A stretch of 64,000 bases of DNA. It comes from Dehalococcoidia bacterium. Lineage in GTDB: Bacteria > Chloroflexota > Dehalococcoidia > Lucifugimonadales > UBA3495. Positions 1-64,000 of the stretch are shown here, piece by piece. The stretch's first letter is position 1. Each line of letters begins with the position of its first letter. Position numbers and translations under genes: made by a program. The DNA lies in assembly GCA_963664625.1 (NCBI GenBank), contig OY761541.1:2736174-2800173 (forward strand). Direction: 5' to 3'. Under the pieces are notes generated by a model. The model made no database searches, was not told the origin of the DNA, and worked only from the letters and a program-made list of their open reading frames with translations.

Positions 1-132
1 CCTTGTCCGGACGGTGGTGCCGGGAGAGCCGAAAAGCCCCGCCCCGCCCTCTTTTACCTGAAGCAGGATGACCAAGACTATGATGACGGAAACCAATATT
101 TGAGCGATGTTCAGATATATCCCAAAGTCCAC
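1..132 (-). CDS. secG: Preprotein translocase subunit SecG (5' part; runs off window)
   Basis: Manual translation from GTG at 132: MDFGIYLNIAQILVSVIIVLVILLQVKEGGAGLFGSPGTTVRTR; TM helix, LLQ, Gly-rich loop and RTR typical of SecG; not in ORF track. Confidence 0.85.
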   Translation of the reverse strand, partial: MDFGIYLNIAQILVSVIIVLVILLQVKEGGAGLFGSPGTTVRTR

Positions 133-183
133 GTTATACCACCCTACCACTGCTTGTGTTATCGGAATATCAGGACTAGAAGG

Positions 184-1680
184 CTACGGAGCCTGTTCAG
201 ATGCCGCCTCTCGTTTCGCGGCCAGTTCCCGGTTGACCAGTTGGTTGACCAGTTCAGGATTGGCGCTGCCGCGGGTAATTTTCATTACTTGGCCCACCAG
301 GAAACGGGCCGCCGTCTCCTTGCCTTGGATGTAGTCGTCGACTGCCTTCGGGTTGGCTTCCAACGCCTCTGCTAAGGCTTTTTCCACCGTTGACGAGTCG
401 TTGATCTGAGCATAGCCCTTGGCAGTAACTATTTTACCCGGAGAGTCGCCGCTATAGAAGCTTTCCTCAAGCACGGTCTTGGCAATGGTGGAGCTTATAT
501 TGCCGGACTGCACCAAGGCGACCAACTCGGCCAAGTGGACGGGAGTAACCCGGCAAGCGGCGATGGGCTGTTTTCCCAAGTTCAACAGCCGGCTCAAGTC
601 ACCCAGAATCCAGTTGCAGGCGTTCTTGTAGAGGTCTTGCAGTTGGTCAACGGCGGGCCGCATTTGTTTCACGGCAGACTCGAAGTAGTCGGCTACCGGC
701 TTGGATGCAGTCAGTTGGCTGGCGTCGTAGTCCGAGAGACCATATTGTTCAGAGAACCGCGCCCGGCGGGCAACAGGCAACTCCGGCAGTCGGTCCTGCA
801 GTGACGACACCCACGCCGGGTCCAGTATCAGCGGGGGCAGGTCCGGCTCCGGGAAGTAGCGGTAGTCGTGGGCGTATTCCTTGCTGCGCTGGGACACGGT
901 CACGTTCCGGTCATCGACCCAGCCGCGAGTCTCCTGGACCACCTCGCCGCCGCCGTCCAGCACCCGCCGCTGCCGCTCGACCTCGTACTGCAAGGCCAGG
1001 AAAACGTTGTGGAAGCTGTTCACGTTCTTGATTTCGGTCCGCTTGCCGTACTCGGCGCTGCCTTCGGGACGGATGCTGACGTTGGCGTCGCACCGGAAGC
1101 TGCCGTCCTGCATGTTGCCGGTAGAGACCCCCAAGTACACCAGTATGGCATGGAGGGTGGTCAAATAGGCGCGGGCCTCTTCCGGCGACGACAAGTCGGG
1201 ACGGCTGACGATCTCCATCAAGGGAACGCCGGAACGGTTCACGTCCACCAAGCTGTAAGACTCGCCGGCCTCCGAGGGCAAGTGCTGCAACTTGGCAACG
1301 TCCTCCTCCAAGTGGACGCGTTCCACGCCGATGCGGCGCACCTCTCCGTCAACCTCAATGTCCAAGCGCCCGTCCACTGCCAAGGGAAGGTCGTACTGGG
1401 ATATCTGGTAGCCCTTCATCAGGTCGGGGTACGGGTAGTTCTTGCGGTCGAACTTGGAGTACTCCGGTATCCGGCAGTTCAAGGCCAGGCCGGTCATAAC
1501 GGTGTACTCTACGGCCTTGCGGTTGATCACGGGCAAAGCGCCGGGCAGACCGAGGCAGACCGGGCAAACCAGGGTATTTACCCCTGCCGACTGGTAGTCG
1601 GCGCGGCAGGAACAGAACATCTTGCTTTGAGTAGCAAGCTGTACGTGGACTTCCAGACCTATGACTGTTTCGTACTTCAT
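184..1680 (-). CDS. gatB: Asp/Glu-tRNA amidotransferase subunit B
   Basis: [38 protein letters not shown] motifs. Confidence 0.98.
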
Positions 1681-1731
1681 GTGCTAAGAGATGCTACCAG
1701 CCGGTACATTTTCTTCTATTTGCGATTCCTA

Positions 1732-1755
1732 GATTCCCGCCTTCGCGGGAATGAC
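1732..1755. repeat. dRS3-like palindromic repeat (ATTCCC-N8-GGGAAT)
   Basis: gattcccgccttcgcgggaatgac; further copies at 8073, 8456, 22926, 41250, 59824. Confidence 0.85.
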
Positions 1756-1801
1756 GGGGAAATGTCAATAGGCCCAAGTGTTGCAACGTCGGGACACATC
1801 G

Positions 1802-2686
1802 CTATGTAATGCTTTGCAACAGTTTCTGCGCGGTTACGCCGATGTCGGCCGGGGTGGGAATGATTACGGCGCCGGCGTCCTTGAGGGCTGCCACCTTGGC
1901 CTCGGCCCGAGCGCTATCCCCGGTGATGATCGCTCCGGCGTGGCCCATTCGTTTGCCCGGCGGGGCCGTGGCGCCCACAATCAGGGCGCACAATGGCTTG
2001 TTGAAGGACTCCTTGATGTAGGCGGCGGCTTCCTGCTCCATGGTGCCGCCGATCTCCCCTATCATCACCACCATGTCCGTGTCCGGGTCTTCGTTGAACA
2101 GCCGCAGCACGTCAACGAAACTGGTGCCGATAATCGGGTCTCCGCCAATGCCCACACAACTGGACTGGCCTATGCCAAGCTCAGTCAATTGCCCCACGGC
2201 CTCGTAGGTCAGGGTGCCGCTGCGCGACACCACGCCCGTTCTGCCGTGCTTGTGGATGGCGCCCGGCATAATGCCGACCTTGCAACGGGCCCCCGGCGTG
2301 ATGAGACCGGGACAATTGGGGCCGATGAGACGCACCGGCTTGTTTTCCAAGTACCGGCTTATGCGCACCGTGTCCAGCACCGGCAGACCTTCGGTGATGC
2401 AAACGATCAAGGGCATCCCGGCGTCGGCCGCCTCGGCGATAGCGTCGGCTGCGAAGGGCGGCGGCACAAAAATAAGGGACACGTTGGCGCCGGTGGCCTG
2501 TACCGCTTCTTCCATTGAATCGAAGATCGGGACTTCATCCTCGAACCGTTGCCCGCCGCGACCGGGAGTGACCCCGGCGACCACGTTGGCGCCGTATAGC
2601 CTGCAAGCGGAAGCATGGAAGCTCCCTTCTCGTCCGGTGATGCCCTGCACCACTATTCGAGAGTTTTCGTTCACCAGAATGCCCAT
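1802..2686 (-). CDS. sucD: Succinyl-CoA synthetase alpha subunit
   Basis: [25 protein letters not shown] phospho-His motif. Confidence 0.98.
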
Positions 2687-2783
2687 TCAAGTCCGTTCCT
2701 TGGAGAGTAGTTGCCCCGGAAAGTCTCTACCTCACCCTTTCCTTGGTCCTTGGAATATGTGAAAAGCGTAGTTAAGTCCAAGT

Positions 2784-3938
2784 TCAACGGGACTGCCGGA
2801 TGGCATCAGCCGCTTCCGACAGAGTGTTGGCGAAAGTGACCTGCAACCCCGATTCCTGCAATATGCTGCGGCCCTCTTCGGCGTTGGTGCCCAGTAGACG
2901 CACGACCAATGGAAGGTTGGAACCCATTTGCCTGTACGCCAGAACGACCCCCCTGGCGGCCACGTCGCACCGGAGTATGCCGCCGAAGATGTTGACCAGT
3001 ACCCGCGTGACCTTGGGATCGGAGAGTATGATCGAGACCGCGTTGGCTACCTTTTCGTCGGTTGCGCCTCCGCCAACGTCCAGAAAGTTGGCCGGAGCGG
3101 CTCCGGCGGCGTTAGTCACGTCCAGAGTAGCCATCGCCAAGCCGGCCCCATTGACCAAGCAGCCCACTTCGCCATCCAGATTGACGTAGGCTATGTCCAT
3201 ATCGGCGGCTCGGACTTCCAGTTCGTCTTCCTGGCTCCTGTCCCGCAATTCAAGGAGGTCCCGGTGCCGGAACAGCGAGTCGTCGTCAAGGTTGATCTTG
3301 GCATCCAGCGCCACCAAGTCTCCTTCGCCGGTGACGATCAAGGGGTTAATTTCCACCAGCGAACAATCGTTGTCGGCGAATATGCGGTACAGGTTGCCCA
3401 TGACGCCGGCGCAGGCTTGGGCTTGGGGGCCTTCCAAGCCCAGCTTGGCGGTCAGGCGGCGGGCTTGAAAGGGCATGAAGCCCATGACAGGGTCGATAAC
3501 TTCGCTGTGTATGTCCTGGGGCCTGGTGGCGGCCACCTCCTCGATGTCCATGCCGCCGGCCGGGCTGGCGAGAAGGACAGGACTTCGGGCAACCCGGTCG
3601 ATGGTGATGGCGATATATAACTCGCGCGATATGTCTGCTAATTCTTCAACCAGAACGTGGTGCACAGGGGCCCCTTCCGGCCCCGTCTGGGGGGTGACGA
3701 GACGTTTGGCCAGGATTTCGTCGGCGACTTGATGGGCTTCGTCAGGGGAGTTGACCACCTTGACCCCGCCGCCGTGGCCCCGGCCCCCGGCGTGGATCTG
3801 CGCTTTCAACACGGCGCGCCCGTCGAAGTCCGCCGCGGCTTTCCGGGCCTCTTCGCCGCTGGCCGCCAAGCGGCTTTGCGGGACCGCAATGCCGTAGCGG
3901 GCGAAGATTTCCTTGGCTTGGTATTCGTGGATCCTCAT
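2784..3938 (-). CDS. sucC: Succinyl-CoA synthetase beta subunit
   Basis: MRIHEYQAKE, KAQIHAGGRG, NGAGLAMAT, NFLDVGGGA. Confidence 0.98.
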   Translation of the reverse strand: MRIHEYQAKEIFARYGIAVPQSRLAASGEEARKAAADFDGRAVLKAQIHAGGRGHGGGVKVVNSPDEAHQVADEILAKRLVTPQTGPEGAPVHHVLVEELADISRELYIAITIDRVARSPVLLASPAGGMDIEEVAATRPQDIHSEVIDPVMGFMPFQARRLTAKLGLEGPQAQACAGVMGNLYRIFADNDCSLVEINPLIVTGEGDLVALDAKINLDDDSLFRHRDLLELRDRSQEDELEVRAADMDIAYVNLDGEVGCLVNGAGLAMATLDVTNAAGAAPANFLDVGGGATDEKVANAVSIILSDPKVTRVLVNIFGGILRCDVAARGVVLAYRQMGSNLPLVVRLLGTNAEEGRSILQESGLQVTFANTLSEAADAIRQSR

Positions 3939-4170
3939 TAGGCGCTCCTGGTTTGTCCCTTGCCTATAACCGTGTTCGCCACAACGGCCAAGCCCCTGCG
4001 CGCGGCATATTTCCGTGTACGTTGGGAGACGAATCCAATTTATTGGATTTTGCCCTACTCGTCAAATGAGTTGCGGCCTCCGGGGGTGGACAACAACGCG
4101 GCGAGGGCCGGATAATCCAAGACTGAAGGGTAAGTTCGGGGCTACGCAAATCGCATTATGGAGGAATATC

Positions 4171-5034
4171 ATGGCCGAAAAAGTTCGTTACAGCAGGGTT
4201 GTGGACTTACTGGAACAAGGCCGCCCGGTGTTCTGCTCCGGGCTGGTGTGGAACGGCAATTTGGACGACATAACGTTCATTGCCGATTCGGAATACGACA
4301 TGGTGATAGTGGAGATGGAGCACGAGGGGTTGAGTTTCAACAACCTGCGCACCTCGCTACAGTTCCTGTTGAACCGCAAACGCATAACGGAAGGGGACAG
4401 CCTTCAGGCCAGTCCAACTCCGTTCGTGCGGATACCTCCCAACTCCAGAGAGCAAAGCCAGTGGGTGATAAAGCAGACCCTGGACACCGGAGTTTACGGG
4501 CTGGTGCTGCCCCACTTGAACACGGTGGAAGAAGCGAAAGCGGCCGTGGTGGCGGCGCGGTATCCGCAGGTGCCGGGCGCGGCGGACTTCGAGCCGCAAG
4601 GGGAAAGGGGTTGGTGGCAGCGTATCGCCCCGCGTTACTGGGGATTGAGCGCGCAAGAGTATTACGACGCGTCGGACTTGTGGCCGCTGGACCCCGACGG
4701 GAACATGATGTTGATGGGTATCGTGGAGGAGCCGGAGGGGGTGAAGAACCTCCCGGACATTCTGCGAGAGGTGAAAGGGATAGGTGCCATCTGGGCCGGC
4801 CCCGGCGACATGTCGGTATCCATGGGGCACCGGGGAAATTCCAACCACCCGGAGGTCCAGGAGAACCTGTTGCGGATTCTCCGGACCTGCCAGGATGCTG
4901 GGGTGCCCTGCGCCACCGGGGCGACTGCCGAAGAGGTGCCGATGCGATTGGAGCAGGGCTTTCGCATCATCATCACCTCCCCAGTCAAGTCGAATCCGGG
5001 ACTGGATGAGGGCCGGCGAATCAGCGGGCGTTAG
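4171..5034 (+). CDS. HpcH/HpaI aldolase family protein
   Basis: EMEH, PFVRIP, LDTGVYGLVLPH, GPGDMS motifs; SD ggagg before ATG 4171. Confidence 0.85.
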   Translation: MAEKVRYSRVVDLLEQGRPVFCSGLVWNGNLDDITFIADSEYDMVIVEMEHEGLSFNNLRTSLQFLLNRKRITEGDSLQASPTPFVRIPPNSREQSQWVIKQTLDTGVYGLVLPHLNTVEEAKAAVVAARYPQVPGAADFEPQGERGWWQRIAPRYWGLSAQEYYDASDLWPLDPDGNMMLMGIVEEPEGVKNLPDILREVKGIGAIWAGPGDMSVSMGHRGNSNHPEVQENLLRILRTCQDAGVPCATGATAEEVPMRLEQGFRIIITSPVKSNPGLDEGRRISGR

Positions 5035-5039
5035 TGCGG

Positions 5040-5999
5040 CTACTCATCGGTCAGTTCAAGCTGTCCCGGAGGCTCCTGCAGGTACTTGAAGATGTCCGCC
5101 TCCGAGGACAGGACGACGGTGGTCTGGGGGTTCATGAACTTGGGGTAGGCCTCCAGGGTACGGCGGAAGGCGAAGAACTCCGGGTCCCTGTTGAGGGCGT
5201 CGGCCAGAATGCTGATGGCTTCAGCCTCCCCGCGGCCCCGGATTTCGTTGCTTTCCTGCTCGGCCTCGGCCAGGATGATTTCCCGGTTCTTGTTGGCCTC
5301 GGCGCGGATTCTCAGGTCCTGCTCGTCACCCTCGGAACGCAGCCTGGTAGCGATTTTGTTACGCTCGGCGCGCATCCGGTTGAAGATGGTCTCCTGCACC
5401 CGGTCCGAGAAGTCGGCCCGTTTCAGCCGGACGTCGATCACCTGGATTCCGAAGTCGCCTTCCTCGACTCTCTTTTGAACGGCGTCGAAGACTATATCCA
5501 GCAACTCGGTCCTGGACTCGGTGGACTCGATGCGGGGCAGGCCTTCCTCATCGGTCAACTGTTCCCCGCTGATCGGGTCCAGAAGCGGCTTTGCACCGAT
5601 GATCTCGGTCCTCTGCCTCACTGCAATTTCGTCGCGCAAGCTGGATGTTACGACGTCCCCGATCCTCGTGGCTGCCGTGTTCTCGTTCTGGAGGGTCTTG
5701 AAGAACTTGAGCGGGTCCACTATCTGGTACCGGGCGTAAGAGTCGATGGTCAGGTTCTGCTTGTCGATGTCAGGCATGGACACCGGCTGAGCGTCGATTC
5801 GCAGCACCCGGCGGTCGAACCGGAGAGCAGTGTCGGCGAAGGGGGCCTTGATGTACAAGCCGGGCGTTTTCGCCACGGTCCTGGGGTCTCCGAACCGGGT
5901 GACCAGCACCTGCTCCGTCACGTCGACGACGTACAGAGACTGCGAAATGAGGATGAGGGCGACCACTACCACTACACCGATGATGGCTAAGTTTCTCAT
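5040..5999 (-). CDS. hflC: FtsH protease modulator HflC (SPFH)
   Basis: N-terminal TM, IFNRMRAER, DPEFFAFRRTLEAY; follows hflK. Confidence 0.92.
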   Translation of the reverse strand: MRNLAIIGVVVVVALILISQSLYVVDVTEQVLVTRFGDPRTVAKTPGLYIKAPFADTALRFDRRVLRIDAQPVSMPDIDKQNLTIDSYARYQIVDPLKFFKTLQNENTAATRIGDVVTSSLRDEIAVRQRTEIIGAKPLLDPISGEQLTDEEGLPRIESTESRTELLDIVFDAVQKRVEEGDFGIQVIDVRLKRADFSDRVQETIFNRMRAERNKIATRLRSEGDEQDLRIRAEANKNREIILAEAEQESNEIRGRGEAEAISILADALNRDPEFFAFRRTLEAYPKFMNPQTTVVLSSEADIFKYLQEPPGQLELTDE

Positions 6000-6029
6000 A
6001 TCAGGACTCCTGAGCCTCTACAGGTAAGT

Positions 6030-7748
6030 CTACGGGGAGGGCCTGGGACCCAGCGGCACCGGGGTCACCTCGCCCCTGCCTCCCAAGAGCAGCACCGATT
6101 CCGTGTCCGGTGAGACGATAATCTTGTTGACGTTGGGGAGGATGCCTTCGATGGCTTCCAAGTAAAGCCTTTGCTGGGTTACTTCGCTGGTCGCCGGTAT
6201 CGTAAGGTCCTCTTTGTTCAAGTACTGAACGGTGAACACGTCTCCCGGTCCCACGGAGGCGCCTTCGCTGACTTCGAACCTGGCAATGTTGGTGTAAGGG
6301 TCGAAATCCGAAACGCGAATACCTGCTTGAGCGCCGTTCGGGCCGGTTACGATGGTAATGTCGGACGCGTTGACGCCGGTGGACATGTCGTCGTCCCGGT
6401 CGCTGTTGTTGGTGTCCAGAACGGAATTTCCAAGCCTGACCTCAAAGGGGCCGGACCCTGCCAAGTCCGGTATCCTTATGCTCTCGTTCCCCAAGTAGGC
6501 TATGGCGAACCGCTCGCCGGTGACCGGTTCGCCCACCCTGGCTTGGAAGGAAACGTTGAAAGCGCACCTGCTTGCCCCGTCCCCGGCAGCCAGCAATTCA
6601 GCCTCGGAGAAGACACAGTCCGCGAGGGTACCGGTGTTTGCCCCTATGACGGACAAGGAGTCCACCAGGATATCGAACCCGTCGTCGTTGGTCTGCCTGC
6701 CGTCAACCACCATGACGTCGGCCAACCCTATACCGGTAGTGGAGTCACCGTCGCCGTCGGCGTTGTTGGTGTCCTGAAGCTCGTGGCGCAACTGGATGGA
6801 GTGGTCACGGAACGCGTCAAGCACTGAAATGAACCGGCCCGCTTCACCCTGTGCCCTCGCCACGCGGGCCAACCTGAACGCTTCAGCTTCCCGCTTGATT
6901 CTCTCCGCATCACCCTGGGCCCTGGGTATGATGCTGTTCTCGTAGGTGCGGGCCTCGTTGATCCTGGTCTCCTTTTCCTGGCGGGCGCGGAGCACGTCTT
7001 CAAAGGCCTCGAAGACTTCTTCAGGCGCTTGCGTCTTCAGCAACTGCACGCTGAGGATGTTGATGCCGGACTCGTAACTATCAAGAAACTCTTGCAGACG
7101 TTCCTTAGTCTCCGATTCCACTTCGGTACGCTGCTCGGTCAGCACGTCCTCAATGGTGCGCTGCCCCACCACGAGCCTTATAGCGGCTTCGGCGGCGTCT
7201 TTCAAAGTACGCCCGTCGGGTTGACCGGGAGGGATGTTCCGGTCCAGTTCGCCGGGATCGTCCACCCTGAACAGGTAGCCCGCAATGTCCTTAATGTTGT
7301 ATTGGACTACCATCTGCACGTCGACGATATTGAGGTCGCCGCTGATCATCAGGCCTTCCACCGCCACGCCTTCGGCAGACCCAGTACGGAAGCCCAACTC
7401 CATGCGGCGGGTTTCCGTGACTTTCACGCGGTCCTTTTTGCCGACGGGGCTGGGCCACCACCAATGAAGTCCGGTCTGGGTAACGATGCCGGCGTTCTGG
7501 GTACATGGCCCGAAAATTTCCCCGCAGATGGCACCGAACCGGCGTTGGGCCGTCTGTTCACCGGGGCCGAGCCGGTAGATGCCGGTGGCAATCCATACGA
7601 CTACTATCAGGCCGATGCCCAAGAGAATAACCCCCCAGATGCCGCCGCCGCCCAACCGGCCGCCGATTCTGCCGAGGTTGTTCCTGAGCCCTCCGATAAT
7701 CTGGTCGAAGTCTACCTCCGGTTGCCTGGGTCCTCCTGGTGGATACAT
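6030..7748 (-). CDS. hflK: FtsH protease modulator HflK with large C-proximal insertion
   Basis: GLHWWWPSP, MISGDLNIVDV, AQGEAGRF, EVTQQRLYLE; 572 aa, about 200 aa longer than usual. Confidence 0.9.
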   Translation of the reverse strand: MYPPGGPRQPEVDFDQIIGGLRNNLGRIGGRLGGGGIWGVILLGIGLIVVVWIATGIYRLGPGEQTAQRRFGAICGEIFGPCTQNAGIVTQTGLHWWWPSPVGKKDRVKVTETRRMELGFRTGSAEGVAVEGLMISGDLNIVDVQMVVQYNIKDIAGYLFRVDDPGELDRNIPPGQPDGRTLKDAAEAAIRLVVGQRTIEDVLTEQRTEVESETKERLQEFLDSYESGINILSVQLLKTQAPEEVFEAFEDVLRARQEKETRINEARTYENSIIPRAQGDAERIKREAEAFRLARVARAQGEAGRFISVLDAFRDHSIQLRHELQDTNNADGDGDSTTGIGLADVMVVDGRQTNDDGFDILVDSLSVIGANTGTLADCVFSEAELLAAGDGASRCAFNVSFQARVGEPVTGERFAIAYLGNESIRIPDLAGSGPFEVRLGNSVLDTNNSDRDDDMSTGVNASDITIVTGPNGAQAGIRVSDFDPYTNIARFEVSEGASVGPGDVFTVQYLNKEDLTIPATSEVTQQRLYLEAIEGILPNVNKIIVSPDTESVLLLGGRGEVTPVPLGPRPSP

Positions 7749-7791
7749 AGCAGAGCTTCCTTACCTCGTGGTTGATTAGATGCAAGGCCTT

Positions 7792-8005
7792 GTAGGGGCT
7801 GGGCTTCGGGCGACCACAAGGGTCGCCCCTACCGTAGCGGGCAGCCCTTGTGGCTGCCCGCGATCCCTACAGAATTGATTCTACCATTTTCGACCCCTGA
7901 TTATAATGAGGGCGACCACGTAGGGGCATCCCTTGTGGGCGCCCTTTCCTTGCCCTGGGGCAACCAATAGGTCATATACAGGCAGTCACCGGTTGCCCCC
8001 CCTAC
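7792..8005. repeat. Cluster of GTAG-type REP-like palindromes
   Basis: gtaggggc...gggcgaccacaagggtcgcccctac, gtagcgggcagcccttgtggctgcccg, gtaggggcatcccttgtgggcgccct; related ggcaaccaatagg...ccggttgcccc unit recurs at about 59768-59810. Confidence 0.75.
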
Positions 8006-8072
8006 GGGCAAGGCTTGTCCCTGCCCTAATCAACGGTCTGAATCACATAAATCAGTGGTCCTACGCGCGTAT

Positions 8073-8097
8073 GGATTCCCGCCTTCGCGGGAATGAC
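8073..8097. repeat. dRS3-like palindromic repeat
   Basis: ggattcccgccttcgcgggaatgac. Confidence 0.85.
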
Positions 8098-8161
8098 ATG
8101 TTGGGTACTGTGACGAGTTTTGAGATAATTTCTTATACCATTTCGGAGGAGGTTTGTACCG

Positions 8162-8431
8162 ATGGCTGAGACCGGATTGACCGTGACGCCGAGCGACGGA
8201 ATGACCCGCATCCAAGCTACTTGCGAACATCAGAGCGGGCTGATCTACGTGGTGCCTGCACAACGGAGTTGGGTGTGCTCCCAAGAGATGATGCCCGCCC
8301 ACGCACTGGCCGGTTTTTTTCGCGAGTTGATCGCGTTGAAGCAGCCGTCGGTACAGGAACTGATGCAGGACTGGGGCATATACTACCGGCAGTTGCCCAT
8401 CGTGGCGGAAGAAGGCTCGAACTCCGCGTAA
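8162..8431 (+). CDS. Hypothetical protein (89 aa)
   Basis: Strong SD ggaggagg upstream, protein-like composition, lies between ftsH and hflK on the opposite strand. Confidence 0.75.
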   Translation: MAETGLTVTPSDGMTRIQATCEHQSGLIYVVPAQRSWVCSQEMMPAHALAGFFRELIALKQPSVQELMQDWGIYYRQLPIVAEEGSNSA

Positions 8432-8455
8432 ACAGGAATTCGCGCCCTCCTTCCC

Positions 8456-8480
8456 GTCATTCCCGCGTAGGCGGGAATCC
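8456..8480. repeat. dRS3-like palindromic repeat (inverted relative to 8073 copy)
   Basis: gtcattcccgcgtaggcgggaatcc. Confidence 0.85.
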
Positions 8481-8538
8481 CGCCGGGGGCAGGCGTTCAC
8501 GGTACCGATTACCTGCGATGAGTCAAGGGAAGTCGGAG

Positions 8539-10524
8539 TCAACCGTCGGAGTCGCCCGAAACCGGCAGCGGCCCGCTGCTGCTGGAAAGCGTCGGCGCAG
8601 GCTGAGTCACAGGGGCTTGGGGCGGCGCCGGTGAGTACGGGGGAGCATTAGGCGGGATGGCCGGTGTTCCCGGGCCCGGGTCCTGTCCGAGTTCTCCTTC
8701 GTCGATCAACCGGGCAAGATTGTCCCCGTTTATGGTCTCGTGTTCTATCAGGTACTCGGAAAGCTGCACCAGCTTGGGCTTGTGGGTAATCAGGAGGTCC
8801 TGGGCCACTTGGTAGGCCCCGTTGACAAGCACCTTAACCTCGTCGTCTATTTCCTCGGCGACCTTGTCTCCATAGTCCCGTTCCTCGCTGATCTCCCGCC
8901 CCAGGAACACCAGTTCCTGCACCTTGCCGAAGGTCCGTGGGCCGAGGGAGGAACTCATGCCGTACCGCTTGATCATGCTGAGGGCCACCTTGGTTGCCCG
9001 CTCCAGGTCATTGCTGGCGCCGGTGGTGACCTCGTCGAAAATCAACTCTTCGGCCACCCGGCCGCCCATGGTCACCGAGAGCATGTCGCGGAACTGGTTC
9101 TTGGTCCACAGGTAGCGGTCTTCGTCGGGCAACAACGAAGTGTGACCGCCCATGTTGCCTCGAGACACTATCGAGATTTTGTGCACCCGGTCGGCGTGGG
9201 GCAGCATGTGGGCTACCAGGGCGTGGCCGGCCTCGTGGTAGGCGGTCATCTCCTTTTCCCGCGAACTGATGACCCTGCTCTTGCGCTCCGGCCCGGCGAT
9301 GATACGCTCCACTGCTTCTTCGAACTCGGTCATCTGGATAGTCTTCTTGTTGGCCCGAGCAGTGAGGATGGCCGCCTCGTTCACCAGGTTGGCAAGGTCT
9401 GCCCCGCTGAATCCGGGGGTTTCCTTGGCCAGGCTGTCCATTGAGATTTCCGGCGACAGCGGCTTGCCGGCGGAATGGACCTTCAGGATTGCCGTTCGGC
9501 CCTTGATGTCGGGTAGGTCGAGGGTTACCCTCCGGTCGAAGCGTCCCGGCCGGAGCAAAGCCGGGTCCAGAATATCCGGCCTGTTGGTGGCGGCCAGCAC
9601 TATGATGTTGTTGTTGGTCTCGAACCCGTCCATTTCCACCAGGATCTGGTTCAGGGTCTGCTCGCGCTCGTCATGGCCGCCGCCCAGGCCCGCACCGCGG
9701 TGACGTCCTACTGCGTCGATTTCGTCGACGAACACTATACAGGGAGAATTTCGCTTGGCTTGGTCGAAGAGGTCCCGGACCCTGGCCGCACCCACGCCAA
9801 CGAACATCTCAACAAATTCGCTGCCGCTGATGTGGAAGAACGGCACGCCCGCTTCTCCGGCTACCGCCCGGGCCAGCAGGGTTTTCCCGGTCCCGGGCTG
9901 GCCTACCAGAAGCACTCCCTTGGGTATCTTGGCTCCCAGCGACAAGAACCGTTCCGGGTACTTCAGGAACTCCACCACTTCTTGCAACTCGGCTTTAGCC
10001 TCGTCCACGCCCGCAACGTCGGTAAAGGTAACTGTGGGGCGGTTGAAGGGCATCATGCGCGCCCGGCTGCGCCCGAAACTCAGGGTCTGGTTATTGCTTC
10101 CCTGGGCTTGCCGCATCATGAACAAGATGAGGCCGCCGAAGAATATCAGTGGGAGGAAGTTGATCAGCAGTCCAAAGAAGCTTCCAAGTCCTCCCCCGCC
10201 TTTGTAGTTAACCGTAACCCCGTTGGGCGGGCCAACCGCGACGCCGCTTTCCGTCAGGAGGGTCATCACATCGGTATTGGCGCCGACGCGGCTGGTGAAA
10301 CGGTCGGCGCCGACCCTGCTGTCAGGCTCGGGGACGACGGTAAGTTTTTTGCCGTCGGCGATAATCTCGCGGATCTCGTTGTTCTTGGCCATCGATATGA
10401 CGGTCGTTACGGGTAACTCGTTACCGCCGCCGATACCGGGCAACAGTGTATAGAAGATGACGATAACGCCAATGATGACCAGCAGGTAAACGAAGCTATT
10501 TCTCAGCCACCGATTGCTTCCCAT
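8539..10524 (-). CDS. ftsH: ATP-dependent zinc metalloprotease FtsH
   Basis: Two TMs, [36 protein letters not shown]. Confidence 0.98.
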
Positions 10525-10845
10525 TCCAGCCTCTTGAGGTTTCTATCCCAAAGACCTTTTCCGGATTGTCGAGTAGTCAGTACGATGATAATAGACAAGT
10601 AGACAAAATGCAAAACACGATGGGACTAATCGACCCCATCGAAGGAATGTTACGAACACGATTGGTGAGTTTACAAGGGAATACGGATACGAATGTCGTT
10701 GACTATCGAGGCTTCGTATCCGTAGCTGGTTACGCGAGCGAAACAAGGCCTTTCAGTTACCGCGCCGGGACCTCTAGTCAACCGGAGACCGCCGTCGATA
10801 AATGGAAGGCCTTGCCGTATGCCGCCATTGGTCAAGCCGCGCCTG

Positions 10846-11229
10846 CTACCAGTGCCAGATGGAATCGTGCGAATCGTAAAGATCCGCGACCTCGTTCCGG
10901 CTGATCACCTTCAATCCATCTGCCAGTTCATCCTGGCTGATGCCGCGGTCCTCAAGGTCTTCTTTGACCGCGTAGGTTGGCACATCGGCGGAGATGAGGT
11001 TGACGATGTCTTGGTCCAGAGTTGGCGGCACGTCCAAAGCGACCGACCCAAAGGTCAGTCCGCTGGCATCCTGCCCCATAACGGCGTAGTTCACCGCGTT
11101 GCCCCGCAGCAGGATCGAGATGTCGGCGCCGGCGTTCTTGAACATGTGACTGGCCCACAGGATGGTGTCATCCTGCTCTTCGATGGTCCCGTGATATGCG
11201 CGTTCTACAATGGACAAAATCTTAGCCAC
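10846..11229 (-). CDS. DsrE/DsrF-like family protein
   Basis: ERAYHG, ISILLRGNAV, EDLEDRGI pattern; third gene of trio. Confidence 0.75.
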   Translation of the reverse strand: MAKILSIVERAYHGTIEEQDDTILWASHMFKNAGADISILLRGNAVNYAVMGQDASGLTFGSVALDVPPTLDQDIVNLISADVPTYAVKEDLEDRGISQDELADGLKVISRNEVADLYDSHDSIWHW

Positions 11230-11238
11230 GGCGGCCTC

Positions 11239-11628
11239 CTATCTCGTGCCCATGATCAGGGTATTGTCGCTTTCGTTTGACCAGTTGACCAAGTCGGTCG
11301 GGGCACCCCGCCTCGCACCGTCGATCCAGTTGCCCGCGCCCCGTTCATCTACGCACATGCCGCAGTTGATCCAGTCCACCTTGCCGGTGGCCAGCAGGCC
11401 GGCCACGAAGTTGGCGGTGGTGGGGTGGTCCTGTTCCTCTACTGAGGTGCCTTTGACCGGGTTGGGATGGGGGGCCTGGTCCTTAATGGTCAGGCTTACC
11501 GCGCCCTCGTAAGCGAAGACGTTGACGCTGTGGCCCTTCCTGACCGCCGCGTCGACGATACGCATGGCCGTGGTCGTGGTGCCCGATTCGTAAGGTGAGT
11601 CCATCAATGCGATCGTTAGCTTTGCCAC
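11239..11628 (-). CDS. DsrE/TusD-like protein with CxxC
   Basis: DSPYES, VNVFAYEGAV, WINCGMCVDERG. Confidence 0.8.
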   Translation of the reverse strand: MAKLTIALMDSPYESGTTTTAMRIVDAAVRKGHSVNVFAYEGAVSLTIKDQAPHPNPVKGTSVEEQDHPTTANFVAGLLATGKVDWINCGMCVDERGAGNWIDGARRGAPTDLVNWSNESDNTLIMGTR

Positions 11629-11657
11629 TATGCTCTCCTTGAATTTGACTGTCTTGA

Positions 11658-11993
11658 CTAATGCCAGACGATCTTGGTGTCTTTGTCCACCAGCCTGTCC
11701 ACCAGATTGTCTATGTTGGATACCGATACACCTTCTTCGAGGTTCCCTGCGGAAATGCCTCTTTCCCGAAGGGAGAAATCGTCGGCTTCCACGGTCACCG
11801 AGGGGGCGCCGTTGCGCAGGCTTATAACCGGGTTGTCTTTGACGTTTTTCCGGGCGCAGAACACGCCGTTCTGAATGAGGAACAGGGTTACGTTGTTCCC
11901 TCGTTCCGCCAAGTCCCCGGCTAGGTCATACATATAAGTGGTGTCGGCATATTCGAAGGGGTCCCGGGACTCTATCAACAGGTATGCGGCCAA
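11658..11993 (-). CDS. DsrE/DsrH-like family protein
   Basis: VTLFLIQNGV, ADDFSLRERGI; TTG start with SD aggagg. Confidence 0.75.
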   Translation of the reverse strand: MAAYLLIESRDPFEYADTTYMYDLAGDLAERGNNVTLFLIQNGVFCARKNVKDNPVISLRNGAPSVTVEADDFSLRERGISAGNLEEGVSVSNIDNLVDRLVDKDTKIVWH

Positions 11994-12094
11994 TTTTCAC
12001 CTCCTGGCAACGGGAGAAGCCGGCAAGGCAGGGCTGCCGCAGTCGCGTAACCGATGCCTTGGACCAGCCTTTTGATGGGATCGACTTAGGCCCA

Positions 12095-12123
12095 ATGCTA
12101 ACGTTGGGGGATTCGCGTGTCAA
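12095..12123 (-). promoter_or_regulatory. Sigma70-type promoter of the DsrE-like operon
   Basis: TTGACA-17 nt-TAGCAT on minus strand. Confidence 0.7.
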
Positions 12124-12209
12124 CCAAAGATTTACGGCCTGGTACAACACTTTCCGAGCGTTGTTCACGGTATGCGAGCTCCGGCGGCCCCCCAACCGTT
12201 AATACATCC

Positions 12210-12258
12210 GTCACAAACTCGCAATTACAACGTAACAATCCGGCAATCCCGGCGTAAC
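12210..12258 (+). promoter_or_regulatory. Phased GlnR/OmpR-type box array 1
   Basis: GTCAC-n6-GCAAT-n6-GTAAC-n6-GCAAT-n6-GTAAC (11-bp period) upstream of glutamine synthetases. Confidence 0.65.
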
Positions 12259-12350
12259 AGGTCTGCCATAGAGTAGAGCATATTCTGTATCCAGAGGCGT
12301 GAAATGCTGCGCCGTGTATTGCTTATCCTGCGGACCAAGCCGTGGAATCT

Positions 12351-12399
12351 GTAACAAAGAGTTTACGAGTTTGCAAATTGTCTGTAACACCGTCGCACA
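12351..12399 (+). promoter_or_regulatory. Phased GlnR/OmpR-type box array 2
   Basis: GTAAC-n6-TTTAC-n6-GCAAA-n6-GTAAC-n6-GCACA. Confidence 0.55.
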
Positions 12400-12444
12400 A
12401 TAATCGCGCGCAATGATTGTTCAAGGGCTGCTAAGGAGGAAAGC

Positions 12445-12513
12445 ATGGACTTCCTCTTTCCCGGAACGCCAATCTGGTCGGGAAAGTTATTCCAAAGGAC
12501 TATCTTGGGATAG
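12445..12513 (+). CDS. Candidate 22-aa leader/small peptide MDFLFPGTPIWSGKLFQRTILG
   Basis: SD AAGGAGG 6 nt before ATG 12445, TAG at 12511-12513. Confidence 0.4.
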   Translation: MDFLFPGTPIWSGKLFQRTILG

Positions 12514-12577
12514 CCGGAAACCCTTACAATTATGTATAGTAATAGGTGTGCTCAATACCATTGGAGGGTTAAGGACA

Positions 12578-13591
12578 ATGGCAGAATTCTACAAGGCGGA
12601 ATATATCTGGGTAGACGGACAACAGCCCACGGCCAAGCTGCGCTCCAAAGGCAAGATCGTTCCGGTGGGCGAGGAGCCGCCCGAATGGGGGTTTGACGGT
12701 TCCAGCACCGGACAGGCCCCGGGCGAAAACTCCGACTGCGTTTTGAATCCGGTCTTTGTATGTCCCGATCCGGTGCGCGGCGGGAACAACAAGCTGGTCA
12801 TGTGCGAAGTTTTGCTGACCGATATGTCGCCTCATCCGTCCAACACCAGGGCCGCCTGCGCCGCCGCCGCGGAAAAGTACGCCGACTTGGACTACTGGTT
12901 TGGCATCGAGCAGGAGTACACTTTCTTTGAAGGTATAAAGCCACTGGGTTGGCCTAACAACGGTTTTCCGGCGCCCCAGGGCGGTTACTACTGCGGCGTG
13001 GGCATCGACGAGGTCTTTGGCCGACCCATTGTAGAGGCGCACATGGATGCCTGCCTGGACGCGGGACTGGCGATTTCCGGCATCAACGGGGAAGTAATGC
13101 CGGCCCAGTGGGAGTTCCAGATCGGACCCATGGGATCGCCTCTTGTCGCCGACCACCTGTGGGTAGCCCGGTGGTTGCTTTACCGCATAGGCGAGGACCT
13201 GGGAGCCAGCGCGACTTTGGACCCCAAGCCGGTGAAGGGCGACTGGAACGGCGCCGGGGCGCATACTAACTTCTCGACCAACACAATGCGGGAGAGCTAT
13301 GAGGCCTGCGTTGCTGCGGCGGAAGCCCTGAGGACGCGCCACGACCTGCATATCGCCAACTACGGGGCCCGCATAGAAGAGCGGCTTACCGGTCTCCATG
13401 AGACCTGCTCCTACCGCGAGTTCCGCTATGGCGTCTCCGACCGGGGAGCTTCGGTGCGGATTCCGTGGCAGGTTCACCGCGACGGCAAGGGCTACATCGA
13501 AGACCGCCGGCCCAACGCCAACTGCGACCCCTACGTGGTGACCCGGTTGATAATGGAAACGGTATCGGAAGCGGCGTTGGCCGCCGCTTAA
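12578..13591 (+). CDS. glnII: Glutamine synthetase type II
   Basis: AEYIWVDG, WGFDGSST, GINGEVMPAQWEFQIG, GDWNGAGAHTNFS, YIEDRRP; about 337 aa. Confidence 0.95.
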   Translation: MAEFYKAEYIWVDGQQPTAKLRSKGKIVPVGEEPPEWGFDGSSTGQAPGENSDCVLNPVFVCPDPVRGGNNKLVMCEVLLTDMSPHPSNTRAACAAAAEKYADLDYWFGIEQEYTFFEGIKPLGWPNNGFPAPQGGYYCGVGIDEVFGRPIVEAHMDACLDAGLAISGINGEVMPAQWEFQIGPMGSPLVADHLWVARWLLYRIGEDLGASATLDPKPVKGDWNGAGAHTNFSTNTMRESYEACVAAAEALRTRHDLHIANYGARIEERLTGLHETCSYREFRYGVSDRGASVRIPWQVHRDGKGYIEDRRPNANCDPYVVTRLIMETVSEAALAAA

Positions 13592-13615
13592 CGAATCTAC
13601 GGCAGGTTGCCGATT

Positions 13616-13657
13616 GCGACGCCGGTCTCAGGAATGAGGACCGGCGTCGCTCTTTTT
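13616..13657 (+). terminator. Rho-independent terminator after glnII
   Basis: gcgacgccggtc...gaccggcgtcgc stem followed by tcttttt. Confidence 0.8.
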
Positions 13658-13727
13658 CGCGGCTTTCAATTTGCAGGGATAACGAATACAGTTGGTGTAT
13701 GCGGGAGTTCAATCTGGAGGCTGGTTG

Positions 13728-15065
13728 ATGAGCCAGGACTGGGTTGCCGAGCGGGACTTCGTTATAAGGAACGCCAGGGAGAACGACGTGAAGTTCGTGC
13801 GCCTCTGGTTCAGCGACATTCTGGGCAACCTGAAGGGTTTTGCCATTAACGTTGAGGACTTGGAGGATGCCATTGAACAGGGCGTGGGGTTCGACGGGGC
13901 GGTAATCGAGGGATTCGCCCGGAGCAATGAGAGCGATATGAGGGCCTTTCCCGATCCCTCCACTTTTCAACTCCTGCCTTGGCGGCCGCGGCAAAACGCC
14001 GTGGCCAGGATGTTTTGCGATATCCGCACTCCGAGGGGCGATCCGTTTGTCGGGGACCCGCGTTTCGTTCTCAAGCGCAACTTGGAGCGCCTGTCACGTT
14101 TGGGGTTCACCTACTACGTGGGGCCGGAACTGGAGTTTTTCTACTTGAAGAACGCGGATACTCCCGAGCCCCTGGATGACAGTGGCTACTTCGACCAACT
14201 CTCCGGCCCGTCCTCCGCCGATTTGCGGCGCGACACCGTATTGAACCTGGCGGAAATGGGGATTCCGGTCAAATACTCTCACCATGAGGCCGCCCGGGGC
14301 CAGCATGAAATCGACCTGCAATACACCGACGCGCTCACCATGGCCGACTCGGTGATGACCGCCAAGTTGGTAGTCAAGGAGTTGGCCCTGCTGCAGGGGG
14401 CTTACGCTTCTTTTATGCCCAAGCCGATAACCGGCATGAACGGCTCAGGTATGCACACCCACCAATCGTTGTTCCAAGGTAACAGGAACGCGTTCCACGA
14501 CGAGGATGATGAGCATCACTTGTCATTGACAGGGAAACGTTTCATCGCCGGACTGGTCAGGCACGCGCCGGAGATAACCTTGGTAACCAACCAGTGGGTA
14601 AACTCCTACAAGCGGTTGGTGCCGGGATTCGAAGCGCCGGTGTACATCTCCTGGGCCCACATAAACAGGTCCGACCTGATTCGCGTGCCTGCTTACAAGC
14701 CCGGGTACGAAAGCTCGGTGAGAGTGGAGTATCGCGCACCGGACCCGGCCTGCAACCCTTATCTTGCCTTCAGCGCCATGCTGGCGGCGGGACTCAAGGG
14801 AATCGAGGAGGAGTACCCGGTGCCGCCGCCGGTGGAGGGCAACGTGTTCGCCATGTCGGCTGAGGAGCGTGAGTCTCGAAACATCAAGACCTTGCCATCC
14901 AGCTTGGGATCGGCCATTGCGGTTGCCGAGGACAGCGACCTGCTGCGTGAAGCACTGGGAGAGTACACCCTCAACAGCTTCATCAGGAACAAGAAGATCG
15001 AGTGGGAGGAATACCGGGCAACGGTGACCGACTACGAAGTATCGCGGTATTTGTCCGTGCTTTAG
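13728..15065 (+). CDS. glnA: Glutamine synthetase type I family protein
   Basis: FVRLWFSDILG, HHEAARGQHEI, FMPKP, NGSGMHTH, VEYRAPDP. Confidence 0.9.
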   Translation: MSQDWVAERDFVIRNARENDVKFVRLWFSDILGNLKGFAINVEDLEDAIEQGVGFDGAVIEGFARSNESDMRAFPDPSTFQLLPWRPRQNAVARMFCDIRTPRGDPFVGDPRFVLKRNLERLSRLGFTYYVGPELEFFYLKNADTPEPLDDSGYFDQLSGPSSADLRRDTVLNLAEMGIPVKYSHHEAARGQHEIDLQYTDALTMADSVMTAKLVVKELALLQGAYASFMPKPITGMNGSGMHTHQSLFQGNRNAFHDEDDEHHLSLTGKRFIAGLVRHAPEITLVTNQWVNSYKRLVPGFEAPVYISWAHINRSDLIRVPAYKPGYESSVRVEYRAPDPACNPYLAFSAMLAAGLKGIEEEYPVPPPVEGNVFAMSAEERESRNIKTLPSSLGSAIAVAEDSDLLREALGEYTLNSFIRNKKIEWEEYRATVTDYEVSRYLSVL

Positions 15066-16042
15066 CTGACTTGGACCGCGCGGCCCGTCTCCATTGACTC
15101 GTAGGCTTTCAAGACTACCGTCACGTCCGCCAGCCCTTCGGCCCCCGACGTTTCGGGAGGACGGCCTTCCGCAATGCTGGCGTAGAACTCCAACGACATC
15201 GGCTTCAGGCCGTAGTGGTCCGGCTCCAACGCCAGCCTTTGCTCGCTCCGTCCGTCGTCGAGAAGCAACTCTGAGGAACCCATTTGGTAATAAATGCGGC
15301 CCGAGGTGCCGGTAACCGATAGCCACATTGGCTGGGGCCGGGCGGTCCGCGCCCAGCAATGGGTGATGATTCCGGTTACACCGTTGGCGGTGCGGGCAAT
15401 CATCGCCAACCCGTCCTCCGCGTTTATACCAGGTTGCGCCGATGGAACTTGCGAGGCGTAGACCGTTATTGGTTCTCCGGCCAAGTAGCGGAACAGGTCC
15501 ACCTTGTGAATACCGCCGTCCATGAACGTGCCGCCGCCGTTGAGATCGTGATCGTTTCGCCAGTCGGCAGGCCTGAATTCAGCCTCTTCCTGTAGTTGCA
15601 CCAACCGCACGCCGCCGATACGACCGGAGTCTATCAATTCCTTGGCCAATCGGACGCCGGACATGAAGCGGTAGTTTTCAGCAACCATGAGGGTTATGCC
15701 CGCTTGGTCAGCCGCCCGTATCAACTCGGCGGCTTCGCTCTGCGAACGGGCCAAGGGTTTTTCCACCAATATGTGCTTACCGGCGGCGGCCACCAGGGAC
15801 CCGTGCTCAAGATGCAGGTAATGGGGCGTGCAGATGTACATGGCGTCCACACGGGGATCGGCGGCAGCGGACTCGTATGAGCCGAAATGGCCGATGCCGT
15901 TGAACTGCGCCGCATAGTCCGCTGCCTTCCGGGAGTCGCGGCTGGCGAACATCAACTGCACCTGATCTGGTATGGACTGCATGGCCCGGGCGAAGGTCCG
16001 CGCGAAATCTCCACAACCGACTACGCATAACGACAGGACCAT
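15062..16042 (-). CDS. Gfo/Idh/MocA family oxidoreductase
   Basis: VVGCG, ICTP, GKHILVEKP, DGGIH. Confidence 0.92.
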   Translation of the reverse strand: MVLSLCVVGCGDFARTFARAMQSIPDQVQLMFASRDSRKAADYAAQFNGIGHFGSYESAAADPRVDAMYICTPHYLHLEHGSLVAAAGKHILVEKPLARSQSEAAELIRAADQAGITLMVAENYRFMSGVRLAKELIDSGRIGGVRLVQLQEEAEFRPADWRNDHDLNGGGTFMDGGIHKVDLFRYLAGEPITVYASQVPSAQPGINAEDGLAMIARTANGVTGIITHCWARTARPQPMWLSVTGTSGRIYYQMGSSELLLDDGRSEQRLALEPDHYGLKPMSLEFYASIAEGRPPETSGAEGLADVTVVLKAYESMETGRAVQVS

Positions 16043-16069
16043 CGTTCGGCCTCGCTTGGGAAGTATTTA

Positions 16070-18043
16070 TCAGGGTTGGGAGTTCCCCGGCGGTTCGAAG
16101 GTCAGAGTGTAGTCGGCCCGTTGACGGGTCTTTGGAGCCAATGCCGCTACCGCTACCACCAACTGCTCCAGGTCCTCGGGCCGTTCGATTGTAAACTGGC
16201 CCTCGTTGTTTCCATCCAAGGCAACGGTCGTTACGCGGGGTTTGGCAGTCACCTCTATCACCTGGACGATGTAGTCCTGCGGGACTATGTTGTTGGTGAG
16301 GACGAATCCCCGCGGTTGCCAACCGTCGATGGATTGAGGGGGGCCATCGCTCATCACAGTGGCTTGGCGCAGGCATAAGCCGATTCCGTTGACCGCATCA
16401 TCGGTGACGTACTGGAACCGCAGCAGCACCTGCTTCCCGGCAAACTCGCTCAGGTCTACCGATTCTGTGACCCAACCCATGCTTTTCCCAGTATAGCCCA
16501 CTCCGAAGTTCTTGCCGAACGGGTCCTTTGCCGTGGTCCCGGGGGCGTCCAGAATTGACCACTTGGCGCCGCCGTCCAACGACGCCGCCAGGTATACGAA
16601 GTCCCAGCCATCCTCGATGTCATACCACATTTGATAGGAAAGAGCGGCACGGCTTAGGCCTTTCAAGTCCAGAGAGGCGGTCAACGTGGAGTTTATGGAG
16701 TCTCCCGAATTGCTCCACCAGCAGCCATTGGGACCTGTTTCCGCGGGCAGCAGGGAGTTTTCGGCCTGACCCTGAAATTTTAACCGGAGTGGGCCGGGAA
16801 AGTCACTGAGGTCGAGGTATTGCACCGAATACTGGGGGATGCTTGATTCGTATTCGGACGAATCGGCGGCGATCTTCCGGACCCTGGGCTTGGTTTGCAG
16901 GACCGCGTACCCATATTTTCCTTGAGGTAGGCCCAGCAAATTGGCCACGACCCAGTCTTTGAACACGTCGCGGAAGACGGCGTCATAGCCCGCGTTCCTC
17001 AGGTAAGCCGTAACTCCCGCGGCGCCGTTCTCCGGTTGCTCCATCAAGTCCTGCGGGCCATTCCTCGAAGGGTAATGTTCGAGGAGGTAGTGGACAAACA
17101 GCGACGCGCCGCCGTAATTGGCCACTGACGAGCCGCCGCCGTAGGGCCAGTGGACCAAGGACACCGGGCCGGTTTTCAGGAATTGGCGGGTAGCCATCAG
17201 GGGCTTGCCGATGGCGGTAATGGCGTACTCAGCCAAGCCTTCGTTGACCCAGACCACTTCCGTGGGGTCGTGGCGCCAGTGGATGGCATGGGACAGTTCG
17301 TGGGCCAGGACATCCTGGTAAGAGGGGCTGCCGGGAGGTATGGCGACAGCGTTTATGTATATGATCTCACGATGGTTGCTCAAGGGAGCGACGATGGGCG
17401 GCTTCGCGTCGTCCGATGAGAAATAGCCTCCCGCTCCTCGAAGGTCTGCGTTCAGGATGGTCAGCCGCGGGCCGCCGTTCTCGCCGGTGTACCGGTTTTT
17501 ACCGAAGGCGTCGACAACCCGTGGGTAGACCTCTTCTTCGAAGTATATCCCCGCTTGGGCCAAGTCGGCTTGAGGCACATCCAAGCCGGTTTGCACGTAC
17601 CAATTGGCGTGTTCGGTGATTAACCGGAGTTCGAACTCCGGCCGGTGGGCTTCTTCAGCCGCCAGGTCTATCAACCAGAAGGTCTCCAGGTCGCCGACCC
17701 GGTTTTGGTCGACCGGTTGGGTTGCGGCTTTTATCTCTTCCCAAGTGAGTCCGGGCACCAACTCGACGGCAATGCTGGCCAAGTCCGCGTCGGGCGGGAC
17801 GGTGCGGACGTCTCCGAAAGGGGCTTTGCTGATAACCGGAGTCGGGTCCTCATCCCCTGACTCTGCGTCCACGGGCGTGGCCGGCATCGACCCTTCGGTA
17901 GTAGGCTCTGGCGGGGTTGTCGGATTGGTCAGGGCGCCGGGTCGGGTGGACGGTACATCGGGAACCGTCTCCGGACCCTCGCCGGAACAGGCGATTGCGC
18001 CGGCGATCAGCAGGAATAGGAAGAGGAGGAGAAAGCGATCCAT
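16070..18043 (-). CDS. Lipoprotein zinc metallopeptidase (immune inhibitor A/M6-like C-terminal domains)
   Basis: Lipobox AIAC, low-complexity linker, AHELSH...WVNEGLAE, WYDIEDGWDF, LRFQYVTD. Confidence 0.8.
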   Translation of the reverse strand: MDRFLLLFLFLLIAGAIACSGEGPETVPDVPSTRPGALTNPTTPPEPTTEGSMPATPVDAESGDEDPTPVISKAPFGDVRTVPPDADLASIAVELVPGLTWEEIKAATQPVDQNRVGDLETFWLIDLAAEEAHRPEFELRLITEHANWYVQTGLDVPQADLAQAGIYFEEEVYPRVVDAFGKNRYTGENGGPRLTILNADLRGAGGYFSSDDAKPPIVAPLSNHREIIYINAVAIPPGSPSYQDVLAHELSHAIHWRHDPTEVVWVNEGLAEYAITAIGKPLMATRQFLKTGPVSLVHWPYGGGSSVANYGGASLFVHYLLEHYPSRNGPQDLMEQPENGAAGVTAYLRNAGYDAVFRDVFKDWVVANLLGLPQGKYGYAVLQTKPRVRKIAADSSEYESSIPQYSVQYLDLSDFPGPLRLKFQGQAENSLLPAETGPNGCWWSNSGDSINSTLTASLDLKGLSRAALSYQMWYDIEDGWDFVYLAASLDGGAKWSILDAPGTTAKDPFGKNFGVGYTGKSMGWVTESVDLSEFAGKQVLLRFQYVTDDAVNGIGLCLRQATVMSDGPPQSIDGWQPRGFVLTNNIVPQDYIVQVIEVTAKPRVTTVALDGNNEGQFTIERPEDLEQLVVAVAALAPKTRQRADYTLTFEPPGNSQP

Positions 18044-18114
18044 TTGCTTAACCGAAGGGATGGTTAAGGTCAATAATCGTGTAGCGGAGAAGCCAAGCCA
18101 AACGGTTGATTTGA

Positions 18115-18705
18115 CTATTCCGGCGCCCTGTTGAAACGGTTCATGGCCGCGTCGATACCTTCTTCCATCATGCAGTTGATGGCTTCGATTACCCGGGCCT
18201 CGGCATCGTCGATTACCTTGGCCTCATCTTCCGAGAAGCGGCCCAATACGTGGGACACCCAGTCCTCTCCTGGGGCGGGCGGGCCAATTCCAATGCGAAT
18301 CCTGGGGAAGTTCTGAGTATGAATCGTTGATATGATGGAGCGGATGCCGTTATGTCCGCCATCGCTGCCCGATGGTCTTATGCGCAGCCTCCCGACGTCC
18401 AGTTCCATGTCATCGTAAACGATGACCAACTCTTGAGGCTTGACGCCGAACCGGGCCATCAGATACTCGATACATTCCCCGCTGTTGTTGACGAAGGTGC
18501 GAGGCTTGGCAAGCACCACCGGCTGCCCGCTGCGGTGTCCCTGCCCCAATACCGCTTTGGCGCGCTTGTCGGACTGGCGGATTCCCCATATCTCGCCCAG
18601 CTTGTCTACAAAACGAAACCCCAGGTTGTGGCGCGTGCCCTGGTAGCGGGCACCGGGGTTGCCCAAACCAACGATGACAAGCATTGGGGTGCGGGACTCG
18701 GTCAA
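18115..18705 (-). CDS. pth: Peptidyl-tRNA hydrolase
   Basis: IVGLGNPG, TRHNLGF, KPRTFVNNSG, GGHNG. Confidence 0.97.
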   Translation of the reverse strand: MTESRTPMLVIVGLGNPGARYQGTRHNLGFRFVDKLGEIWGIRQSDKRAKAVLGQGHRSGQPVVLAKPRTFVNNSGECIEYLMARFGVKPQELVIVYDDMELDVGRLRIRPSGSDGGHNGIRSIISTIHTQNFPRIRIGIGPPAPGEDWVSHVLGRFSEDEAKVIDDAEARVIEAINCMMEEGIDAAMNRFNRAPE

Positions 18706-18898
18706 TTGACCGGCTCCGTTGAACGCTGGTCCAACATGGCGAGGAAGGCGTCTTCATCAAGCACTTCCGTCCCCAGACGGTTGGCAGTGTCGAGCTTGGA
18801 GCCGGCGGACTCGCCCGCCACCAAGTAGGTCGTCTTGCGGGTTACCGAAGAGGTTACGGAGCCGCCCATAGCCTTGATTCGCGCCTCGGCTTCGCGTG
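18702..18898 (-). pseudogene. Displaced native 3' end of ligA (partial BRCT), in frame with an AT-rich ORF starting up to 19028
   Basis: [28 protein letters not shown]...DEDAFLAML duplicates the BRCT end of ligA at 20530-20690; host-like GC; overlaps pth start. Confidence 0.85.
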
Positions 18899-19120
18899 AG
18901 TCTTTGTTTCGCATATACTGATTAAATACTGTTATAGCAGCATCCATGTATTGAAACGTGGTGCCCCCAGCTTCCGTAATCTTGATGTTTCCCTCCGTAT
19001 TCTGTGGTGGTTTCGACGCAGAATGCAAGCAGGGCTAACATCAGACTTACATTTGCTTGGGCAACGCTTTATTCTTGGGAATTATATACAGTCTTACACA
19101 GGTCGTATTTTGGAGGGTAG

Positions 19121-19564
19121 ATGTCGAATATCATATCAATACATGAAGTGCCATCTCAGTCTAATCCTCGCAACACCTATACTGTCACGATTTATGACAC
19201 GCATGCGTCCTGTTCGTGCCCTGCGTGGAAGAAATCGACATTGTCCACAAAAGAACGCGTTTGCAAGCATGTGGAGAGCATAACGGGTGAGTTGCGAAAA
19301 GGTGACGCAAAACTCACTGATGCGGAATCAGCATGGGTAATACGAAAACTGCTTGGCACGACTGAGAAGAATTTCCGATCTATGGCTGATGCGGTTGAAT
19401 GGGAACTTTTGCACGATGATTCTCTGTCCAGATACGAGCAAATGTTGGCAAGCAACGTCATTGAAACTTTACGAGGAGGACGGAGATGGGACGATGATGA
19501 GCCTCCGGGACCGGACGCACAACAAGCGTTAAGTCTTATCCTAAGAGCACTGAAAAAAGAGTAG
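19121..19564 (+). CDS. SWIM zinc-finger protein
   Basis: YTV...CSCPAW...CKHV; SD ggagg; AT-rich. Confidence 0.8.
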   Translation: MSNIISIHEVPSQSNPRNTYTVTIYDTHASCSCPAWKKSTLSTKERVCKHVESITGELRKGDAKLTDAESAWVIRKLLGTTEKNFRSMADAVEWELLHDDSLSRYEQMLASNVIETLRGGRRWDDDEPPGPDAQQALSLILRALKKE

Positions 19565-19566
19565 AC

Positions 19567-19702
19567 CTTATCGGCAGATGCCCTAAATCTCTCCCAATCT
19601 TGTCTATGCAACGGGACTCCCAAGTTGTGGCGTGTCCCTCGTAGCAGGCTCCGGATTGCCCAAGCCAACGATGGCAAGCATTGGAGTGCGGGATTCGGTC
19701 AA
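19567..19702 (-). pseudogene. Degenerate duplicate of the pth 5' end
   Basis: Aligns by eye to 18565-18705 (ttgaccgaatcccgcactccaatgcttgccatcgttggcttgggcaatccgg...gccacaacttggg) with indels. Confidence 0.85.
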
Positions 19703-20160
19703 TTGACCAGCTCCGCTGTGCGTTGGTTCAACATTCGTTCCCAGTATTGCTCGGCGAAATTCTTGAAGTCCTCTTCACTGGCGTAATGGTCATGGGGAAC
19801 ATAACGCCAATCCCATTGTGGAACTTCATACCATTCGCTTTTTGTCTTATTCCATTGCCAATCGGTGATCTGAACGTGAACAAACAAGTCTCTCTGTCGA
19901 GTTGGGGTCCCCATGATGGTTGGGAAAAACATTTCTCGTTCGATGAGACGGAAAGCACATAGCTCATCTTCACGCTGACTCAATACCCCACGATACCTAT
20001 ACTTCAAGGGACCCGTCGCCACGCCTGTGAACGCAGAGACCTCTTTCCATCCACGCATTGTCGGATGTGGATATGCGAAAGTAGAGTTTGAATTTCCCGC
20101 TGTTTTCGGGATGTCGACCTTATGTTCTCCAATAGGGAACCATTGTATATTTTTGGGCAT
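19699..20160 (-). CDS. Hypothetical protein ending in a LigA-like tail
   Basis: 153-aa Trp-rich ORF; C-terminus MLNQRTAELVN matches MLDQRSTEPVN at 18702. Confidence 0.6.
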   Translation of the reverse strand: MPKNIQWFPIGEHKVDIPKTAGNSNSTFAYPHPTMRGWKEVSAFTGVATGPLKYRYRGVLSQREDELCAFRLIEREMFFPTIMGTPTRQRDLFVHVQITDWQWNKTKSEWYEVPQWDWRYVPHDHYASEEDFKNFAEQYWERMLNQRTAELVN

Positions 20161-20183
20161 TGTTCGGTTCTCGTATGATTAAG

Positions 20184-23729
<3,546 letters not shown>

Positions 23730-23755
23730 GTCAGGTGAAAGTTTGAAACCTTCCG

Positions 23756-24184
23756 TCAGGGTCTGCCGAGATCGAAAAGGGACTGTCGCAGGAACGGCAC
23801 AAAGTCCAAGTATTCGTTCCAAGTCCGTTCTCGGAAGTCATACCACTCCTCGATATCTTTCGCCGTCAGCAGCAGCCCACCGCTGACTGCATGTTTGAAG
23901 CCTATGCTGGTATAGTTCAGGACTTTCACGTCAACCGGGTAATGGACCAGTCGCTCCAGAACGGTGTCAAGCTTGAATTCGTAATTAAGAATCTTATGTT
24001 TGGGCACCTGTGCCGGGTTTACCCAGACACCGATGTCAATGTCCCGGAATCCAAGGTGAGGGTCATTGAAACTGCCGTGCAGGGAAGCGAATCGGATCTC
24101 CGTTCGTGCTGTCAACGGCGGCTCCAGGTTTTCGATGATGTCCGCCTTGGCGTCTGCGGACAATTTGAAAAGCCGACTCATCAT
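23756..24184 (-). CDS. Minimal nucleotidyltransferase (MntA-like antitoxin)
   Basis: HGSF...DIDIG, VDVKVLN. Confidence 0.85.
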   Translation of the reverse strand: MMSRLFKLSADAKADIIENLEPPLTARTEIRFASLHGSFNDPHLGFRDIDIGVWVNPAQVPKHKILNYEFKLDTVLERLVHYPVDVKVLNYTSIGFKHAVSGGLLLTAKDIEEWYDFRERTWNEYLDFVPFLRQSLFDLGRP

Positions 24185-24624
24185 TCCCCTCGCCCAACCA
24201 CGTTGCAGACGGCATCCACGTATTCTTCCAAGTCTCCCAGGTTGGACCGTAAAATCTCCCAAACTCGGCTGTCGTCTATTTGGTCGTAGACGTGGACCAA
24301 CAAATTGCGAAACCCAGCCATCCTAGCCAACCGGTCCGCCAACTCATTAGTGATGATGCCGCCTGAGGCCAAAACAGCGAAACACTCGGCGTAAGTGCCC
24401 GGGGACTTATTCAGCATCCTGGCCGCCAAGTGATTGCATATAGAGATGGCGGCTTCTATGGCCATTTGAAGCCGATACTTACACGCGTCAACCGCCTCTT
24501 CGTCAATCACAAACTCTTCCATAGGGCGGTTGGAGCGTCGGCGCAGGGCGGAGATTGCATACCTGATTTCCCCGAATCGCTGACAGAGAAGACCGAGGTT
24601 TATATTTGCCGGACTATCTGGCAT
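24181..24624 (-). CDS. HEPN/DUF86 ribonuclease toxin (HepT-like)
   Basis: MAGFRNLLVHVY = RX4HXY. Confidence 0.9.
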   Translation of the reverse strand: MPDSPANINLGLLCQRFGEIRYAISALRRRSNRPMEEFVIDEEAVDACKYRLQMAIEAAISICNHLAARMLNKSPGTYAECFAVLASGGIITNELADRLARMAGFRNLLVHVYDQIDDSRVWEILRSNLGDLEEYVDAVCNVVGRGE

Positions 24625-24732
24625 TCCGAGTTCGTCTCCGAAGTGGGTACAGCATTGTCGGGGGCGCCTGTATGATACCATGCCTACACTGCGGAATAAT
24701 TTGTATTTACGCTGTCCTAAGGAGACTTTTGC

Positions 24733-25911
24733 ATGAACGAACGGCAAGCGGCAAGGCTAGAAGCAGTCCAACCCCCGGCAACCGTCGCGGCGGGCGACCG
24801 GGCAAGGGAGATGGCCCGGCAAGGCAGGGCGGTCATCGATCTGGGGCAGTCGAGCCCTTATCACGATACTCCGGCCCATATCGTGGAAGCGGGCATACAG
24901 GCGTTGCGCGACGGGTTCACCAATATCGAGTCACCCAAGGGCCTTCCTGAGTTCGGCGAGGCGATGGCGGAGAAGTTGGCGCGGCACAACGGACTGACGG
25001 TCGATCCCTTGGGAGACGTTCTGGCGACCCCCGGTAGTAAGCAGGGACTGTACTATGCTCTGAATGCCTACGTGGGCCCGGGTGATGAGGTGCTGCTGGT
25101 TGAGCCGACCTGGGTGAGCTTCAGGCAGCAGGTGGAGCTTTCCCAAGGTGTGCCGGTAGAGGTGGCTCTGAGCGAAGAGGAGGAGTACACCCTGACTTAC
25201 GACGGGTTGCGCCGGTATGTTACTCCCATGACCAAGGCGATGGTCATCAACAACCCCAACAACCCGACGGGCAGGGTCTACTCACGGGAAGAGCTGGAAG
25301 CGGTGGCCCGGGTTGCGCTGGAGAACAACATCCTGGTGATTTGCGACGAGACCTATGAATACTTTGTCTACGGCCCCAACACTCACCTCACGCTGGCGAC
25401 CCTGCCGGGAATGTGGGACCACACATTGACCAGCTATACCTTCACCAAGTCTTACTCAATGGCCGGGTGGCGTCTGGGCTGCATCGTCGGCCCGGAGAGG
25501 TTGCTGGAACCTTTATTGAAGATTCACTCCCATACGGCCAGTTTCGTTTCGCCATTTATCCAGAAGGCCGGCGTGGCGGCTTTGACCGGGCCGCAGGACC
25601 ACATTGCGGAGTGGCGGACTCAATGCGAGCAGCTTGCAACGCAGGTGGCGGACCGGCTAAACGCGGTTCCCGGCGTACACTGCAACGTGCCGCAAGGCGC
25701 GACGTTTCTGTTCCCGCGGTACTCTGGCGAGGTCTCTTCCAAGGAGATGGCCGGACTGCTGGTGGACCGGCACGGTGTCGTGGTGACTCCCGGCTCGGGG
25801 TTCGGAAACGTTGGAGAAGGGCACTTTCGCGTCGCCTTGATGCGGTCTCCCGCGGAGCAGGTGCTGGAGGGAGCCGACCGGATAGCCAACGCGTTGGAGT
25901 CGATGGCGTAA
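24733..25911 (+). CDS. PLP-dependent aminotransferase class I/II
   Basis: NNPNNPTG, DETY, TKSYSMAGWRLG. Confidence 0.93.
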   Translation: MNERQAARLEAVQPPATVAAGDRAREMARQGRAVIDLGQSSPYHDTPAHIVEAGIQALRDGFTNIESPKGLPEFGEAMAEKLARHNGLTVDPLGDVLATPGSKQGLYYALNAYVGPGDEVLLVEPTWVSFRQQVELSQGVPVEVALSEEEEYTLTYDGLRRYVTPMTKAMVINNPNNPTGRVYSREELEAVARVALENNILVICDETYEYFVYGPNTHLTLATLPGMWDHTLTSYTFTKSYSMAGWRLGCIVGPERLLEPLLKIHSHTASFVSPFIQKAGVAALTGPQDHIAEWRTQCEQLATQVADRLNAVPGVHCNVPQGATFLFPRYSGEVSSKEMAGLLVDRHGVVVTPGSGFGNVGEGHFRVALMRSPAEQVLEGADRIANALESMA

Positions 25912-25952
25912 GTCGGTTCGGAGGCTGAATCCAAAAACCGGACAACGACGGC

Positions 25953-26399
25953 CTACCGGTCTCGCCAGTCGGGAGTTTCTTCGTCGACACAATGCAGGAA
26001 CACGAACGCTCCGGTGCGGCCAAGGCCCACGAACTGGCCCGTCAGCGCGGCCACCCTTTGGTAATAGTCCATGCCGTCCAGAGACCGCAAGTACCGGAAA
26101 AACGAGCCTTGTTCCTCTATAAGTTCCAACATGCGCGCGGCGTTGTCGATTGCGCCCAGAATCTTTCGCCGGTTGCGAACGATGCTGCCGTCGTTGAATA
26201 GCCTGTCGATGTCCTCTTGACCATAGGAGGCTACCACCTCCAGATTGAAGCCGTTGAATGCTCGCTGGAACGCCGGCCACTTCTCTCGGATTACCCGCCA
26301 ACTGAACCCCGCTCGAAAGATTGCCTTGGTCAACTCTTCAAAGTAGCCGTCGTCTCCTTCGGGGCGTATCCTGTCGGGTATTTCAATCTGTGTGACCAT
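25953..26399 (-). CDS. DNA-3-methyladenine glycosylase I family protein
   Basis: IFRAGFSW, AFNGF, IVRNRRKI. Confidence 0.85.
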   Translation of the reverse strand: MVTQIEIPDRIRPEGDDGYFEELTKAIFRAGFSWRVIREKWPAFQRAFNGFNLEVVASYGQEDIDRLFNDGSIVRNRRKILGAIDNAARMLELIEEQGSFFRYLRSLDGMDYYQRVAALTGQFVGLGRTGAFVFLHCVDEETPDWRDR

Positions 26400-26557
26400 G
26401 CGAAAGCCTGTTTCCGAAGGTCTTTGGTGTGGTTGACGCCGCCCGCCATGATACCACGGAAGATTACGACCCGCGCCAGAGGCGCTGATGATGCCAATGT
26501 TCGATGCCCTTGGTATACTTAGCGCAACGCTCCGCCACGGCGACGGGAGGTATCCGC

Positions 26558-27742
26558 ATGAACTGGGCATCTGCGATTTCCGAACAACCTGACTTGGGAT
26601 TTGCAATCGGCGAGTGTGTTGGCAGTCTGGGGAACCAATTGGATGGTCAACAGCCTCATCTGGCGGTGGTATTCGTATCCCCGCATCACAGGGCCGACTA
26701 TCAAAAGGTAGTCCCGTTGGTGCGGGAATACCTGCCGACTGCCCGGGTATTCGGTTGCTCCGGCGGAGGAATAATCGGCAACGGACTAGAGGTGGAGCAA
26801 CGCCCGGCGGTATCCATCACCGCCGGGGTCTTGCCCGACGTCGAAATCGTGGAATTCCACGTGGAAGCGAACGACGTCCCGGACTTGGACGCCGGTCCAA
26901 ACTCGTGGGAAGAATTGGTCAAGGTGACCGCCAGCGACGATCCCCAGTTCGTGATGCTGGCCGACCCATTTACGTTCCCGACGCAGAACCTCCTACTGGG
27001 CTTGGACTTCGCTTTCGCCCGCGCCGCCAAGATAGGCGGGTTGGCCAGCGGCGGGCAGCAGCAGGGAGGCAATGCGCTGTTCCTGGGCGAGGAGACCTAC
27101 CATTCGGGGGCCGTTGGACTGGCCCTGCACGGGAATATCACGGTGGACACGGTGGTGGCGCAGGGGTGTCGCCCAATCGGGAACCTTATGCGCATAACGG
27201 AAAGCCGCCGCAATCTCCTGATGTCGCTGGATAACAAGTCACCGCTGGCGGTGCTGCGAGAGTTGTTCGAGCAGTCGGACGAACGGGACCGCGGCTTGAT
27301 GCGGCATTCCCTGTTCTTGGGCGTGGTGATGGACGAGTTTCTTGATTCACCGCGACAGGGAGACTTTCTCATCCGTAACGTGGTTGGGATGGACGAACGC
27401 AGCGGAAACCTAGCCATCGGGGAACTCTTGAAAGAGGGCCAGATGGTGCAGTTCCACCTGCGGGACGCCGAGACCTCGGCCGAAGACCTGACGTCGGTAC
27501 TGGACCGTTACGCGGCCGACAACAGGGAGAACCAAGTCCAGGGGGCGTTGCTGTTTTCCTGCCTGGGTCGGGGCCAATACCTCTACGGCCGGGCAAACCA
27601 CGACACGGGCATATTTCAAGACAAGATCGGGCAAGTGCCTTTGGGCGGGTTCTTCTGCAACGGTGAAATTGGCCCGGTCAGCGGCACCACCTTCCTCCAC
27701 GGGTACACCAGTTCCTTCGGGCTGTTCCGGGCCAAGAGCTAG
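26558..27742 (+). CDS. FIST N/C domain protein
   Basis: GCSGGG, GGLASG, VAQGCRPIG, FSCLGRG, GFFCNGEIGP. Confidence 0.93.
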   Translation: MNWASAISEQPDLGFAIGECVGSLGNQLDGQQPHLAVVFVSPHHRADYQKVVPLVREYLPTARVFGCSGGGIIGNGLEVEQRPAVSITAGVLPDVEIVEFHVEANDVPDLDAGPNSWEELVKVTASDDPQFVMLADPFTFPTQNLLLGLDFAFARAAKIGGLASGGQQQGGNALFLGEETYHSGAVGLALHGNITVDTVVAQGCRPIGNLMRITESRRNLLMSLDNKSPLAVLRELFEQSDERDRGLMRHSLFLGVVMDEFLDSPRQGDFLIRNVVGMDERSGNLAIGELLKEGQMVQFHLRDAETSAEDLTSVLDRYAADNRENQVQGALLFSCLGRGQYLYGRANHDTGIFQDKIGQVPLGGFFCNGEIGPVSGTTFLHGYTSSFGLFRAKS

Positions 27743-27777
27743 GGGTATTCGCCACGCCCATCAAGGTTGGCCTGCCG

Positions 27778-28881
27778 GTGTCGCTGTCCGGCCCGTTTGC
27801 AGTGCAGGGGCGGCAGACCCTGGCCGGGATTCGGGCTTGGGTAGGAGACGTTAACGCCTCCGGTGGGCTGCGTGCCAGCGAGGGGTCGTCCGAGCCGGTG
27901 GAATTGGTCCACTACGACGATGCCGGGCAGCGGGACAGGGTTAGGACGGCCACCGAACGGTTGATCCTAGATGACGGCGTAGACCTGCTGGTTGGGCCCT
28001 ATTCAGCCGTGATGACCCTGGCGGCCGCGGAAGTGGCGGAGTCTTACGGCAAGCTGATGTGGAACCAGGGCGGGGCATCGCCGAACGTTTACCGGCAGGG
28101 CTACAAGTGGGTGGTTGGAATCCTGTCCCCGGCTACCTCATACCTGTCGGAGTTGCTTTACGCAGTGCGCCAAACTTGTCCAGACGCCTCTTCATTGCTT
28201 ATGGCCAAGGCCTCACGCGGGGCCTTTCCTCGAGACGTTTGCGCCGGGGTAGAAGAACAGGCGGCGGCATTGGACTTCCGGATAGTCGGGTCGGTCCGGT
28301 TCGAGCCAGAGTCGGAAGACTTTTCCGAAATAGTCGCGGCAGTCGGGAAAACGAGGCCGGACGTTTTTGTTGGCGTCGGCCGCTTTGAGGACGACCTGCG
28401 CTTGGCGCGGCAGTTGGCCGAATCGGGAACAGGCTTGGCCGCGGCGGCAGTAGTGGCAGCGGGCGTTCACCAATTCGGAGAGGAACTAAGTGAATTGGCC
28501 GAGGGATTCATCGGTCCAAGCCAGTGGGAGGCCGAGGCCGGATACGTGGCCGACTTCGGCCCGTCGGCGGCCCAAGTGGTTGCTTCCCTTCGGCGCGCCG
28601 GGAATCGGGACGTGGACTACCCGATGGCCCAAGCCTACGCCGCCGGAGTGGTGGTGCAACGGTGCCTGTTGGAAGCGGGATCACTGGACGATGCCGCCCT
28701 CAGGCAGGCGTCGTCGTCGCTGGACTTTACCACCTTCTACGGCCGGTTCAGGATAGACCCGGCAACGGGTCTGCAAACAGGCCGGTCTACGCTGCTGGTG
28801 CAATGGCAGGGCGGCCTCAAGGTGATAGTATGGCCGCCAGAGTCGGCAAACGGCGCCCTTCGCTGCCCGTGGCGGCATTAA
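27778..28881 (+). CDS. Branched-chain amino acid ABC-type substrate-binding fold protein (start uncertain, no signal peptide)
   Basis: IKVGLPVSLSG upstream in frame, VNASGG, YDD, GPYS, QWQGG...VWP. Confidence 0.85.
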   Translation: MSLSGPFAVQGRQTLAGIRAWVGDVNASGGLRASEGSSEPVELVHYDDAGQRDRVRTATERLILDDGVDLLVGPYSAVMTLAAAEVAESYGKLMWNQGGASPNVYRQGYKWVVGILSPATSYLSELLYAVRQTCPDASSLLMAKASRGAFPRDVCAGVEEQAAALDFRIVGSVRFEPESEDFSEIVAAVGKTRPDVFVGVGRFEDDLRLARQLAESGTGLAAAAVVAAGVHQFGEELSELAEGFIGPSQWEAEAGYVADFGPSAAQVVASLRRAGNRDVDYPMAQAYAAGVVVQRCLLEAGSLDDAALRQASSSLDFTTFYGRFRIDPATGLQTGRSTLLVQWQGGLKVIVWPPESANGALRCPWRH

Positions 28882-28922
28882 CCACCAATCTCTGGGTTGA
28901 AACAGACTAAGAGGAGATTCGC

Positions 28923-29756
28923 GTGCAACTGGAAAATAAGTCGGCCATCATTACCGGCGCCGGGCGCGGCATTGGGCAGGCCATCGCGTTGGCGTTTGCA
29001 AGGGAAGGGGCGCGGGTGGCGTTGGCAGCCCGCAGCCAGGCCGAGCTGGAGGAGACTGCTGCCCAAGTCGAATCAGTCGGTAGCAAGGCCTTGGTTGTTC
29101 CCACCGACGTTACCGACCAAGGGCAAGTGGAGCGACTGGTAGCGGCGACGCTGGACGCGTTCTCTGCCGTGGACATACTGGTGAACAACGCGGGCATTTC
29201 CGGGCCGCTGGGCCCCATGCAGGACAACGATGTGGCGAGTTGGCTGAACACCATCAACGTGAACGTGGCGGGAACGTTCCTGTGCTGCCGGGCGGTGATA
29301 CCGGTGATGATGCGGCAGGGCGGGGGCAAGATCATCAACCTGTCGGGGGCGGGCGGCACGGGCGCTTGGGCCAACCTGACGGCCTACTGCACCAGCAAGG
29401 TGGCGGTGGTGCGTCTGACGGAGGTGCTGGCCCTGGAGTTGCAGGACAAGGGCATCACGGTCAACGCCCTGGGCCCTGGGTCGGTCCACACGCGGATGTG
29501 GGAAAACATGACGGAGCAAGCGGCGCAAGTCGGGGCCGACTTTATCCACGAGCTTGGACAGCGGGTCACATCCGGCGGGGGCGCCCCCATAGACGATTGC
29601 GCCGAGCTCGCCCTGTGGCTGGCGGGCGATGCCAGCGGCAACCTGAGCGGCAGGCTGATCTCGGCGGTGGCCGACGACTTCCGTGCCTTGGGGCCACGCG
29701 TGCCGGACATAATGGCGTCGGATGCCTACACCCTGCGGCGGATGGAATTGGGGTAG
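28923..29756 (+). CDS. SDR family oxidoreductase
   Basis: TGAGRGIG, NNAG, YCTSK. Confidence 0.93.
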   Translation: MQLENKSAIITGAGRGIGQAIALAFAREGARVALAARSQAELEETAAQVESVGSKALVVPTDVTDQGQVERLVAATLDAFSAVDILVNNAGISGPLGPMQDNDVASWLNTINVNVAGTFLCCRAVIPVMMRQGGGKIINLSGAGGTGAWANLTAYCTSKVAVVRLTEVLALELQDKGITVNALGPGSVHTRMWENMTEQAAQVGADFIHELGQRVTSGGGAPIDDCAELALWLAGDASGNLSGRLISAVADDFRALGPRVPDIMASDAYTLRRMELG

Positions 29757-29839
29757 GAGGGACAAGCGCCCTCGCCCGGTCTTGGACGACGCCCCGATGG
29801 GCAGTCAACCGGGCAAGGACACTTTACGCCGTTGCTGGG

Positions 29840-30610
29840 TTAGCTTTCCAGCTTCACCGGGTTGCGCAGCACGCCGATGCCGCTGATGTCGATCTCGCAG
29901 ACGGCGCCGTCGCCCATGTCTTGCGTGGTGCCGGGAGTGCCGGTGAAGATGCAATCCCCTGGCTCAAGGGTGACGTAGCGGGTGATGAACTCGATCATCG
30001 TGGGCACGTCGAATAGCAGGTGGGACGTGCTCTCGTTCTGCTCCTCGTTGCCGTTCACCCGCGTCCGCAGGTGCTGGTCGTGGGGGTCGAGGTCGGTCTC
30101 GATCCAGGGGCCCATCGGCGAGAAGGTGTCCGCCGACTTGGCCCGCCACCAGTCAGAATTGTTCTCGTTCCGGTCCCGGCGCTGCCAGTCGCGGGCGCTC
30201 ACGTCGTTGCCGCAAGTGTAGCCCAGCACGTGATTGAGGGCATCCTCCTTGGAGACGTTCCTGCACTTGTCCTTGATCACCACCACCATCTCGCCCTCGG
30301 CGTCGAACCGCTCTACCTCTTTGGGGCGGACAATGGAGTCCTCCGGGCCTATGACGCTGGTGGGAGTCTTGTGGAAAATCATCGGGTATTCGGGGCCGGG
30401 CCGGTCGCCGATGTGGCTGGTGTAGTTCAGGCCCATAGCCAGAATCTTGCCCGGCACAACGGGAGCCAAGAGCTTTACGTCGGACAGGTTGTGGACGTGG
30501 TCGGTGCGGGAATGTTCCTCGAAGGGGCTTGCGCTCAGGGCGATAACCGAGTCGCCTTCGATCACTCCGTAGTGAACGCTTCCATGTGCTTCGTACCTTG
30601 CTATTCTCAT
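29840..30610 (-). CDS. Fumarylacetoacetate hydrolase family protein
   Basis: GLNY, EGE, GNDVSARD, KSADTF, TGTP. Confidence 0.93.
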   Translation of the reverse strand: MRIARYEAHGSVHYGVIEGDSVIALSASPFEEHSRTDHVHNLSDVKLLAPVVPGKILAMGLNYTSHIGDRPGPEYPMIFHKTPTSVIGPEDSIVRPKEVERFDAEGEMVVVIKDKCRNVSKEDALNHVLGYTCGNDVSARDWQRRDRNENNSDWWRAKSADTFSPMGPWIETDLDPHDQHLRTRVNGNEEQNESTSHLLFDVPTMIEFITRYVTLEPGDCIFTGTPGTTQDMGDGAVCEIDISGIGVLRNPVKLES

Positions 30611-30726
30611 GGTCTTCTCCTAGCTTTTCTGAACAGGTCTGCGCTGCCGGAACGGGGCCGCTCAGGCAGCGTCAATGCCGAATAATTCTAACCCGTGCCG
30701 CCCCGGTTGGCTACCGGAGGGGACGT

Positions 30727-30851
30727 TGTCTGAACTGTGATTCGTTTGATTTGGGTGATTACGCTGATTCGGTTGTCTCTTGGCTGTGATGGTTGGTGTA
30801 GGCAGGGTAATCAAGGCAATCATGGGAATCATATAAATCATAGTTCAGACA
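30727..30851. repeat. 125-bp palindromic MITE-like element, left copy
   Basis: Ends tgtctgaactgtgatt / aatcatagttcagaca; internal tgatt/aatca repeats. Confidence 0.85.
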
Positions 30852-30959
30852 AGTGATTTGGGTGATTGGTGTGATTTGGTGGTTAAGGTTGGCAATGCTG
30901 TTTTAGAATGGTGGAACGCAAGAGTTATGTGGCAGGGTAGTAATGGAGGTCTAAATCGG

Positions 30960-33900
30960 ATGACGACTACTTTACGGCCCAACAGGGATGCCCTTTCCAG
31001 AGCAATTGACATCTACCGGGATGCGATGCGTCCGTTCATATTGCGGTCTCTCAAGAGAATGCCTGGCGTCTCGGTGGAGACCGCGATAAGGCAGTCGTTG
31101 CCTGACAGGCAGGCGGACAATTTCCGTGCGGCGCTGGGGTCGGGTGAAGACCTGGAATCAGCACTGGACGTCAACATCTTTCCGCCGCTGGTCAGCAACT
31201 TCAGGAATTGGCGTGAAGTGTTCTCCACCGAGTTTGGCGGGGACCAGACGGTCCAGAACGAACTGTGGATGATCAAGGACGCGAGGAACGAAGTTTCGCA
31301 CCCAGGCACGCAGGACCTGGAAGGTGAGTACACCAGGACGCATCTTTACCTCATCGCCGACGTACTGGGTCGAATTAACGCGCCGCAACTGAAGCAGGCC
31401 GTGGAAGACATCCGGGACCAGCTAATCACACCCGCGCCCGCTGCGGAGCCGGTCCAAGCAGTCCAAGAGACCGGGCCGTCTCCTCAAGAGCAGAACGCTC
31501 AGCCCAGAACGCGGCAACAGTCCCGTTCAACCGGCAGTTTGAAGCCTTGGCGGGAGGTTATCCGGCCCAACCAGGACGTTGCCCAAGGCAGCTATCAACA
31601 GGCCGAGTTCGCAGCGGATTTACAGCAAGTGTACGACGGCCGGGCCGACACCACCCAGTACGGGAACCCGGTAAGTTTCTTCGACCACACCTACATCACG
31701 CCGGGCATCAGGGCGTTGCTGGTCAATACCCTCAAACGCTTGAACGGTACGGGGGGAGACCCCGTCATACAAACCAAGACAGGGTTCGGCGGCGGCAAGA
31801 CCCACAGCCTCATCGCCCTGTACCACTTGGTGCGCAACGCCGGCGCGCTGATAAGCCGCCAAGCCGGCGACGGGTCGCGGACCAGCGATGAAATACGCTC
31901 CATCATGGAGGAAGCCGGATACGACCAGAACCCCGATGGCTTGGGAGAGGTAGCGGTGTTGGACGGCGCTTACCTGTCTCCTACAGACGCCACACCGACG
32001 TTAAGCGGGGACCCGTTGAACACCTTATGGGGCGTCATGGCGTATCAACTGGGCGGCCTGCAAGGCTACGACATCGTCGGGGAGGCCGCCCGGCAAGGCA
32101 CGGCGCCCGGGGGCGCCCAGCTTGACGCTCTCTTCGAACACGTAGGGCCGTGCGTCATCCTTATGGATGAGCCGGTGGCCTACGTTCGCAACGCGGGCGC
32201 CGCCCAAGACAGCATTTATACCTTCATCCAAGCCCTCACCCAGTCAGTGCGCCGAAGCAAGGATGTTGCCTTGGTGATTACCCTGCCCCAGAGTCGTGTG
32301 GAGGCAGGAGGCGAAGGGGGCGCAGAGGCCATGGACCGTATCGAGAGCATATTGGGCCGCATAGAGGCGGTGTGGGAGCCGCTGGCAATCAACGAGACGT
32401 TCGAGGTGGTGCGCCGCAGGTTGTTCGGGCCGGTAACCGACCCGGATGCCAGGAACCGCACTTGCGAAGCCTTCTCCAACATGTACTCCAGGAGCCGGCG
32501 GGACTATCCACAAGGCGTTGCCGAGCAGAACTACCAAGAGCGGATAAGGGCTTGCTATCCAATCCACCCGGAGATTTTCGACCGGCTGTATTCCGACTGG
32601 TCCTCCATCCCGGAATTCCAGCGCACCCGCGGCGTCCTGCGGATGATGGCCAAGTGCGTCAACCGCTTGTACTTGAGCAACGATCCCAACCCGCTGATAA
32701 TGCCCGCCGACCTCCCTTTGAGCGACGAAACCCTGGCCAACGAGTTCATCAGGCTGTTGCCGGGCGAGTGGCGCCCCGTCATAACCGAAGTGGACAGCGA
32801 CAACTCCAGGACCGACAACATCGATCAAGAGTCGCAACGCTTCGCTGACGTGGGTGGTGCGGCCCGGCGCATTGCGCGAACGGTGTTCCTGGGCAGCGCG
32901 GGCAGCGGAGCCATCAGGGGTGTAGACTCGCGGCAGATCCACTTGGGCACGGTGCAACCGGGGCAGGGCGTCACGGCGTATACCGAAGCGCTTAGCCGTA
33001 TGACCGGCAACCTTTACTATCTGTACAACAATGGCGACCGCTACTTTTTCTACTCCGAAGAGAACCTGAACAAGGTGGCCAACGACCGGGCCGACGCCCT
33101 GGATAACAGAACGATAGACGCTTACATCATCGACAAGCTGGAAGAGGCCAGCTACCGGCAATCTGACGTGGTCATTTACGCCCATGACACCGGTGAGATA
33201 CGGGACGACGCCTTCGTGCGGCTCGTGGTATTGCCGCCTGCCCTGTCCTTGCCCAGCCGCTCTTCCGAGAACGATGATGCGTCGCCGGAGGCGCTCAAGA
33301 TACTCAATCAGCGGGGCGACGCCCCCCGTGTCCGCCGCAACACGCTTCTATTCCTGGCCGCCCGGCGGGACGAAGTACGCAACCTGAGGAACGCCGTCAG
33401 GAGGTACTTGGCTTGGCACTCCATAGTCAACGGCGAGACCAGGATCCAGAACCTCACTGGTGACCGCTTGGGCCAAGCCAGGTCCGCCGTCAACAACGCC
33501 GACAGGGAGGTCAGGAACGAGTTGGTGCGGGCCTACCGCTGGGCGCTGGCGCCGTTCCAGAGGGACCCGCAAAGGGCGGAGTACGAACTGAACCAGTCCC
33601 AGACAAGCGCCCCGGACTTTGGGGAAATTTTCAAGAGCGCCTTCGACAAATTTGTACAGGACGAGGCCCTGGTGAACCTCATTTCCACCACGTCTTTGAC
33701 CAGCATGTTGCAACAGTACATCTGGAACAGGGAGGACAGCAGCGACCATCTCAGCGTGGATGCTTTGTGGGACCTGATGACCAGCAACGTTTACATGCAC
33801 CGACTGAAGGACAGAACGGTCCTGGAAAGCTGCATCGAAGATGGAGTAGAAGGGGGCGCGTTCGGCTACGCCGCCGGTTATGACGGGGAGCGGTACGAAG

Positions 33901-34337
33901 GGTTGCGGTACAGTGAACCGTTAGCCGATTCCAGCGGTTTTGCTGGTGAGCGTAACCGTCGGCCAGGGTTCCTCGTGCGTCCTGACGCGGCGGCCCGTCA
34001 AAAGGAAGCAGACGCGATTCCGACGCCGCCAGAAATTCTTGACCGCCCTGATGTCCCCAGGCCCGATACTCCACCGCCCCCGGACCTACCGCCCCCGCCC
34101 GGCCCCCGGCTTTCCCGCCGCATCGTGGCCCGCAAAACCACCGGGGCCAATATATCGTTGGACGACGTCAACGTGCTGCGCGAGGAAATCATCCGCAACC
34201 TGACCAACGACGGCGGCGAGGTTACAGTGGAGATCATCGTTTCCGCCACCAAGGCTGAGGGGTTTTCCGAGAGCATCGCCCGGTCTGTACGGGAGAACAG
34301 CACCCAGCTTGGCCTGGAGTTCAGTGAGGGCGAATAG
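30960..34337 (+). CDS. DUF499 family AAA+ ATPase with N-terminal Swt1-like HEPN domain
   Basis: ARNEVSH (RX4H), LKPWREV, EFAADL, FGGGKTHS, LMDE, YPIHPE, FQRTRGVLR. Confidence 0.92.
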   Translation: MTTTLRPNRDALSRAIDIYRDAMRPFILRSLKRMPGVSVETAIRQSLPDRQADNFRAALGSGEDLESALDVNIFPPLVSNFRNWREVFSTEFGGDQTVQNELWMIKDARNEVSHPGTQDLEGEYTRTHLYLIADVLGRINAPQLKQAVEDIRDQLITPAPAAEPVQAVQETGPSPQEQNAQPRTRQQSRSTGSLKPWREVIRPNQDVAQGSYQQAEFAADLQQVYDGRADTTQYGNPVSFFDHTYITPGIRALLVNTLKRLNGTGGDPVIQTKTGFGGGKTHSLIALYHLVRNAGALISRQAGDGSRTSDEIRSIMEEAGYDQNPDGLGEVAVLDGAYLSPTDATPTLSGDPLNTLWGVMAYQLGGLQGYDIVGEAARQGTAPGGAQLDALFEHVGPCVILMDEPVAYVRNAGAAQDSIYTFIQALTQSVRRSKDVALVITLPQSRVEAGGEGGAEAMDRIESILGRIEAVWEPLAINETFEVVRRRLFGPVTDPDARNRTCEAFSNMYSRSRRDYPQGVAEQNYQERIRACYPIHPEIFDRLYSDWSSIPEFQRTRGVLRMMAKCVNRLYLSNDPNPLIMPADLPLSDETLANEFIRLLPGEWRPVITEVDSDNSRTDNIDQESQRFADVGGAARRIARTVFLGSAGSGAIRGVDSRQIHLGTVQPGQGVTAYTEALSRMTGNLYYLYNNGDRYFFYSEENLNKVANDRADALDNRTIDAYIIDKLEEASYRQSDVVIYAHDTGEIRDDAFVRLVVLPPALSLPSRSSENDDASPEALKILNQRGDAPRVRRNTLLFLAARRDEVRNLRNAVRRYLAWHSIVNGETRIQNLTGDRLGQARSAVNNADREVRNELVRAYRWALAPFQRDPQRAEYELNQSQTSAPDFGEIFKSAFDKFVQDEALVNLISTTSLTSMLQQYIWNREDSSDHLSVDALWDLMTSNVYMHRLKDRTVLESCIEDGVEGGAFGYAAGYDGERYEGLRYSEPLADSSGFAGERNRRPGFLVRPDAAARQKEADAIPTPPEILDRPDVPRPDTPPPPDLPPPPGPRLSRRIVARKTTGANISLDDVNVLREEIIRNLTNDGGEVTVEIIVSATKAEGFSESIARSVRENSTQLGLEFSEGE

Positions 34338-34356
34338 TACGAATGATTCAGGGGGC

Positions 34357-34414
34357 AAAAAGAAACGCCCCCTTGCGGGAGCGTCGGCCCAGCAGCATCA
34401 CCCGCTGGGGGGGT
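34357..34414 (-). ncRNA. Candidate ~58-nt sRNA divergent from the NYN gene
   Basis: Own promoter (34421-34449), CCCAGC/GCUGGG stem, ACGCUCCC-GCAA-GGGGGCGU terminator hairpin plus UUCUUUUU. Confidence 0.6.
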
Positions 34415-34420
34415 AACGTC

Positions 34421-34449
34421 AGATTACACTAATAAGGATAGTATGTCAA
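34421..34449 (-). promoter_or_regulatory. Sigma70-type promoter overlapping the NYN start codon, antisense direction
   Basis: TTGACA-17 nt-TAATCT. Confidence 0.65.
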
Positions 34450-35105
34450 CACCCAGCAGCATAGCGTTTGAAGGCAAATCACCGGCCCAGCGCGTGGCAG
34501 TGTACGTTGACGGCCTTAACCTGTACTATGGCCTGAAATCCCGGCGCTGGCGTCGCTACTACTGGCTGGACCTGAGGCGGTTGGCGGAGCGCCTGTTGAG
34601 ACCGGGCCAGCAACTGGCAATAGTCAGGTACTTCACTGCCCGGTTTGAGCCGCAAGCCGACGACCCCGACCAACATGTCCGGCAGGATACATACTTGCGT
34701 GCATTGGAAACCCTGCCCGACCTGACCATCCAGTACGGCCAGCATTTGCCAAAGAATGTAACCTGCCAGTGTTGTGGAACGACCTGGAAAACTTTTGAAG
34801 AGAAAATGACCGACGTCAATATCGCCGTGGCCCTTCTCCGCGACGCGACGCAGGACGTTTTTGACACGGCCATCGTCATTTCTGCAGACAGCGACCTGAC
34901 CGGCCCGTTAGACGCCGTGCTACAAGGCTATATTGGAAAACGGGTAGTGTTCGCTTTCCCACCGAACCGCAACTCCGAACGCTTGCGCCGCCACGCCACC
35001 GCCGCCTTTACTCTGGGCCGCAAGCTCATCAGTGACAACCAGTTTCCCCCGCAGGTAGTCAATCCCGACGGCTACGTCATCAACAAGCCTTCGTACTGGA
35101 ATTGA
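34443..35105 (+). CDS. NYN domain (PIN-like/LabA-DUF88) ribonuclease
   Basis: YVDGLNLY, EEKMTDVNIA, ISADSDL; small CQCC zinc-ribbon-like insert. Confidence 0.92.
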   Translation: MSTPSSIAFEGKSPAQRVAVYVDGLNLYYGLKSRRWRRYYWLDLRRLAERLLRPGQQLAIVRYFTARFEPQADDPDQHVRQDTYLRALETLPDLTIQYGQHLPKNVTCQCCGTTWKTFEEKMTDVNIAVALLRDATQDVFDTAIVISADSDLTGPLDAVLQGYIGKRVVFAFPPNRNSERLRRHATAAFTLGRKLISDNQFPPQVVNPDGYVINKPSYWN

Positions 35106-35117
35106 GGTGCCAACGCC

Positions 35118-37940
35118 ATGACCACCCAACCCATCTACCGCAGGAAACTCATCGAGGTTGACCTGCCCCTGGACGAGATCAACAAGCAGTCCAAACGTGA
35201 GAGGGCCATTAGACATGGGCATCCATCAACCTTGCATCAATGGTGGGCAAGACTCTCCCTAGCTGCCTGCCGCGCTGTCATTTTCGCTAGTATGGTGGAC
35301 GACCCGTCGTCCTGCGAGGAAGAGTTTCCTACGGCGGAATCCCAAGATACCGAGCGTAACCGGCTCCACAACATCATTAGACATCTGGTAAATTGGGAAA
35401 CCACCGACGAAACTAACCCACAGAACATCGGACTTTTAGCCGAGGCCAGATGGGAAATCGCCCGTTCCGTGGCCCGCTCCAGGGGCGAAGCGCCACCGGA
35501 CAAAGCCAACCCGGATGAAGTGTTGCGTTACCTCGGCGACAAGGCACTGCCCATCTACGATCCCTTCTGCGGCGGCGGTTCCATTCCCTTGGAGGCACAG
35601 CGGCTGGGGTTGCAAGCCGTGGGTAGCGATCTCAACCCGGTGGCGGTGTTGATTACCAAGACCCTGATCGAGTTGCCGCCCAAGTTCGCTAACAAGCCCC
35701 CGGTGAACCCCGACGCTGACCCTATGGGTATGACCGTCGGCAAAGGCAAGAAGGCTCAAAAAGTGGCTTGGCGGGGAGCGGCGGGCTTGGCTGATGACAT
35801 TCGCTACTACGGGCGGAAGATGCGGGAAATGGCTTGGGAGCGCATCGGCCACCTTTACCCCAAAGCCAAGCTGCCAGACGGCGGCGAGGCTACTGTCATT
35901 GCTTGGTTGTGGGCCAGGACCGTCCCTTGCCCCAATCCTGCCTGCCGTGTGGAGATGCCGCTTACGAAGACCTTTCAGCTATCTACCAAGCAGGGCAACC
36001 AGCATTGGACCAGGCCCGTCGTTGACCGGGACACCAAGCTCATTTCCTTTGTAGTGCAGAACCACCGTGGAGATGTTCCGAAAGAAAGTACAGTGGACCG
36101 AAACGGGGCTACCTGCATTGCCTGCAACGGTACTGTCCCTTTGTCTTATGTCCGGGAACAGTCCCGGGCGGGCCACTTGGGTGAGCAAATGACGGCCATC
36201 GTCGCAGAGGGAGACCGAAAGCGACTGTTTTTGTCGCCCACTGATGAGCATATCAAAGCTGCTATGTTGGCAAAGTCAGAATGGCGGCCGGGCGGTAGCT
36301 TTCCGAATCGGACAAGAGATTTTACTCCTTCAGGCTATGGGATTACTTACTGGCATCAACTTTTCAAGGAAAGGCAGTTAGTCGCGTTGACTACCTTGAG
36401 CGAGCTAGTTGCAGAAGTAGGCGACCTTTTTGTGAACGAAGGGGTTGACAAAGGGTATTCCAACGCAATTTGTACTTATCTTGCCTTGGCAGTCGACAGA
36501 AAATCGAACGCTGGTTCTAAATTTTCCACATGGCAAAACGCTGGAGACTTTGTCTCCAGCGTTTTCAAACTTCAGGCTCTGCCAATGGTATGGGATTTTG
36601 CTGAAATAAACCCCTTTTCTGGTTCAACTAATAACTGGATGGCGCAAATCGAATGGATTGCTCGAATCACCGAACGTCTGCCAGCCAAAGTAAATAGTGG
36701 GATAGTTCATCAGGCAGACGCTTCAACTACAGTGCATGCCAATGAGGGCCCAGTAATCGTTACTGACCCACCCTACTATGACAATGTGGCCTACGCCGAC
36801 CTCTCCGATTTCTTCTATGTGTGGCTACGCCCGATGCTCCGGGGCATCTACCCTGGATTGTTCGCTGGGATCGCGACTCCCAAGTCTGAAGAGATGATAG
36901 CAGAACCAAGCAGGTTTGAGCATTCAAGGGACAGATTTGAAGCACTGCTGAATCAGACACTACAACTGATAAGGGAGCGATGTGGTACAGAGTTCCCTTC
37001 GTCCATATTCTATGCCTATAAGCAGCAGGAGGAAGAACGGGAGGGACGGACATCCACTGGCTGGGAAACGATGCTATCTGCGGTTGTTTCAGCAGGATTT
37101 CAGATAGTCGGTACTTGGCCGATGCGCACAGCAGGTGGACGGGTTCGTGCTGTGGATTCTAACGCCCTCGCATCCTCTGTTGTCATAGTCTGCCGCCCGC
37201 GACTTGAGGATGCGCCAAATGCGACACGCCGCCAATTCCTGGATGCACTGGAAGCCGAGTTACCCCAGGCCCTCGACCAACTTACCCAAGAGAGCCACAT
37301 TGCCCCGGTGGACTTGGCCCAGGCCGCCATTGGGCCGGGGATGCAGGTCTATTCCCGTTATAGCCGGGTTGAGACCATCGGAGGCGAACTGGTGCCGGTG
37401 CGGGAGGCACTGGTTAACATCAACCGGGTTATCGCCGAGTATGACGAGCTGCAGCAGGGCGACCTGGATGCGCCGACCCGCTTCTGCCTCGATTGGTTCA
37501 AGCAAAACGACTACAACGAGGGAAGGTTTGGCGAGGCGGAGGACCTGGCCCGGGCCAAGAACGTGTCGGTGGAGGAACTGCGGGACGGCAGCGGCCTGCT
37601 GACCGCCGGCGCCGGGGTGGTGAAATTGCTGCCCTTGGACCAATACGGCCCAGAGCGGAGTCTCCGGTTGGGCGATATGACGGCATGGGAAGGGTGCTTC
37701 CGCATGACCTACCATCTGGACACCAACCGGGAGGACGGGGGAGGCGTCGAGGGTGCGGCGACGGTTGCGCGGGCGATGGGCAGCAACGCCGAGAGCGTGG
37801 AGCGGCTGGCCCGGATCCTGTACAACCATTATGACCGGAAAGGAGACTCCCGCAACTCGGTGATGTTCAACAACCTGGTGACCGAGTGGCCGAACATCCA
37901 AGCCAGGGCGCAAGGGCCGGAGGAGCCCACGCTGCTGTAA
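35118..37940 (+). CDS. DUF1156 family DNA adenine methyltransferase
   Basis: KLIEVDLPL, LHQWWAR, DPFCGGGSIP, TDPPYYDN. Confidence 0.93.
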   Translation: MTTQPIYRRKLIEVDLPLDEINKQSKRERAIRHGHPSTLHQWWARLSLAACRAVIFASMVDDPSSCEEEFPTAESQDTERNRLHNIIRHLVNWETTDETNPQNIGLLAEARWEIARSVARSRGEAPPDKANPDEVLRYLGDKALPIYDPFCGGGSIPLEAQRLGLQAVGSDLNPVAVLITKTLIELPPKFANKPPVNPDADPMGMTVGKGKKAQKVAWRGAAGLADDIRYYGRKMREMAWERIGHLYPKAKLPDGGEATVIAWLWARTVPCPNPACRVEMPLTKTFQLSTKQGNQHWTRPVVDRDTKLISFVVQNHRGDVPKESTVDRNGATCIACNGTVPLSYVREQSRAGHLGEQMTAIVAEGDRKRLFLSPTDEHIKAAMLAKSEWRPGGSFPNRTRDFTPSGYGITYWHQLFKERQLVALTTLSELVAEVGDLFVNEGVDKGYSNAICTYLALAVDRKSNAGSKFSTWQNAGDFVSSVFKLQALPMVWDFAEINPFSGSTNNWMAQIEWIARITERLPAKVNSGIVHQADASTTVHANEGPVIVTDPPYYDNVAYADLSDFFYVWLRPMLRGIYPGLFAGIATPKSEEMIAEPSRFEHSRDRFEALLNQTLQLIRERCGTEFPSSIFYAYKQQEEEREGRTSTGWETMLSAVVSAGFQIVGTWPMRTAGGRVRAVDSNALASSVVIVCRPRLEDAPNATRRQFLDALEAELPQALDQLTQESHIAPVDLAQAAIGPGMQVYSRYSRVETIGGELVPVREALVNINRVIAEYDELQQGDLDAPTRFCLDWFKQNDYNEGRFGEAEDLARAKNVSVEELRDGSGLLTAGAGVVKLLPLDQYGPERSLRLGDMTAWEGCFRMTYHLDTNREDGGGVEGAATVARAMGSNAESVERLARILYNHYDRKGDSRNSVMFNNLVTEWPNIQARAQGPEEPTLL

Positions 37941-38317
37941 TGAGCAGGCCGGGCGGCGAGACCACTCCCTTCGGGTTGAAGTACCGACTGGAGCGGGAGC
38001 TTCGCCCTTTCAACGCGGACGAGGTGCGTAAGCTGCCCCGGGGACGCACGGGAGTGTACGCGCTGTGGCTGCCGTCGGAAATCGGCGGCGGGTATGACGC
38101 CCTGTACGTGGGCATGTCGGATGCCTCCGTGCGTCAGCGGCTGCTACAGCACCTACAGAACGAGACCAACCCGGAATTGCTGCGTCAGCTACGGCTGTTC
38201 CGCGACATAGTGATGTTTTCGGCGGCCTTCACCAGCGGCAGGGAGGAGACCCTGGCGTTGGAGACCGCCGTTATCCGGGACTGGCAGCCCATGACCAACC
38301 GGAACAAGCTGGGGTAG
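37940..38317 (+). CDS. GIY-YIG-like nuclease
   Basis: GVYALW...LYVGMS...RQRLLQH...LE...N; start overlaps methylase stop (TAATG). Confidence 0.75.
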   Translation: MSRPGGETTPFGLKYRLERELRPFNADEVRKLPRGRTGVYALWLPSEIGGGYDALYVGMSDASVRQRLLQHLQNETNPELLRQLRLFRDIVMFSAAFTSGREETLALETAVIRDWQPMTNRNKLG

Positions 38318-38319
38318 GG

Positions 38320-38444
38320 TGTCTGAACTGTGATTCGTTTGATTTGGGTGATTTATATGATTCGGTTGTCTCTTGGCTGCGGTGGTTGGAGTGGGCATGG
38401 TAATCAGGGCAATCACAGGAATCCCATAAATCACAGTTCAGACA
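38320..38444. repeat. 125-bp palindromic MITE-like element, right copy (same orientation)
   Basis: Perfect 16-bp TIR tgtctgaactgtgatt / aatcacagttcagaca. Confidence 0.85.
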
Positions 38445-38514
38445 AATGGCACGCAGCACCTCTTTTCCTTGCCAATAGCCCAAGGGCTGGTCTATCATCC
38501 AACCGTCTTGTGGC

Positions 38515-39978
38515 GTGACCGAAACGACTGAAGCGCAGCGGGGTATCCATTTGGTAACTCATCGGTTTGTTGAAGAGGCCCGGCGGATTGTGGGGGAGGA
38601 GTACGTCATCCACCACCCGGACGATTTGCTGGTCTACGAGTACGACGGGTCGGTGGACCGGAACGTTCCGCAAGCGGTGGTGCTTCCCAACTCCACCGAG
38701 GAAGTGAGCCGGGTTATGGCGCTGGCCTACCGGGAAGGGATTCCCGTCGTGGGGCGGGGGTCGGGCACCGGGCTGAGCGGTGGGGCCATCGCGCCGGAGG
38801 GCGGTATCCAGATTGCCTTTCCGCGGATGCACCACATCCTTGAGGTGGACACGGAGAACTGCTCCGCCACGGTGCAGCCGGGAGTAATCAACCTGGACCT
38901 GGACACCTACGTGCGTCGTTTCGGGTTCCGTTACGCTCCCGACCCTTCGAGCCAGCGGGCGTGCAGCTTGGGGGGGAACATAGCCGAGAACGCGGGCGGG
39001 CCTCATTGCTTGGCCTACGGCTGCACCACCAACCACGTATTGGGGATGGAGGTGGTGCTGGAGGACGGCACGATAGTGAACCTTGGGAGCACGGCCCGGC
39101 AGACGCCGGGGTACGACCTGCGGGGAGTGTTCACCGGGTCGGAGGGGACCTTCGGCATCGCCACCAAGATAATGGTGCGGCTGCTGCCAGTGCCGGAAGC
39201 GGTCAAGACGTTCCTGGGAGTCTACCCGGACGTGGACTCGGCGGCCACGGCGGTATCGGCGGTCATCGGGCACGGCATCGTCCCGGCGGCATTGGAGATG
39301 ATAGACGCCCTGAGCATCCGCGCGGTCCAGAACGTGATGGATGCAGGGTATCCCGAGGACGCGGGAGCGGTGCTGCTGGTGGAGCTGGAGGGCCTGCAAG
39401 AAGAGGTGGACGAGATAGGCGCGGAGGTGGAGGCGGCGCTCTGGGAGTCGGGGCCGTCGCTGGTCAGGGTGGCCGAAGAGGAGAACGACCGGGCCAACTT
39501 GTGGATTGGTCGGAAGGGGGTGCTGGGAGCCTTGGGATCTTTGGCCCCGAACTATTACTTGGTGGACGGTGTGGTGCCTCGGACGCAACTGACCCAAGTG
39601 CTGCGGCAGGTTAGCCGGATAAGCGAAGAGTATGGCATACCGATCGCCAACGTGCTTCATGCCGGGGACGGCAACCTGCATCCCTCGCTGTTGTTCGACG
39701 AGCGGCAACCGGGAGCGTTGGAAAGAGTAATCGAAGCAGGCGCGGAGGTAATGAAGGTCTGCATAGAGGCCGGGGGCGCGTTGACCGGCGAGCACGGCGT
39801 GGGCTTGGAGAAGAAGGAGTTGATGCCCCTGTCCTACTCGCAGGACGATATGGACGCTATGCTGCTGGTGCGGCAGGCTTTCGCGCCGGAGAACAGGCTG
39901 AATCCGGGCAAGATATTTCCCGACGGTACCCATTATCAACCACCGGCACGCCGCCCGGAGCCGGGGATGACGGTCTAG
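38515..39978 (+). CDS. glcD: Glycolate oxidase subunit GlcD-like FAD oxidase
   Basis: RGSGTGLSGG, PDPSS, HAGDGNLHP, GEHGVG, LNPGK. Confidence 0.88.
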   Translation: MTETTEAQRGIHLVTHRFVEEARRIVGEEYVIHHPDDLLVYEYDGSVDRNVPQAVVLPNSTEEVSRVMALAYREGIPVVGRGSGTGLSGGAIAPEGGIQIAFPRMHHILEVDTENCSATVQPGVINLDLDTYVRRFGFRYAPDPSSQRACSLGGNIAENAGGPHCLAYGCTTNHVLGMEVVLEDGTIVNLGSTARQTPGYDLRGVFTGSEGTFGIATKIMVRLLPVPEAVKTFLGVYPDVDSAATAVSAVIGHGIVPAALEMIDALSIRAVQNVMDAGYPEDAGAVLLVELEGLQEEVDEIGAEVEAALWESGPSLVRVAEEENDRANLWIGRKGVLGALGSLAPNYYLVDGVVPRTQLTQVLRQVSRISEEYGIPIANVLHAGDGNLHPSLLFDERQPGALERVIEAGAEVMKVCIEAGGALTGEHGVGLEKKELMPLSYSQDDMDAMLLVRQAFAPENRLNPGKIFPDGTHYQPPARRPEPGMTV

Positions 39979-40011
39979 CGGTGGTCAGTGCCAGTGATCA
40001 GTGGCTAGTGG

Positions 40012-41520
40012 TTGGTGATGGTGGATAGGTCCTCTTCAGGTGCATCAGGCCAGCGGTCAGCGGCGACTGACCAGCGGCCACTGGATGCAGCCCACTGGCT
40101 TGGCGACGACCTGCTCGGTGACTATGCCATAGACGGCCAAGCGCCGGACGGCGTGGTCAGGCCGGAAAGCCGGCAGCAGGTGGCGGAAGTGGTGCGATGG
40201 GCGCGGCAGGAAAATGTGGCCCTTTTCCCCAGGGGCGGCGGCGTGCATGTTCCGCTGGGCAGCCCACCCGGCCGGAGGGGGGTTGTGCTGGACCTGAGCC
40301 GATGCAACCGGGTACTGGACTTCCAGCCTTCCGACTTGACGGTAACAGTGGAAGCCGGGATTACGCTGGACGCATTGCAGCAGCATTTGGCGACTGGCGG
40401 GAAATTCCTGCCTCTGGAGTCTCCCATTTCCGGCGCGGCGACGATTGGCGGTAGCCTGGCGGCCAACGTCACCGGCCCTTTGCGGTCGAGCTTCGGCCTG
40501 CCGCGAGAGTGGCTGATAGGGATAGGAGTGGTCAACGTCCAGGGAGTAGAGACCAAGGCCGGGGGCAAGGTGGTGAAGAACGTCACCGGCTACGATCTCG
40601 ACAAGTTGTACACCGGGTCGCTGGGCACGCTGGGGATTATCGTGGAGGCCGCCTTCAAGCTGGCGCCCCTTCCCGCCGAGTCCGGGGCTTTGATGGCAGT
40701 GCTGCCCTCGATGCAAGCCGGGGTCGATTCGGGAAGCGTGCTGGCAAAACAGGTCTACGCGCCCCAAGGGCTGCAAGTCCTGGAGCAAAGGCTGGCGCGC
40801 CGGTTGTCTCGACGGATTGGCGTCAATCCATCCCTGTCTGGCATCCAACTGCCGGAGACGGGTCAAGGGGAATGTGTCGCGTTGGCCTTGTTCAGCGGCC
40901 GTGCTGCGGCCGTAAGGCGCAAGCTACGGGAATCCGCCGCGTTCTTGAGAGATAGGGGAGCTTCCCAACTCACCGAGGTTACGGGGGGGCAGGCCGCCAG
41001 GCTTCATCGCGCAGTCACTGATTTGGGCTGGGAGCAGGATGATTTGCCTCGCTTGACGCTGAGGGTCAACGTGGCGCCGTCGGACACGGGGAAGGCGTTG
41101 GTGTGGTTGTCCGGGTCGAATGAAGCAGACTACGCTCCACAAGCGGAGATGATTCCGGTAGACGTAATCGCGGACCCCGGCTTCGGCATGGTGCGAGTGT
41201 TCGTATGGCCGGACGGCCCGGAGGGAGGAGCAGACGACGCCCAAAGTATGGATTCCCGCCTGCGCGGGAATGACGACCGGAGAGGAGAGCCGCAGATCAG
41301 GGTGGATGACGCGCAACAGGCCTCTTTTGTTTCGAGGGTGCGGGAGTTGGCAAGGGGTATTGGAGGGTCGGCGGTAGTGGAGCGGGCGTCGCCGGAGTTC
41401 AAAGGCATGGTTGACGTATGGGGGGACTCGCCCGAAGGGTCTCACATCATGGAGCGCATCAAGGATAAGTTCGATCCGACGGGCATTTTCAACCCAGGCC
41501 GCTTTACTGGAGGGATATAG
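40012..41520 (+). CDS. glcE: Glycolate oxidase FAD subunit GlcE-like (start uncertain)
   Basis: GGKVVKNVTGYD, GSLGTLG, FDPTGIFNPGR; between glcD and glcF. Confidence 0.82.
   Translation: MVMVDRSSSGASGQRSAATDQRPLDAAHWLGDDLLGDYAIDGQAPDGVVRPESRQQVAEVVRWARQENVALFPRGGGVHVPLGSPPGRRGVVLDLSRCNRVLDFQPSDLTVTVEAGITLDALQQHLATGGKFLPLESPISGAATIGGSLAANVTGPLRSSFGLPREWLIGIGVVNVQGVETKAGGKVVKNVTGYDLDKLYTGSLGTLGIIVEAAFKLAPLPAESGALMAVLPSMQAGVDSGSVLAKQVYAPQGLQVLEQRLARRLSRRIGVNPSLSGIQLPETGQGECVALALFSGRAAAVRRKLRESAAFLRDRGASQLTEVTGGQAARLHRAVTDLGWEQDDLPRLTLRVNVAPSDTGKALVWLSGSNEADYAPQAEMIPVDVIADPGFGMVRVFVWPDGPEGGADDAQSMDSRLRGNDDRRGEPQIRVDDAQQASFVSRVRELARGIGGSAVVERASPEFKGMVDVWGDSPEGSHIMERIKDKFDPTGIFNPGRFTGGI
41250..41274. 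repeat. dRS3-like repeat in frame inside glcE
   Basis: ggattcccgcctgcgcgggaatgac, translated DSRLRGND. Confidence 0.85.
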
Positions 41521-42854
41521 TGGCGGGACCTGCAACGCCACACGGGATGACGCCGTTGACGTCGCAAAGCGGCTTCATCGGGGTTGACGCACCTGCAGAG
41601 GCGGACATGTACCGGTGTGTCCATTGTGGATTGTGCATCAGTGCGTGTCCCACCTATGGGGAGTTGTCGCTGGAGGCTGAGTCGCCCCGGGGGCGTATCG
41701 CCCTGATGAAGGCGGTAAACGAGGGGCGGTTGACCATCAACCCGCGGGTGGTGTCGCACTGGGATATGTGCCTCCAGTGCCGGGCCTGCGAGGCGGTGTG
41801 CCCCTCGGGAGTGCCCTACGGGCGGATTATGGCGAACACCAGGGCGCAGGTGGCGGCGCAGAACCAAAAGCCGGCCAAGCAGCGATGGGTGAGCCGGTTG
41901 TTCCTACGGGGAGCGCTGCCGCACTCTGGACGACTGCGATTGGGGGCGCGGCTGGCGCAGGTCTACCAGAAGACCGGGTTGCAGACGCTGGTGCGTGGGA
42001 GCGGCATTCTCGGCTTGCTGCCCGGCGGGCTGAAAGGGCTGGAAGCCCAACTGCCGACGTTCAACGGCCCCTTTTTCAAGGCTGATGGCCAGAGGTACGC
42101 CGCAACTTCAGAGAGGAAGATGACAGTGGGTCTCCTGTCGGGCTGCGTGATGCCGTTGATGCAGGGGAACACCATGAGGGCGGCGGTGCGGGCGCTGACC
42201 AAGAATGGCTGCGATGTGGTGGTCCCGTCGGGACAGGGTTGCTGCGGGGCGCTCAACGTGCACGCGGGGGACTTGGAGTATGCCAGGGAAATGGCCCGGC
42301 GGAACATCGACGTTTTCCTGGAGACGGGGGTTGACGCCATCGTTACGGCGTCGGCGGGATGCGGCTCGGCCATGAAGGAGTATGACGACCTGTTGAAGGA
42401 CGATGCCAGATACTCCGGACCGGCGCGGCGGCTGGCGGAGATGACCAAGGACATCACCGAATTGCTGGTGTCGCTGCCTTTCGATCCGCCCAAGGCGTCC
42501 CTGAGCCGCAGGGTTACCTACCAGGACCCGTGCCACTTGGCCCACGCGCAGCGGATTACGGCCGCGCCCAGGGTTATTTTGAACGCCATTCCGGGGGTTG
42601 AGTTGGTGGAGATGGAGCAGGCTTCCCGGTGCTGCGGCGGCGCGGGCACCTATTCCATGGTGCAAAGGGAATTGTCGTCCAAAATCCTGTCCACCAAGAT
42701 GGGCAACATCGCCGCCACGCAGGCGGAGCAGGTGGTTACTGCCAACCCGGGTTGCATGATGCAACTGGAACAGGGCCTTCGAGAGGCCGGGAGACCGGGC
42801 AGGGTGCTCCACGTGGTGGACCTTCTGGACGAGGCCTACCGGAACGAGAAATGA
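41520..42854 (+). CDS. glcF: Glycolate oxidase iron-sulfur subunit GlcF
   Basis: CVHCGLCISACP, CLQCRACEAVCP, two CCG domains. Confidence 0.9.
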   Translation: MAGPATPHGMTPLTSQSGFIGVDAPAEADMYRCVHCGLCISACPTYGELSLEAESPRGRIALMKAVNEGRLTINPRVVSHWDMCLQCRACEAVCPSGVPYGRIMANTRAQVAAQNQKPAKQRWVSRLFLRGALPHSGRLRLGARLAQVYQKTGLQTLVRGSGILGLLPGGLKGLEAQLPTFNGPFFKADGQRYAATSERKMTVGLLSGCVMPLMQGNTMRAAVRALTKNGCDVVVPSGQGCCGALNVHAGDLEYAREMARRNIDVFLETGVDAIVTASAGCGSAMKEYDDLLKDDARYSGPARRLAEMTKDITELLVSLPFDPPKASLSRRVTYQDPCHLAHAQRITAAPRVILNAIPGVELVEMEQASRCCGGAGTYSMVQRELSSKILSTKMGNIAATQAEQVVTANPGCMMQLEQGLREAGRPGRVLHVVDLLDEAYRNEK

Positions 42855-42894
42855 TAGTGGGCAGTCTGTCAAGGGCCGGCTAACTGCCTTTCCT

Positions 42895-43446
42895 CTATCT
42901 CTGCTGGCGAAAGAGCTTCCACACAGGGGTAGAGAAGCCGGGGAGCAAGTCTCCCCCGTCCAGTTCGTCGTCCTCGGTTAAAGTCACCGGGTCTACTCCG
43001 GGGCGGTATACCGTGACAGTCACACGGCCCGGGTCAGCCATCCACACTTGACTGGACCCGTAACGGAGCCACATCGCCGCCTTGTCGGCCAATTCCGCAT
43101 AAGTGTTGCTCGGTGACTTGATTTCCACGGCCAAGTCAGGGGCCAGTTCCGGGTAGCCCACAGTGTCCTGCGGCACGCGCCCAGGGGAAATCCAGGACAC
43201 GTCAGGCGCGCGAACCGTGTCGGGGCTACTTTCCAGTCGATAGTGAGGTTCCACGCAAAGACCGTCATAGCCGATAGACTCGCCGTACAGGAAAAGCAGC
43301 CCGCTTATCCTGCCGCCTACAAATCCGTGCATATATCCTGGAGCCACTTTCTCGCTCAACACACCCCGAATCAACTCGTGCCTTCTGCCTTCATCCGGCA
43401 TAAGGAGTAGTTCTTCGGCGGTAACCAGCTTGTGCTTGGTGGTCAT
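42895..43446 (-). CDS. Uma2 (DUF820) family endonuclease
   Basis: ELIRG, RAPDVSW, APDLAVEIKSP, LLPGF. Confidence 0.92.
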   Translation of the reverse strand: MTTKHKLVTAEELLLMPDEGRRHELIRGVLSEKVAPGYMHGFVGGRISGLLFLYGESIGYDGLCVEPHYRLESSPDTVRAPDVSWISPGRVPQDTVGYPELAPDLAVEIKSPSNTYAELADKAAMWLRYGSSQVWMADPGRVTVTVYRPGVDPVTLTEDDELDGGDLLPGFSTPVWKLFRQQR

Positions 43447-43458
43447 CTGGAGGTGTTC

Positions 43459-44661
43459 CTAATCATTTGCCAAGGCCTGCTGGGCGGCGGCTAGGCTGGC
43501 GCCTTGGGCTACTTCGTAGCCTTGGGCCGTGAGGATCCGCTCCAGGGCGGAGAGGAGGGCGAAGACGTTGGTCTCGCGGGCGGAGTCGCCCATCAACCCG
43601 ATGCGCCACACCCTGCCGCGTAGTTCTCCCAAACCGCCGCCGACCTCGATGTTGTAGTCCCGGAGCAGCGCGGCCCGAACGGTGGCATCGTCTATGCCGT
43701 CGGGGATTACGGCGGTGGTCAGCGGGTTGAGTCGGTGGTCCTGGTCGGCCAGCAGGCCGATGCCGATGGCCTGCAAGCCTGCCCGCAATGATCCGGCGAC
43801 ACGGGCGTGGCGGTCGAACCGGGCCTCCAGCCCCTCTTCCATGAGCATCCGCAGGGCTTCACGGAAAGCGTAGGTCATGGAGATGGGGGAAGTATGGTGA
43901 TAAGCCCTGGCTTGGGACCAGTAGCTTTCTAGGTCCTTGATGCTGAAGTAGAAGCTCTGCACCTTGCTGCTGCGGTTGTTGACCACTTCCATGGCGCGGG
44001 GGCCGAAGCTGACGGGGGCTAGTCCCGGAGGGGCGCCCAAGCACTTCTGGGAGGCGCTGTAGGACACGTCTATATCCCAGTCGTCCAGCCGTATGTCGTG
44101 GCTGCCGAGGGAGGTCACCGCGTCCACAATCACCAATGCGCCGTGGCGGTGGGCCAAGTCGACTATGTCGGGCAGCGGGGTGAGCACCCCGGTGGATGTC
44201 TCGCCGTGGACCACTCCTACGGCCTTGACGCGGGAGTGTTTCCCAAGCTCGGCGGCAAGCTCTTCCAAGGCCACCGGCTTGCCCCACTGGGCATCGACGA
44301 TGTGGACTTCTGCGCCGCACCGCTCTGCGATGTCGGCCAATCGCGCCCCGAAATACCCGTTTCGGCAGACGATCATGGTGTCGCCGTGTTCCAGGATGTT
44401 GGCGCAGGCCGCTTCCATGCCGCCGGTGCCGGTGGCGGAAAGGGGCAGGGTCATGGCGTTGGAGGTGTGGTACACCTCTCGCAGCATGTCACCGACCTCG
44501 TCCATGACTTGGAAGAAGTCGGGGTCAAGGTGGCCTACGACCGGCAAGGTCATGGCTTGGAGGACACGGGGATGGACGCTGCTGGGTCCGGGTCCCAGAA
44601 GCACCCTGGAAGATGGCCTCAACTCGTTAAGGTAGGAAGTAGACAAGTCGCTTCGCTCCAA
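43459..44661 (-). CDS. Alanine/serine-glyoxylate aminotransferase (class V)
   Basis: LLGPGPS, HGETSTG, DAVTS, SQKCLGAPPG, YHHT. Confidence 0.92.
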   Translation of the reverse strand: MERSDLSTSYLNELRPSSRVLLGPGPSSVHPRVLQAMTLPVVGHLDPDFFQVMDEVGDMLREVYHTSNAMTLPLSATGTGGMEAACANILEHGDTMIVCRNGYFGARLADIAERCGAEVHIVDAQWGKPVALEELAAELGKHSRVKAVGVVHGETSTGVLTPLPDIVDLAHRHGALVIVDAVTSLGSHDIRLDDWDIDVSYSASQKCLGAPPGLAPVSFGPRAMEVVNNRSSKVQSFYFSIKDLESYWSQARAYHHTSPISMTYAFREALRMLMEEGLEARFDRHARVAGSLRAGLQAIGIGLLADQDHRLNPLTTAVIPDGIDDATVRAALLRDYNIEVGGGLGELRGRVWRIGLMGDSARETNVFALLSALERILTAQGYEVAQGASLAAAQQALAND

Positions 44662-44732
44662 ATTAATTGTCAGTGGCCAGTGACTAGGAGCCAGTGGCCA
44701 GCACGCAGTGGCGGTGGCCGCTAACCACCGTT

Positions 44733-45530
44733 CTATACTACCGCCGAGACGCCGCCGTCGATGTTGACGGCGATGCCGGTGAGGTAGCTGGCACGGTCAG
44801 AGGCCAGGAAGGCGATGACGTCGCCGGCTTCCTCGGGTTCGCCGACGCGGCCGATGGGCACCGACCGGCCTTGGGCCAACTGGTCGTAGAACACGTCTTC
44901 GCCAAGGCCGGGCTCGGTCTGTAGCCGGGCCTCGTACCGCCTGCGGTGCTGGCCACTCTTGATGAGGCCGATACAGACGGTGGACACGAGGATGTTGTCT
45001 TGGGCCAGGTCCTTGGAAAGGCCCTTGGTGATGGCTATTCCGGCGGCCCTGGAGATGGACGTGGGCATGGAATTTGCGCCGGGGGTGCGGCCTCCCAGGT
45101 TGGTCACGTTGATGATGCGGCCGCCGCCGACCTTGCGCATCTCCGGGATGGACTGTTGGATGAGCCGTATTGCGCCCCACACCTTCAACTCGAAGTCGAA
45201 CTCCCAGTCCTCCTGGCTGACCTGCTCAAAGCCCTTGGCCATAGAGGTGCCGGCGTTGTTGACCAGAATGTCCAGCCGCCCAAACCGGTCCAAGGTAGTC
45301 TGCACAACCCGCTCGGCAGTGTCGGCGCCGGTTACGTCGGCGGAGAGGGGTATAACGGCGCCCTCGGTGGCGGCCCAGATTTCCTCGGCGGCTTGGTCGA
45401 GCATTTCCTGCCCGCGGGCCACGATTACAACTTTTGCGCCCTCTTTGCACATGCTGAGGGCGGCGGCCTTGCCGATGCCGTCGCTGCCGCCGGTAATAAT
45501 TGCTACTTTGTCCTGAAGTCCAAGGTCCAT
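44733..45530 (-). CDS. SDR family oxidoreductase
   Basis: TGGSDGIG, NNAG, IDGG. Confidence 0.92.
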   Translation of the reverse strand: MDLGLQDKVAIITGGSDGIGKAAALSMCKEGAKVVIVARGQEMLDQAAEEIWAATEGAVIPLSADVTGADTAERVVQTTLDRFGRLDILVNNAGTSMAKGFEQVSQEDWEFDFELKVWGAIRLIQQSIPEMRKVGGGRIINVTNLGGRTPGANSMPTSISRAAGIAITKGLSKDLAQDNILVSTVCIGLIKSGQHRRRYEARLQTEPGLGEDVFYDQLAQGRSVPIGRVGEPEEAGDVIAFLASDRASYLTGIAVNIDGGVSAVV

Positions 45531-45672
45531 GGGGAGAACTCCTGAAGGGGTGGATGAATCTGACCGTGGGCCATTATACAACATGTTGGAGGGACGGGAG
45601 TGGGGGCTTCGGGAGAAGCTTGTGGCATGACAGTGGAGCAGAGGAGGTTATGACCGCCAAGGTTTGATCCCT

Positions 45673-46584
45673 TCATATCCATTCGTTCTCTGATGTCAAA
45701 ATCGCTTGGGTGAACCCACAGGTGGATTCATGCAATCGTTCTGACAAGGCAGGCGACAAATACAAAGACTCCACGGTTGCGTGGTCAACGCCTAGAAGAG
45801 TTGATTGACTTGACCTTCCAGCGTGGATATCCAAGCGAGTCAATTGCAGATGTTCAGGAAGCGGCTTACCATACTGCTTTTCTCCAGTTCTTCCATCATA
45901 GCTGACCATAAATGACAGCCGCCGGTCATTCATCCAAGCCAATGCTTCTATAAACTCACCAAATGAGACACCCTCGTAGTAACGATGATCTCTAGTGAAG
46001 GAAGTGCCTTGGTATGGCGGGTCCATATATAGAACATCGATGAGTGTAGCGGAAGCCGCAACATCCCGAAAATCGGATGACGACAGAACCGTTCTGTCTG
46101 ACAAGGCCTCGGACACGGCCATAATCTGCTGACGCATCTTGAGAGGATGCATCCCCATTCGCCTATTGTCGGGGCTTTGGTTGAAATTGCCTTCAGAACT
46201 GTACCTGACCGAGCCCTTTACTATCCGTGCTAACAAATAAAGCAGGTGGTGCGGTTCATGAGTAGAGTTGAACTGATCGCGCACTCGGGAGAAATATTTC
46301 TTCCGGTCGGGTTGTTGATCGTGCCATAGTCGCTCGTATCCGTCAGCCAGCTCAGCAGGACGCTCCAAGATCCAAGACCACAAGGTCATCAGAGACGGGT
46401 TAATGTCATTAAGCCAAAATCTTTCCGCGAATCCATGCGCCGCTGCCGCAATAGAAATAGCTGCGGAGCCGCAAAACGGCTCGACCAGCGAACCGTCATT
46501 CTTAGGGATGAACGGCAGAATGTGGCGCGCAATACTTCGTTTGCTGCCCTGATAAGGGAACGGATGCGGAGTTCGAATTGTCAT
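45673..46584 (-). CDS. Dam/D12-class DNA adenine methyltransferase, AT-rich
   Basis: PYQGSK, VEPFCGSAA, YMDPPY. Confidence 0.92.
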   Translation of the reverse strand: MTIRTPHPFPYQGSKRSIARHILPFIPKNDGSLVEPFCGSAAISIAAAAHGFAERFWLNDINPSLMTLWSWILERPAELADGYERLWHDQQPDRKKYFSRVRDQFNSTHEPHHLLYLLARIVKGSVRYSSEGNFNQSPDNRRMGMHPLKMRQQIMAVSEALSDRTVLSSSDFRDVAASATLIDVLYMDPPYQGTSFTRDHRYYEGVSFGEFIEALAWMNDRRLSFMVSYDGRTGEKQYGKPLPEHLQLTRLDIHAGRSSQSTLLGVDHATVESLYLSPALSERLHESTCGFTQAILTSENEWI

Positions 46585-46716
46585 GGTCTACACAATATGG
46601 AAACTATAAACGCAGAGTTGTGATAGTCAAGCGGAATGTGTCACTTCACTCGGTTTATTCGATTTATAGGGAATGTTACCTGGATTATATCTTTCAAATA
46701 ATATTGACCAAGCCGG

Positions 46717-47935
46717 TAGGGTCTTTTAATTGTCTGGGGATAAGCCGATGAGAGTCAGGGTCTCCCAAGGTTTCCAGCCGTAGTGGCGCAGGGCTGCCGT
46801 TATGTTCTTCACTCCGGTCAGCCGCAACAACCCCATCACCAGGTTTCGCAACGCCGCCAGCAGTTGCGGCGCCGATCCGGTGCGCACCTGGCTTTGGTCT
46901 TCGCCAAATACCACGTCCCTTACCCAGTGCACCTGGTTCTCAATCCCCCAATGTCCCCTCCATATCTCCAGCAACCGGGCAGCATCCGCCCGTTCCGGGG
47001 GCAGGCTGGTGACGGCATAGGCAAGCTCCACTGACTCCTTGCCCTTTCGCCTCCTTGTCCGTTCCACACAGCAGACTTGCCCCAAGCCAGGCCAATCCAA
47101 GTACTCATTCAGGGCCGTTGAGGCCCACAACCGCCGCCGTTCCTGTCGGTCTCCGTGCCGGCCCTCCCGGACCACCTCATCAAAACACTCTCCCCACGGC
47201 GGCTGCTCAAACAGCAACCTCACTGCCTCTTTCACCCATGGCTGGTTGTCCTTCACCACCCAGAAATAGTCTCCGCCCATCTCCGCCACTCGCCGGCTCA
47301 ACTCCCGTTGGGCGTATAGCGCGTCCCCCGTCACCACCCTGCCGCGCAGGTCCAACTCTGCCAGCAGGCTGAAGGCCACTCCCAGTTCACTCTCCTTGCG
47401 ATGACCCCTTACCCCCCTTTTGTCCCACCACCAGGCCGCTTTCCCGAGCATATGCCGCCACCAGCCTTACCCCAGGCAATTCCTCCCCGTGAATCCCGCG
47501 CAGGGCCTTGCCGTCTATGGCGATGGTGCCCTCTCCCTCTCCCATGGACTCTTGGGCCCAGCGGCCCAGAGCCGACTCAAAAGCCTCCACGTCCAACCGG
47601 CGGAAAAGGTGGTGCAGCGTTGCCACGCATGGGGTCTGCTCCCGGCTGAACCCCAGACTTTGAGCCATTCCGGGATGTTCCCGTCCCCACTGGGCAATGG
47701 CATACAGGCTCCTGGCCCCTCCCAGCATCGCGCACACCGACAGCGCCAGAATCGCTGGCAAGGGATGCCGAACCCCGCGGGGCTTCCTGGGGTCCTCTAT
47801 CCCCTTCAGGGCTTCCAGCAATCCGGGACCCCATTCCCCAACTCTCTCCTCCCACAAAACCATCCTCCACTTTCTCGAACTCTCCCATTGTCATCCAGTA
47901 CCCTACACCGTACTCCAGACAATTAAAAGACCCTA
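46717..47935 (-). mobile_element. ISAs1-family insertion sequence (1219 bp)
   Basis: 21-bp TIRs tagggtcttttaattgtctgg / ccagacaattaaaagacccta; direct repeat gaccaagccgg at 46706-46716 and 47936-47946. Confidence 0.93.
46726..47863 (-). CDS. ISAs1 transposase split in two frames at about 47415
   Basis: DPR..RGVRH, IAIDGK in ORF1; TGDAL, VKDNQ, HWGIEN...RDVVFGED in ORF2. Confidence 0.9.
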
Positions 47936-47955
47936 GACCAAGCCGGTCGTTTCCA

Positions 47956-47984
47956 TTGACGGTGTTGCTTGCCTGTGATAGCCT
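47956..47984 (+). promoter_or_regulatory. Putative sigma70 promoter of the heme operon
   Basis: TTGACG-17 nt-TAGCCT just right of the IS. Confidence 0.5.
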
Positions 47985-48035
47985 CTCTACGGCAAATTTC
48001 CGGCATTAAAGTTTTTTGTAGATTTCTATAGATTT

Positions 48036-48653
48036 TTGATGCTTGAACAACAGCCTGAACCGGAACGATGGCTGCCGTTGCGCGATGCCTGCCGCCTGCT
48101 CGACGTGAACGAGGCAACGCTCCGTCAATGGGCCGACAACGGCTACGTGAGAGTGTACCGGACTCCCGGCGGCCATCGCCGATTCTGGAGCAGCGACGTT
48201 CTATCGCTGGCCGACGACGGGGCCACTCCCGGCAGTCGGGGCCATGACAACGGGTTGGAGGGGTCCGCTCTGCGCCGTATCCGGCGGCGTTTGCACGGCG
48301 ATACTGTAGCCCGGCAGCCTTGGTACCAGAGCGTCGAGGAGGAGGGACGGGACCGGATGCGCCTGTTCGGGCGCCGGTTGCTTTCGCTGCTCGTACAGGA
48401 GCCGTACCGCCGGCGTCAACGCCAGGAAGCGCTGGCCGAGTCCCACGTACTGGGAAGGGAGTACGGCAGCGAGATGGCCGAACGCGGCGTGGCCTTGACC
48501 GACACCCTGGAGGCGTTCGTCTTTTTCCGGTCGATGGTGCTGGAGTCGGTGGAACCCAAAGCATGGACACGGGTGCTGGAGTTGGCCGACCGGGTCATGG
48601 TGGGTCTGGCCGAATCGTACCAAAGGCATTCAAGCCAAACACATTCAAGTTAG
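48036..48653 (+). CDS. MerR/excisionase-type HTH regulator with helical C-terminal domain
   Basis: WLPLRDACRLLDVNEATLRQWAD...RTPGGHRRF. Confidence 0.85.
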   Translation: MMLEQQPEPERWLPLRDACRLLDVNEATLRQWADNGYVRVYRTPGGHRRFWSSDVLSLADDGATPGSRGHDNGLEGSALRRIRRRLHGDTVARQPWYQSVEEEGRDRMRLFGRRLLSLLVQEPYRRRQRQEALAESHVLGREYGSEMAERGVALTDTLEAFVFFRSMVLESVEPKAWTRVLELADRVMVGLAESYQRHSSQTHSS

Positions 48654-48673
48654 AGAGGGATGGACTTTCCGCT

Positions 48674-49744
48674 ATGGACTTAACCGATCGCAAGCTGTTG
48701 AACATCATCCAAGGGCGTTTTCCACTGGTCGACCGGCCCTACCAAGCCTTGGGCGACGAGTTGGGGATAGGCGAAGATGAGGTGATCGAGCGTCTGACCG
48801 TATTGAAACGCCAGAACGTGCTGCGGCAAATCAGCGCGATTTTCGATACCCGGCGCTTGGGGTACAAGACCACGCTGGTGGCAATGGCTTTCGAGCCGGA
48901 AGACTTGCATCGCAGCGCCCTGATAATCAACAGGCATCCCGGCGTAAGCCACAACTATGCCCGGGAAGGGTCCTACTACAACCTGTGGTTTACCGTGGCG
49001 GTGCCGCCCGACCACGAGCTTGAAGACACCGTCGCCTTCATGGCCCGCGAGACCGGTGCCCTGAACTACCGCGTGATGCCTACCATCCGGTTTTTCAAGA
49101 TCGGCGTCAACTTCGACATGGTCAAGGGAAAGGGGTCCTCCTACAACTACAGCCCGGACGGGTACAACAATAGCGCCGCCAAAGACTGGAACAAGGCTGT
49201 TCCCTTGACCGACACCGACAAGGCGGCAATCCGGGAGTTGCAAGAAGACCTTGCATTAGTGTCCGATCCCTTCGCGGAAATGGCGACCCGGCTGGGCGTA
49301 TCCACGGCGCAGTTGTTCACTATGGCCCAAGAGTTCCAGGACCGGAGGTTCATGCGCCGCTACAGTGCGGTGTTGCACCACCGGCGTTCCGGGTTCCGTT
49401 CCAACGCCATGATTGTATGGAAAGTGCCGGAGGAACGGTCTGAAGAGGTTGGGATGACGATGGCTCAACACGATGCCGTTACCCACTGCTACCAGAGGCC
49501 CACCTTCCCCGACTGGCCCTATACCCACTTCACCATGGTCCACGCCACCACCAACGAGGGATGCGAGGAGATCGAGCGGGAGATAAGTGCCGCGACAGGA
49601 ATTACGGACAGGCTGATGCTCTACAGCACCAGGGAATACAAAAAGACCCGGGTGCGTTACTTTGTGGATGACTACGACAGGTACCGGGCGACCCAAGAGG
49701 CTACGCCAAGCCATTCGTCGCAGTCCGCGATGGCCCAAGCGTAG
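48674..49744 (+). CDS. ahbAB: Siroheme decarboxylase AhbA-AhbB (NirDL/GH-like) fusion
   Basis: Two Lrp-like halves with VSHNYAR and VTHCYQR. Confidence 0.88.
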   Translation: MDLTDRKLLNIIQGRFPLVDRPYQALGDELGIGEDEVIERLTVLKRQNVLRQISAIFDTRRLGYKTTLVAMAFEPEDLHRSALIINRHPGVSHNYAREGSYYNLWFTVAVPPDHELEDTVAFMARETGALNYRVMPTIRFFKIGVNFDMVKGKGSSYNYSPDGYNNSAAKDWNKAVPLTDTDKAAIRELQEDLALVSDPFAEMATRLGVSTAQLFTMAQEFQDRRFMRRYSAVLHHRRSGFRSNAMIVWKVPEERSEEVGMTMAQHDAVTHCYQRPTFPDWPYTHFTMVHATTNEGCEEIEREISAATGITDRLMLYSTREYKKTRVRYFVDDYDRYRATQEATPSHSSQSAMAQA

Positions 49745-49757
49745 CGGGGGAGCCAGT

Positions 49758-50462
49758 ATGCCAGCCTACTATCCAGTATATTTAGACCTGACAGACAAGC
49801 TATGCCTGGTTATCGGCGGAGGGGCCGTAGCCGAAGACAAAATCGCCAAGCTGAAGGGGTTCGGCGCCAGAATTTCAGTAATCAGCCCGGCCTTGACTCC
49901 ATCGTTGCAAGCGTGCGCGGAGCGGGGTGAGTTGGAATGGCATCCCCGCGAATACCAACCGGGCGACCTGCGCGGGGTATTCCTGGGCATCGCGGCCACC
50001 AACCGCCGGGACGTGAATGAGTCCATCTTCAAGGAAGCGACGGAGTTGGGTGTGTTGATGAATGTGGTGGACAAGCCGGACCAATGCTCGTTCATCGCTC
50101 CTTCCGTGGTAAAGCGGGGAGAGGTTACCCTGGCCATATCGACCGGGGGCGCGAGCCCGGCACTAGCCCGCAAGCTTAGGGAAGAGTTGTCCGCATGTCC
50201 CACGTTGGAGTGGGCCGACTTGGCCGACGTTCTGGCCCAAGCTAGAAAAGAGGTCAAGGACCGTCGGGTTGCCATCGACCGGCAGCGGTGGCAGTGCGCG
50301 ATGACGCCGGAGTTGTTGCAACTGGTGCAATCGGGTTGCCATGAGGAAGCCCTGGATACGCTGCTTTCCAATTTGTTCGACCCGGAGACTCCGGGGCTGT
50401 GCCAAAGGGTGGACAAGTGCGGCGCGGACACGTGCGCCCGGAGTCTTGAGGCAAGAGACTAA
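49758..50462 (+). CDS. sirC: Precorrin-2 dehydrogenase/sirohydrochlorin ferrochelatase
   Basis: YYPVYL, VIGGG, NVVD, AISTGGASP. Confidence 0.88.
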   Translation: MPAYYPVYLDLTDKLCLVIGGGAVAEDKIAKLKGFGARISVISPALTPSLQACAERGELEWHPREYQPGDLRGVFLGIAATNRRDVNESIFKEATELGVLMNVVDKPDQCSFIAPSVVKRGEVTLAISTGGASPALARKLREELSACPTLEWADLADVLAQARKEVKDRRVAIDRQRWQCAMTPELLQLVQSGCHEEALDTLLSNLFDPETPGLCQRVDKCGADTCARSLEARD

Positions 50463-50480
50463 CCGGCTGGAGCGGAGCCC

Positions 50481-51419
50481 GTGAGCGATTCCACGACAAT
50501 CAGGACCGGCACCAGGGGCAGCATCCTGGCCATACGCCAGACGGAAGAGGTACTGGCCCAACTTGGCCCCAAGTTCCCGGACTTGGATTTCCAAGTGGTG
50601 ACTGTCCGTACTCAAGGGGATATCAACGCCACCGCCTCGCTCACGGGGATGGGGCTTGGCGTGTTCGTCAACGAGATCGAACGCATGTTGCTGGACGGGG
50701 AACTGGACATGGCAGTCCACAGCCTGAAAGACATGCCCACCAAACTGCCGGACGGCTTGGTGATCGGGGCCATGACCAGCCGGCTGGACCCACGGGACGT
50801 GCTGGTAAACCGCTGGCATTGTAACCTACCAGACTTGCCGGAAGGCGCCCGCATCGGCACCAGCAGTCCCCGCAGAAGGGCGCTGCTAAACAGCCTGTGC
50901 CCCCAAGCGACGGTTGTTCCCATTCGCGGCAACGTGGAGACTAGGCTGAGCAAGGCCCAGAGCGAGGACTACGACGGGGCGGTGCTGGCCGCCGCGGGGA
51001 TGGTGCGCCTTGGGCTGACCGAACACATAGACGAGTACCTGTCGCCCCAACGGTTCGTACCGCCACCAGGACAGGGGGTATTGGCGGTAGAGGTCCGGGA
51101 GGACAACCAGCGGATGATAGAGATGTTGCGCAGCGTAGACGACACCGCCACCCGCTTGGCCGCTACCGCTGAGCGCGCCTTCCTGGAAAAATTGGGCGGG
51201 GGTTGCCAGATTCCGGTGGGCGCCTACGCCCGCGCCGAGGGCGACATACTGTTTTTGACCGTTTTCCTCAGTTCCCCAGACGGTCAAAAAGCCTTCCGCG
51301 CAAAGATCGACGGACTGAACATGGACCCGCTGCAACTCGCCAGTGATGCTTACTTGGCGGTGATGGAGCGGGGCGCGGGACCGTTGTTGGAGATAGAGTG
51401 GTCCGAGGTGGAACCGTAG
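50481..51419 (+). CDS. hemC: Hydroxymethylbilane synthase
   Basis: GTRGSILA, VHSLKD, GTSS, IRGN, GGCQIP. Confidence 0.97.
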   Translation: MSDSTTIRTGTRGSILAIRQTEEVLAQLGPKFPDLDFQVVTVRTQGDINATASLTGMGLGVFVNEIERMLLDGELDMAVHSLKDMPTKLPDGLVIGAMTSRLDPRDVLVNRWHCNLPDLPEGARIGTSSPRRRALLNSLCPQATVVPIRGNVETRLSKAQSEDYDGAVLAAAGMVRLGLTEHIDEYLSPQRFVPPPGQGVLAVEVREDNQRMIEMLRSVDDTATRLAATAERAFLEKLGGGCQIPVGAYARAEGDILFLTVFLSSPDGQKAFRAKIDGLNMDPLQLASDAYLAVMERGAGPLLEIEWSEVEP

Positions 51420-51448
51420 GGCCTTGGTTGTGCTGTATTGTAGGGAGT

Positions 51449-52288
51449 ATGACTCAATCGACAGGCAAAGCGCACCAAGTAACGTCAGCCCCCGATAAGT
51501 ACGACGCCAACGCGTTGGCCGTCGGTCAAGCCGTGTTGCGAGATACCGCTGCCGCGGACGTTATCCTGTTCGGCTCACGCGCACGAGGAGACTATCATAA
51601 AGACTCCGACGTGGACCTTCTCCTAGTCCACACCAACCGGCAGAACGACGAAATACGGAGCAAGGCCTATTGCGCCGCCGGTGCAGCGGTCAAAACTCTT
51701 TACGGTACCTCGGTCTCCGTCGATTTTGTCTGGTTCACTCCCGAAGAGTTCGAGCGGTTGCGGCATAGCGTCAACAGCGTAGCAGCGATTGCAACCAAGG
51801 AAGGCATTACCATGGACGGCCAGCCCGCCGGGGACGAATACCCCAACGACGACGAGGACTATTCCAGCGAATGGGATATGACCGAACAGCGCTGCTACCA
51901 TGCCAGGTCGCACTTACACACGTTACGCGTGGTCATAGACAATCGTGGAACGGGCATCATGGTGGGTCAGCAGGCGCACCAGACCTTGGAACACGCTATG
52001 AAGGCCTTGATTTCGGCTAGGATACGACGGTACCCGCACCATCACAACTTGGAGGACTTGGAGGACTATATGCGCCGAGTTGACCGTGGGTTCACCGACC
52101 CGTTGGAGTCTCCCCTGAAAGCTCTCAACGACTACGGCGGAGGCTTAAAATACGATGGACCCTACGCCTCCTTTGGTGACCGGAACGAACTCTATGAAAA
52201 AGTCCTGAACGACACCCGGCAAATCTTCCGGCGCGTGGCTTTCCTAACCGGCAAAGACCCTTGGCAAGAGAGGCCCGAAGACCAATAA
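51449..52288 (+). CDS. Fused nucleotidyltransferase-HEPN protein
   Basis: LFGSRARG...SDVDL then QQAHQTLEHAMKAL...YPHHHNL. Confidence 0.85.
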   Translation: MTQSTGKAHQVTSAPDKYDANALAVGQAVLRDTAAADVILFGSRARGDYHKDSDVDLLLVHTNRQNDEIRSKAYCAAGAAVKTLYGTSVSVDFVWFTPEEFERLRHSVNSVAAIATKEGITMDGQPAGDEYPNDDEDYSSEWDMTEQRCYHARSHLHTLRVVIDNRGTGIMVGQQAHQTLEHAMKALISARIRRYPHHHNLEDLEDYMRRVDRGFTDPLESPLKALNDYGGGLKYDGPYASFGDRNELYEKVLNDTRQIFRRVAFLTGKDPWQERPEDQ

Positions 52289-52337
52289 ACACGGGTAACC
52301 ACAACCTACTTTACGGTATCAGGAGCAAGTAACTCAA

Positions 52338-53846
52338 TTGGCAGGCAAAGTTTATCTGGTAGGAGCGGGCCCCGGAGACCGGGGCTTGATGACGCTGAAA
52401 GGGATGAGTTGCTTGGAGCAGGCCGACGTGGTGGTCTACGACAGGCTGTTGGACTCCTCGCTTATTGACGCGTCGCCAGAGTCGGCGGAGCGTGTCTTTG
52501 TAGGGAAGGAACGGGGCCGCCAGGAGTTGACTCAAGCCGAGATAAACCGCTTGTTGGTAGACCGGGCCGCCAAAGGGAAAGTAGTAGTCCGGCTGAAAGG
52601 CGGAGACCCGTTCGTCTTCGGGCGCGGCGGCGAAGAGGCACTGGCGTTGGCGGAGAGCGGGGTAAGTTTCGAGGTAGTCCCCGGAGTGACTTCCGCTGTC
52701 GGCGCGCCCGCCTACGCCGGCATACCGTTGACTCACCGGGGTATCGCCACATCCTTCACCGTCGTGAGCGGCAGCGAAGACCCGATGAAGGGGGAAAGCT
52801 CGGTAAACTGGTCGGCCTTAGCCAAATCCGGCGGGACGATAGTCGTTTTGATGGGATGGTCTTCCTTGGAGGCTATCCTTGCCACGTTGGCGCAGGAAGG
52901 TATGGAACCTTCTACCCCGGTGGCATTGGTCCGGTGGGGGACTTGGCCGGACCAGGCCACGGTGACAGGTCGGTTGGACAACGTTGTTTCCCTCGGCCGC
53001 GAGGCGGGCCTGAAGCCTCCGGTGGCGGCGGTAATAGGACGGGTTGTGGACCTGCGTGAAAAGCTGGCTTGGTTCGACCGGCGCCCCTTGTTCGGCAAGA
53101 AAGTTTTGATTACTCGTTCGCGGGCCCAAGCATCCCAGTTCCGGGCTAAGCTGGAGGAACTGGGGGCCCAGCCGGTGGAGATTCCGACTATACGGACAGC
53201 GCCTCTTGAAAACTACACTGAATTGGACGGCGCGCTGGGCCGGCTGTCTTCCTATAGCTGGGTTATTTTCGCCAGCGGGAACGCAGTCGACGCGGTATTC
53301 AGCCGGTTGACCCATCTCGGCAAGGATGCGCGGGCCTTTGGCGGAGTTTGCGTCGGCGCCATTGGTCCGGCCACGTCCGACGCTTTGGCCCGACGGGGAA
53401 TAGACGCTGATTTTATCCCGACTCGCCCCGTTTCTGAGGTGGTCCTGGAGGAACTGTCCCAACGCGACTGGGACGGCGTGCCGGTCCTGCTTCCCGGCGC
53501 AGACATCGGCAGGGATGTGTTGCAACGCGGGCTTACAGGACTTGGGGCCAAGGTGGACTTGATTCCGGCCTACAGGACCGTACCGGTTACCGGCATGAAG
53601 GACAAAGCCCGCAAAGCATTGGAGTCCGGGGTGGACGCGGTGACGTTCACCAGTTCTTCCACGGTGAAAAACCTCTTGGACCTGCTGGACGGCGACGGGA
53701 AAGCGCTGGAAGGCAGCAGTATCGCTTGTATCGGCCCCACCACAGCGGCCACGGCAGAGGAGTTGGGGCTGACAGTGGACTTGGTGGCCGACGTGCACAC
53801 CGTCGATGGCTTGGTGGACGCCTTGGTGTCCTATTTGGGCAAATAG
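52338..53846 (+). CDS. cobA: Uroporphyrinogen-III C-methyltransferase / uroporphyrinogen-III synthase fusion
   Basis: VGAGPGD, RLKGGDPFVFGRGGEE; HemD domain with AIGP and FTSSSTV. Confidence 0.95.
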   Translation: MAGKVYLVGAGPGDRGLMTLKGMSCLEQADVVVYDRLLDSSLIDASPESAERVFVGKERGRQELTQAEINRLLVDRAAKGKVVVRLKGGDPFVFGRGGEEALALAESGVSFEVVPGVTSAVGAPAYAGIPLTHRGIATSFTVVSGSEDPMKGESSVNWSALAKSGGTIVVLMGWSSLEAILATLAQEGMEPSTPVALVRWGTWPDQATVTGRLDNVVSLGREAGLKPPVAAVIGRVVDLREKLAWFDRRPLFGKKVLITRSRAQASQFRAKLEELGAQPVEIPTIRTAPLENYTELDGALGRLSSYSWVIFASGNAVDAVFSRLTHLGKDARAFGGVCVGAIGPATSDALARRGIDADFIPTRPVSEVVLEELSQRDWDGVPVLLPGADIGRDVLQRGLTGLGAKVDLIPAYRTVPVTGMKDKARKALESGVDAVTFTSSSTVKNLLDLLDGDGKALEGSSIACIGPTTAATAEELGLTVDLVADVHTVDGLVDALVSYLGK

Positions 53847-53860
53847 GGAGGAAAAGAGAA

Positions 53861-54841
53861 ATGGTCAGCTTTCCAGACCTGCGACTGCGCCGTGTGCGGC
53901 ATCAGGAGCCGTTGCGCCGCTTGGTGCGAGAGACTCGTCTTTCACCTTCGGCATTCATCTATCCCATGTTTGTTGCCCACGGGCAGGGCGTCAAAGAAGC
54001 CATAGAACCAATGCCCGGTTGCTACCATTTCTCCATCGACACGATGGTAGAAGAGGTAGGAGAGGCGGCGGAACTGGGCATCCCCGGAGTCCTGTTGTTC
54101 GGCTTGCCCGCCGAGAAGGACCCCTTGGGCTTGGAGGGGTACGACCCTGAAGGCATCATCCAGGAGGCGGTGCGGGCGATAAAGCGGGAAGTGCCCGGCA
54201 TGATGGTCACCACCGACGTCTGCATGTGTGAATACACCGACCACGGCCATTGCGGGGTCATCGACAACGGGCGGGTGGACAACGACGCCACGCTGGAGTT
54301 GCTGGCGCGCACCGCCGTCACCCACGCGCAAGCCGGGGCCGACTTGATAGCGCCCTCAGCCATGATGGACGGGCAGGTGAAAGCGATCCGGGACGCCCTT
54401 AACGATAACGGCTATACGGATACCCCGATAATGGGCTACGCCGCCAAGTACGCATCGGCCTTCTACGGCCCTTTCAGGGTGGCCGCTGATTCCACGCCTC
54501 AGTTCGGCGACCGCCGCACCTATCAGATGGACCCGGCCAACGCCCGCATGGCCATGAGGGAGATTGAAAGCGACATTGCCGAGGGCGCCGACATAGTGAT
54601 GGTCAAGCCGGCGCTGGCTTACCTGGACGTGATTCGGCAGGCGAAGGAGCGGTTCGACCACCCGCTGGCGGCATACAACGTGAGCGGCGAGTATTCTATG
54701 GTCAAAGCCGCCTCACAGCAGGGATGGATCGACGAGAAGCCGGTGACCACCGAACTGCTTACGTCCATCAAACGGGCTGGGGCGGACATCATCCTCAGTT
54801 ACCACGCCAAGGAACTGGCGCAGTGGTACCGGGAGGAGTAA
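53861..54841 (+). CDS. hemB: Porphobilinogen synthase
   Basis: DVCMCEYTDHGHCG, SAMMDG, MVKPA. Confidence 0.97.
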   Translation: MVSFPDLRLRRVRHQEPLRRLVRETRLSPSAFIYPMFVAHGQGVKEAIEPMPGCYHFSIDTMVEEVGEAAELGIPGVLLFGLPAEKDPLGLEGYDPEGIIQEAVRAIKREVPGMMVTTDVCMCEYTDHGHCGVIDNGRVDNDATLELLARTAVTHAQAGADLIAPSAMMDGQVKAIRDALNDNGYTDTPIMGYAAKYASAFYGPFRVAADSTPQFGDRRTYQMDPANARMAMREIESDIAEGADIVMVKPALAYLDVIRQAKERFDHPLAAYNVSGEYSMVKAASQQGWIDEKPVTTELLTSIKRAGADIILSYHAKELAQWYREE

Positions 54842-54862
54842 CAAACGTGGGAAGGGCAAGCG

Positions 54863-55477
54863 ATGGCAATTGATAACCCCCCTGATCCCATTGCTCGAAG
54901 ATCCGCGGAACACCAGATGTTCCGCGAATTGCTCAAGCGGGGTGTGCTGCCATACGTGCAGGCGGCCGGTGTTGCGCCCGGTTTCAGGGTGAGGACACCC
55001 AGTGGGCGGACTATTGATGTGCGAATCGAGCCTTCAATCTGCGACGGCGATGGGGATGAACGGCGGTTCCGAGTCCCCTGCTTCAAACCGCGCCCGGAAC
55101 TCATATTCCTTTGCGTGGAATTCTCCGGGGACGAAATTAGCTGTGTTTGGGTGTTGCCTTCGACTGTGTTCTTCGCATACTCCGACCCGGACGAGGAACG
55201 CGGCTTGCGAGAGCTCAACTTGGACGTGAAGCGGGAGCGTTATTTTGATGAACCGTTCCGGGAATACAACTCCTTCTTTCGTAACCGATGGGAGTCAATC
55301 ACGAAGTTCGATTCCTACAGCCGTTATATGAAACCATTAAAGTCACCGGGATTTGCAGAAGGGTGGGAAGACTTTGAAGATGCGATGATGGCGTTAGAGG
55401 TATTTGAAACCCGGGAACCTCGTGAAGAAAGCATTGCCTTTGACCCTCTAATATTCAGTGACGCCGCGACGCTATAG
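54863..55477 (+). CDS. Hypothetical protein, probable antitoxin partner of downstream RelE
   Basis: Overlaps relE-like gene; acidic C-terminal WEDFEDAMMALE...EESIAFD. Confidence 0.6.
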   Translation: MAIDNPPDPIARRSAEHQMFRELLKRGVLPYVQAAGVAPGFRVRTPSGRTIDVRIEPSICDGDGDERRFRVPCFKPRPELIFLCVEFSGDEISCVWVLPSTVFFAYSDPDEERGLRELNLDVKRERYFDEPFREYNSFFRNRWESITKFDSYSRYMKPLKSPGFAEGWEDFEDAMMALEVFETREPREESIAFDPLIFSDAATL

Positions 55478-55736
55478 AGTTGAGTATGGCAGCCGCCGGG
55501 TCGAGAGGGAACTAAGACGGCTTCCACTCAGCGATGCCACGAGGATCGTTGCGGTCATTGAATCGCTGGCCGATAATCCGAGACCTGAGATCTCAATCCC
55601 GGTGCAAGGGCATCCAGGTGACTTCAGGATACGGGTTGGTGACTACCGTATCATATATCAGATAGATTACGAGAACAGGACCGTCTACGTCGACCGTATC
55701 GTCCGGCGGGACGAAGGCACATACAGGTACAGATAG
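55458..55736 (+). CDS. RelE/ParE family toxin
   Basis: LADNPRP, FRIRVGDYRIIYQID, RRDEGTY. Confidence 0.9.
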   Translation: MTPRRYRVEYGSRRVERELRRLPLSDATRIVAVIESLADNPRPEISIPVQGHPGDFRIRVGDYRIIYQIDYENRTVYVDRIVRRDEGTYRYR

Positions 55737-55781
55737 CTTCCACTCACATCCTACACCCAATCTACAAACGCTAGGTCAGTC

Positions 55782-57068
55782 ATGCAACAAACCAAGTCCG
55801 AAGCCCTCTTTGCCCAAGCGCAGCAATACATACCCGGCGGGGTCAACAGCCCGGTGCGGTCTTTCAGGGCCGTTGGCGGGACGCCGCCGTTTATCGCCAG
55901 GGGGCAGGGCTCCCGTGTGTGGGACGTGGACGGCAACGAGTACATCGACTTTCTGGGTTCATGGGGACCCTTGGTGCTGGGCCACGCGCATCCGACTGTC
56001 GTCGCAGCCCTGCGGGAGGCTGCCGAAGGGGGGACCAGCTTCGGCGCGCCGGTCGAAAACGAGGTGGAGTTGGCGCGGCTGATATGCGAGGTGCTGCCAT
56101 CAGTGGAAATGGTGCGGCTGGTCAACTCGGGCACCGAGGCCTGCATGAGTGCGATCCGGCTGGCCCGGGCCTTCACCGGCCGCGACAAGATTATCAAGTT
56201 TGCGGGTTGCTACCACGGCCACGCCGACGGTCTGCTGGTCAGGGCCGGTTCCGGGGCGTTGACCCACGGGATTCCCACCAGCGCCGGAGTACCAGAGTCG
56301 TATGCCACGGAGACACTGGTGGCCGACTTCAACGATCTGGGCTCAGTGGAGAGGTTTTTCGACTCGTTCCCTTCCGACATCGCCGGCGTCATAGTGGAGC
56401 CGGTGGCGGGGAACATGGGCGTGGTGCCGCCCGCCGACGGGTTCCTTGAGGGGCTGAGGGACCTGACCAGCAAAAACGGCGCCATGTTGATATTTGACGA
56501 GGTAATTACCGGGTTCCGCGTCGGGCCGCACGGGGCGCAGGGCCTGTTCGGGGTGACCCCGGACATTACCACGATGGGGAAGATAATCGGCGGCGGCCTT
56601 CCGGTGGGGGCCTACGGCGCGCGCAGGGAGATCATGGAGCGTGTCGCGCCGCTGGGGGACATGTACCAAGCCGGAACACTGTCCGGCAACCCGCTGGCTG
56701 TCAGCGCCGGTGTGGCCACCCTGACCGAGCTACGGTCGCCAAGTGTTTATGAGCACATAGACCGCCTGGCGCAGCGGTTGACAGACGGCTTGTCCGAGGT
56801 CTTTCAAAAGGTGGAAATACCGTCGACGATAAACCGGGTCGGGTCCATGTTCACCGGCTTTATGAATCCGGGACCGGTTGACAGCCTGGAGCGGGTTGAG
56901 GCGTCGGACGCTGGTCTTTACGGGCGATATTTCCATGCCATGCTGGAGCGGGGCGTTTATATCGCGCCGTCCCAGTTCGAGGCGGGCTTTGTTTCCACGG
57001 CCCACACCGAGGAGGACATTGACCGGGTGATAGAGGTAGTAGAGGACGCGCTAACCCACTTGCGCTGA
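55782..57068 (+). CDS. hemL: Glutamate-1-semialdehyde 2,1-aminomutase
   Basis: PGGVNSPVR, NSGTEA, FDEVITGFR, GKIIGGG. Confidence 0.97.
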   Translation: MQQTKSEALFAQAQQYIPGGVNSPVRSFRAVGGTPPFIARGQGSRVWDVDGNEYIDFLGSWGPLVLGHAHPTVVAALREAAEGGTSFGAPVENEVELARLICEVLPSVEMVRLVNSGTEACMSAIRLARAFTGRDKIIKFAGCYHGHADGLLVRAGSGALTHGIPTSAGVPESYATETLVADFNDLGSVERFFDSFPSDIAGVIVEPVAGNMGVVPPADGFLEGLRDLTSKNGAMLIFDEVITGFRVGPHGAQGLFGVTPDITTMGKIIGGGLPVGAYGARREIMERVAPLGDMYQAGTLSGNPLAVSAGVATLTELRSPSVYEHIDRLAQRLTDGLSEVFQKVEIPSTINRVGSMFTGFMNPGPVDSLERVEASDAGLYGRYFHAMLERGVYIAPSQFEAGFVSTAHTEEDIDRVIEVVEDALTHLR

Positions 57069-57106
57069 GCGGCTGCGGCGCGTTTCCGACATCTGCCAGT
57101 CCTGGA

Positions 57107-57565
57107 TCACGGCCGTTCCTTGCTGACGGCCGAATCGAACTCCACGGTTTCGCCTGGATTGACCTTGAACCATCCCTCTCCCGGTCCCGGCAACGGCGTG
57201 GGTCCTTCCGGCTTGGGCCGCTGCACAACCCGGACTCCCAAGGTGGCGAGCATTCCATCTATCTGACCGATGGACTCTGCCACGGGCTGCGATACCCGGC
57301 CCGATGAGAGCCGCATCCGCACCTCCAAGAGTTCGTTGGTAAGCCGCAGCGCCAGTTCCACGCCGGCCAGGTTCAGCCCCATATCATCAACGAAGTGCTT
57401 GATGAGCCTAAGGCGGGCGACGTCCTCATCGGAGTAGGTCCGCAGACTCCCCATTCGCAGCGGCTCGATAAAGCCGGCGCGCTCATACTTGCGCAACGTT
57501 TGCGGGTGCATATCCAGGGTCTTCGCCACCACGCTGATCAAGTAAATTCCTCGAGTCTGCCTCAT
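57107..57565 (-). CDS. hspR: HspR-like MerR family regulator
   Basis: YLISVVA...MHPQTLRKYER...GLNLAGV; divergent from hsp20. Confidence 0.82.
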   Translation of the reverse strand: MRQTRGIYLISVVAKTLDMHPQTLRKYERAGFIEPLRMGSLRTYSDEDVARLRLIKHFVDDMGLNLAGVELALRLTNELLEVRMRLSSGRVSQPVAESIGQIDGMLATLGVRVVQRPKPEGPTPLPGPGEGWFKVNPGETVEFDSAVSKERP

Positions 57566-57602
57566 TTAGTCCCCCATGATGGATCGGTATCGGCACACCC
57601 TT

Positions 57603-57697
57603 GTTATACATAATGCTGAAAATCTTGTCAACTTCATATCGAATAGTTAATGTTATACATACATATAATTGACATGAATTATATCAACTGATATACT
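57603..57697. promoter_or_regulatory. Divergent sigma70 promoters with operator-like inverted repeat
   Basis: Minus TTGACA-17-TATAAC (57603-57631); plus TTGACA-17-TATACT (57669-57697) containing ttgacat-n5-atatcaa. Confidence 0.75.
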
Positions 57698-57728
57698 CGG
57701 CTCACATTCTTTCAGAGGAGGTGACGCC

Positions 57729-57920
57729 GTGGCAACGGTAGAACTTCTGGAGCGGGACCAAACACAGGACATAGTCAATGATGGGTCGGGGGACAGATTG
57801 TCCCAAGAGCTGGAGAGCATCGTGGAAGACGCCGAACAGGCCCAGGATGTGGAGCAGCCCAAAGCTCGGCATTGGTATTACAGCGTGCCTTTCGCCGGTG
57901 TGCGTTACTACTCCTTTTAA
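57729..57920 (+). CDS. Small hypothetical protein (63 aa)
   Basis: SD gaggagg, GTG start right after consensus promoter. Confidence 0.7.
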   Translation: MATVELLERDQTQDIVNDGSGDRLSQELESIVEDAEQAQDVEQPKARHWYYSVPFAGVRYYSF

Positions 57921-57982
57921 TCCGGCCGGTTGACGCCGATTATCTCTTGAACACACAGCAAATGAAGAATGGAGGAAAGATT

Positions 57983-58453
57983 ATGTTGCAACGATGGGAC
58001 CCTTTCAACGACCTGCGGCAGATGCAGAACACCATGGACCGGATGTGGCGGAGGTTCGGGAACAATTCCGGTGAGTCCTTCGAGAACCCTGAAATAGAGG
58101 CTTGGGCCGTCCCCTTGGACGTGGTCCGGAAGGGAGACGACACTTTCATCCGCGCCTCTATGCCGGGAGTGAAGCCGGAAGACATCAAGGTGTCCATAGA
58201 GGACAACGTGCTGACCATCCAAGGCCACACCTCTGAAGAGCACCAGGACGGCGACGGTACGTTCCTGATGCGGGAACGGCGGTCCGGCTCGTTCCACCGC
58301 GCGTTGCGGTTGCCCGAGTCGGTCGATGCGGACAAGGTCCATCCCCATTACCAGAACGGGGTCTTGACCATCACCGTACCCAAGGCGGAGGCCAAGAAGG
58401 CCAAGCAACTCCAGGTGCACTTCGTCGATTCTTCGCCCAACCAGGAAGCTTAA
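57983..58453 (+). CDS. Hsp20/alpha-crystallin small heat shock protein
   Basis: WDPF, MPGV, RERRSGSFHR, NGVLTITVPK. Confidence 0.95.
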   Translation: MLQRWDPFNDLRQMQNTMDRMWRRFGNNSGESFENPEIEAWAVPLDVVRKGDDTFIRASMPGVKPEDIKVSIEDNVLTIQGHTSEEHQDGDGTFLMRERRSGSFHRALRLPESVDADKVHPHYQNGVLTITVPKAEAKKAKQLQVHFVDSSPNQEA

Positions 58454-58505
58454 TCTTCCACAACCGGCTTACTGTCCACGGGGCGCCGGTCGGCGGAAAT
58501 CAAAG

Positions 58506-58615
58506 GGCAGCGCGGGAACGATTCCTGCGCTGCCTTGCTTTTGGGGAACTACTTCCACGAAACCGGAGAAAAACGAAAGGCGCGGGGTCTATTTCTAGGC
58601 CTCCGCGCCTTTTTG
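58506..58615. terminator. Two terminator hairpins between convergent hsp20 and sodN
   Basis: ggcagcgc...gcgctgcc-ttgctttt and aaaggcgcgg...ccgcgccttttt. Confidence 0.75.
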
Positions 58616-58650
58616 CCTATGACGCTGCCGGTCTCAGACTGGGAGCGAGG

Positions 58651-59103
58651 TTAGGTCCCGTAGCGGGCTGCGGCGTTGGGGTCGCTGTATTCCACGTTCT
58701 TCGTTGCCCAGAAGGAGGCGGCGATGTCGTCGCAGGCAGCTACCAGGTTCTGCGCGTTCTCCATGCTGACGCCCTGCTTGCACTGGCCGGCCAACTTGAG
58801 GGCGGCGTTGAACTTGGCGGCGATTTCGTTGGCGTCGACGCCGGGCCAAGCGTAGTCGGCCCAGAGGATGCGCAGCTCTTCCTTGCACCGCTCGGCGTGG
58901 TCTTCCTTCACGGCGATGTAGCGGGACATGGTATTGGCGTAGGCCATATGGTCTTCGCCCTCCTCCAACGCCTGCATCCGAAGCACCATTTTCTGCACTG
59001 TCTGGGCGGCTATCTTGGCGACTATGGGGTCGTAAATCCCACATGGGATGTCACAGTGGGCCTTCGCCCTAGGCACACTCAACCTCTTAAACAAGTTGAA
59101 CAT
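58651..59103 (-). CDS. sodN: Nickel superoxide dismutase precursor
   Basis: Leader then nickel hook HCDIPCGIYDP; KE.HA; FWATK. Confidence 0.96.
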   Translation of the reverse strand: MFNLFKRLSVPRAKAHCDIPCGIYDPIVAKIAAQTVQKMVLRMQALEEGEDHMAYANTMSRYIAVKEDHAERCKEELRILWADYAWPGVDANEIAAKFNAALKLAGQCKQGVSMENAQNLVAACDDIAASFWATKNVEYSDPNAAARYGT

Positions 59104-59259
59104 ACTTGCGCTACCTCGTCTTGTAGAATTGAAATCCCGAACCAGATTACAAGAAAATCACCTCATCCGCAACCTGAACCGGCTTCTACACAGGGCCGGA
59201 GGAAACCGCTCACACTTGGTGCGGGCGTCCCGCCCGCGCTCCTTCGTGGCGGGGTTTCG

Positions 59260-59762
59260 GGGAGGGTTGGCGCTGAGCAACGGGTGGAAACGCCGAGGTC
59301 ACGACCGCTTCTATGACCTGATGAGTCCTCATCTTGCACTTTCGCCTTCTCCGGCAGACCGCGAGGCTTGAAAAGCCCTGGACCGGTCGACGCAGCCGAC
59401 ATTGACCCGGCGGCGCAGCAGTCCTCCGCCGGTCCCTTTGCATACTGCCGGGAAGTTTGCCCCCGGACGGCGCCGGGGGCGCGATGATGCAAGGAAATTT
59501 TCTCTCGCGGGAGATCTCATCGCCTGCCCAAAAGCAGGCGGAATGACAAATCTGACAGTGGACCGGCGGTCCTTGTGTAACCGCCGGTCCGTCGATTGCA
59601 CGTAACACCTTTACGCGATGGGTCTCATCCGGAGCGCCGCCGGAGTCAAGTCCGGCGGGCCGGGTACAGGCGGCGATCAAAGCACCGCCGCGCCGCAAGC
59701 AGGCTATGGAAGGCCCGCCGGGCGATACCGTTTCCACCCGTTGCTCTTGCGCCAGTTTCCCA
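59260..59762. ncRNA. Candidate large structured non-coding element (unknown family)
   Basis: 18-bp perfect long-range stem gagcaacgggtggaaacg / cgtttccacccgttgctc enclosing about ten hairpins; no credible ORF. Confidence 0.5.
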
Positions 59763-59767
59763 AGGTT

Positions 59768-59874
59768 GGGCAACCAATAGGTTTCACATAGGTATTCGCC
59801 GGTTGCCCCTGCGTGTACCCGCTGGATTCCTGCCCCCGCTTTCGTGGGAATGACGAATAGGGAGCGGGAATGAC
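59768..59874. repeat. REP-like unit plus degenerate dRS3-like repeats
   Basis: gggcaaccaatagg...ccggttgcccc; ggattcc...gggaatgac; gggaatgac. Confidence 0.7.
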
Positions 59875-60237
59875 GAGGTTGCCTCTGCGTGTACCCTCTG
59901 CGACAGCCAGAGGGGGATTTACAGTCTGTGACCTCCTTTATTGAGTAGAGGGCGGGCTGCGCAGTCCCGGCCCGCTTTCCAGTGGATACAGGCTAGAGGG
60001 GCGCAATCCTGTGTGTCAACAGGGAAATGTCAGTGGAGGGGCTTTTCACACTTGGCCGGGAAATACTTTGAACATGCCCTGGCTTCACCAAGACTGTCGC
60101 TTGGGCCTTTCGCCGGGCGGTTCTTGAAAGTCCGCAGCGTTGTAACCGATAGTCGCCGTAGTATAATCAGGTTCCTTTCCAAGGCCAATTTAACTAAAAC
60201 ATGAATAGCGCGCCGAGACGTCGCAGGAGGAAGTCTT

Positions 60238-61926
60238 ATGGCCACCACGAGCAGAAACCTGACACTCAAACACCGGAGCAGGGAAGTTACCGAAGGGCCG
60301 GACCGCGCCCCCGCCCGCGCCATGCTGATGGCGATGGGCCTCACCGCGGAGGATATCGACAAACCCTTCGTGGCCGTCGCCAATCTTGCCAGCGATGTTA
60401 CGCCCTGCAACGTTCACTTGGACAGGCTGGCCCAAGCCGCCAAGGAGGGTATCCGCTCGGCCGACGGCGTGCCGTTCGAGTTCGGCACCATCACCATAAG
60501 CGACGGCATCTCCATGGGCACCGAGGGCATGAAGGCTTCATTAGTCAGCCGGGAGGTAATAGCGGACTCCATAGAGGTTGTAACTTTCGGCGAACGGATG
60601 GACGCTCTTGTGACCGTGGGGGCGTGCGACAAGAATATGCCCGGCTGCATGATGGCCATAGCCCGCTTGAACGTGCCTTCGCTGTTCATCTACGGCGGCA
60701 CCATCATGCCGGGCAATTACAATGGACGGGACGTCAACATCCAGGACGTTTTCGAGGCAGTGGGAGCCTACGCCAGTGGTGACATGACACTGGACCAGTT
60801 GCGCGCCCTGGAGTGCGTCGCCTGTCCCGGCGAAGGTTCCTGCGCCGGGTTGTTCACCGCCAACACCATGTCCACTGCCATAGAGATCATGGGCATGTCC
60901 CTGCCCGGCGATGCGTCGATCCCGGCCATTGATCCTCGAAAGGTCGAACACACGCGCCAAGCAGGGCGGACGCTGATGCGGTTGTTGGAAGAAGACCTGC
61001 GCCCGCGGGACATTCTCACCCGCCAAGCCTTTGAAAACGCCATCACCGTAGTGGTGGCTATGGGCGGGTCCACCAACGCCGTTCTGCACCTCATGGCCAT
61101 CGCCCATGAGGCGCAAGTGGACCTGAGCCTGAGCGACTTCGACCGCATCAGCCGGAGCACGCCCTACATCACCGACATGCGCCCGGGAGGTCGGTACGTC
61201 ATGGCCGACCTGGACCGCTACGGAGGAGTGTCCCTTGTCGCCAAGCGATTGCTGCAAGCCGGTCTGTTACACGGCGATACCATGACCGTCACCGGCAAGA
61301 CATTGCAACAAAACGTGGAAGCCATGACCACCATTGATGATCAGCCCGTGGTTATGCCCATGGACCAACCCCGCAGTCCAACCGGCGGGCTGGCCATACT
61401 TTACGGGAACCTGGCCCCGGAAGGCGCGGTCATCAAGGTGGCCGGACATCAGGAAAAGGTCTACCAAGGTCCTGCGCGGGTGTTCGACCAAGAACACGCG
61501 GCGTTCCAAGCCATCCAGCGTCGGGAGATCAAGCCGGGCGACATAGTGGTAATCCGCTACGAAGGTCCCAAAGGCGGCCCCGGAATGCAGGAAATGCTGG
61601 CGGTAACCGGCGCGCTTATCGGACAGGGGCTGGGAGACGACGTGGCCCTGATGACGGACGGTCGGTTCTCCGGCGCATCCCACGGCCCTATGGTGGGGCA
61701 CGTGACGCCCGAGGCGGCAGTCGGCGGCCCCATCGGGCTGTTGCAGGAAGGAGACATCATCACTCTGGACATACCACAGCGGCGTCTGGACGTGAAGTTG
61801 ACCGAGGAGGAGTTCAGCGATCGCCGGGCCAACTTCAAGCCCATGCCTCCCAACTACACCACCGGCGTCCTGGCCAAGTACGCCAAGCTGGTGTCGTCGG
61901 CGTCGGAGGGGGCGGTTACGGGGTAG
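60238..61926 (+). CDS. ilvD: Dihydroxy-acid dehydratase
   Basis: [36 protein letters not shown]. Confidence 0.97.
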
Positions 61927-61954
61927 GGGCGCTTCCCACTGCACATCGGGTTGG

Positions 61955-62581
61955 CTAGTTGCGGCTTTCCCAAAGGGTGAAGTAATTGGGCGGGTCTCCC
62001 TGCATTACCTCGCTCAATTCGTTCAGGTTCTCCTGCTGCAAGACCTGCTTCTCGCCGGCAACCAAGCGGGCAATGGTGTCCTCCCAGTCTGCGGCGGCGG
62101 TGTCGCTGCCGTGGGCCGTTATTAGCTCTCGGAGTCCGTCCAGAACGTGGTCGGAGTGAGTGGTAAGGGCGCCTCCGCTGATGACGAATACGACCACGTT
62201 GGGGATCTGGTCGTAGTCGGTTACCTCCACGCCCAAGTTCCTCAAGATGAGGGTCATGGCGGTGTCTCTCATTATCTCTTCTAACCGAAGCGGAAGGTCG
62301 ATCAAGTGACTGAACGGGAAGTCGGTCTCTTCGCGCAACACTTCGGCGAAGTCGGATTCCACGATTCTGAAATAGTCCTCGACGAATACGTCCTCGGTAT
62401 GAAACAACGACACTCTGCTGGGACGTTCTCGCAGGTCTATCACCAGGAATTCCTTGAGATGCGGGAAAATACAAAGCTGAATGTCGGGCGACCGACCGCC
62501 AGGGAGTTGGGTATCGAATAATTCATCCATGGAGAGGAACTCTCCTTTCGGTGCGGGTAAGTCCGGTAAACTCCGGTCCAA
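61955..62581 (-). CDS. Hypothetical protein (208 aa)
   Basis: Acidic protein-like ORF following the GT20 gene, fills the space up to ilvD. Confidence 0.75.
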   Translation of the reverse strand: MDRSLPDLPAPKGEFLSMDELFDTQLPGGRSPDIQLCIFPHLKEFLVIDLRERPSRVSLFHTEDVFVEDYFRIVESDFAEVLREETDFPFSHLIDLPLRLEEIMRDTAMTLILRNLGVEVTDYDQIPNVVVFVISGGALTTHSDHVLDGLRELITAHGSDTAAADWEDTIARLVAGEKQVLQQENLNELSEVMQGDPPNYFTLWESRN

Positions 62582-62621
62582 GGCGCATTTACTGAGAATG
62601 TCGATCAGGTCCGCTCATCGT

Positions 62622-64000
62622 TCACAACAGCCTTTCTATGTCCTGTAGCTGGCATCGCAGCCAGTGGGTGATGTCCTGCCGGTGAATAGACTGGGACAGC
62701 AGGGATGAGCGGCGTTCACGGTCTTCCGGCGACATGGTGATGGCTTGATAGAGGGCTTCCATTGTTCCCTCTATGTCGGTTGGCGATATGCTCAACGCGC
62801 CCTCTGCCAGTTGGTGATGTACACCGCTGCTGGCGGACAGTACCAGCGCCCCATTGCGGGTGTTGACGACAGGGCCTTCCTTGGCCACCAGGTTCGTGCC
62901 CTCGAAGATGGTGTTCACCAACAGGGCGTCGTACAACTTCATACCGGCGATGGCTTGCGTATAGTTATTTTCCACGAATGTGTGGATAGGCTGCCACTCT
63001 TCATTTCCGAAGGCGGAATTCACCTGCTGGACAACCTGCATCACTTCCTCCATGTACCGTTGGTACTGGCGTATGTGGGTGCGCGAAGGCACCAGGAAGG
63101 CCAGGAAGTTCACCTTGCCATGCAGTTCGGGATGACGGGACAGCAACAGTTCGTAAGCTCGAAACCCGCGGACAATGTTCTTGTTCGGCTCAACCCGGTC
63201 TATGCGGACTATGGTGTTCTCGTTGCAATATGCCTGCAAGCGGGCCGCGTATTCATTGGCACGGGGAGAGTTGGCGATTCGTTGTACCTCATCCACGTTG
63301 ATGGAGATAGGGTAGACCTTTACCGCCGTGGTGTTGTCCTGCCAATTTACCGTAAATCTGTCGTGGTCGATCCGGGCGTCGGGAAGGAATTCTTCCACCG
63401 TGTCCAGGAAGCAACGCCGGTCCTGCGGGCTTTGGAACCCCAACAGGTCCGTACAACACAGGGCGGAGCAGATGTCCCGGATGATGTCGTAAGGCACCAT
63501 CTGCCAGTAGCGGGCGGTGGGCCACGGTATATGGACAAAATGCTGTATGACGGCGTTGGGCAGGTCGCGCCGCACGTACTTTGGCATCAGGTATAGGTGG
63601 TAGTCGTGTCCGATGACTATGGGGGCGTCGCCGACCTCTTCGGCCTCCTGTACTACGGACTTGGCGAAGGCTTGGTTTACCGGGACGTACCCGGTGGCCC
63701 AAGCATCGTATACCGCGGCGTCTATGCTGGGGTTGTAGGGCGGGTTCCACATGTAATGCTGCAGGAACCACAACAATGGGTTGCACAGGACATTGTAATA
63801 CTTGTGATAGACCCGGCGGGGCGTCACCACGTAGCGGAGGTTTATCCTGTGCCCCGGCAAGGGAGACCGGATGTGGGAACCTTGGCCGTTGCGGGAAACC
63901 ACTCGGTCGCCCTCCCCGGTAGCACTGGCAATCCAGGTAAACTCGGCCGACTTGGTCAGGGCGTTGAACGCGGTGACCACACCGCCGCTTCCCCTGCGGG
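62622..64000 (-). CDS. Trehalose-6-phosphate synthase-like glycosyltransferase (GT20), 5' truncated
   Basis: GG.VTA, LWFLQH, HDYHL, HIPWP, EGTNLVAKE. Confidence 0.9.
   Translation of the reverse strand, partial: RRGSGGVVTAFNALTKSAEFTWIASATGEGDRVVSRNGQGSHIRSPLPGHRINLRYVVTPRRVYHKYYNVLCNPLLWFLQHYMWNPPYNPSIDAAVYDAWATGYVPVNQAFAKSVVQEAEEVGDAPIVIGHDYHLYLMPKYVRRDLPNAVIQHFVHIPWPTARYWQMVPYDIIRDICSALCCTDLLGFQSPQDRRCFLDTVEEFLPDARIDHDRFTVNWQDNTTAVKVYPISINVDEVQRIANSPRANEYAARLQAYCNENTIVRIDRVEPNKNIVRGFRAYELLLSRHPELHGKVNFLAFLVPSRTHIRQYQRYMEEVMQVVQQVNSAFGNEEWQPIHTFVENNYTQAIAGMKLYDALLVNTIFEGTNLVAKEGPVVNTRNGALVLSASSGVHHQLAEGALSISPTDIEGTMEALYQAITMSPEDRERRSSLLSQSIHRQDITHWLRCQLQDIERLL

Follow-up and report, generated by a model that had tools for sequence, protein, structure and literature searches.

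We identify a family of small structured RNAs encoded beside genes for NYN-domain proteins of the HEC-09 family in several bacterial phyla. In the window, which is the whole stretch of 64,000 nucleotides of Dehalococcoidia DNA that was analysed, the RNA gene is ~58 nt long, runs on the minus strand from 34414 to 34357, and combines a promoter with two hairpins and an intrinsic terminator. The family has a defined structure, strand, promoter, and terminator; it is obligately linked to NYN genes in layouts that do not depend on orientation, and it also occurs in phages as copies of the RNA alone. Our best reading of this sequence evidence, to which we give an even chance, is that the NYN protein would be a toxin and the RNA its trans-acting antidote, with the phage copies serving as decoys.

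The small RNA gene and its family

Both ends of the window RNA (plus-strand positions 34357–34414, read on the minus strand) are predicted from the promoter and the terminator, which place the 5′ end at about 34414 and the 3′ end, in a U-tail, at about 34357. The −35 box, TTGACA (34444–34449, minus strand), overlaps the NYN ATG (34443–34445) by 2 nt, and a 17-nt spacer separates it from the −10 box, TAATCT (34421–34426, minus strand), so that the minus-strand promoter over the NYN start codon reads exactly as originally predicted. This pair scores 9/12 in a dedicated −35/−10 scan; a simple promoter scanner did not list it, because TAATCT agrees with TATAAT at 3/6 positions. The transcript would begin with a conserved, single-stranded, C-rich tail (ACCCC in the RNA; 34410–34414, minus strand), the C columns of which are near-invariant in alignment A2. 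Fold and covariation then delimit hairpin 1 (34388–34409, minus strand; 8 pairs, with the loop GUGAUG in the window), and, together with a terminator scan, a terminator hairpin (34364–34385, minus strand; 9 pairs, GCAA loop) that is preceded by a conserved linker, CCGAC, and followed by a U-rich tail (34357–34363, minus strand) seen in both the scan and the alignment. In the terminator scan, this hairpin appears at 34385..34364 of the minus strand (9 pairs, loop GCAA, tail TCTTTTTGCC); terminator-like sites number 4 in 33800–35600, against 2.0 ± 1.4 in shuffled sequences. Folding of the 58-nt RNA gives two hairpins with a free energy of −31.5 kcal/mol (z = −2.98), equalled by 1 of 200 shuffles; the structure contains three G-U wobbles, one in hairpin 1 and two in the terminator, that become A·C mismatches on the plus strand. 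Scan and fold agree with the original prediction of a ~58-nt minus-strand RNA ending in a GCAA-capped terminator that is strand-specific through G-U pairing.

Comparative evidence places the existence of this RNA beyond chance. The covariance model R1 matches the window at 34356–34418 (58.7 bits, E = 2.6e-14), and its search of the window's own genome returns a single copy, beside NYN. Compensatory changes are found in 13 of the 17 base pairs of the family, with both-sided changes in 7/8 pairs of hairpin 1 (71 sequences) and in 6/9 pairs of the terminator hairpin. Paired alignment cells make up 95.4%, compared with 84.4% in shuffled alignments and 41–51% when the partners are slid, and none of 500 shuffles reached any of the five measures used. 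Wobble cells are divided into 101 G-U/U-G and 6 A-C/C-A, a distribution that fits only the minus (sRNA) strand. The apex of hairpin 1 has the family consensus GA(U/G)(A/C)G(C/U)AUC, and sister NYN clades, whose RNAs are variants, keep the ACCCC tail. A sigma-70-like promoter, defined by a best −35/−10 pair of at least 9/12, accompanies 55 of 92 RNA copies, as against 1.9% of shuffled upstream regions, and 47 of the 92 have a perfect TTGACA in the same place as the −35 box of the window.

Searches of Rfam 15 returned three matches to the window region, all at chance level (E 5.4–9.2), none at E ≤ 0.1 for 14 loci, and, for 6 further loci, two tRNA matches that both lie away from the RNA. This family has no Rfam 15 entry and hence constitutes a new class of structured RNA, one whose covariation is clear. 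Three other accounts of the same DNA were considered and set aside. If the gap encoded a small protein antitoxin, this would have to be one of just two mechanical ORFs (35 and 29 aa), and the homologous regions show loop indels and RNA-type covariation. A role of the hairpin apex as an opposite-strand −10 box for NYN was discarded, since convergent, same-strand, and phage copies conserve the apex equally well. The 5′ C-tail might have paired with the terminator's G-run, but this was rejected by eye, as the terminator varies (GGAGG, GCGGG, GGUGG) and the tail does not change accordingly.

The NYN protein and its neighborhood

The gene divergent from the RNA encodes a NYN-domain protein of 220 aa (34443–35105, plus strand), for which Pfam returns NYN only (PF01936, E = 5.9e-12) and which matches the PADLOC HEC-09 model (PDLC04163) over profile positions 2–203 of 203 (E = 1.7e-80, 267.5 bits). 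Its AlphaFold2 model (pLDDT 89.6) finds its best Foldseek matches in 2qip (VPA0982) and the MARF1 NYN domains 6fdl and 5yaa, with a probability of 1.00 and E from 5.9e-9 to 3.6e-4, and a profile match to 2qip is also obtained (E = 4e-4). The window protein shares the NYN fold with these structures at a sequence identity of only 14–16%, and is set apart from them by an additional, inserted beta-hairpin that carries a CxxC pair (C108, C111). Neither MARF1 nor VPA0982 is known to have a partner RNA. Residues D134, D141, D149, D151, and N26 are invariant. The fold and the conserved acidic residues predict a metal-dependent RNase, which counts in favor of reading the RNA as an antitoxin.

HEC-09 is Hma-embedded candidate 09, presented in a preprint as a single-protein candidate with a MARF1-like NYN fold and three conserved aspartates; in E. 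coli it gave no defence against the phages tried there, the sole test in print (Payne et al. 2024, bioRxiv 10.1101/2024.01.29.577857). Neither “non-coding” nor “ncRNA” occurs in the main text of that preprint, where the RNA goes unmentioned, and the window adds an RNA partner gene to the candidate. The window protein is a full-length match to HEC-09 and stands in the same HmaC/HmaB setting, nested between two core Hma genes: upstream an hmaC-like DUF499 ATPase with an N-terminal HEPN_Swt1 domain (30858–34337, plus strand; HmaC, E = 6.5e-241), whose stop codon and the 3′ end of the sRNA are 20 nt apart, and downstream an hmaB-like DUF1156 DNA adenine methylase (35118–37940, plus strand; HmaB, E = 5.3e-283), identified by domain and PADLOC matches. 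No HmaA helicase was found among ORFs of at least 180 aa in 20–50 kb of the window. The “defence island” of the original prediction accordingly narrows to HmaC-NYN-HmaB, with housekeeping genes around it, and its statement that no such system had been described holds for the RNA, within the literature and Rfam 15 searched, but not for the protein, already catalogued as HEC-09.

Linkage, layouts, and RNA-only copies

The RNA is present at all 80 of the best NYN loci (39–71% identity), which come from Chloroflexota, Pseudomonadota, Planctomycetota, Actinomycetota, Bacteroidota, and others, and at 77 of them it lies within ~300 nt; an NYN gene lacking the RNA was found at none of these 80. Besides these 80 loci, the family is found on 30 viral contigs and on more than 120 contigs from metagenomes, and more distant NYN clades retain a variant of the window RNA family. 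The two genes are divergent at 72 of the 80 loci, convergent at 5, and on the same strand at 3. Another 12 same-strand cases occur among 80 metagenome loci, where a weakened U-tail is followed by a ribosome-binding site and an ATG. The sister-clade loci L010, L022, L024, and L274 have promoter, RNA, terminator, and NYN in this order on the same strand, with the NYN ATG 6 nt past the U-tail in L010. At 12/80 loci, 2–4 RNA copies stand beside one NYN gene, all of them with their own terminator and most with their own promoter. These comparative data bear out a separate small RNA gene that has its own promoter and terminator and a specific partner in NYN. Several of these observations count for the antitoxin reading: the linkage at 80/80 loci combined with a single genomic copy beside NYN; the wobble pattern, covariation, and promoter, which assign the RNA to this strand; the persistence of linkage through rearranged orientations and multiplied RNA copies; and the gene order of the sister clades. 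For plasmids from E. coli (3461 bp), Paenarthrobacter, Granulicella, and Methylobacterium, R1 gave no match; by eye, a pattern of ACCC, hairpin, and terminator can be seen upstream there.

The gene arrangement of the window would also fit regulation by antisense pairing, in which the sRNA would pair with the NYN mRNA, either in cis, with an NYN transcript that extends through the sRNA gene, or in trans over short complementary stretches, and block its translation or hasten its decay, as in type I systems. The −35 box of the sRNA covers the NYN start codon and its 5′ end is ~28 nt away; at divergent loci, NYN codon 20 mostly lies 69–105 nt from the 5′ end of the sRNA, a spacing so tight at most of them that an NYN promoter would have to overlap the sRNA gene, and convergent copies would oppose the NYN 3′ UTR. 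The terminator scan finds no plus-strand terminator between hmaC and NYN, and read-through from hmaC would yield an mRNA fully complementary to the sRNA, making a cis-antisense effect possible in the window, depending on where the two transcripts begin and end. Divergent sRNAs opposite nuclease toxins have precedent in SymE/SymR and RalR/RalA. The original prediction had also pointed to complementarity between the sRNA and the beginning of the NYN coding sequence, and this match is real in the window: CCCAGCAGCAT at 34452–34462 (plus strand), in NYN codons 4–7 and a direct repeat of 34388–34398, is an 11-nt complement of sRNA positions 17–27 whose length was reached by 0/200 shuffles.

The match does not extend to the family. 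Across 44 loci, complementarity is at chance level: the longest complement between the sRNA and the NYN 5′ region is typically 6 nt, as it is in the closest relative (L032), and reaches p < 0.05 at 2/44, and RNAduplex, a crude test of limited power, gives a mean z of −0.06 with 0/44 below −2. For the conserved unpaired motifs (ACCCC, the apex, and CCGAC), the 5′ region of NYN offers no conserved pairing partner. On these two tests we reject trans-antisense pairing as a family feature, and the lack of a conserved antisense signal counts for the antitoxin reading. In addition, antisense control is impossible for the same-strand layouts (3/80 genome loci, 12/80 metagenome loci, and the sister clades), and the phage copies have no NYN mRNA in cis. 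We therefore regard it as unlikely. The predicted H-type pseudoknot (ACCC/GGGU) fared similarly: it can be drawn, but it is outside both the minimum-free-energy and the centroid structures and is unconserved, and it is not a family feature because it needs the window loop GGGUGAUG, the consensus loop having no GGGU.

RNA without NYN is common. All 30 viral contigs with the RNA (21 distinct RNAs) lack an NYN match in the DNA examined, 11 metagenome loci have the RNA alone even though there is room for NYN, and 13 loci have an intact RNA beside a partial NYN, at least 2 of these being cut by contig ends. In the cultured Thermus phage phiLo, the RNA unit is joined to a 22-codon NYN stub. PhiLo has ~190 nt, with 6 differences, in common with the module of the Thermus oshimai plasmid pTHEOS01, and this stretch begins exactly at the sRNA 3′ end and consists of exactly the sRNA unit, the promoter, and the first ~22 NYN codons. 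The asymmetric loss (RNA-only copies being common, NYN-only 0/80) and the capture of the sRNA unit by phiLo both count for the antitoxin reading. A BLAST search with two proteobacterial/phage RNA variants gave no match in cultured phages and E. coli genomes.

The RNA-only copies have many unrelated genes as neighbors (phage methylases, terminase, DUF3800, hicB, DUF4258, RadC, and Ro60), which argues against the antitoxin reading insofar as the RNA may have a job independent of NYN. A possible resemblance of the RNA to Y RNA/Ro60, based on a motif, concerns one locus (L141). The RNA might be an independent sRNA that belongs to mobile elements, or else a module that acts as a terminator or a recombination site, with NYN a mere fellow traveller that has no direct functional tie to it. 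Orphan copies in many phage and genome contexts, the exact start of the phiLo/plasmid homology at the sRNA 3′ end, and the degraded U-tail and lack of a clear promoter in many phage copies would all fit such an element. We nonetheless consider it very improbable, as the RNA is kept at 80/80 NYN loci across phyla and in unrelated neighborhoods (HmaB/HmaC-like neighbors occur at only 19/80), a variant of the same RNA is kept in more distant NYN clades, no recombinase accompanies the module, and the wobble pattern and promoter point to a transcribed RNA rather than a DNA-level site.

A candidate RNA antidote and its relation to known systems

The module comprises two genes, one for a predicted NYN RNase of the HEC-09 family and one for a dedicated, divergent ~60-nt sRNA with its own strong predicted promoter and its own terminator. 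In the antitoxin reading, the sRNA would most likely be a trans-acting partner that neutralizes the NYN protein, in a type III-like manner; direct binding and neutralization are suggested indirectly by the linkage, the orientation independence, the RNA-only copies, and the absent antisense signal. Made in excess, the RNA would keep NYN inactive, and a collapse of its supply, for example through phage shut-off of host transcription or loss of the module, would free NYN to cut cellular or phage RNA. Phages with the RNA gene alone would disarm NYN. Transcription of the sRNA, toxicity of NYN, direct contact between RNA and protein, and the trigger are all steps that we infer. The broader proposition is that such modules form a class of toxin-antitoxin or abortive-infection systems, made of protein and RNA and so far overlooked, that spans phyla: a PIN-like (NYN, HEC-09) RNase would be restrained by a single-unit, separately promoted ~60-nt sRNA and disarmed by a matching family of RNA-only decoys from phages. 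This proposition is a tentative one that we place slightly short of an even chance.

Some observations count against the antitoxin reading. HEC-09 gave no defence in the E. coli phage test of the preprint, and, unlike characterized type III systems, the module has no toxin-processed tandem repeats, its toxin would have an NYN instead of a ToxN-like fold, and in the window its RNA is divergent instead of preceding the toxin gene. Antitoxins are usually labile, whereas this RNA, with two GC-rich hairpins, looks very stable. Alternatively, the module could be a ribonucleoprotein effector in which the RNA does not inhibit NYN but serves it as a cofactor or scaffold, is its substrate, or sets its specificity. 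Co-occurrence at 80/80 loci, strongly conserved single-stranded motifs, and a strong predicted sRNA promoter would fit this; a missing or poorly expressed RNA could then explain the failed defence of HEC-09 in that test. The C-rich tail might, for instance, pair with G-rich targets, or the RNA might be processed by NYN. Such a role has a low probability in our view: no part of the RNA varies as a guide would, since the unpaired segments are conserved, the RNA is amplified 2–4 fold where NYN is not, and an RNA with no use of its own would hardly be expected to persist in RNA-only copies (21 distinct phage sequences, and copies beside decayed NYN).

Until now, HEC-09 has been a one-gene defence candidate, negative in the one phage test that the preprint describes, and a hidden RNA partner, whether required by HEC-09 or restraining it, would change the design of cloning and assays. 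Should the RNA prove to be an antitoxin, systems with RNA antitoxins would reach the PIN/NYN fold and a new gene layout, and the phage RNA-only copies would represent a natural and widespread RNA-based counter-defence. RNA-based counter-defence has so far been known mainly from ToxI mimicry. Tractable material from non-pathogenic hosts exists in a cultured pair, the Thermus phage phiLo with the pTHEOS01 module of Thermus oshimai, and in 3.4-kb E. coli plasmids that have a related NYN gene and a structured leader.

Among known systems, SymE/SymR and RalR/RalA are type I pairs in which nuclease toxins are encoded with divergent or overlapping sRNAs. The window module resembles them in its short opposite-strand sRNA, whose promoter lies at the start of the candidate toxin gene or within its first codons, and in having a nuclease as the candidate toxin, and differs from them in having no conserved pairing to the NYN mRNA and in occurring also in same-strand and convergent layouts. 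Type I toxins are small and usually hydrophobic peptides, whereas NYN is a soluble enzyme of 220 aa. Type III systems are characterized by an endoribonuclease toxin, an RNA antitoxin that binds it directly, and toxin-processed tandem repeats upstream on the same strand, with a terminator between them and the toxin gene. From these the module departs in its candidate toxin, which by Foldseek and Pfam is NYN/PIN-like rather than of the ToxN/CptN/TenpN/AbiQ fold, in its single ~60-nt unit with its own terminator in place of a toxin-cut repeat array, in the divergent RNA with its own promoter in the window and at 72/80 loci, and in the lack of a conserved pseudoknot in the RNA family. With ToxIN, CptIN, TenpIN, and AbiQ/AntiQ it nevertheless shares the pairing of an RNase gene, here a predicted one, with a small structured RNA gene, the order of promoter, RNA, terminator, and toxin in the NYN sister clades, the several RNA copies at some loci, and the location on plasmids and in defence loci. 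The RNA-only phage copies are a further likeness, the one in phiLo paralleling the capture of ToxI reported for phage PhiTE (pseudo-ToxI/ToxI; PMC3475682).

An RNA gene divergent from NYN in the Hma locus

A 1159-aa gene (30858-34337) is followed by the 220-aa NYN gene (34443-35105), and the 105-nt gap from stop to start codon holds a predicted minus-strand RNA gene (34414 to 34357), with a -35 box TTGACA (34449 to 34444) that overlaps the NYN ATG by 2 nt and, after a 17-nt spacer, a -10 box TAATCT (34426 to 34421). The RNA, ACCCCCCCAGCGGGUGAUGCUGCUGGGCCGACGCUCCCGCAAGGGGGCGUUUCUUUUU, would start about 7 nt past the -10 box and, by a terminator scan, ends in a hairpin of 9 pairs with a GCAA loop and a T-rich tail. 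The promoter was not listed by the promoter scanner because TAATCT shares no more than 3 of its 6 bases with TATAAT. In its predicted fold, the 58-mer has two hairpins (-31.5 kcal/mol, z -2.98; 1 of 200 shuffles folds as well), the fold of a plus-strand transcript of the region is unremarkable (z -1.46), and the stretch is single-copy in the 3.76-Mb genome. An exact 11-nt direct repeat, CCCAGCAGCAT, lies in the RNA gene (34388-34398) and, 64 nt away, in NYN codons 4-7 (34452-34462); it is missing in the closest relative (L032).

The upstream gene encodes a DUF499 ATPase with an N-terminal HEPN_Swt1 domain that matches PADLOC HmaC, the NYN-domain protein matches PADLOC HEC-09 over its full length (E 1.7e-80), and the third protein of the locus is a DUF1156 methylase matching HmaB. 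The Hma locus (30858-37940) comprises these three genes only and is flanked by housekeeping genes (ligase, aminotransferase, FAD oxidases); a search of ORFs of at least 180 aa across 20-50 kb found no HmaA helicase. This may be an incomplete system, or one whose helicase is encoded elsewhere. An AlphaFold2 model of the NYN protein (pLDDT 89.6, pTM 0.84) has as its best Foldseek matches VPA0982 (2qip, E 5.9e-9), also retrieved by a profile search of PDB sequences (E 4e-4), and the MARF1 NYN domains (6fdl, 5yaa). Among 59 aligned homologues, five residues do not vary (D134, D141, D149, D151, and N26) and two hardly do (D23 and D124); an inserted beta-hairpin contains a CxxC pair (C108, C111). 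The main text of the HEC-09 preprint (10.1101/2024.01.29.577857) describes the NYN fold, says that the putative native promoter region was included in the clone of every candidate, and reports that HEC-09 did not protect against the phages tested; the terms "non-coding" and "ncRNA" are absent from that main text.

Structure, strand, and promoter of the RNA family

When loci of NYN homologues were searched with the gap by short-word BLAST, the two-hairpin stretch reappeared upstream of NYN in distant phyla; a profile search returned 98 matches at E<1, 73 of them unique at E<1e-5. We aligned 71 of the latter, omitting two copies with long loop inserts from one locus (L059). RNAalifold recovers the same two hairpins as in the window, with changes on both sides in 13 of 17 pairs. 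With this structure fixed, 95.4% of 1207 cells pair, versus 84.4 ± 0.5% in shuffles, and the covariation score is 0.412 versus 0.207; none of five structure measures was reached by shuffles (0/500), and sliding the partners by 1-3 columns lowers pairing to 41-51%. The cells include 101 G-U or U-G combinations versus only 6 A-C or C-A, which places the structure on the strand opposite NYN. Three unpaired elements hardly vary: a 5' ACC(C/A)C tail, the apex GA(U/G)(A/C)G(C/U)AUC, and a CCGAC linker. A covariance model of the family (R1) scores the window RNA at 58.7 bits (E 2.6e-14).

For each of 92 RNA copies, we further looked in the 50 nt upstream for the highest-scoring -35/-10 pair in the expected position. 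At least 9 of 12 positions agree in 55 copies (1.9% of shuffled upstream regions) and at least 10 in 45 (0.3%), with a perfect TTGACA upstream of 47; these counts indicate that the predicted transcription unit is conserved. Low scorers include second copies located right behind the terminator of a first (L052, L057, L068, L070, and L078). At one locus (L043, 6669-6814), two tandem RNA genes lie 7 nt apart, and the promoter of the second runs through the end of the first: its -35 TTGACA falls within the first copy's terminator loop and its -10 box within that copy's U-tail. The original prediction of a separate minus-strand RNA with promoter, hairpins, and terminator is confirmed and extended by the alignment and promoter scan, with both covariation and promoter found upstream of NYN homologues; the pseudoknot that it proposed is not conserved.

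The RNA family is new, being described neither in Rfam 15 nor in the literature searched; to that extent the expectation that no system of this form had been described holds for the RNA, the protein being the known HEC-09. We found no literature pairing type III toxin-antitoxin systems with NYN. Among the matches listed, as judged by title and opening of the abstract, none joins an NYN domain, an antitoxin, and a small RNA, and none is a PIN or NYN type III system; "NYN" appears in none of the RNA-motif discovery papers among the matches listed.

Linkage and separation of RNA and NYN

The RNA is present in all of the 80 best NYN loci (39-71% identity), with no case of NYN without it: 61 were detected by nhmmer and the other 19 by R1 (E ≤ 1.3e-6), all 19 just upstream of NYN and divergent. 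It lies within about 300 nt of NYN in 77 loci and 1.4-2.5 kb off in three (L054, L056, and L060); the layout is upstream-divergent in 72, downstream-convergent in 5, and upstream on the same strand in 3, and 12 loci carry 2-4 RNA copies beside one NYN gene. That the RNA is an unrelated mobile small RNA we consider very unlikely. Since HmaB/HmaC-like neighbours occur at only 19 of the 80 loci, RNA and NYN form a portable module, sometimes embedded in Hma.

Starting from the RNA, an IUPAC pattern of its conserved core retrieved 30 viral and more than 120 metagenome contigs, 80 of the latter being examined. Counted per locus (n=80), NYN is divergent from the RNA in 34, on the same strand in 12, and absent despite at least 800 nt of room in 11; in 19 the RNA is too close to a contig end, and 4 have no profile match. 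In the 12 same-strand loci, a promoter close to consensus leads into the RNA, whose U-tail is weakened, and a ribosome-binding site and ATG follow. All 30 viral loci have full-length R1 matches (33.9-80.4 bits; 21 distinct sequences), with a NYN match in none within the DNA retrieved around each RNA; neighbours include terminase, baseplate proteins, HNH, ParB-type N6/N4 methylases, DUF3800, and Ro60. Across 61 related genomes, R1 matches 18 places in 10 genomes, 14 of them strongly (at least 49 bits): 9 beside NYN and 5 elsewhere (behind hicB or in the vicinity of DUF4258, DUF6998, and RadC). A relaxed search around these orphan RNAs identified 13 loci with an intact RNA beside mere pieces of NYN, at least two of which are cut by contig ends; clear internal remnants occur in L115, L114, L212, L181/L221, L225, and phage phiLo.

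In relatives' genomes, the RNA directly follows hicB (L113), lies near a DUF4258 toxin-like gene with an N-terminal NYN stub between (L115), overlaps a C-terminal NYN stub (L114), or forms a divergent pair next to RadC (L116); none of these copies has a full NYN gene. In five viral and metagenome loci (L121, L126, L140, L146, and L201), the RNA is directly upstream of a ParB-type N6/N4 DNA methylase on the same strand, with three GTTTGCAGG-like repeats taking the place of the promoter seen elsewhere. In an IMG/VR contig (L141), a Ro60/TROVE gene is followed about 390 nt later by the conserved hairpin (804-861), which has a T-arm-like GGTTTGAATCC before it and lies within a longer stem in place of a terminator ending; its conserved GGNCCGA is reminiscent of the Ro-binding motif of Y RNAs. 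In L214 (2886-2935), where NYN is absent, an AbiEii-like ATPase gene adjoins a Snf2-helicase/GIY-YIG gene, and the RNA, encoded on the other strand at their junction, may be left over within a different defence locus.

Among cultured organisms, Thermus oshimai JL-2 plasmid pTHEOS01 carries NYN (44.6% identity) and a divergent RNA (62.8 bits), and Thermus phage phiLo (recorded host T. thermophilus HB8) carries the RNA (63.7 bits) beside only a 23-residue match to the NYN N terminus. The two align over about 190 columns with 6 differences, from the RNA 3' end through the RNA and its promoter to about 22 NYN codons, with no similarity outside this stretch in the two regions aligned; in the phage, therefore, only the RNA unit survives and the enzyme is gone.

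Sister-clade NYN genes (33-46% identity) are immediately preceded, in the same orientation, by a variant RNA that shares the 5' (U)ACCCC tail and has a single hairpin, a linker similar to CGAGAC, and a terminator (30.5 bits in L010, where the ATG lies 6 nt past the U-tail; 24.3 in L022; 19.4 in L024). In cultured bacteria, R1 also finds plasmid RNAs in Microbacterium (divergent, 42.5 bits) and Streptomyces (same strand, 37 bits), and an ACCC-hairpin-terminator leader was recognized, by eye only, in Granulicella, Methylobacterium, and 3461-bp E. coli/Serratia plasmids. In the E. coli plasmid (L267, NZ_CP091696.1, 2395-3170), NYN (33.6% identity) follows a structured leader of about 110 nt (z -5.17) without an R1 match; these tiny non-mobilizable plasmids of E. 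coli and Serratia also carry a VbhA-family antitoxin gene.

A candidate RNA antitoxin

The original prediction offered an RNA antitoxin or an antisense regulator. Antisense pairing to NYN mRNA is not a family feature: the 11-nt complementarity to the first NYN codons is real but private to this locus, and same-strand layouts rule out cis-antisense as a general mode of action. Antisense control is improbable; in the window, hmaC read-through would make a perfect antisense partner of the RNA, so that action in cis might contribute locally alongside the main mechanism. RNA genes have multiplied without NYN, and the RNA has been kept on its own in phages and next to NYN genes that have decayed; a harmful protein with a protective RNA would give this asymmetry, including the lack of NYN-only loci among the 80. 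We judge a role of the RNA as cofactor or substrate of NYN similarly doubtful. The asymmetry, the same-strand layout, the lack of an antisense signal, and the precedent for phage capture of an RNA antitoxin described for ToxI and phage PhiTE (PMC3475682) favour an RNA that would act in trans to neutralise NYN, a reading to which we give roughly half of our confidence. The antitoxin idea is the best supported, though unproven. The same-strand loci, in which a single promoter precedes RNA, leaky terminator, and enzyme, are arranged like type III toxin-antitoxin loci, and the RNA-NYN pair would be a new variant of the protein-RNA toxin-antitoxin theme, its protein part already catalogued as HEC-09.

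Follow-up and report, generated by a model that had tools for sequence, protein, structure and literature searches.

Dispersed repeats in bacterial genomes are usually traced to insertion sequences, and the Correia elements of Neisseria are an example of structured dispersed repeats that have promoter activity. DicF of the Qin prophage is a small RNA derived from a prophage or gene remnant. Phage satellites carry the cos or pac site of their helper, and phi29 has a packaging RNA (pRNA). Here we describe a dispersed non-coding mobile repeat that has an unusual origin and a maintained large fold. Our literature searches returned general papers on gene transfer agents and on terminases, and in the portions of them that were available to us we found no account of such an element.

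The element lies in a window of 64,000 nucleotides, by which we mean the whole stretch of DNA that was analysed (positions 2736174-2800173 of contig C1). The genome that holds the window, G000, is a single contig of 3.76 Mb, and three genomes of the same genus, G001, G002 and G003, served as congeners. An earlier reading made from the letters alone (the sequence-only reading) had pointed to a densely structured non-coding stretch of about 500 nt upstream of sodN and had offered three options for it, an unknown large non-coding RNA, a long metal-responsive sodN leader or a non-autonomous mobile element. The description "upstream of sodN" holds for a minus-strand reading only, sodN being a minus-strand gene (58651-59103). 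In G000 the spacer between sodN and its neighbour ilvD measures 1.1 kb. The features of the locus, in window positions, are as follows.

58651-59103, minus strand: sodN, Ni superoxide dismutase, with the product N-terminus MFNLFKRL...HCDIPCGIYDP
59180-59186: left flanking direct repeat cGGCTTC, a possible target-site duplication
59187-60079, minus strand: inserted block of about 893 bp, missing from the sodN-ilvD spacer of the three congeners
59203-59245: small REP-like hairpin repeat (GCGGGCGTCCCGCCCGC...) within the left extension of the insert, with many separate copies in G002 and G003
60080-60086: right flanking direct repeat tGGCTTC, a possible target-site duplication
60238-61926, plus strand: ilvD

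In all three congeners sodN and ilvD are neighbours, separated by a spacer of about 230 nt from which the element is absent. When the syntenic loci were compared by BLAST with positions 58000-61000 of the window, homology stopped at 59186 in G001, 59177 in G003 and 59186 in G002, and it resumed at 60106, 60071 and 60080, respectively. The empty site in G001 contains a single TGGCTTC. G000 has empty sites at two places where G001 carries a copy, as inserts of 957 and about 836 bp. These two inserts showed no clear target duplication; a direct repeat (6-7 bp) is present at one of the three clean junctions. At the sites of three further G000 copies no element was found in the congeners, with the junctions blurred by other repeats or by strain-specific DNA. 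Certain copies are shared by site between species: the copy at 1079k of the genome corresponds to locus L039 of G001, and the copy at 3185k to L047 and L049. Activity of the family has therefore extended over the whole diversification of the genus. A long metal-responsive sodN leader finds no support in the sense of a conserved leader, as the block is absent from all three congeners examined and the other ten copies stand beside unrelated genes. Annotators should note that what looks like a leader of sodN here is inserted DNA, specific to the strain.

The ends of the three bounded inserts have no sequence in common, and the inverted-repeat arms are internal, lying about 88 and 330 nt from the insert ends. 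BLAST and nhmmer searches of the whole unit against the genome returned only the copies and a gene for a large terminase (terL, described below), with no transposase-bearing parent among them, and BLAST found no longer, gene-bearing version of the element in G000. The element is no plain MITE: its inverted repeat lies inside the unit, its ends differ between inserts, and its sole coding relative is a terminase gene and not a transposase. Among the three options of the sequence-only reading the non-autonomous mobile element therefore came closest to the truth: it is borne out by 11 full copies with fragments and by polymorphic insertions, and fails in its plain-MITE form.

The copy number was decided by BLAST, which showed a dispersed multicopy family and not a single syntenic copy. 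Many dispersed copies are the outcome that the sequence-only reading had itself set down as counting against its proposal. BLAST of the element against its own genome gave 16 pieces, and BLAST and profile searches resolved 11 full copies in G000, 70-96% identical, with a solo 5' module and fragments. An nhmmer search of G000 with a family profile recovered the 11 element copies at E <= 5e-82 and terL at E 2.2e-11, and a 5'-module profile gave 12 matches. Full copies number about 10 in G001 and 3 in G003. Furthermore, a covariance model of one sub-domain (R1) was run on 151 genomes of the bacterial family; it found 11 matches in G000, 10 in G001, 3 in G003 and exactly one in each of 54 others. 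The closest paralogue in G000 (3429791-3430539) shares 59194-60082 with the window copy. The copies are found in intergenic hot spots where other small repeats are also dense, and several abut strain-specific DNA, defence-gene DNA or a tRNA gene. An element-specific 24-mer had no match in viral contigs (IMG/VR) and none in JGI metagenome contigs. A looser 18-mer scan of genome contigs gave 114 stretches; among 80 examined, five were real and came from two Dehalococcoidia MAG chromosomes.

Comparison of the copies also corrected the extent of the element. The earlier figure of about 500 nt was too small, as the copies are homologous to each other between about 59251 and about 60045. Within the conserved unit the domain is joined, across a zone that varies, to a module of ~170 nt that is conserved (59877-60045). 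Across the family the repeat unit is non-coding and 0.6-0.9 kb long. No open reading frame (ORF) is shared among the 21 aligned copies, in which the open stretches differ from copy to copy. The promoter-like module is kept in 21 of 21 aligned copies. In the window copy a REP-like hairpin is enlarged by nested small dispersed repeats (59768-59810 and 59835-59881), and these have many other copies in G000 and in other genera. The parts of the element, in the order of the minus-strand reading, are listed here.

59990-60033, minus strand: promoter-like module with CTGACA (60033-60028), TTGACA (60019-60014), an 18-nt spacer and TAGCCT (59995-59990)
59950-59975, minus strand: 5' hairpin gcgggccgggactgcgcagcccgcc; in alignments, terL loci have a hairpin in the matching place of the 5' UTR
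59932-59938, minus strand: AAGGAGG, equal to the ribosome-binding site (RBS) of the small zinc-ribbon ORF that precedes terL; the ORF is deleted in the elements
59894-59914, minus strand: hairpin CCCTCT/AGAGGG, varying in sequence among copies and kept as a hairpin
59768-59883: REP-like hairpin GGGCAACC/GGTTGCCC, which in minimal copies reads GGGCAACCacaagGGTTGCCC
59255-59762, minus strand: closed multi-helix domain, the stretch of the sequence-only reading, homologous to terL from its start through about codon 165 and no longer coding
59729-59746: arm of the closing stem P1 (5' arm in the minus-strand reading), derived from the translation-start region of terL (AAAGAGCAACAAGTGATG in the terL of G001)
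59541-59642: optional internal hairpins, missing from short copies
59329-59498, minus strand: R1 sub-domain, the basis of covariance model R1, 170 nt with 7 helices and 37 pairs, one helix having been added by hand
59275-59292: arm of P1 (3' arm in the minus-strand reading), derived from the terL codons for H-L-L-L(IGNP)

The origin of the repeat emerged from the genomes with a single R1 match. All 27 single R1 loci examined, which belong to other genera, also matched the full-domain profile (E 2e-10 to 6e-27). In every one of 16 loci inspected a same-strand ORF crossed the R1 match. Fourteen of these ORFs measured 476-688 aa and two were shorter, at 261 and 359 aa; weak Pfam matches to AAA_19, Terminase_6C or DEAD (P-loop or terminase nuclease) were obtained for 12 of the 16. 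The proteins of these ORFs are 59-69% identical to the product of the G000 gene at 2182646-2184151. This product was identified as a large terminase by its match to phrog_2 (E 3e-41), and the gene next after it codes for a portal protein (PF04860, E 2.6e-68). An HMM of the domain alignment (A1) matched the terL of G001 end to end with 209.5 bits (HMM positions 4-511), and those of G003, G002 and G000 with 68.5, 64.7 and 42.4 bits. Likewise, the 5'-module HMM matched the region upstream of terL in G001 (44.4 bits, E 3.6e-14), G003 (4.9e-8), G000 (6.5e-7) and G002 (2e-6), and it also matched six terL loci of other genera at E <= 0.0013. The upstream order shared by element and terL is CTGACA, TTGACA, a spacer of 18-19 nt with GGATTGC, TAGCNT, a hairpin and GGAGG. 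Further in, the alignment of the domain to terL passes from the start region through the Walker A codons to LLLIGNP, and the whole stretch from the promoter to LLLIGNP is collinear. When the copies were searched by tblastn against TerL residues ~90-225, they gave 25-48% amino-acid identity, with E down to 9.5e-13, in shifting frames.

The elements lack the zinc-ribbon ORF, and they lack terL beyond about codon 165. All copies have common boundaries and common internal deletions relative to terL, indicating that they descend from one unit that had already been remodelled. The TerL protein of G001 is evenly divergent along its length, with 67% identity to that of G000, and this even divergence over the whole protein ruled out the idea that the terL of G001 had been patched at its 5' end by an element. 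The best end-to-end match to the G001 gene, taken with the even divergence of its protein, points to descent of the elements from a G001-type terL allele and not to a local patch. Judged by homology, the repeat is a duplicate of the terL promoter, 5' UTR and first ~165 codons, in which the frame has been lost and the minus strand is homologous to the terL sense strand. As a terL-derived gene remnant it shows both the homology to the gene and the loss of its frame.

The parental module itself has the appearance of an old resident. Of the 151 genomes of the bacterial family 124 have this TerL, mostly with one match per genome, and they span 25 of the 27 genera; its relatives in IMG/VR are only 37-42% identical. 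The terL module thus looks long-resident and vertically inherited. A zinc-ribbon ORF precedes terL in all nine loci examined; it encodes L.CRRC...RCRECGFLFSP within 40-75 aa and has a TTG start after GGAGG. In G000 only terL, the portal gene and an ORF of 112 aa lie together, and the capsid family PF05065 was not found in this genome, which weakens any functional link.

We then turned to the fold. The inverted repeat described in the sequence-only reading is perfect over 18 bp (59275-59292 against 59729-59746, 100% complementary) with 436 nt between its arms, and both its outward extension tggcgc/gcgcca and every one of the nested helices listed in that reading can be found in the sequence. 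Folded as RNA, 59255-59770 reached -256.4 kcal/mol on the plus strand (shuffles -215.5 +/- 6.8; z -6.06) and -271.2 on the minus strand (z -7.95). None of 100 shuffles was as good on either strand, so the proposed comparison with dinucleotide shuffles places both strands far beyond chance. Ordinary 420-nt coding segments of the same genome gave folding z values of -0.2 to +0.4. The sequence-only reading was also right that the strand cannot be told from wobble pairs: when helices were derived without allowing G-U, 18 G-U and 14 A-C cells were counted in them. The alifold energies (-88.7 for minus, -74.1 for plus) show only a mild preference for the minus strand.

Alignment A1 comprises 21 copies in the minus-strand reading, and RNAalifold predicts 75 pairs in it. 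We found that 96.8% of the cells in these 75 pairs were standard pairs, compared with 36-48% when the partners were slid, and that 15 pairs were altered on both sides, compared with 8.3 +/- 1.6 in shuffles (0 of 500). In the R1 sub-domain 94.4% of cells were paired, and changes on both sides occurred in 11 pairs (5.9 +/- 1.5 in shuffles). Over these two tests, four of five measures had observed values that none of 500 shuffles reached, and the count of further pair types was no different from shuffles (50 of 500 and 174 of 500). The covariation check shows an excess of compensatory changes in copies that are interrelated, with many of the changes following one split between two subfamilies, several on a single branch, so that the independent events are few. 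Across the 21 copies P1 is invariant save for one column pair (34/598), which is A-U in 12 copies, G-C in 8 and mismatched in 1. One helix varies among copies from CCGGC/GCCGG to CUGAC/GUCAG to CACGG/CCGUG. Together, these data indicate that the base pairing of the terL-derived copies is under selection.

A precursor of the closing stem is predicted for the terL of G001, where the future 5' arm of P1, AAAGAGCAACAAGTGATG, contains the terL ATG and the future 3' arm, CCACCTGTTGCTC, encodes HLLL. In the computed folds of the 5' 532 nt of this gene, MFE and centroid alike, these arms form the P1-type long-range stem (z -3.24). The homologous segment of 10 terL genes from other genera was not unusually structured (z +1.0 to -2.4), and these values ruled out that terL in general carries the fold; the 78% pairing obtained for terL of other genera comes from an alignment that was fitted to, and leans toward, the model. 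It follows that the fold belongs mostly to the elements and to G001-type terL, and not to terL at large. The terL segment of G000 is unusually structured in its own right (z -5.5 and -4.7).

No Rfam family was matched. With cmscan at E <= 10, the stretch 58900-60400 yielded just two matches, both to anti-hemB, of 16.2 and 14.1 bits where the gathering score is 49.5, and for 12 terL loci no Rfam match reached the gathering score. The families covered include RNase P, tmRNA, SRP and 6S RNA, of which the sequence-only reading had seen no signatures, and group I/II introns, HEARO, GOLLD, ROOL and OLE. The element belongs to no Rfam family, and it is not a riboswitch of sodN. As to the option of an unknown large non-coding RNA, the element in our reading likely encodes one, because a conserved promoter-like module reads into a fold that is kept by compensatory changes; this RNA would, however, be multicopy and gene-derived and not a unique housekeeping RNA. 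A consensus promoter scan did not list the minus-strand site, since its -10 hexamer TAGCCT matches at three of six positions only, and no terminator was found. Matching contigs came from a single RNA library (X1). Its metatranscriptome contigs on 59288-59765 represent relatives' copies at low depth, are unstranded and do not prove transcription; those of the short form join across 59541-59642. No X1 contig lies over 59088-59270, 59820-60063 or the start of ilvD, gaps that are uninformative as the contigs come from relatives at 85% likeness.

The reading that we favour, with moderate confidence, is that of a genus-restricted mobile non-coding family which arose from the 5' end of the terL operon, has kept its fold and would make, from the terL promoter, an RNA that mimics terL mRNA. 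The family is multicopy and, in the window, inserted relative to three congeners; its promoter region and 5' part are homologous to terL, its coding capacity is gone and its pairing is compensated. The course of events is pictured as follows. A piece of a resident phage-type packaging operon, made up of the promoter, the 5' UTR with the zinc-ribbon RBS and the first ~165 terL codons, was duplicated, and in the copies the zinc-ribbon ORF has been lost and the terL frame broken up. The terL-derived body has been kept as a compact fold closed by P1, the arms of which go back to the terL start region and the HLLL(IGNP) codons. Homology to the terL sense strand, together with the promoter, points to transcription of the minus strand from the retained terL promoter, which would begin at about 59983 and proceed toward sodN. 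The product would be a structured RNA of about 0.7 kb, and as no terminator is predicted it might read through into sodN. The retained promoter and the strengthened stem suggest that this RNA could mimic the folded 5' end of terL mRNA, in which a P1-type stem would cover the terL start codon.

What such an RNA might do is more tentative. Being regulated together with terL, it could compete, as a decoy, for any factor that binds the 5' fold of terL mRNA; this is our best guess at a function, although we consider it less likely than not. We are somewhat more doubtful of a broader version, by which mobile non-coding RNA genes from a domesticated terminase operon would act in trans on the packaging module, either as decoys for a translational regulator or as packaging-signal mimics that lead to encapsidation of host DNA. 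On this version a coding gene would have become a mobile riboregulator by a path that is new. As departures of the G-U and A-C type are about equal (18 versus 14) and both strands are structured, a role as single-stranded DNA or as a cruciform may also be considered.

Among the rival explanations the foremost, though in our judgement an unlikely one, is that the family is a purely selfish non-autonomous DNA element, in which the promoter, P1 and the hairpins are cis signals for mobilisation, as single-stranded or cruciform DNA, by an enzyme encoded elsewhere. Polymorphic insertions within the genus would fit this well, as would the position of the copies in intergenic hot spots with other small repeats and the 6-7 bp direct repeat at one of three clean junctions; the wobble pairs give no strand signal and both strands are strongly structured. 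It is harder to reconcile with an inverted repeat that is internal and with termini that are unlike in three independently bounded inserts, BLAST disclosed no longer gene-bearing version in the genome, and a mobilisation signal would not obviously need a terL-homologous promoter with an RBS. We consider it improbable that the copies are packaging-signal mimics, in which the 5' end of the terminase operon would act as a pac-like start and the copies would get themselves and neighbouring host DNA packaged. The pac sites of phages usually lie in or beside terminase genes, and it is just the promoter-proximal portion of the zinc-ribbon/terL operon that makes up the unit. The single-copy terL and portal genes, conserved in 124 of 151 genomes, suggest a domesticated working module, and several copies abut strain-specific DNA, defence-gene DNA or a tRNA gene. 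However, no PF05065 capsid gene was found in G000, where only terL, the portal gene and the 112-aa ORF lie together; packaging would account for spread between cells at one locus and not for insertion at new loci; and compensatory changes are more in keeping with a single strand that folds than with double-stranded DNA bound by a protein.

Less probable again is a mobile promoter or long leader, whose outward promoter and terminator-less RNA would put downstream genes such as sodN under terL-type control or alter the stability of their mRNA. The module does point at sodN with no terminator predicted in between, a gene on the same strand starts 35-300 nt downstream of 7 of the 11 copies, and for one copy and its G001 orthologue the gene start lies about 35-47 nt past P1. 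The count of 7 in 11, however, is no different from chance, and in four cases the element is directed at a convergent gene or a tRNA; sodN retains its ancestral proximal upstream region of 83 nt and needs no new promoter, and the conservation of a fold of 400-550 nt would be left unexplained. We regard as very improbable that the copies are plain decaying terL pseudogene fragments, spread by segmental duplication, with a structure that is chance or relic. The homology to terL and the disruption of the frame are as clear as such decay would have them, but the folding z values of -6 to -8 compare with about 0 for ordinary genes of the genome, the P1 arms are invariant or co-varying in 21 copies that are otherwise 70-96% identical, and all copies have common boundaries and deletions, one insert of about 0.9 kb having a clean empty site. 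We rank these rivals with selfish DNA ahead of the packaging mimic, the mobile promoter or leader next and pseudogene decay, which is unlikely, last.

The mobile family with a maintained terL-derived fold, which remains our preferred reading, is of wider interest for its parent, the front end of a phage packaging gene that a whole bacterial family has kept in single copy, and for the fact that after the loss of coding the offspring were selected for their nucleic-acid fold. If the element is transcribed and acts on terL and the portal gene, it would plainly exemplify a structured regulatory RNA that arose from coding sequence and was then amplified. There would then also be reason to suspect, in Dehalococcoidia, an unstudied packaging system of phage descent that is possibly domesticated. 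Should the copies be merely selfish, they still provide insertions that form a dated series and, for a fold of 400-550 nt, a natural set of compensatory mutants.

Set beside the known systems, the element resembles MITEs and Correia-like repeats in being non-coding, multicopy, intergenic, polymorphic in its sites and self-complementary, with an outward promoter-like sequence. It differs from them in that its inverted repeat is internal, its termini are not conserved and a flanking repeat is present at one of three bounded inserts; furthermore, it is 0.6-0.9 kb long and its parent is the 5' end of a terminase operon, not a transposase element. With the resident module of zinc-ribbon ORF, terL and portal gene it shares the promoter, the 5' hairpin, the RBS and the codons from about the start to LLLIGNP, and the P1-type long-range stem is predicted in the terL mRNA of G001 as well. 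Unlike terL, the copies have no open frame, are multicopy and are far more tightly paired than the terL of other genera. Like DicF-type RNAs, the element is a putative non-coding RNA gene from phage-derived chromosomal DNA; those RNAs are single-copy, short and antisense, whereas the element is a 0.7-kb derivative of the sense strand with about 10 copies. Phage satellites and the pRNA of phi29 are, as the element appears to be from its sequence, nucleic-acid elements tied to a terminase/portal motor, but the satellites span many kilobases and encode proteins, and pRNA is not derived from terL.

The copy of the mobile non-coding element that lies between sodN and ilvD in the window carries smaller repeats of its own, and a predicted ilvD promoter stands beside it. 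These features are as follows.

Window 59203-59245: REP-like hairpin repeat (GCGGGCGTCCCGCCCGC...)
Window 59768-59810 and 59835-59881: two families of small dispersed repeats, both inside the variable zone of the element
Window 60140-60167: sigma-70-type promoter match for ilvD (TTGTAA, 16 nt, TATAAT), a good match at 10/12 positions

One of the two families in the variable zone consists of a palindrome about 43 nt long, GGCAACC...GGTTGCC, and about 12 further copies of it occur in the bacterium's own genome, G000. The second, 'GGGAATGACGA', is about 45 nt long, and numerous copies of it are also found in further genera of the family and order; genome G015, for instance, has at least 12. The GCGGGCGTCCCGCCCGC... 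repeat has numerous independent copies in two congeners, G002 and G003; in a third, G001, it is also present within internal insertions of some element copies. The predicted ilvD promoter is located just beyond the insertion and is kept in three congeners.

We also found features around other copies of the element and elsewhere in the G000 genome.

Genome 3429637-3429713 (L036:2847-2923): tRNA-Arg(TCT) gene, 77 nt off the left end of the closest paralogue of the window copy
Genome 1456117-1457681 (L031:1144-2705), minus strand: carboxyltransferase gene present as two overlapping ORFs
Genome 2182400-2185600 (L200:10400-13600), outside the window: resident three-gene phage-type module of a small zinc-ribbon ORF, the large terminase gene (terL) and a portal gene

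On the opposite side of the closest paralogue are an FRG/pentapeptide-repeat gene and a DpnI-like gene, and the genes adjoining other copies include HepT/MNT, a DNA methylase, MmeI fragments and a ThsB-TIR gene. At the counterpart of the G000 element site at 139.6-140.4 kb, G001 has instead 1.3 kb with a palindromic repeat (G001:C1:195289-196618; L215:2549-3878). This repeat is about 90-140 nt long, and BLAST against the G000 genome gives more than 60 matches to it. The carboxyltransferase ORF pair spans Pfam profile positions 1-291 and 310-493, and could reflect a frameshift, a pseudogene or an assembly error.

Within terL, the segment at 2182901-2183320 (codons about 85-225) was strongly structured, with z values for folding energy of -5.5 and -4.7 in two separate computations. 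For the remaining terL, five other G000 genes and the homologous segment of terL from 10 other genera, values ran from about +1.0 to -2.4, and the portal gene gave -2.0. The Walker A codons of G000 terL are enclosed by a perfect 13-bp stem, AATCGCCGGGTCG/CGACCCGGCGATT.

The TerL protein is present in 124 of the 151 genomes of the family and in 25 of its 27 genera, mostly as a single match and at 57-91% identity. In about 20 genomes of the family, unmatched DNA of roughly 70 nt to 3.3 kb divides the match near residue 295-312, as in the following examples.

G008:C1:780387-780980 with 784283-784828: split TerL match
G083, G093 and G074: further split TerL matches

These breaks could be inteins, introns, insertions or frameshifts. 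Ordinary metabolic genes lie on both flanks of the G000 module, and a search of the G000 genome for a PF05065 capsid gene found none. The module may be a packaging system that has been domesticated, or it may belong to a dispersed system resembling a gene-transfer agent.
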